Shown here: positions 1-20,000 of the stretch, one piece after another
Numbering within the stretch: position 1 is the stretch's first letter
Layout of the letters: each line of letters starts with the position of its first letter
Virus record (IMG/VR): IMGVR_UViG_3300042510_000354
Span: 48,418 to 68,417 of that record
Direction: 5' to 3' (one strand)
DNA length: 20,000 bases
Source of the DNA: an uncultured virus (IMG/VR IMGVR_UViG_3300042510_000354)
Lineage: Duplodnaviria > Heunggongvirae > Uroviricota > Caudoviricetes
Translations under genes and position numbers: made by a program
Notes under the pieces: generated by a model
Database searches by the model: none
The model's input: only the letters and a program-made list of their open reading frames with translations
Told to the model about the DNA's origin: nothing

Positions 1-1
1 T

Positions 2-1114
2 ATGGTAGAGGGTCCATACCAACGATTTGAGTATGTACAACCAGACCTAGGTAATATTGATTCAGTAAAATTATATTTACATAAGATCGGTTGGGAACCT
101 GACGATTGGAATTGGAAGAAACAAGGTAATGAGTTTATCAAAGTATCTGAAAAGTTAACTACTAGTTCACTAGAGAAGTTAGGTGAAGTAGGGATGCTAA
201 TTGATAAGTATTATACTACTAGATCTAGACACTCTATATTGTCTGGATGGTTGGAGTCTTTAGATGAGAATAACAGATTACATGGTAGTTGTTTTACTAT
301 CTCTACTCCAACTGGTCGTGCTAGACATAGTGGTATTGTCAATGTTCCAGGTGCTGATTCCGAATGGGGTCCAGATATTCGTAAATTATTTATGGCTAGT
401 CCTGGGTATGCAATTATTGGCGCTGACTCTTCTGGTAATCAATTTAGAGCTTTATGTCATTATCTAAAAAATGATGAATATACTAATGAAGTTTTAAATG
501 GAGATGTGCATCAAAAGAATGCAGATGTATTAACAGCTGTAATGACAGAAGAACAATCTAGGTTTCCTAAAATTATTAAGGACCCTACTGTATCTCGTAA
601 ATTAGCAAAGCCATTCATTTATGCTTATTTGTTTGGTGCTGGTGGTGAGAAGGTTTCTTTAATCTTAACTGGTGTTCGTAATGCTAAACTTGGTAATAAG
701 ATTAAAGCTGAGTTTGCAAAACGTATTCCAGGACTAGATTCATTGATTAAGCGTATTAATGCTGTTTATAACCAAACAGAGTTACGTGGCAGTCCTTGGA
801 TTCCTGCACTTGATGGTAGAAAGATTCCCTGTGAATCTGCTCATAAGTCTCTCAATTATCTATTACAGAGTTGTGAAGCTATTACATGTAAAGCAGCTAC
901 TGCTCTTACTTATGTTAGACTCCAAGAGGAGAACATACCATTCAATCCATTGATATTTTATCATGATGAGATTGAATTTGAAGTTCCTAGTGAATATGCC
1001 GAGAGAGCTTCTGCAATTGCTAAGAAAGCTTTTCAAGATGGTCCAAAGCTATTCGGTGTAGAAATTATGGATGGTGAATCTAAAATTGGTAATAATTGGT
1101 ATGATGTTCATTAA
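2..1114 (+). CDS. polA: Family A (T7-type) DNA polymerase, C-terminal polymerase domain; 5' end probably outside the window
   Basis: TPTGRARH, motif A IGADSSGNQFR, motif B RKLAKPFIYAYLFG, LNYLLQS, motif C FYHDEI; frame open from the window edge. Confidence 0.95.
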   Translation: MVEGPYQRFEYVQPDLGNIDSVKLYLHKIGWEPDDWNWKKQGNEFIKVSEKLTTSSLEKLGEVGMLIDKYYTTRSRHSILSGWLESLDENNRLHGSCFTISTPTGRARHSGIVNVPGADSEWGPDIRKLFMASPGYAIIGADSSGNQFRALCHYLKNDEYTNEVLNGDVHQKNADVLTAVMTEEQSRFPKIIKDPTVSRKLAKPFIYAYLFGAGGEKVSLILTGVRNAKLGNKIKAEFAKRIPGLDSLIKRINAVYNQTELRGSPWIPALDGRKIPCESAHKSLNYLLQSCEAITCKAATALTYVRLQEENIPFNPLIFYHDEIEFEVPSEYAERASAIAKKAFQDGPKLFGVEIMDGESKIGNNWYDVH

Positions 1115-1126
1115 TAAGGAAATAAT

Positions 1127-1324
1127 ATGAGCAAAAATGTTAGTAGTATTGGTCGTAGAGGTATCCATACAGTTGGAGCAGATAATATTAATGTAAATAT
1201 AGATCCAAATAAAGCAGCTAATTTTTATAAAAGTTTAGTTGATGAAAAGATTGCAAATAACGGTTTAAAACTATTAAAGCATAAACCTCTTTGGTCTACA
1301 GGTAAAAGTAAAATTAAATTTTGA
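1127..1324 (+). CDS. Hypothetical protein (65 aa)
   Basis: AAGGA RBS upstream of ATG; fills the gap between polA and the nucleotidyltransferase. Confidence 0.7.
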   Translation: MSKNVSSIGRRGIHTVGADNINVNIDPNKAANFYKSLVDEKIANNGLKLLKHKPLWSTGKSKIKF

Positions 1325-1332
1325 AAGAAAAT

Positions 1333-1917
1333 ATGACTAAGTCTAATTTAGTAAAATTTATTGAAGCACAAAAAGCATGTGCTAATGCAGTATTAAACAT
1401 GTTGCACATGGTAGACCCAGATTCTTGTATCTTAGGTGGAGCACCACGAGACTGGGCATTAGGTAACCCTGCAAAGGATTTAGATATCTATATTCATGGG
1501 TATCCTAATGAGTCTAGAGATAGTATCAAAGACAGGATATCACAAGCATTAGAGCTTCAAGCTGATGAATTAGAAGATGTAACAAATAATTCTTATTATA
1601 CACATAGTTTAGATAATGGAGTTGTTGGTGTATTAAACGTAAAAAATTGTTTTATGCCAATTCAAATTGTATTATGTGATAGACAACCAATTGAGATGTT
1701 AAACACATTTCATGGCAGTTTGTCTAAAGCTTCTTATACTCGTGGTTATTATTGGGATTATTTAACTAATTCGGAAGATTATGAATTAGACACTAGTGTA
1801 GAGTTTGACATTAGTAAAGAATTCAAAGTTCATTTAATTAGAAAGAATGATGATCCAAAGTATATAGCTAAAATTAAAGCTAAATACCCTGAATTTACAC
1901 ACATACACGAATCATGA
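1333..1917 (+). CDS. Nucleotidyltransferase, CCA-adding/poly(A) polymerase head-domain type (start ATG 1333 or TTG 1321)
   Basis: ILGGAPRD...KDLDIYI matches the class II NTase GGxxRD...DxD signature; only about 195 aa, so the body/tail domains are absent. Confidence 0.8.
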   Translation: MTKSNLVKFIEAQKACANAVLNMLHMVDPDSCILGGAPRDWALGNPAKDLDIYIHGYPNESRDSIKDRISQALELQADELEDVTNNSYYTHSLDNGVVGVLNVKNCFMPIQIVLCDRQPIEMLNTFHGSLSKASYTRGYYWDYLTNSEDYELDTSVEFDISKEFKVHLIRKNDDPKYIAKIKAKYPEFTHIHES

Positions 1918-2405
1918 ACATTTTTTATTTAGACAAAAACCAAACAGAATGTGCTAAGGCTCACTATGATTCTCATGTAGTAAAGATGATTCTTGAGTCA
2001 GCACAGTTATTATCTACCGCCCATCATCTAGTTGGTAATGGTGGGCCTTACAAAAAGACACATGACAATCATCCTTCTGCTGTTTGGGTTCGTAGTAGTA
2101 TTAAGCATTATATGTGGCTTTATATTCTTATGGAAGAACTTGGTAAAGAGTATACTCACCGATTTGGAAAAATACATAAAACTATTTTAGATCATTCAGC
2201 TACACTTGCTAGTTTTCCAAGGGACATTAAAGCAGATGACTGGCAAGATCCTCCTTTAGCCATGCCAGATCATTGTAAATTAAATGATGCAGTTGAATCA
2301 TATCGAAATTATTATTTAACTGAAAAGATAAACTTAATGCGATACACAAATAGAAATGCACCCTCATGGTTACAAAAGAAGATCGCTACGATTCCCTGTA
2401 TTTAG
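1914..2405 (+). CDS. Pyrimidine-dimer DNA glycosylase / T4 endonuclease V-like protein
   Basis: MNIFYLD...HVVKMILESAQLLSTAH...YKKTHDNHPSAVWVR...EYTHRFGKIH...AVESYRNYY is typical of the DenV-like family. Confidence 0.8.
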   Translation: MNIFYLDKNQTECAKAHYDSHVVKMILESAQLLSTAHHLVGNGGPYKKTHDNHPSAVWVRSSIKHYMWLYILMEELGKEYTHRFGKIHKTILDHSATLASFPRDIKADDWQDPPLAMPDHCKLNDAVESYRNYYLTEKINLMRYTNRNAPSWLQKKIATIPCI

Positions 2406-2779
2406 ATCTTGCTAAAAGAATAGCACTAATGTCTCATGCTGAGAAGCGTAAGGTTGGTGCTATTGCAGTAAAAAATAATAATATTCTCAGCTTTGGTTTT
2501 AATGGGACCCCAACAGGTTTCCCTAATAAATGTGAAGATGATTATAATAAAACACTATCCTATGTAATTCATGCTGAAGCAAATTTAGTCTCTAAGGCTG
2601 CTGCAGAAGGTTTGAGTTTAAAGGGATCAACAGTATATGTGACAACTGCTCCTTGTGACAATTGTTCACTGCTACTAATCCAATCTGGCGTTGAAAGAGT
2701 AATATTTTCAGACAGATATAAAACTGATTCAGGTATTTTAACATTAATTCACAGTAATATAAGAGTACAACAAAAATGA
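2366..2779 (+). CDS. dCMP deaminase
   Basis: KVGA, GFNGTPTG, HAEAN and TTAPCDNC Zn-deaminase motifs. Confidence 0.9.
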   Translation: MVTKEDRYDSLYLDLAKRIALMSHAEKRKVGAIAVKNNNILSFGFNGTPTGFPNKCEDDYNKTLSYVIHAEANLVSKAAAEGLSLKGSTVYVTTAPCDNCSLLLIQSGVERVIFSDRYKTDSGILTLIHSNIRVQQK

Positions 2780-2964
2780 AAAAATCATTAGTATACAGAG
2801 TTCCATCGGCAACATATACTTATCCTCGTGGCGATAAGTATTTATATCTTAGCTTTGTAGATCGTCCTACAATTATTAAGTATAAAGTTCGTAATAAAGT
2901 TGGCAAGAAACTACTAGCTCGAGTTAAGAAATATGGCTTTGAGAAAGTAACCTACCCAGTATGA
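2776..2964 (+). CDS. Small basic hypothetical protein
   Basis: ATGA overlaps at both ends; Lys/Arg-rich. Confidence 0.65.
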   Translation: MKKSLVYRVPSATYTYPRGDKYLYLSFVDRPTIIKYKVRNKVGKKLLARVKKYGFEKVTYPV

Positions 2965-3665
2965 TAGCATTAGTAGACGGAGACGTTTTACTATATCAGT
3001 CTATTTGGGATACTGAAAACGTAGAAGAAGCTAAGATTAAATTAGACATAGTTCTTCAAGAAGTTATTGAAAACACCTTTTGCACTGATTATCTCATTGC
3101 AATTGGTGGTCTAAATAATTGGAGAGAAGAGTTTTTTAAAGAATATAAAAGAAGTGCATCTAGGTTAGCATCTAAGAAAAATAGGGCTGAATATTTTGAT
3201 GAACTCAAAGAATGGTTTTGTAATCATCCTAATGCTGTAGTTGCTCACGGATTTGAGGCAGATGACTTAATTCGAATTTGGGCGGTAGAAGCGACTAGGG
3301 ATAATGATCCGTTTGTAGTATGTACAATAGACAAAGATCTAGATTGTATTCCTGGTAAACATTTTAAACCAGGAAAGGATGAACATTATGAAGTAGATGA
3401 GGAATCAGCTGATATACACTATTGGAAACAAATTCTAATGGGTGATGCAGTAGATAATATTCCTGGACTACCTAAAATCGGGCCAGTAAAGGCTTTAAAG
3501 ATTTTAGAAGGCTGTGATAATAATAATAAAAGAAAGGCAGCAGTAATAAATGCTTACAAACAACAATATGGCGACCAGTGGAAACCTTATTTACTTGCCA
3601 ATGGCAGGTTGATCCACATCTGGCGCTATATAAATGACCACTTCCAAATTAAAGAAGAAGGATAA
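2961..3665 (+). CDS. 5'-3' exonuclease (T7 gp6 / FEN-like)
   Basis: ALVDGD, YK..R, EADD, IDKDL, GDAVDNIPG acidic motifs and H3TH segment. Confidence 0.9.
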   Translation: MIALVDGDVLLYQSIWDTENVEEAKIKLDIVLQEVIENTFCTDYLIAIGGLNNWREEFFKEYKRSASRLASKKNRAEYFDELKEWFCNHPNAVVAHGFEADDLIRIWAVEATRDNDPFVVCTIDKDLDCIPGKHFKPGKDEHYEVDEESADIHYWKQILMGDAVDNIPGLPKIGPVKALKILEGCDNNNKRKAAVINAYKQQYGDQWKPYLLANGRLIHIWRYINDHFQIKEEG

Positions 3666-4080
3666 TGGGCACTGGGAATTTACTGAACAACTAGATCATG
3701 AAAATGCTTTTGGATTTATTTATTTAATTAAAGATAAAAAGAATGGTATGATGTATATTGGTAAAAAGATGTTTAAAGGGAATGGTAAACTTAATAAAGG
3801 TAAACCAAGCAATTGGAGAATCTATACTAGTTCCTCTAAAGACATCAATGCACTAATAGAAGAAAATGGCATAGACTCATTTGAATTCCACGTATTAGAG
3901 CAGTATTACACCAGAGGAGGTTTAAGTTGGGCAGAAACATGGTCTCAATGTTTTGTAGAAGTTCCAACTAATAATCATATCTGGTATAATAGGTTCATTG
4001 ATAAAGTACAATGGCGCTCTTCTGAAACAGTATCTCTCAGACATCGTAAAAGATTAAATAAATTAGCAGGATTAAAATAA
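3634..4080 (+). CDS. GIY-YIG-like endonuclease
   Basis: FGFIYLI...MYIGKK followed by W..YTSS and a conserved Glu/Asn region (WAET, WYN). Confidence 0.7.
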   Translation: MTTSKLKKKDNGHWEFTEQLDHENAFGFIYLIKDKKNGMMYIGKKMFKGNGKLNKGKPSNWRIYTSSSKDINALIEENGIDSFEFHVLEQYYTRGGLSWAETWSQCFVEVPTNNHIWYNRFIDKVQWRSSETVSLRHRKRLNKLAGLK

Positions 4081-4256
4081 TGAAATTAATTGGTTTTATG
4101 CTTGGTTTTTGTTCAATGCTTGTAATATTAACACAATCAGTTAACTTATTAACAGGTGCAGAGCAATGGACTTCAGCAGACTTTTTATTAGTCTCTATAG
4201 CATTAAGTTTTGTGTCAACAGCTTGTTTTGCAGCTAACAATGTAATTAATAAATAA
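4080..4256 (+). CDS. Small two-TM membrane protein, 58 aa (not in ORF track)
   Basis: Translated by hand: MKLIGFMLGFCSMLVILTQSVNLLTGAEQWTSADFLLVSIALSFVSTACFAANNVINK; TAATG overlap with the upstream stop; ends 1 nt before the primase ATG. Confidence 0.75.
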   Translation: MKLIGFMLGFCSMLVILTQSVNLLTGAEQWTSADFLLVSIALSFVSTACFAANNVINK

Positions 4257-4257
4257 A

Positions 4258-5889
4258 ATGGGAAAAATAGTTGTAAAGGATCAACCTTGCCTAAGTGAAG
4301 ACTGTGGTAGTAGTGATGCTAGACAGATATACGAGGATAGAACCTCATATTGTTTTTCATGTAGTGGTTGGTTTCCAGATCAAAGTAAGGATTCTCTAGT
4401 GACAACTAAGAAGGAAAATTATGGCACTGAAACATTAGAAGAAATTTCTAGTTACGCTATAAGAGGTTTTGCTGACCGCAAGATCACAAAGAAAATTGCA
4501 GAGCACTTTAATATAAGGGTTACAGTAAATGAAAAAGGTGATGTGGATACACATTATTACCCATATGGTATTAATGAAATTACAGGATATAAGAAACGGA
4601 TTCTCCCTAAAGACTTCACAGTTGTCGGAAAAATTAAAAGTCTTTTTGGACAAATGCAAGCGGGTAATGGGGGTAAACAGTTAGTAATTACTGAAGGTGA
4701 GATTGATGCATTAACTGTATCACAGGCTTGGTTCGATAAATATGAAAAGATTTATCCAGTAGTTTCTATACCATCAGCAAGTCAAACTAGTATCTTATTG
4801 AGTAATAGAGATTGGTTACGTAGTTTTGATTCAGTAGTTATTTGGTTTGACAATGATGAGCCAGGAAAAGAAGCTGCTGATCGTGCTGCTAAGATTATTG
4901 GTTTTGACAAAGTTAAAATTGTTAAGAACACTAAGTTAAAAGATGCCAATGAACTTTATTTAAAAGAAGGGCATATGGCAGTCTTATCTCAAGTTTGGGA
5001 TGCTCAAGCTTGGAGTCCAGTTGGCATTGTTAACTCAGCGGATACTTGGGATTTATACAAGGCCGAATCAGAGATTGATTATGTACCTTGGCCTGAATTT
5101 GCTGTAGATCTTAATAAAAAGATTTATGGTAGATGTTTAGGCTCTATTACTGTACTTTGCTCAGGTACTGGTATGGGTAAGAGTTCTTTTCTAAAAGAAG
5201 ATCAATATCATTTACTTCAAACAACAAATGAAAAGATTGGCATTTGTTCTTTAGAAGAAAGTGTGTCTGAGACAGTTGAGGGTATTATGGCTTTACACTT
5301 AAATAAGCGTATTCAATTACCTGATGTTGAAGTTACTGAGGATGAAGAAAAGAATGCTTGGGCTGAAACTATGGGTACAGGTCGCATAATGTTCTTAGAT
5401 CATCAAGGTTCAATGGGAGATGATTCTCTAATTGATAAAATGGAATTCATGGCTTTAAGTGGATGTAAATTTATTTATCTTGATCACATTACTATTGCAG
5501 TATCAGATGCTGAAGATAATGATGTTAATCGAGCTACAGATAAACTTATGTCAGACCTACTAAAGCTAGCCAAGCGTCATGGGATATGGCTTGGTGTTGT
5601 TAGTCATTTAAGAAAAACAAACAATAATCAAAAATCTTTTGAAGAGGGTGCTGTACCTTCAGATGATGATTTAAAAGGTTCTGGTTCTCTAAAGCAAATT
5701 GGTGCTCAACTAATTGCTATTAGTAGGAATAAACTTGAAGCAGACCCTGTGCAGAGGCACACTAGTAAGCTTTGGGTACTAAAAGATAGATGGACTGGCA
5801 GAACTGGTCCTATGGGTCAATATAGATTTATTGAAGACACTGGTAGATTGATTAATGCAAGTAATAGTTTTGAGGATCTTACTATATGA
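4258..5889 (+). CDS. DNA primase-helicase (T7 gp4-like)
   Basis: Zn-binding CLSEDC...CFSC, TOPRIM ITEGEID and FDND, Walker A GTGMGKS, LDHIT, SHLRK, DLKGSGS. Confidence 0.95.
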   Translation: MGKIVVKDQPCLSEDCGSSDARQIYEDRTSYCFSCSGWFPDQSKDSLVTTKKENYGTETLEEISSYAIRGFADRKITKKIAEHFNIRVTVNEKGDVDTHYYPYGINEITGYKKRILPKDFTVVGKIKSLFGQMQAGNGGKQLVITEGEIDALTVSQAWFDKYEKIYPVVSIPSASQTSILLSNRDWLRSFDSVVIWFDNDEPGKEAADRAAKIIGFDKVKIVKNTKLKDANELYLKEGHMAVLSQVWDAQAWSPVGIVNSADTWDLYKAESEIDYVPWPEFAVDLNKKIYGRCLGSITVLCSGTGMGKSSFLKEDQYHLLQTTNEKIGICSLEESVSETVEGIMALHLNKRIQLPDVEVTEDEEKNAWAETMGTGRIMFLDHQGSMGDDSLIDKMEFMALSGCKFIYLDHITIAVSDAEDNDVNRATDKLMSDLLKLAKRHGIWLGVVSHLRKTNNNQKSFEEGAVPSDDDLKGSGSLKQIGAQLIAISRNKLEADPVQRHTSKLWVLKDRWTGRTGPMGQYRFIEDTGRLINASNSFEDLTI

Positions 5890-6089
5890 TGAGATATTCT
5901 GTATTTGCTTTTGATCACTCTAGTAAAAAATATAATGAGTATATCTATGAAAATAGTAAAGAATGTGAGGCAGCTCTTGAAAGCTTTACGGAGTTTGATA
6001 TTACTGCCTTTATATGTATTTCAGATGAGTCGATGGAGGGTATGATAGCAGAAGTGTTATTACGCCCTGGTGCTTGCTTTAACGCTTAA
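5886..6089 (+). CDS. Hypothetical acidic protein
   Basis: GAGG RBS; ATGA overlap with the primase-helicase stop. Confidence 0.65.
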   Translation: MMRYSVFAFDHSSKKYNEYIYENSKECEAALESFTEFDITAFICISDESMEGMIAEVLLRPGACFNA

Positions 6090-6103
6090 TAATAAAAATA
6101 ATA

Positions 6104-8107
6104 ATGAAATACTACGATATTGAAATTGATTTAGATAAAGATAAACTTTTAACAGATTATGCCTTTGACATGGTACTAGAGTTCTATGCAAAAGATAATG
6201 AAAAATCTCCACAGGAAGTTTATGCTAGAGCTTGTCGTGCTTGGAGCACATTTAAAGGTCAAACAGATTTAGAGTTAGCTCAAAGACTGTATGACTATAT
6301 CTCAAACAAATGGTTTATGTTTGCCTCACCTGTATTATCGAATGCTCCCGATATTAATGGTAAAGGTAAAGGAATGCCAATCTCTTGCTTTTTAACTTAT
6401 GTTCCTGATACTGTCTCTGGTCTTATTGATCATAGTTCTGAAATTCGTTGGTTATCCGTCATGGGCGGAGGGGTCGGAGGTCATTGGTCTGACATCCGTA
6501 GTGTATCTGACATTGCTCCTGGGCCTATACCTTTCTTAAGCACAATTGATGCTGATATGACTGCTTATAGGCAGGGTAAAACTAGAAAGGGATCTTATGC
6601 TGCATATCTCGATATTGATCATCCTGATATTCTTGAATTTATTAGTATTCGTGTTCCCACAGGTGATAACAATCGTAAATGTCTTAACTTACATAACGCT
6701 GTTAATATCACTGATAATTTCATGGAAGCTGTCAAAGAAGGTAGAACATATGAGCTTGTTGATCCAAAGAAAGGACCAACAGGCGAATCCCTTGATGCTA
6801 GAAAAGTATTTATCAAGTTATTGGAAACTCGCTTCCGTACAGGTGAGCCTTACCTTAACTTCATTGATACTGTTAATGACGCATTACCTATTCAATTAAA
6901 GGAAAAAGGTTTAAAAGTACATGGTAGCAACCTCTGTAATGAAATTCATTTACCTACGAATGAAGATCGTACAGCAGTATGTTGTTTAAGCTCTGTTAAT
7001 CTAGAACACTATGACCAATGGAAACATACATCAATGGTCAAAGATTTAGTAACAATGCTTGACAACGTACTAGAATATTTTATTGAGAATGCTCCAGACA
7101 GTCTTAGTAGGGCAGTATATAGCGCTACTCAAGAAAGATCTATTGGTGTTGGAGCAATGGGTTTTCATAACTTGTTACAGAGTAGAATGATACCTTTTGA
7201 AAGTAACGATGCATCCAAGCTAAACATTGAAATATTTGATTATATTAAAAATCAAGCAAAAGAGATCTCTGGCGCTTTAGCTGAAAGTCGTGGACCTGCT
7301 CCAGATATGTCTCCAGTAATGGTAAGGCATTCACATTTACTAGCAGTAGCCCCTAATGCTTCTTCTGGTATTCTGTTAAGTACTTCTCCTAGTATTGAAC
7401 CTAATAAGGCTAATGCATATACACATCGTACTCGTGCAGGATCTTTCTTAGTTAAAAACAAATATCTTGAAAAGTATTTAGATAAGATTCAACATAATAC
7501 AAATGAAGTATGGGCTAATATTATTACTAGTGGTGGATCTGTGCAACATTTGCCATTCTTAGAAGATAGTATAAAAGATGTGTTTAAAACTAGCTTTGAG
7601 TTAGATCAAAGTTGGGTTATTAAACATGCTTCAGATAGACAAAAGTATGTTTGTCAAGGCCAATCTGTTAACTTATTTTTCCCTGCAGGAGCAGAAAAGA
7701 AATATGTTAAAGATGCACATATCTTAGCTTGGGAATCTGGTTTAAAAGGTTTGTATTATCTCCGTACAGAAGCTAAAGTTCGTGCTGAAAATGTCTCAGA
7801 AAAAGTTAAAGAAGATAAATTAAAATATGATAAAACAACAATCATATATGGTAAACCAAATTGTCCAAATTGTGAGATGGCTAAAGCTTTGTTAAATTCA
7901 AAGAGTATTTCATTTGACTATATTGATATTGTAGCTTTAGGCAAAACAGCAGCTGAAGTTACTGGTCGTGATGATGTTAGATCGTTACCACAAATTTATT
8001 TAGACGGAGAGTATATCGGTGGATTTGATAAACTATATGCTCATTTCCAAACATTAACAAACGCAGTAGAGGCAGAAGACAATGAATGCAAAGCTTGTGA
8101 AGGATAA
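6104..8107 (+). CDS. nrdA: Class Ia ribonucleotide reductase alpha subunit with internal glutaredoxin domain; no ATP cone
   Basis: ISCF, SNLCNEI, AVCCLSS, APNASS, GLYYLRT, then Grx motifs CPNC / SLPQIY / YIGGFD, then terminal CKAC. Confidence 0.95.
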   Translation: MKYYDIEIDLDKDKLLTDYAFDMVLEFYAKDNEKSPQEVYARACRAWSTFKGQTDLELAQRLYDYISNKWFMFASPVLSNAPDINGKGKGMPISCFLTYVPDTVSGLIDHSSEIRWLSVMGGGVGGHWSDIRSVSDIAPGPIPFLSTIDADMTAYRQGKTRKGSYAAYLDIDHPDILEFISIRVPTGDNNRKCLNLHNAVNITDNFMEAVKEGRTYELVDPKKGPTGESLDARKVFIKLLETRFRTGEPYLNFIDTVNDALPIQLKEKGLKVHGSNLCNEIHLPTNEDRTAVCCLSSVNLEHYDQWKHTSMVKDLVTMLDNVLEYFIENAPDSLSRAVYSATQERSIGVGAMGFHNLLQSRMIPFESNDASKLNIEIFDYIKNQAKEISGALAESRGPAPDMSPVMVRHSHLLAVAPNASSGILLSTSPSIEPNKANAYTHRTRAGSFLVKNKYLEKYLDKIQHNTNEVWANIITSGGSVQHLPFLEDSIKDVFKTSFELDQSWVIKHASDRQKYVCQGQSVNLFFPAGAEKKYVKDAHILAWESGLKGLYYLRTEAKVRAENVSEKVKEDKLKYDKTTIIYGKPNCPNCEMAKALLNSKSISFDYIDIVALGKTAAEVTGRDDVRSLPQIYLDGEYIGGFDKLYAHFQTLTNAVEAEDNECKACEG

Positions 8108-9065
8108 TATTCCTGCATCAACATTAACCACTTTTAATAAAACTTATAAACCTTTCTTTCATGATTGGGCTGTAGATTTAACAAAGAAACATGAAGAAAT
8201 TCATTGGACTGAAGATGAAGCTGATTTATCTGAAGATGTATCAGATTGGAAACTAAAGTTAAATGATCAAGAAAAAGAGTTTATTACTCATATCTTAAGA
8301 TTATTTACTCAAGGTGATGTGCAAGTAGGTCAAAACTATTATGACTATTTAATACCTAAATTTAAGAACAATGAAGTTCGGGTTATGCTAGGTTCCTTTG
8401 CTGGCCGTGAAGGTACTCATCAAAGGGCTTATGCACTATTAAATGATACTTTAGGTTTACCTGATGAAGAGTATCATCGATTCTTAGAATATAAAGAAAT
8501 GGCAGATAAGATTGACTTTATGCAATCTAATGATACAGGAACACATTCTGGCGTAGCTTTAACTTTAGCCAAAGGTGTATTTAATGAAGGTGTTGCTTTA
8601 TTCGCTTCATTTGTTATGTTACTTAACTTCCAACGTTTCGGTAAAATGAAAGGTATGGGAACTGTAGTTGAATGGTCTATTCGAGATGAAACAGTACACG
8701 TAGAAGGTGGTGCGGCATTATTCCGTAAGTATTGTGAAGAACATCCTCGTATTATCAATGATGAGTTTAAATCTAAAATTTATCAAATGGCTAAAGAAGC
8801 TGTTGAGTTAGAAGATAGGTTTATTGATCTTGCCTTTACTGGTAATAAAATTGAAGGATTAACTAAAGAAGATGTAAGAAATTATATTAGATTTATCACA
8901 GACCGTCGCCTTATTCAGCTTGGTTTAAAACCAGTATTCCGAGTAAAAGAAAATCCTTTAACTTGGCTTGACTGGGTTTTATCAGGTGTATCTCACGATA
9001 ACTTCTTTGAGAAGCGTGTTACTGAGTATAGTGTTAATGGTATGAATGGTAACTGGGATTGGTAA
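8082..9065 (+). CDS. nrdB: Class Ia ribonucleotide reductase beta subunit
   Basis: Metal ligands and radical Tyr intact: FTQGD, EGTHQRAY, NEGV, RDETVH, FFEKRVTEY. Confidence 0.95.
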   Translation: MNAKLVKDNIPASTLTTFNKTYKPFFHDWAVDLTKKHEEIHWTEDEADLSEDVSDWKLKLNDQEKEFITHILRLFTQGDVQVGQNYYDYLIPKFKNNEVRVMLGSFAGREGTHQRAYALLNDTLGLPDEEYHRFLEYKEMADKIDFMQSNDTGTHSGVALTLAKGVFNEGVALFASFVMLLNFQRFGKMKGMGTVVEWSIRDETVHVEGGAALFRKYCEEHPRIINDEFKSKIYQMAKEAVELEDRFIDLAFTGNKIEGLTKEDVRNYIRFITDRRLIQLGLKPVFRVKENPLTWLDWVLSGVSHDNFFEKRVTEYSVNGMNGNWDW

Positions 9066-9310
9066 TGACTCCATCAGATAAAATTAAACTTACAAATATG
9101 GTTGATCAAGGTGTTAACCATACTTTATCAGCATTAAATGTAACAAATCCAGAAGAAATTATGAATCATTTTGAGAGAGTTTCTTTATCTATTGTAGAAG
9201 GATCTTCTTTTGAAGATTCAGAAGATCTTGTAAAATTCTTTGCAGTATATCTACAAAAGAAAGCGGATAAATTAGGTGTTAAACGTAGTTACGCAGATGA
9301 ACAAAAATAA
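9065..9310 (+). CDS. Hypothetical protein
   Basis: ATG at 9065 in TAATG overlap with the nrdB stop (track start is TTG 9059). Confidence 0.7.
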   Translation: MTPSDKIKLTNMVDQGVNHTLSALNVTNPEEIMNHFERVSLSIVEGSSFEDSEDLVKFFAVYLQKKADKLGVKRSYADEQK

Positions 9311-9476
9311 TACCACAAATTGGCAGGAATTAGAACGTGAAGAAAAACAATTTAAAGATGAACGAAGCTCAAACTCAGATAGACACAAAAGACCTTATAA
9401 GCGAGAGCGACAACAAGGAAGATGGTGGGACGAATACAGTTCCGAAGATGAAGATGACATTGACGGATCAAATTAA
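9297..9476 (+). CDS. Small highly charged hypothetical protein
   Basis: ATG at 9297; basic centre (RHKRPYKRER) and acidic tail (WWDEYSSEDEDD). Confidence 0.6.
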   Translation: MNKNNTTNWQELEREEKQFKDERSSNSDRHKRPYKRERQQGRWWDEYSSEDEDDIDGSN

Positions 9477-9795
9477 AGACTTTGTAGTTAATAGTACTGT
9501 TCATGTCTCTCAGTTTAGGTTAGTTATTGATGATATTAACAAGACAACTACAAAACTTGTTGATGATTTATGGGATACTGGTATTACATTCATTGTAAGT
9601 GGTTCTACAGATTTAGTTGCGTTAAATGAACTAAACAACAAAATTATTAATCGGTCAGGATCTATTGGTCGTTGGAAAGTAACAACTCCAGCAGATATTT
9701 ATCTTGAACCAGCAGAGCTATTTATTTCAACTAAGGAATTATCAGATGAGCAAACTATTCGGTTGCCAGTTCAAAAGCTATTCAAGTGTATTTAA
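9454..9795 (+). CDS. Hypothetical protein (start uncertain: 9448/9454/9460)
   Basis: Open frame 9337-9795; a later start minimises the overlap with the preceding ORF. Confidence 0.6.
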   Translation: MTLTDQIKDFVVNSTVHVSQFRLVIDDINKTTTKLVDDLWDTGITFIVSGSTDLVALNELNNKIINRSGSIGRWKVTTPADIYLEPAELFISTKELSDEQTIRLPVQKLFKCI

Positions 9796-10429
9796 TTCAA
9801 AGGCTAAGCCTAAAGCACCTCAAGAGCCAGAATCTCCAAATCCACCTCAACCTGTAATTCCTGAAGATAATGAAGGTAATTACTATTGGTTTGGAAAGAA
9901 CATTATGCGTAATGGCATTATGTATCTTATGGGTGAAGTAGAAGACGATTCTGTACAGCCTATTATTATGGCTATTATGGAATATAATCTTATGGCTAAA
10001 GAAGATCAACCAACTAAATTAGTACTATTTATTAACAGCCCAGGTGGTTTTGTTTCATCAGCATATCATTTGATTGATACAATTAAACAATCTACCATTC
10101 CAGTAGCTACTATTGGTACTGGTGAAATTGCCTCAGCTGGAGTAATGCTATTAATGGCTGGATCTAAAGGTAATCGATTTATTACTGAAAACTGTTCTGT
10201 AATGTCTCATCAATTCTCTCGTGGAGTAGTTGGTAAAGAACATGAAATAGCTGCTGCTTCAAAAGACTTTCAATTAGATTCCGCAAGAATGCTAACCCAT
10301 TATCGTAAATGTACAGGTAAATCTGTAGCATATATTCGTAAACACTTACTACAACAATCAGATTGTTTCTTCTCTCCAGATGAAGCAGTTATACATGGTA
10401 TTGTAGATGAAGTGATTAAGAATCCATAA
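9746..10429 (+). CDS. clpP: ClpP-like serine protease (peptidase S14)
   Basis: LFINSPGG, catalytic Ser in GEIASAG, His in MSHQ, Asp in SDCFFSPDEA..GIVD; AAGGA RBS 8 nt before ATG 9746. Confidence 0.88.
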   Translation: MSKLFGCQFKSYSSVFNSKAKPKAPQEPESPNPPQPVIPEDNEGNYYWFGKNIMRNGIMYLMGEVEDDSVQPIIMAIMEYNLMAKEDQPTKLVLFINSPGGFVSSAYHLIDTIKQSTIPVATIGTGEIASAGVMLLMAGSKGNRFITENCSVMSHQFSRGVVGKEHEIAAASKDFQLDSARMLTHYRKCTGKSVAYIRKHLLQQSDCFFSPDEAVIHGIVDEVIKNP

Positions 10430-10433
10430 CCCA

Positions 10434-10467
10434 AGCCCTGACTAGAAATAGTTGGGGCTATTTTATT
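10434..10467 (+). terminator. Rho-independent terminator ending the replication module
   Basis: 11-bp stem AGCCCTGACTA/TAGTTGGGGCT (2 G-U pairs), GAAA tetraloop, followed by ATTTTATT; lies just after the clpP stop. Confidence 0.8.
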
Positions 10468-10476
10468 AAGGATACT

Positions 10477-10677
10477 ATGATAAGTGAAAAAGATATTGAA
10501 GATTGGTTACATTATGAACTAAAGGAAGTAGAACAGCAAATGGAAAAGAGTTATTGGCAATTCTCTAATTCATTATGTACTAATGAGGAACTTAAACATT
10601 CTTATAATAAAAGTCTTGGCCAAATCACACGTATTTTAAAGAGGTTAAATGATATCAATTCCAATCGAGAATTATAA
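10477..10677 (+). CDS. Hypothetical protein
   Basis: AAGGA RBS; helical composition. Confidence 0.7.
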   Translation: MISEKDIEDWLHYELKEVEQQMEKSYWQFSNSLCTNEELKHSYNKSLGQITRILKRLNDINSNREL

Positions 10678-10861
10678 ACTACTACTTAAACTTTTAGATA
10701 GATTTAAAAATGAAAGTAAAACAGATGATATTAAAAATGATTTCGAGAATGGTTATGCCTGTGCTAGTCACTATGCTTATGAGGGTCTCTCTGAAGCATT
10801 AGACTCACTTCCTAAATTAAATAAAGTTTGTGCATTATGTAAAAAGGATATAGATGGTTAA
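10649..10861 (+). CDS. Hypothetical protein with C-terminal CxxC
   Basis: GAGG RBS; overlaps both neighbours; CALC near the C-terminus. Confidence 0.65.
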   Translation: MISIPIENYKLLLKLLDRFKNESKTDDIKNDFENGYACASHYAYEGLSEALDSLPKLNKVCALCKKDIDG

Positions 10862-11159
10862 ATCAAATACATTATCAATAGAAGCTAGAAGAGTATTAAA
10901 AGAATACAAACTACTTGGAGAATTAAAAGATTTTAAACCAAAAGCAGATCAGAAAGGAAGAGAACATTTCTTTGCAGATAAGATAGTAGCTATGGCAGTA
11001 AGTAATATTAATAGTAAGCGTAGATTTGAGATGGAAAGTAGAGGAAGAAGGTTTAGTTGGAGGGATACTTATAATCCTCATAACTCCACAATATTTAATA
11101 CAAGAGCTTATATCATCAAGGAACTTACAGATGAAAACACTGACGACATTAGCAAATGA
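10854..11159 (+). CDS. Hypothetical basic protein
   Basis: AAGGA RBS; 101-aa open frame. Confidence 0.7.
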   Translation: MVKSNTLSIEARRVLKEYKLLGELKDFKPKADQKGREHFFADKIVAMAVSNINSKRRFEMESRGRRFSWRDTYNPHNSTIFNTRAYIIKELTDENTDDISK

Positions 11160-11403
11160 ATTGTTAGAGGAAATTCATGCAATTAACAACACTAGTAATT
11201 TTAATTATTCCTCTAGTTACGGGGCATACTTAGCATTACGTATGATTAAATCTAGTAATGTTATTCAGTCAAGATATTCTTTTGAGTGGGATAATATTAG
11301 TCTTCTTCAGGATACACTCGAGCTATTAGAGGATGGCCCACCTACAAGAGTCAGACAAGAAACTCTTGTTAAAATATTGAGTAGGGAAGATGCCACGGCC
11401 TAA
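11131..11403 (+). CDS. Hypothetical protein
   Basis: AAGGA RBS before ATG 11131 (preferred over track start 11026). Confidence 0.65.
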   Translation: MKTLTTLANELLEEIHAINNTSNFNYSSSYGAYLALRMIKSSNVIQSRYSFEWDNISLLQDTLELLEDGPPTRVRQETLVKILSREDATA

Positions 11404-11743
11404 GAAAATAACGACTATTAAAACTATTTGTTCAAGCGAATTAATAGAATTAGTAAGAAGGCGAAGATCACAAATGTTAATACATTCGTGTATCTATTAT
11501 GAACTAAATGAAAGCATAATCTCTGATCATCAGTGGCAAGCATGGGCTGATGAATTACAAAAACTACAAGAAGAACACCCAAGTTGTTTAAGAATTGATT
11601 TTTACGATTGGGAATTTAGAGATTGGGATGGAGCCACTGGAGCACATCTGCCACACAGAAACCCTTGGGTTTTCCAGAAAGCAAATTATATTTTAAATCT
11701 TTCAAGAGAAATAAATGATCACAATTCAAGAGTTAGAAGTTAA
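11390..11743 (+). CDS. Stand-alone NAD+-dependent DNA ligase domain Ia-like protein (Nlig-Ia-like)
   Basis: HSCIYYELNESIISDHQWQAWADELQKLQEEHP resembles LigA Ia H...YY....P.ISDxEYDxLxxELxxLExxHP; no adenylation KxDG domain. Confidence 0.7.
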   Translation: MPRPKKITTIKTICSSELIELVRRRRSQMLIHSCIYYELNESIISDHQWQAWADELQKLQEEHPSCLRIDFYDWEFRDWDGATGAHLPHRNPWVFQKANYILNLSREINDHNSRVRS

Positions 11744-13064
11744 ATTTCCTGTAGTATTAGAGATTCTCCGTATGTCAAGAGATTGGCATGCAAGAGAACA
11801 GAGGGCTTATGAGTTTCACCCTGTGATTAAAGATATCATGAAGAAACATATTCCTGAAAATTATCGTTTGTTAGCACTAGAGTATCCTCATATGTCTGTT
11901 AAGGATGCTAGTAATGTTGCATTTACTCGTGATGAGCGTTCAGGCGACAGTGATCGTCAGACTGTTACTACCTTCGGACGTTATATCCGTAGAATGTTTC
12001 CACAGTTAAAGGATCATGAAATCCGTGACTTTGCTACTAAATGTCGTAATGATACATTTGAGATCTGGGAAGACTCAGATGGTATTATTTTAAGTGTTCA
12101 GAAAGGTCCACGTTCTTGCATGACTTGGGATTCTGCCTATACACCTGGACATGATGAGTATTGTCCTGACTACTTACATCCTTATCGGGTTTATGCACCT
12201 GAACTAGGTTGGAAAGCTGCAGTTAGACTTGACCCTGATACAAAGTCAATCAATGGTCGTGCCTTAGTATGGCATTCTGATGATGAGAAAGAAAAATGTT
12301 TTGTTCGCAGCTATAAGAGAGGAAATGATTATAGCTATGCTGATGAGGCATTAGAGTATTGGTTAAAAGAGAGTGGTTACAAGCACTATGATGGATGGCC
12401 TGATGGCGCTCCATTAAAGTATTTTAGTAACAATAGTGAATTCTTAGCTCCGTATATTGACGGAGAACATCAGCGAGTAAGTAAAAGAAGTGGAATGACT
12501 TATAAAGGGGTTCCACATAGCTTAGTTATTTGTGAAGATGGTGACTTTGAATGTACTAATACTGATGGCGCTCCTTGCAATAGTGCTGATTGTCATTGTA
12601 ATTGTTGCGATGAATACTATAACTCAGATGATATGAGGTCTGTATATGAAGATGATGATGTTTGCTATGATTGTGCAGATAACTATTATGTAATGGCTTA
12701 TGTAGATAGTACTCTCTATAAAGAGCGTATTCATGAAGATAATGTGATTACATTTGAAGGCGAATACTACCATATGGAGTATTTAGATCATCATGATTTA
12801 GTAGAAGTACAAGATGGTGAGTATGCTAAAGAAGAGGATACATATGAGACTAATAGTGACGATATCCGTGTATTAAAATCTGATGTAGGTCCAGAAAAAG
12901 ACTGGGTGCTCTTGCATGATGGTATTGCTTATCCAAGACATGAAGTGTATTGCTGTTACGCATCACTTACTTGGTATTTAATAGATGATGCAGAGCCTGT
13001 AGAATTTAATGGTAAGACTTATCACCCTGAACATTTGCCAGTAACATTGGAAGAAACAGAATGA
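11715..13064 (+). CDS. Hypothetical 449-aa protein: globular N-terminal region (SCM, GRALVW, FVRSY, PYID motifs), CxxC pairs and acidic beta-hairpin-like repeats
   Basis: Long ORF; CNCC..CYDC and repeated xxGxYY/xH units in the C-terminal third; ATGA overlap with the peptidase. Confidence 0.85.
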   Translation: MITIQELEVKFPVVLEILRMSRDWHAREQRAYEFHPVIKDIMKKHIPENYRLLALEYPHMSVKDASNVAFTRDERSGDSDRQTVTTFGRYIRRMFPQLKDHEIRDFATKCRNDTFEIWEDSDGIILSVQKGPRSCMTWDSAYTPGHDEYCPDYLHPYRVYAPELGWKAAVRLDPDTKSINGRALVWHSDDEKEKCFVRSYKRGNDYSYADEALEYWLKESGYKHYDGWPDGAPLKYFSNNSEFLAPYIDGEHQRVSKRSGMTYKGVPHSLVICEDGDFECTNTDGAPCNSADCHCNCCDEYYNSDDMRSVYEDDDVCYDCADNYYVMAYVDSTLYKERIHEDNVITFEGEYYHMEYLDHHDLVEVQDGEYAKEEDTYETNSDDIRVLKSDVGPEKDWVLLHDGIAYPRHEVYCCYASLTWYLIDDAEPVEFNGKTYHPEHLPVTLEETE

Positions 13065-14206
13065 AGACTCAATTAATCAAAGATCTAGAATATGCGTTAT
13101 CCTTCAAGAGACCACATGGTGGAACTGGAGTAACTGCGCTATGTAACTATATTGTAGAACGTGTTGGTGAGGGAGATCTATCCGTAGATTTCTGTGGTAA
13201 TATTCATGTTGACATGAGAGATGATTCATCTAACGAAACTATGTTTACTGCTCACGTAGACACTGTACATCGTGAAGATGGCTTTAATACTTTTAAATAT
13301 GAGGGCCAATACTTATTAGCTGATGGTGGAAAACCTCTTGGCGCTGATGACGGTGCAGGTGTTGCTATTTTACTTCATATGATTGACCATAGAGTACCTG
13401 GTTACTATGTGTTCTTTCAAGGCGAAGAAAAAGGCGGTATCGGTTCTAGCTGGCTAGCGTTAAATGATCAAGAATTAGTTGAACAGTTTACTAGAGCAAT
13501 TACATTCGATCGTAAAGGAACTCACAGTGTTATTACTCATCAAATGTGTGGTCGTACTTGTTCTGATGATTTTGCTTACGCATTATCTGATCAGCTTAAC
13601 GATTTATGCGGTGATTTTATGTATGTTCCTGATGATACTGGTGTTTATACTGATACTGCTGAATTCTCTGGAATAATCCCTGAATGTACTAATATTAGTG
13701 TTGGTTATTATTCTGAACATACACCTAATGAAAAATTAGATATAATTCACTTTGAAGACTTAGCTAAAGCTGTATTAGAAATGCAATGGGATAAATTACC
13801 AGTAGTTCGTGATCCAAGTTTACCAGATCCAGATGAGCTTGCGCCTACTTATTATACCTCATTCCCTACCTATAATAAAGATGCTTATGGCTATAGTAAC
13901 TATGGAACTCCTTCTGCTGATTATGGTTTAGATAACGATGAAGATCCTGTAGGTCCAACAACATATACGGAAGAAGCTACTGCGTTGATTGATTGTTTAG
14001 CAGATGCTAAGTTTGGTTTAAAGACAGAGTTATTAAACTTAGTAGCTAACTTTATTCATCCTGAAAATCCAGATACTGCAATTAAATTCTTAAATAGAAA
14101 TGCATTAACAGAGGAAGTTATTCTTGATGCAGAAGATATGATTCGTGTAGGTTATGAAGAGCATCAAGTAATTGAGTATTTGTTTGATATATTATACAAG
14201 GAGTAA
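13061..14206 (+). CDS. M28/M20-clan Zn metallopeptidase with C-terminal extension
   Basis: FTAHVDTV, LGADDGAG, GEEKGGIGS, FDRKG, GYYSEHT metal-ligand motifs. Confidence 0.85.
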   Translation: MKTQLIKDLEYALSFKRPHGGTGVTALCNYIVERVGEGDLSVDFCGNIHVDMRDDSSNETMFTAHVDTVHREDGFNTFKYEGQYLLADGGKPLGADDGAGVAILLHMIDHRVPGYYVFFQGEEKGGIGSSWLALNDQELVEQFTRAITFDRKGTHSVITHQMCGRTCSDDFAYALSDQLNDLCGDFMYVPDDTGVYTDTAEFSGIIPECTNISVGYYSEHTPNEKLDIIHFEDLAKAVLEMQWDKLPVVRDPSLPDPDELAPTYYTSFPTYNKDAYGYSNYGTPSADYGLDNDEDPVGPTTYTEEATALIDCLADAKFGLKTELLNLVANFIHPENPDTAIKFLNRNALTEEVILDAEDMIRVGYEEHQVIEYLFDILYKE

Positions 14207-14208
14207 AC

Positions 14209-14406
14209 ATGAAACTAGTTTATGATGATACAGGTCGTTGTGTAATGGAAGGAGATAAAGTTAAAACCTTCCGTGGTGATCTTTGTGAAATTGTTAGTTT
14301 CGTTAAACCACATAACTCTAGTTCTACTGGATTAGTATATGTAAAGAAAAATAATATGGTAAGCGGATTTTATCCATCAGTAGTAGGAGCAACTTGGATT
14401 GATTAA
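14209..14406 (+). CDS. Hypothetical small beta-rich (SH3/KOW-like) protein
   Basis: AAGGAG RBS; GDKV..FRG and YPSV motifs. Confidence 0.7.
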   Translation: MKLVYDDTGRCVMEGDKVKTFRGDLCEIVSFVKPHNSSSTGLVYVKKNNMVSGFYPSVVGATWID

Positions 14407-14566
14407 AGTAGTAAATAAGTTAATTCGAGAGCAAGATAAAATCGTTAAACGATTCTTGCTATTAAGCCTAATACAAATCTCAGGAGAAGCAACAGTTGAC
14501 ACTCTAGACGAGTTAGCTATTTTAAGAAAAGAACTTTATAGGGTAATCGAGAATGAACGCCAATAA
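14399..14566 (+). CDS. Hypothetical 55-aa helical protein (not in ORF track)
   Basis: TTG start with AGGAG 9 nt upstream; MIKVVNKLIREQDKIVKRFLLLSLIQISGEATVDTLDELAILRKELYRVIENERQ; fills the gap exactly. Confidence 0.6.
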   Translation: MIKVVNKLIREQDKIVKRFLLLSLIQISGEATVDTLDELAILRKELYRVIENERQ

Positions 14567-14807
14567 AAATGTTAAATTGGAGCAAGTCATCATTGCATAT
14601 AATCGTTTTAAACCAGAGAAAGACGGTACAATTAAAGTTCAATTATTAGATAAAAAGACAAGGCAAATATTAGCACAAATCTATATAAAGAAAGTTTTAT
14701 TAGAAAAGACATTTGAAGAACTTCAGGTATTTATGAGATTCAAATTCAAGAGAGAGTTTGGATTTATATTACCTAAAACATGGACATTCTTAGGAAACAC
14801 AGTATGA
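14553..14807 (+). CDS. Hypothetical basic protein
   Basis: 84-aa ORF overlapping both neighbours. Confidence 0.65.
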   Translation: MNANKNVKLEQVIIAYNRFKPEKDGTIKVQLLDKKTRQILAQIYIKKVLLEKTFEELQVFMRFKFKREFGFILPKTWTFLGNTV

Positions 14808-14983
14808 AAATAGTTTATACTCTTGAAGATTTATTTGGCTATCCAATTGGTGATGTAACTGAAGACCCTAATGATAATACATTTACTGCTTATCATTATG
14901 ATTCAGATAATATCTATGGACCATTTAAAACTAAAGAAGATGCAGAAGTATTTTTAAACAAGGTTGAATATGATCTCAGATGA
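14804..14983 (+). CDS. Hypothetical protein
   Basis: ATGA overlap at 14804, AGGA RBS; C-terminal GPFKTKEDAE motif typical of small phage proteins. Confidence 0.65.
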   Translation: MKIVYTLEDLFGYPIGDVTEDPNDNTFTAYHYDSDNIYGPFKTKEDAEVFLNKVEYDLR

Positions 14984-15200
14984 AGAACATGCAAAAGTAG
15001 TTGAGTTAGTTTATGCTCATGACTATTATCTACATATATTTAATACTGTAAGAAAGTATTATATTGATCGTAATATGAAGATGAATACCCCTTATTTCTG
15101 GAATGACTTTTGGATTGAATTGCCAGATAATGCATCAATCCGTAGAGCACCCTTCTGGGACATCTGTAATTTAGCAGAGCGGATTTATGACACTAACTGA
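14970..15200 (+). CDS. Hypothetical protein
   Basis: ATG 14970 with AAGG upstream; Trp/Tyr-rich. Confidence 0.65.
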   Translation: MISDEEHAKVVELVYAHDYYLHIFNTVRKYYIDRNMKMNTPYFWNDFWIELPDNASIRRAPFWDICNLAERIYDTN

Positions 15201-15405
15201 AATATGTAAAAAGCACAAGGAAGAAATTCCTAATTTTTTAGAAAGATGGGATATGTCAGACGAATTATTTCAAGACCTTTATGATTATTATTTTGATGAT
15301 ATACCCTATGGTATAAAGAAAGCTAGAACAGGTGATCCTGAAGAGTGGGTTGCTGAACGTTTTAATGATGATGTTTATTGTGAAATGGAGTTGAAGTTAG
15401 AATGA
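15187..15405 (+). CDS. Acidic hypothetical protein with PYG..KARTGDP..W motif
   Basis: 72-aa ORF; motif recalled from other uncharacterised phage proteins (not verified). Confidence 0.7.
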   Translation: MTLTEICKKHKEEIPNFLERWDMSDELFQDLYDYYFDDIPYGIKKARTGDPEEWVAERFNDDVYCEMELKLE

Positions 15406-15545
15406 GCGATGTAGAAAAATACTATGATGCTATTCGTGCTAAATGGCCTGAACCTTTACCTGATTGGCATAGGCTAGGAATCCAACGACAGCAAATGGTA
15501 ATCCAGTCCATTAATATCTTAATCCAAGCTTTACACATGAGGTAA
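15402..15545 (+). CDS. Hypothetical 47-aa protein (not in ORF track)
   Basis: ATGA overlap; MSDVEKYYDAIRAKWPEPLPDWHRLGIQRQQMVIQSINILIQALHMR; ends 1 nt before the next ATG. Confidence 0.7.
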   Translation: MSDVEKYYDAIRAKWPEPLPDWHRLGIQRQQMVIQSINILIQALHMR

Positions 15546-15546
15546 T

Positions 15547-15828
15547 ATGAGTACAACTAAAGTTTATTTCAGAGATCACGATTATACTTTTAAATATGGA
15601 AGTTTATTTCTTGATTGTAAAATTGAGTATGAGCCAGGTGAGAGGGGTTCTCGAGAATACGGTACAGGTCTACAACTTGACCCAGATTATGATGCGGTAG
15701 CAAATGTAATCTCTGTTAGTCTTAAAGGGGTAGATGTTACAGATATTATTAAGGAAGATATTCTTGATGAAATCAGTGATGCATTTTTAAACCAAAAAGA
15801 TATTGACTGGGATTACGATTACGAGTAA
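15547..15828 (+). CDS. Acidic hypothetical protein
   Basis: GAGGT RBS; 93-aa ORF; TAATG overlap downstream. Confidence 0.75.
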   Translation: MSTTKVYFRDHDYTFKYGSLFLDCKIEYEPGERGSREYGTGLQLDPDYDAVANVISVSLKGVDVTDIIKEDILDEISDAFLNQKDIDWDYDYE

Positions 15829-16133
15829 TGACTAAGCATGCCCTGACTGCTATCTTATATGATAAGAAGGGACGTGTACTTTCTGTAGGTCAAAATAATT
15901 ATGTGAAGAGCCACCCTCTTATGGCAAAACATGCTGTGGGGGTTGGTGAACCATATAAAATATATTTACACGCAGAGGTACATGCTATTCTTAGATGTAA
16001 GGATTTAAACAAAGCTCACAGAATCTTTGTAGCTAGATACGGCAGACAGGGTGATTCATTAAATGCCAAACCTTGTCCGATCTGTATGTCAGCTATTAAA
16101 GAGGCTGGTATTAAAATAATTGAACACACATGA
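15828..16133 (+). CDS. Small cytidine/dCMP deaminase-superfamily protein
   Basis: LSVGQN, LHAEVHAI and AKPCPIC Zn-binding motifs. Confidence 0.85.
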   Translation: MTKHALTAILYDKKGRVLSVGQNNYVKSHPLMAKHAVGVGEPYKIYLHAEVHAILRCKDLNKAHRIFVARYGRQGDSLNAKPCPICMSAIKEAGIKIIEHT

Positions 16134-16354
16134 AAAACTTTAAATTGTTAGATTGTATGAGAAGTGATTGTAGGTTTACGCTTACTGATACCGATAGGAC
16201 AGGTGGTTATTCTGCGCCTATGTATGACAAAGAAGGAAATAATTTAGCAGTAGATTTAAGTGTAACTACTGGTAAGTTAAGCTGCTCTTCTTGTAATCGA
16301 GTGTGGTCTTTTAAGGACACATATAATGACACTATTTATGAGGAAATAAAATGA
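16130..16354 (+). CDS. Zn-ribbon-like hypothetical protein
   Basis: CMRSDC...CSSC cysteine pairs; ATGA overlaps. Confidence 0.7.
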   Translation: MKNFKLLDCMRSDCRFTLTDTDRTGGYSAPMYDKEGNNLAVDLSVTTGKLSCSSCNRVWSFKDTYNDTIYEEIK

Positions 16355-16497
16355 GCGCTTGGTTGATAGGAGTAGTAGGTGTTGTATACACTGTAGTAGC
16401 AATTGATTTACTTATGAAGGGCAGTACAGGATTAGGTATTGCCTTTGTAGGTTATGCATTAGGTAATGTAGGATTATATATGGAAGCAGCAAAATGA
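16351..16497 (+). CDS. Small two-TM membrane protein, 48 aa (not in ORF track)
   Basis: GAGGA RBS; MSAWLIGVVGVVYTVVAIDLLMKGSTGLGIAFVGYALGNVGLYMEAAK; ATGA overlaps at both ends. Confidence 0.8.
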   Translation: MSAWLIGVVGVVYTVVAIDLLMKGSTGLGIAFVGYALGNVGLYMEAAK

Positions 16498-16706
16498 CTA
16501 GAGTAACTATTGATTTAGAACCTGAACAAATTGATTTAATTATTATTCAAGAATTAAAGGCAAACTATAAGTTTATTAATACTCACAGTTCAAATAATAA
16601 TGTTTTAGACAGAAGTATTTTACCTCACATACAAGCAATATTGGAATACTATATGACACCATCTGAAATAAATATTTGGAAAGCTGAAAATGAAATGGGT
16701 TTGTAG
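16494..16706 (+). CDS. Hypothetical protein
   Basis: 70-aa ORF with ATGA overlap. Confidence 0.65.
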   Translation: MTRVTIDLEPEQIDLIIIQELKANYKFINTHSSNNNVLDRSILPHIQAILEYYMTPSEINIWKAENEMGL

Positions 16707-16848
16707 GACAACGGGTAATCTTGACAAGGTATTCAAAACTCGTAAAGAGGCTATTGAATGGGCTAAACTTAACGCAAATGGAATTTACATTGTATGGAAA
16801 AAGAAACCACAAGAATCGATCTTGAGCAAGACATCCTTGCATGTATGA
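16690..16848 (+). CDS. Possible 52-aa hypothetical protein (not in ORF track)
   Basis: MKWVCRTTGNLDKVFKTRKEAIEWAKLNANGIYIVW...; FKTRKEA motif typical of small phage proteins; fills the 16706-16794 gap but overlaps the next ORF by 55 nt. Confidence 0.45.
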   Translation: MKWVCRTTGNLDKVFKTRKEAIEWAKLNANGIYIVWKKKPQESILSKTSLHV

Positions 16849-16979
16849 ATGTGATTGAGGATCTTCGTAAAATTGATAACGAGAATGATATTGAAGTATT
16901 AGCAAAATACTATGATTTAAAATTTAAACAATTATGGAATACATTTGAATGGCTAACTAATAGTGGAGATATTAAGTGA
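16794..16979 (+). CDS. Hypothetical protein
   Basis: RIDLEQDILAC...YDLKFKQLWNTFE helical pattern; GTGA overlap downstream. Confidence 0.7.
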   Translation: MEKETTRIDLEQDILACMNVIEDLRKIDNENDIEVLAKYYDLKFKQLWNTFEWLTNSGDIK

Positions 16980-17605
16980 ATGAACGTAAATTATTAGCTA
17001 ATGTAATGAGGACACCAGACGGTACTGTATTACAATCCTGTCATGTGCATGATTACGTAGAACACACAGATGCTAATGGTAAGTTGTATATGGTGGATGG
17101 TGGCGTCCAGTACATTCGTAGAACATGGCATGATGAAGATAATGGAGAAGACTTGTCAGTCTATGATGATGATCCTCATGCTAAAATTCGTGATTGGTTT
17201 CGATGGGGTACTTATGGCAAAGAAGGTAAGGGTCCACTTGTATGGTCAAAGCTAAAGCATTTATCAACGAATCATATTGAAAAAATTCTTGATGAAGGCT
17301 ATGCTCGTCAACACCTAGTTAAAGTATTTAGGGATGAGTTAGAGTTTCGTAAAGGTAAACCTTTAGCTATTCTAGTTGTTAAATTAGATAACGAAGCTGT
17401 TTCCTCTGATGGTGTTAATGATCACCTAAAGGGATTTTGTATTGGACATGAAGGTAGACCAGACTTAGTAAATCGATGGATTACTACTAGTGTTGTAGTT
17501 GGGCAACTGTCTGATAGTACTTTTGAAACATTAAATACTATTTACAATTTAGTTTATCCAGAGGAGGTACGTGTTGAATTCGTACAACGTAAACCTCTCA
17601 ACTAA
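16976..17605 (+). CDS. Hypothetical two-domain protein
   Basis: GGAG RBS, GTG start; N-domain TPDG..LQS.HVHDY...VDGG.QY.RR...WGTYGK; C-domain GH...WITTS.V...ETLNTIY.L. Confidence 0.8.
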   Translation: MNERKLLANVMRTPDGTVLQSCHVHDYVEHTDANGKLYMVDGGVQYIRRTWHDEDNGEDLSVYDDDPHAKIRDWFRWGTYGKEGKGPLVWSKLKHLSTNHIEKILDEGYARQHLVKVFRDELEFRKGKPLAILVVKLDNEAVSSDGVNDHLKGFCIGHEGRPDLVNRWITTSVVVGQLSDSTFETLNTIYNLVYPEEVRVEFVQRKPLN

Positions 17606-17819
17606 TAAGTTTGAGATATGGATTAATACTGACGCTAGATATGGTTGGTTTGAAGATAAGATTTTTGGTGACGAAAATGGAGGCGGTCTTTGGTTTGACA
17701 AAGATATGCAATTAGAAGACTATGATGGTGTTTATTTCTTACCTAATGATGTAAGGAATCAACTAATGAGAAACAACTATATTACACAGGAAATGTATGA
17801 AAATTCATCCTCATCATGA
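17571..17819 (+). CDS. Hypothetical protein
   Basis: Strong GAGGAGGT RBS; YGWFE..FGDENGGGLWF...LEDYDGVYFLP motif. Confidence 0.75.
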   Translation: MLNSYNVNLSTNKFEIWINTDARYGWFEDKIFGDENGGGLWFDKDMQLEDYDGVYFLPNDVRNQLMRNNYITQEMYENSSSS

Positions 17820-18093
17820 TTTAATTATTGCCTATCTAGAAGATAAGCAAATTCAGTACTATAGCTTAGGCGAATGGGTTGATGTGCCTAGACTATCAGT
17901 AATGGGTGGTAATTTCCCTAGCTTTAATGAAAATGTAGAGTATAGAGAAACGCCTAAAAACAAAATTTATAGGTATAATGTAATCCAGATTGGCAGAGCA
18001 CCTATATTTAAAGTAGCTACTCATGGTGAAATAGAAAATCTTGAGTTAGAGTTTGACGGTTCAGGTAATCTTATCTCAGCAAAAATTATTTAA
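17797..18093 (+). CDS. Hypothetical protein
   Basis: AGGA RBS; HxDLIIAY...IQ...W.D...P.F...EYRExP pattern. Confidence 0.7.
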   Translation: MKIHPHHDLIIAYLEDKQIQYYSLGEWVDVPRLSVMGGNFPSFNENVEYRETPKNKIYRYNVIQIGRAPIFKVATHGEIENLELEFDGSGNLISAKII

Positions 18094-18106
18094 TAAGGAA
18101 ATTAAA

Positions 18107-18382
18107 ATGCATACTATTAAAGAATTCATGTCAGGTTCTGTAAAAACATTTGAATTGCAGCCTAATTCAATTGCTACATCTGTTGCAGAGTATCGTACAA
18201 AAAATAATATTCATATGATGAAAGCTATTGTTAACGGTAAAATAACATCAGGAGTTTATAGAGAAAAAATATTCAATAAGATTAATAGCAATCTTGGAAA
18301 GCCATTTACATTTGTTTTTTACAACCTTGGTGGTAATAGTAGAATGATTTGCACAGTAGAAAAATTTTGGGGCATTAGATGA
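18107..18382 (+). CDS. Hypothetical protein
   Basis: TAAGGA RBS before ATG 18107 (preferred over track start 18053). Confidence 0.7.
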   Translation: MHTIKEFMSGSVKTFELQPNSIATSVAEYRTKNNIHMMKAIVNGKITSGVYREKIFNKINSNLGKPFTFVFYNLGGNSRMICTVEKFWGIR

Positions 18383-18882
18383 AAGTTTTAATTGGTGAAT
18401 ATCGAGATGATGACCTTGATCGAGAGATTGATGTTACAATCGATAATTATGATATCTGGAGTTTAGATCATACATTAGCTTATATTATTCATCCTGCTCT
18501 TGTTTTGCTTAAAGAAAAGAAACAGGGTAGCCCTAATATAGATGATGATGATGTTCCTGATTATCTTAAAAGTACAAGTGCCCCACCTAAAGAAAACGAG
18601 TGGGATACAGATGAAAATTGGTTTAAGCGATGGGACTGGATCATGGATGAAATGATCTGGTCATTTAAAACCAAAATTGACATTGATCATGATGCTCAGT
18701 TTTATTCTGGAACACATGACCTTCAATTTGTTAAATCAAAGGAATATCCATCTCTTTCTGAAATGGTAAGAGGACCTAATGATACCTTTAAAATAGACAT
18801 GGAAGGTCTAGAAAAACACGAGGCTAGGATCCAAAATGGATTTAGGCTATTTGGAAAGTATTATCAAGCACTATGGGATTAA
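18379..18882 (+). CDS. Conserved phage hypothetical protein
   Basis: IDNYDIWSLDHTLAYIIHPAL...RWDWIMDEMIWSF...GFRLFGKYYQALWD pattern recalled from lytic phages (not verified). Confidence 0.8.
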   Translation: MKVLIGEYRDDDLDREIDVTIDNYDIWSLDHTLAYIIHPALVLLKEKKQGSPNIDDDDVPDYLKSTSAPPKENEWDTDENWFKRWDWIMDEMIWSFKTKIDIDHDAQFYSGTHDLQFVKSKEYPSLSEMVRGPNDTFKIDMEGLEKHEARIQNGFRLFGKYYQALWD

Positions 18883-18885
18883 GAT

Positions 18886-19071
18886 ATGAGTAAAGGGTCT
18901 AAGCCAAGGCCATTTAGTGTGGCTCAAGAACAGTATGAAGCTAGGTGGGATTTGATCTTTGGTCGTGATAAAGGTGACAAAGAACGTGACTTTGCTTTCG
19001 ATAAAGCTCAGGATGCTTTAGAGAAGAAAGCTGAGGATGCTAGGGAACTAGGACTAGACTATGAAAGTTAA
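18886..19071 (+). CDS. Small phage hypothetical protein
   Basis: MSKGSKPRP...YEARWDLIFG N-terminal motif. Confidence 0.7.
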   Translation: MSKGSKPRPFSVAQEQYEARWDLIFGRDKGDKERDFAFDKAQDALEKKAEDARELGLDYES

Positions 19072-19282
19072 AGAATTAATCGAACAACTTAGTAAATTAG
19101 ACCCTGAAGTAATAGTCGTTAAGGCTGGTTATGAGGGAGGGGTCACTGAGATTGCAGGAACTGGTCCATGCACAATTGCATTAGACATTAACAATGAGTG
19201 GTACTATGGTCCTCATGAATTAGTAACTCCTAACAATAGTTACCCATTTAATAAACAGGCAAAGGCTGTCTTTATCAGCTAA
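19061..19282 (+). CDS. Hypothetical protein
   Basis: AGGA RBS; MKVKELIEQL..LDPE...GYEGG pattern. Confidence 0.75.
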   Translation: MKVKELIEQLSKLDPEVIVVKAGYEGGVTEIAGTGPCTIALDINNEWYYGPHELVTPNNSYPFNKQAKAVFIS

Positions 19283-19306
19283 AACTACCAGGGGACGCTA
19301 AAGAGA
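19281..19306 (+). promoter_or_regulatory. Putative phage single-subunit RNAP promoter, copy 1 (predicted +1 G19303)
   Basis: AAAACTACCAGGGGACGCTAAAGAGA; 25/26 identical to copy 2; intergenic; resembles SP6 AGGTGACACTATAGA. Confidence 0.65.
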
Positions 19307-19319
19307 AAGAGAGATCAAA

Positions 19320-19793
19320 ATGAACAAGTTAGCACTAATAATGCTACTTCTTTTTCCTCTACAATTATCTACTGTCACATCAATAGATTCAATTAACACG
19401 AAACTCTTTAATCTAGGGTTTCAACCTAAAAAAGAAGTAGACTGCCTAGCTCATAACATTTACCATGAAGCTAGGGGAGAGTCAATAAAGGGTCAGATAG
19501 CTGTTGCAGCTGTCACGATCAATAGACTCTTATCACAGGGGTATCCAACCTCTATTTGCCAAGTAGTCTATCAACCCAATCAGTTCTCTTGGGTTAAACT
19601 ACTAAAGAACCACTCACCTAAAGACAGGAAGAGATACGAGTTAGCTCATGCTATTGCATCTAACTACGTTCAAGGGAAGCTAAAAGATCCTACAAATGGT
19701 TCTATCTTCTATCATGCTCACTATGTCCTACCAAAGTGGGCTAGTAAAGTTACTAAAACTGTAACAATAGGCAATCATGTGTTTTATGCATGA
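19320..19793 (+). CDS. Cell wall hydrolase, SleB/Hydrolase_2 family, with N-terminal signal/anchor
   Basis: CLAHNIYHEARGE, VAAVTINR, VVYQPNQFSW, FYHA.YV.PKW, IGNHVFY; hydrophobic N-terminus. Confidence 0.9.
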   Translation: MNKLALIMLLLFPLQLSTVTSIDSINTKLFNLGFQPKKEVDCLAHNIYHEARGESIKGQIAVAAVTINRLLSQGYPTSICQVVYQPNQFSWVKLLKNHSPKDRKRYELAHAIASNYVQGKLKDPTNGSIFYHAHYVLPKWASKVTKTVTIGNHVFYA

Positions 19794-19806
19794 TTAGCCA
19801 AAAGAT

Positions 19807-19884
19807 CCCCTCCAGGGTACTCTTTAGCTGCTCCTTCGGGGGTGGTTAGAGGGTACTCTGGAGGGGTAATTCTTTTTTTTTTTT
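19807..19884 (+). terminator. Long RNA hairpin (28 bp, C-UUCG-G loop) followed by T12: terminator and/or processing site
   Basis: 19807-19834 pairs with 19839-19866 without mismatch (21 Watson-Crick + 7 G-U); T run at 19873-19884. Confidence 0.8.
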
Positions 19885-19888
19885 GTCA

Positions 19889-19914
19889 AAAACTACCAGG
19901 TGACGCTAAAGAGA
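19889..19914 (+). promoter_or_regulatory. Putative phage single-subunit RNAP promoter, copy 2 (predicted +1 G19911)
   Basis: AAAACTACCAGGTGACGCTAAAGAGA; 13/15 match to the SP6 core AGGTGACACTATAGA. Confidence 0.65.
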
Positions 19915-19944
19915 GAATCCTATCCAAAAGGGGGATTTAGGGGG

Positions 19945-20000
19945 TTAACTATAATAATATTTTAATTATTATTGTTATTGTTGTTATTATTAAAATAATA
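19945..20000. repeat. AT-rich low-complexity tract (TTA/TTG triplets, short inverted repeats)
   Basis: ataataatattttaattattattgttattgttgttattattaaaataata; truncated by the window end. Confidence 0.55.

Follow-up and report, generated by a model that had tools for sequence, protein, structure and literature searches.

Described systems closest to the gene pair

Aminoacyl-tRNA-dependent transferases of the GNAT fold (FemX/FemA, MprF and Sbb17, and also L/F-transferase and ATE1) are built from GNAT domains in tandem and are not known to use a catalytic cysteine. In canonical GNATs, strand 4 is followed by a loop that binds the acetyl-CoA pyrophosphate (R/QxxGxG/A). Operons of a peptide ligase and a peptidase, as in the amidoligase/ATP-grasp/GATase clusters of phages, were reportedly described in 2009. 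Among phage GNATs, Rac of the phiKMV-like phages is an acetyltransferase with a recognisable acetyl-CoA pocket that is reported to act via host proteases (PMC7552054), and the DNA-modifying Mom family passes on a non-acetyl acyl group, its jumbo-phage domains being fused to nucleases with no peptidase partner mentioned in the excerpts of PMC7824862.

The stretch of DNA analysed here (the window) makes up the final 20 kb of a virus record of 68,417 bases and contains two adjoining genes, A and B (Table 1). Like Rac, protein A combines a phage GNAT fold, here a predicted one, with a possible takeover role and a link to proteolysis; by description, it is set apart from Rac by the missing loop, an invariant cysteine, a variable tail and a peptidase partner of its own. 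The Mom family was likewise compared by description, and A did not match the Mom Pfam models. Unlike the Fem/MprF type, A has one half-GNAT core (only residues 111-227 of the 449-residue model match GNATs), and its scores against FemX/FemA, MprF and Sbb17 are no higher than those against ordinary acetyltransferases. Amidoligase clusters would resemble the pair in placing a peptide-bond maker beside a peptidase, but the core of A is unrelated to the amidoligase, ATP-grasp and GATase folds; in agreement with the first-pass annotation, which had recognised no amidoligase or GATase motif, genes of these three kinds are absent from the 27 window proteins and from 129 neighbours at 20 bacterial loci. 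Among the fold matches of A, a viral 'amidoligase enzyme' model turns up with a weak score (E 8e-3), probably through a common Zn-ribbon tail. The pair is undescribed in the open-access literature searched, and it goes unmentioned in the main texts of PMC7824862, PMC5512222 and PMC9723777, as far as these were available; their supplements may bear on how new it is. The parts of A and B belong to known folds, and there is a real chance that together they form a new kind of system.

Table 1. Features of the A-B locus, in window positions
Feature	Position	Strand	Description
Gene A	11715-13064	+	449 aa; uncharacterised Cys-GNAT-like protein
A residues 1-110	11715-12044	+	N-terminal alpha/beta domain; matches no known family
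A residues 111-290	12045-12584	+	catalytic-looking core
Cys135 codon	12117-12119	+	proposed nucleophile (sequence and conservation)
A residues 291-449	12585-13064	+	two CxxC pairs, acidic beta-hairpin repeats; exchangeable tail
ATGA stop/start overlap of A and B	13061-13064	+	read from sequence
Gene B	13061-14206	+	381 aa; di-zinc peptidase
B residues 1-255	13061-13825	+	catalytic domain; di-zinc clan-MH peptidase: H65, D96, E122, E123, D150, H220
B residues 256-381	13826-14206	+	Tyr/Asp/Pro-rich linker and small domain, kept only among near relatives

Setting and linkage of the two genes

The window runs from genes for DNA polymerase, primase-helicase, ribonucleotide reductase and ClpP into a block of small ORFs. 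As first described, A and B are the largest genes there, every other ORF 3' of 10477 being of 209 aa or less, and their ATGA overlap suggests translational coupling. Purifying selection acts on both genes: 16 comparisons of regions with four close relatives gave dN/dS values of 0-0.17. Scans for promoters (38 found, 49 expected) and terminators (5 found, 4.2 expected) stayed at chance level, and the RNA libraries yielded only short fragments of the region, as contigs, in all four runs, which lends no support to transcription.

A stand-alone NAD-ligase N-terminal domain (Nlig-Ia, E 5.7e-30; 11390-11743) overlaps the start of A by 29 nt, and a ClpP-family protease gene (9704-10429) lies just 5' of a terminator-like hairpin (10434-10459); neither is a common neighbour of the pair across lineages in the clustering of 104 loci, which also found no third gene common to all lineages. 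The phage further encodes two separate dCMP/cytidine deaminase-family proteins (2366-2779 and 15828-16133). Elsewhere in the same genome are a T7-type RNA polymerase (L288:6431-8599, E 1e-80), a second, weak polymerase-like fragment at the start of the record (L287:69-506, E 0.0096), a 2,442-aa tape-measure-sized ORF within the structural block, and a row of two 2OG-Fe(II) oxygenases, a heme oxygenase and a ferredoxin-dependent bilin reductase (L288:2203-4628).

Conserved linkage of A and B had been named beforehand as a point on which the proposal of a joint system could fail; the linkage is kept across distant phage groups, in both gene orders. In IMG/VR, B lies downstream of A in 79 of the best 80 loci out of 265 candidates found with A as query (the 80th ends inside A); within these 79, gaps of ~220 and ~515 nt separate the genes in two and B is split in one. 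With B as query, A is directly upstream in 70 of the best 80 out of 449 candidates and one gene away in 3, and the contig start cuts off the remaining 7. The two sets overlap and come mostly from related phages; the independence of the linkage is carried by the distant groups. Among 12 cultured phages picked from the match lists, A precedes B in eight (Pasto, SU503, Ep4, PhiM1, OY1, C171, BDU-MI-1 and fHe-Kpn01) and follows it in two (Cellulophaga phi38:1 and Thermus TSP4), while P23-45 has both genes 30 kb apart and in Bacillus PJN02 a B was found but no A. Phage-collection tallies of A and B, counted by organism and not matched by record, are nearly equal (Klebsiella 231/230, Vibrio 42/42, Escherichia 10/10, Shigella 4/4).

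Bacterial genomes were scanned with B as query: A is found just upstream of B in 53 of the 80 best GTDB loci, about 22 of them sphingomonad and hence not independent; the 27 without it include nine with less than 600 nt upstream, some megaphage-like contigs and some cellular-looking loci. For 84 non-redundant A sequences, B lies within 400 nt in 75, in the same locus in 7 and nowhere in 2. The two are also fused in one 728-aa protein, a single sequence that could be an error. Other arrangements were seen as well: two tandem A-B pairs in a Mesorhizobium genome (L258:1570-8319), a B apparently in pieces, through decay or sequencing error, in Pseudomonas phage C171 (L180:4980-5959) and in an IMG/VR contig (L031), and a Cas3 that runs in frame into a B-type peptidase (P0264; 1,260 aa, 5 member sequences), which is either a read-through or a real fusion.

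Phages of Vibrio, Pectobacterium, rhizobia, Bacteroidetes and Thermus carry the pair, as do freshwater phages and megaphages. In Autographiviridae it sits in the early region, ahead of the primase, and PMC4411677 and PMC6115819 list both genes as conserved, under the names 'hypothetical' and 'putative peptidase'. Rhizobial copies lie inside T7-like prophages, with terminase on one side and integrase on the other; in sphingomonads the pair adjoins ParB and DUF7146-Toprim genes, including on the conjugative plasmid pMC4. Plasmid pVL1_2 carries an A-A-B-A-B array and, 3 kb after it, a catalytic-domain-only gene of the GluRS/GlnRS family (L267:9739-22754). A third gene after B (fHe-Kpn01 gp14, KP34p12, PhiM1_11; L274:5871-6338) is conserved in Drulisvirus and Phimunavirus, and an rIIA-like gene is directly 3' of B in two Bradyrhizobium phage-type loci (L179:4228-6339 and L239:6970-9093). 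In Sphingopyxis, genes for a prokaryotic E2, JAB and ThiF lie 4 kb downstream of the pair (L189:10670-12779). In a decayed region rich in IS elements (L268:7782-9968), a tail-less A without B adjoins a PEP mutase gene; it matches seven Bradyrhizobium megaplasmid records with equal score; as a decayed remnant, this neighbourhood was set aside as a functional clue.

The A family and its peptidase partner

Three PHROGs of unknown function (6980, 13313 and 23053) are related to A, whose own PHROG match is weak. A word search returned 638 relatives of A, and a profile search 3,911 clusters (50% identity) at E 0.001, 3,037 at 1e-10 and 781 at 1e-30; the profile contains the Cys-rich tail, so weak matches may be matches to the tail only. 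A and its distant homologues have no match in Pfam, NCBIfam or PADLOC, the profile matched no PDB sequence at E 10, and a Foldseek search of the A model against the PDB gave nothing at E 0.001. In the predicted structure, residues 111-227 align at middling Z to the GNAT fold over its N-terminal half, with the strand-helix-helix-three strands-helix core arrangement. Over the C-terminal GNAT half (strand 5, helix 4, strand 6; V-shaped cleft), most alignments stop at core position 120 and a few reach 143-172; after the strand at 194-201, neither A nor the alignments of its family show an R/QxxGxG/A pattern. The model thereby supports a GNAT-type fold, with the reserve that a middling Z imposes. 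L/F-transferase, ATE1 and MYST-type enzymes, absent from the fold matches listed, are still conceivable relatives.

The first guess at the fold, GNAT or PcfJ-like, found support in its first half only. PcfJ-like proteins (PF14284) were a weak language-model lead (0.80-0.82) and also have a cysteine after a helix, but their motif is HCV/NCV where A has SCM; the PF14284 HMM matched neither A, nor its homologues, nor any part of the genome, and hhalign gave a probability of 0.25% against a PcfJ profile built from only 5 sequences. All atlas leads for A (EcoRI methylase at 0.90, BSD2_CRD and PcfJ) are unconfirmed.

The motifs first noticed in A are all in place (SCMT 134-137, HPYRVY 155-160, GRALVW 181-186, FVRSY 196-200, PYIDG 246-250), as are the CxxC pairs at 295/298 and 317/320 and the acidity of the tail (42 D+E versus 9 K+R within 291-449). 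Near relatives keep W24, H35, P58, A69-Y70-T71, G88-K/R-Y90 and R104 of the N-terminal domain, which distant members retain only loosely. In the core, S134-C135-M136, Y160, R182, R198, Y200, P246-Y247, D249 and G285 are invariant or nearly so, and all of these except R198 are common to members from cultured phages and a megaphage at 15-27% identity. Across 84 de-duplicated cores from all loci, Y160 and R182 occur in 84, D249 and G285 in 83, Y200 in 80, R198 in 72 and H155 in 71. A cysteine count in this set would be circular, since its members were picked by SC[MLI]; in an unbiased set of 237 profile matches, the motif is present in 234 and reads GCM in one, and two end before it. The cysteine, whose variability had been named in advance as grounds for rejecting the proposal, is accordingly conserved in 235 of the 235 matches covering the region. 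These invariant polar residues disfavour the earlier suggestion of A as a substrate-binding scaffold.

Megaphage LR756504 has 14 copies of A and 8 of B. SCM, RAxxW, DRxY and PxxD are retained in all 14 A copies, and their cores are alike in 91 of 91 pairs (28-45% identity); their tails (21-438 aa), one of which is a long CxxCxGxG repeat, are similar in none of the 91. The HxD, GxD and final His motifs are present in all eight B copies, the EE motif being unmatched by the search pattern in two.

For B, the full di-zinc ligand set first reported is borne out, together with a catalytic Glu (H65, D67, D96, E122, E123, D150 and H220 are invariant in 21 of 21 homologues at 25-67% identity, and the ligands align with those of 3gb0), as are the extra C-terminal domain (residues 256-381, with no Pfam or other family match) and, judged by hydropathy alone, the lack of a signal peptide (best 19-residue window 1.0). 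Its M28/M20-type label had to be loosened. B scores 26.2 bits against Pfam M28 (PF04389; cut-off 21.3), covering only profile positions 1-102 of 193, and matches phrog_4191 'peptidase' at E 8.5e-72; its profile finds PepT-like 3gb0 best (E 2.9e-21), then M42 and other clan-MH enzymes including 2cf4 (E 2.2e-13). Since the nearest solved relatives are PepT-like (M20B) and M42 enzymes, clan MH is the safer name. B shares its two-metal ligand set with the PepT-like, M42 and M28 peptidases of this clan, but scores only 32.6 bits against TIGR01883 (PepT-like, M20B), below the curated 274.25, lacks the ~110-residue PepT lid/dimerisation insert (profile positions 157-190 span 3gb0 chain positions 170-314) and has conserved segments of its own, TGVYTDTAEF and ECTNISVGY. 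By its sequence, B is therefore a clan-MH exopeptidase or amidohydrolase and not PepT itself, and without a lid its site should be open to large substrates. Prediction of an A-B complex scored 0.00 in two runs, which weighs neither for nor against contact.

Possible roles of the pair

Taken together, the evidence points to an undescribed reversible tagging tool directed against the host and carried by many unrelated bacterial viruses. Our preferred reading, which could well be right but is held with less than even confidence, is that the pair makes up a self-contained module for reversible modification, carried by phages and other mobile DNA and consisting of a Cys135-thioester transferase and an amide-removing peptidase. 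The analysis shows the linkage, the conserved residues, the predicted fold, the exchange of tails and the ligands of B; each chemical step, like the donor, the target and which way the coupling runs, is proposed. A, as a GNAT-derived transferase, would bind an acyl or aminoacyl group as a thioester at Cys135 and hand it to an amine of a macromolecule of the host, in all likelihood a protein, picked by the exchangeable C-terminal tail, the proposed target-binding part. The donor is probably not a conventionally bound acetyl-CoA; an anionic activated donor, held by Arg182, Arg198 and Tyr200, seems likelier, either an acyl-adenylate or an aminoacyl-tRNA, for which the neighbourhoods give two isolated hints. 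B, as an open-site di-zinc exopeptidase, would remove or trim the amide-linked group and so limit the mark in time or spare phage proteins, and the module would act early, in host takeover or counter-defence.

The combination of a constant core with swapped tails is our main reason for favouring macromolecular targets, and it counts against a rather unlikely alternative in which the pair works one way and its substrate is a small molecule, a tRNA or a base in DNA, with B trimming or unblocking and A acylating, or the reverse, much as adenine in DNA is acylated by Mom-type GNATs. The GNAT fold does include Mom and small-molecule acyltransferases (PMC7824862), tight coupling and the A-B fusion would fit a two-step route, the solved relatives of B cleave di- and tripeptides, and one truncated A adjoins a PEP mutase gene. 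Yet 14 paralogues whose 14 tails are unrelated and reach ~440 aa fit many macromolecular targets better than a single metabolite, the loci share no nucleotide- or metabolite-handling neighbour, and the PEP mutase case stands in a decayed stretch where B is missing. Unlikely, too, is a reading of A as a cysteine hydrolase (deacylase, amidase or isopeptidase), in which both proteins together clear away a conjugate made by the host, for example a protein tag used in defence, and leave no group in its place. A Cys135-His155-Asp249 triad is conceivable in the near family, two hydrolases in one operon would need no writer/eraser timing, and the Sphingopyxis pair lies near E2, JAB and ThiF genes; but that neighbourhood was met at only one of 20 bacterial loci scanned, the fold matches are transferases, and the loss of His155 from the aligned Drulisvirus, Maculvirus, P23-45 and megaphage copies, which retain the two Arg and two Tyr, counts against a universal Cys-His-Asp triad.

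A non-catalytic A, acting as an acidic DNA mimic or as a virion-carried scaffold that recruits B, is very improbable. Its tail is acidic, and one GenBank record, behind whose naming no paper was found, calls a homologue a 'putative DNA mimic protein'; but the invariant residues lie in the core, which megaphage copies retain while losing that tail. The products of gp12 (A), gp13 (B) and gp14 are marked in GenBank MN380459 as detected by LC-MS/MS in particles, as confirmed by PMC7291057. The particle list in that paper comprises 29 of 56 proteins, both terminase subunits and the endolysin among them, and its authors regard some as carried over; it is permissive, and we read the detection as evidence that A and B are produced, not that they have a structural role. 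The same paper reports no HHpred match for A and has neither A nor B in its toxicity screen.

Within the preferred reading of a reversible module, a bolder version, which we consider quite improbable as it stands, makes A a Cys-thioester aminoacyl-tRNA-protein transferase, E3-ligase-like, and the founder of a large family of such enzymes, with B as dedicated eraser or N-terminal trimmer. The constant core and swappable targeting tail would then place amino-acid tags, which might be N-degrons or marks on lysine, on selected proteins of host defence or transcription, and phage-encoded reversible protein tagging would proceed by a chemistry unreported for the GNAT fold.

The analysis gathers three or more anonymous PHROGs in a single family, to which it assigns a fold, a candidate nucleophile and a partner enzyme. 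Among the KP34-like phages of Klebsiella, whose genus is isolated for use in phage therapy, A and B are conserved early genes. A is annotated only as hypothetical. If the proposed module is right, reversible acyl or aminoacyl tagging would join the short list of phage protein modifications, next to kinase activity, ADP-ribosylation and acetylation.
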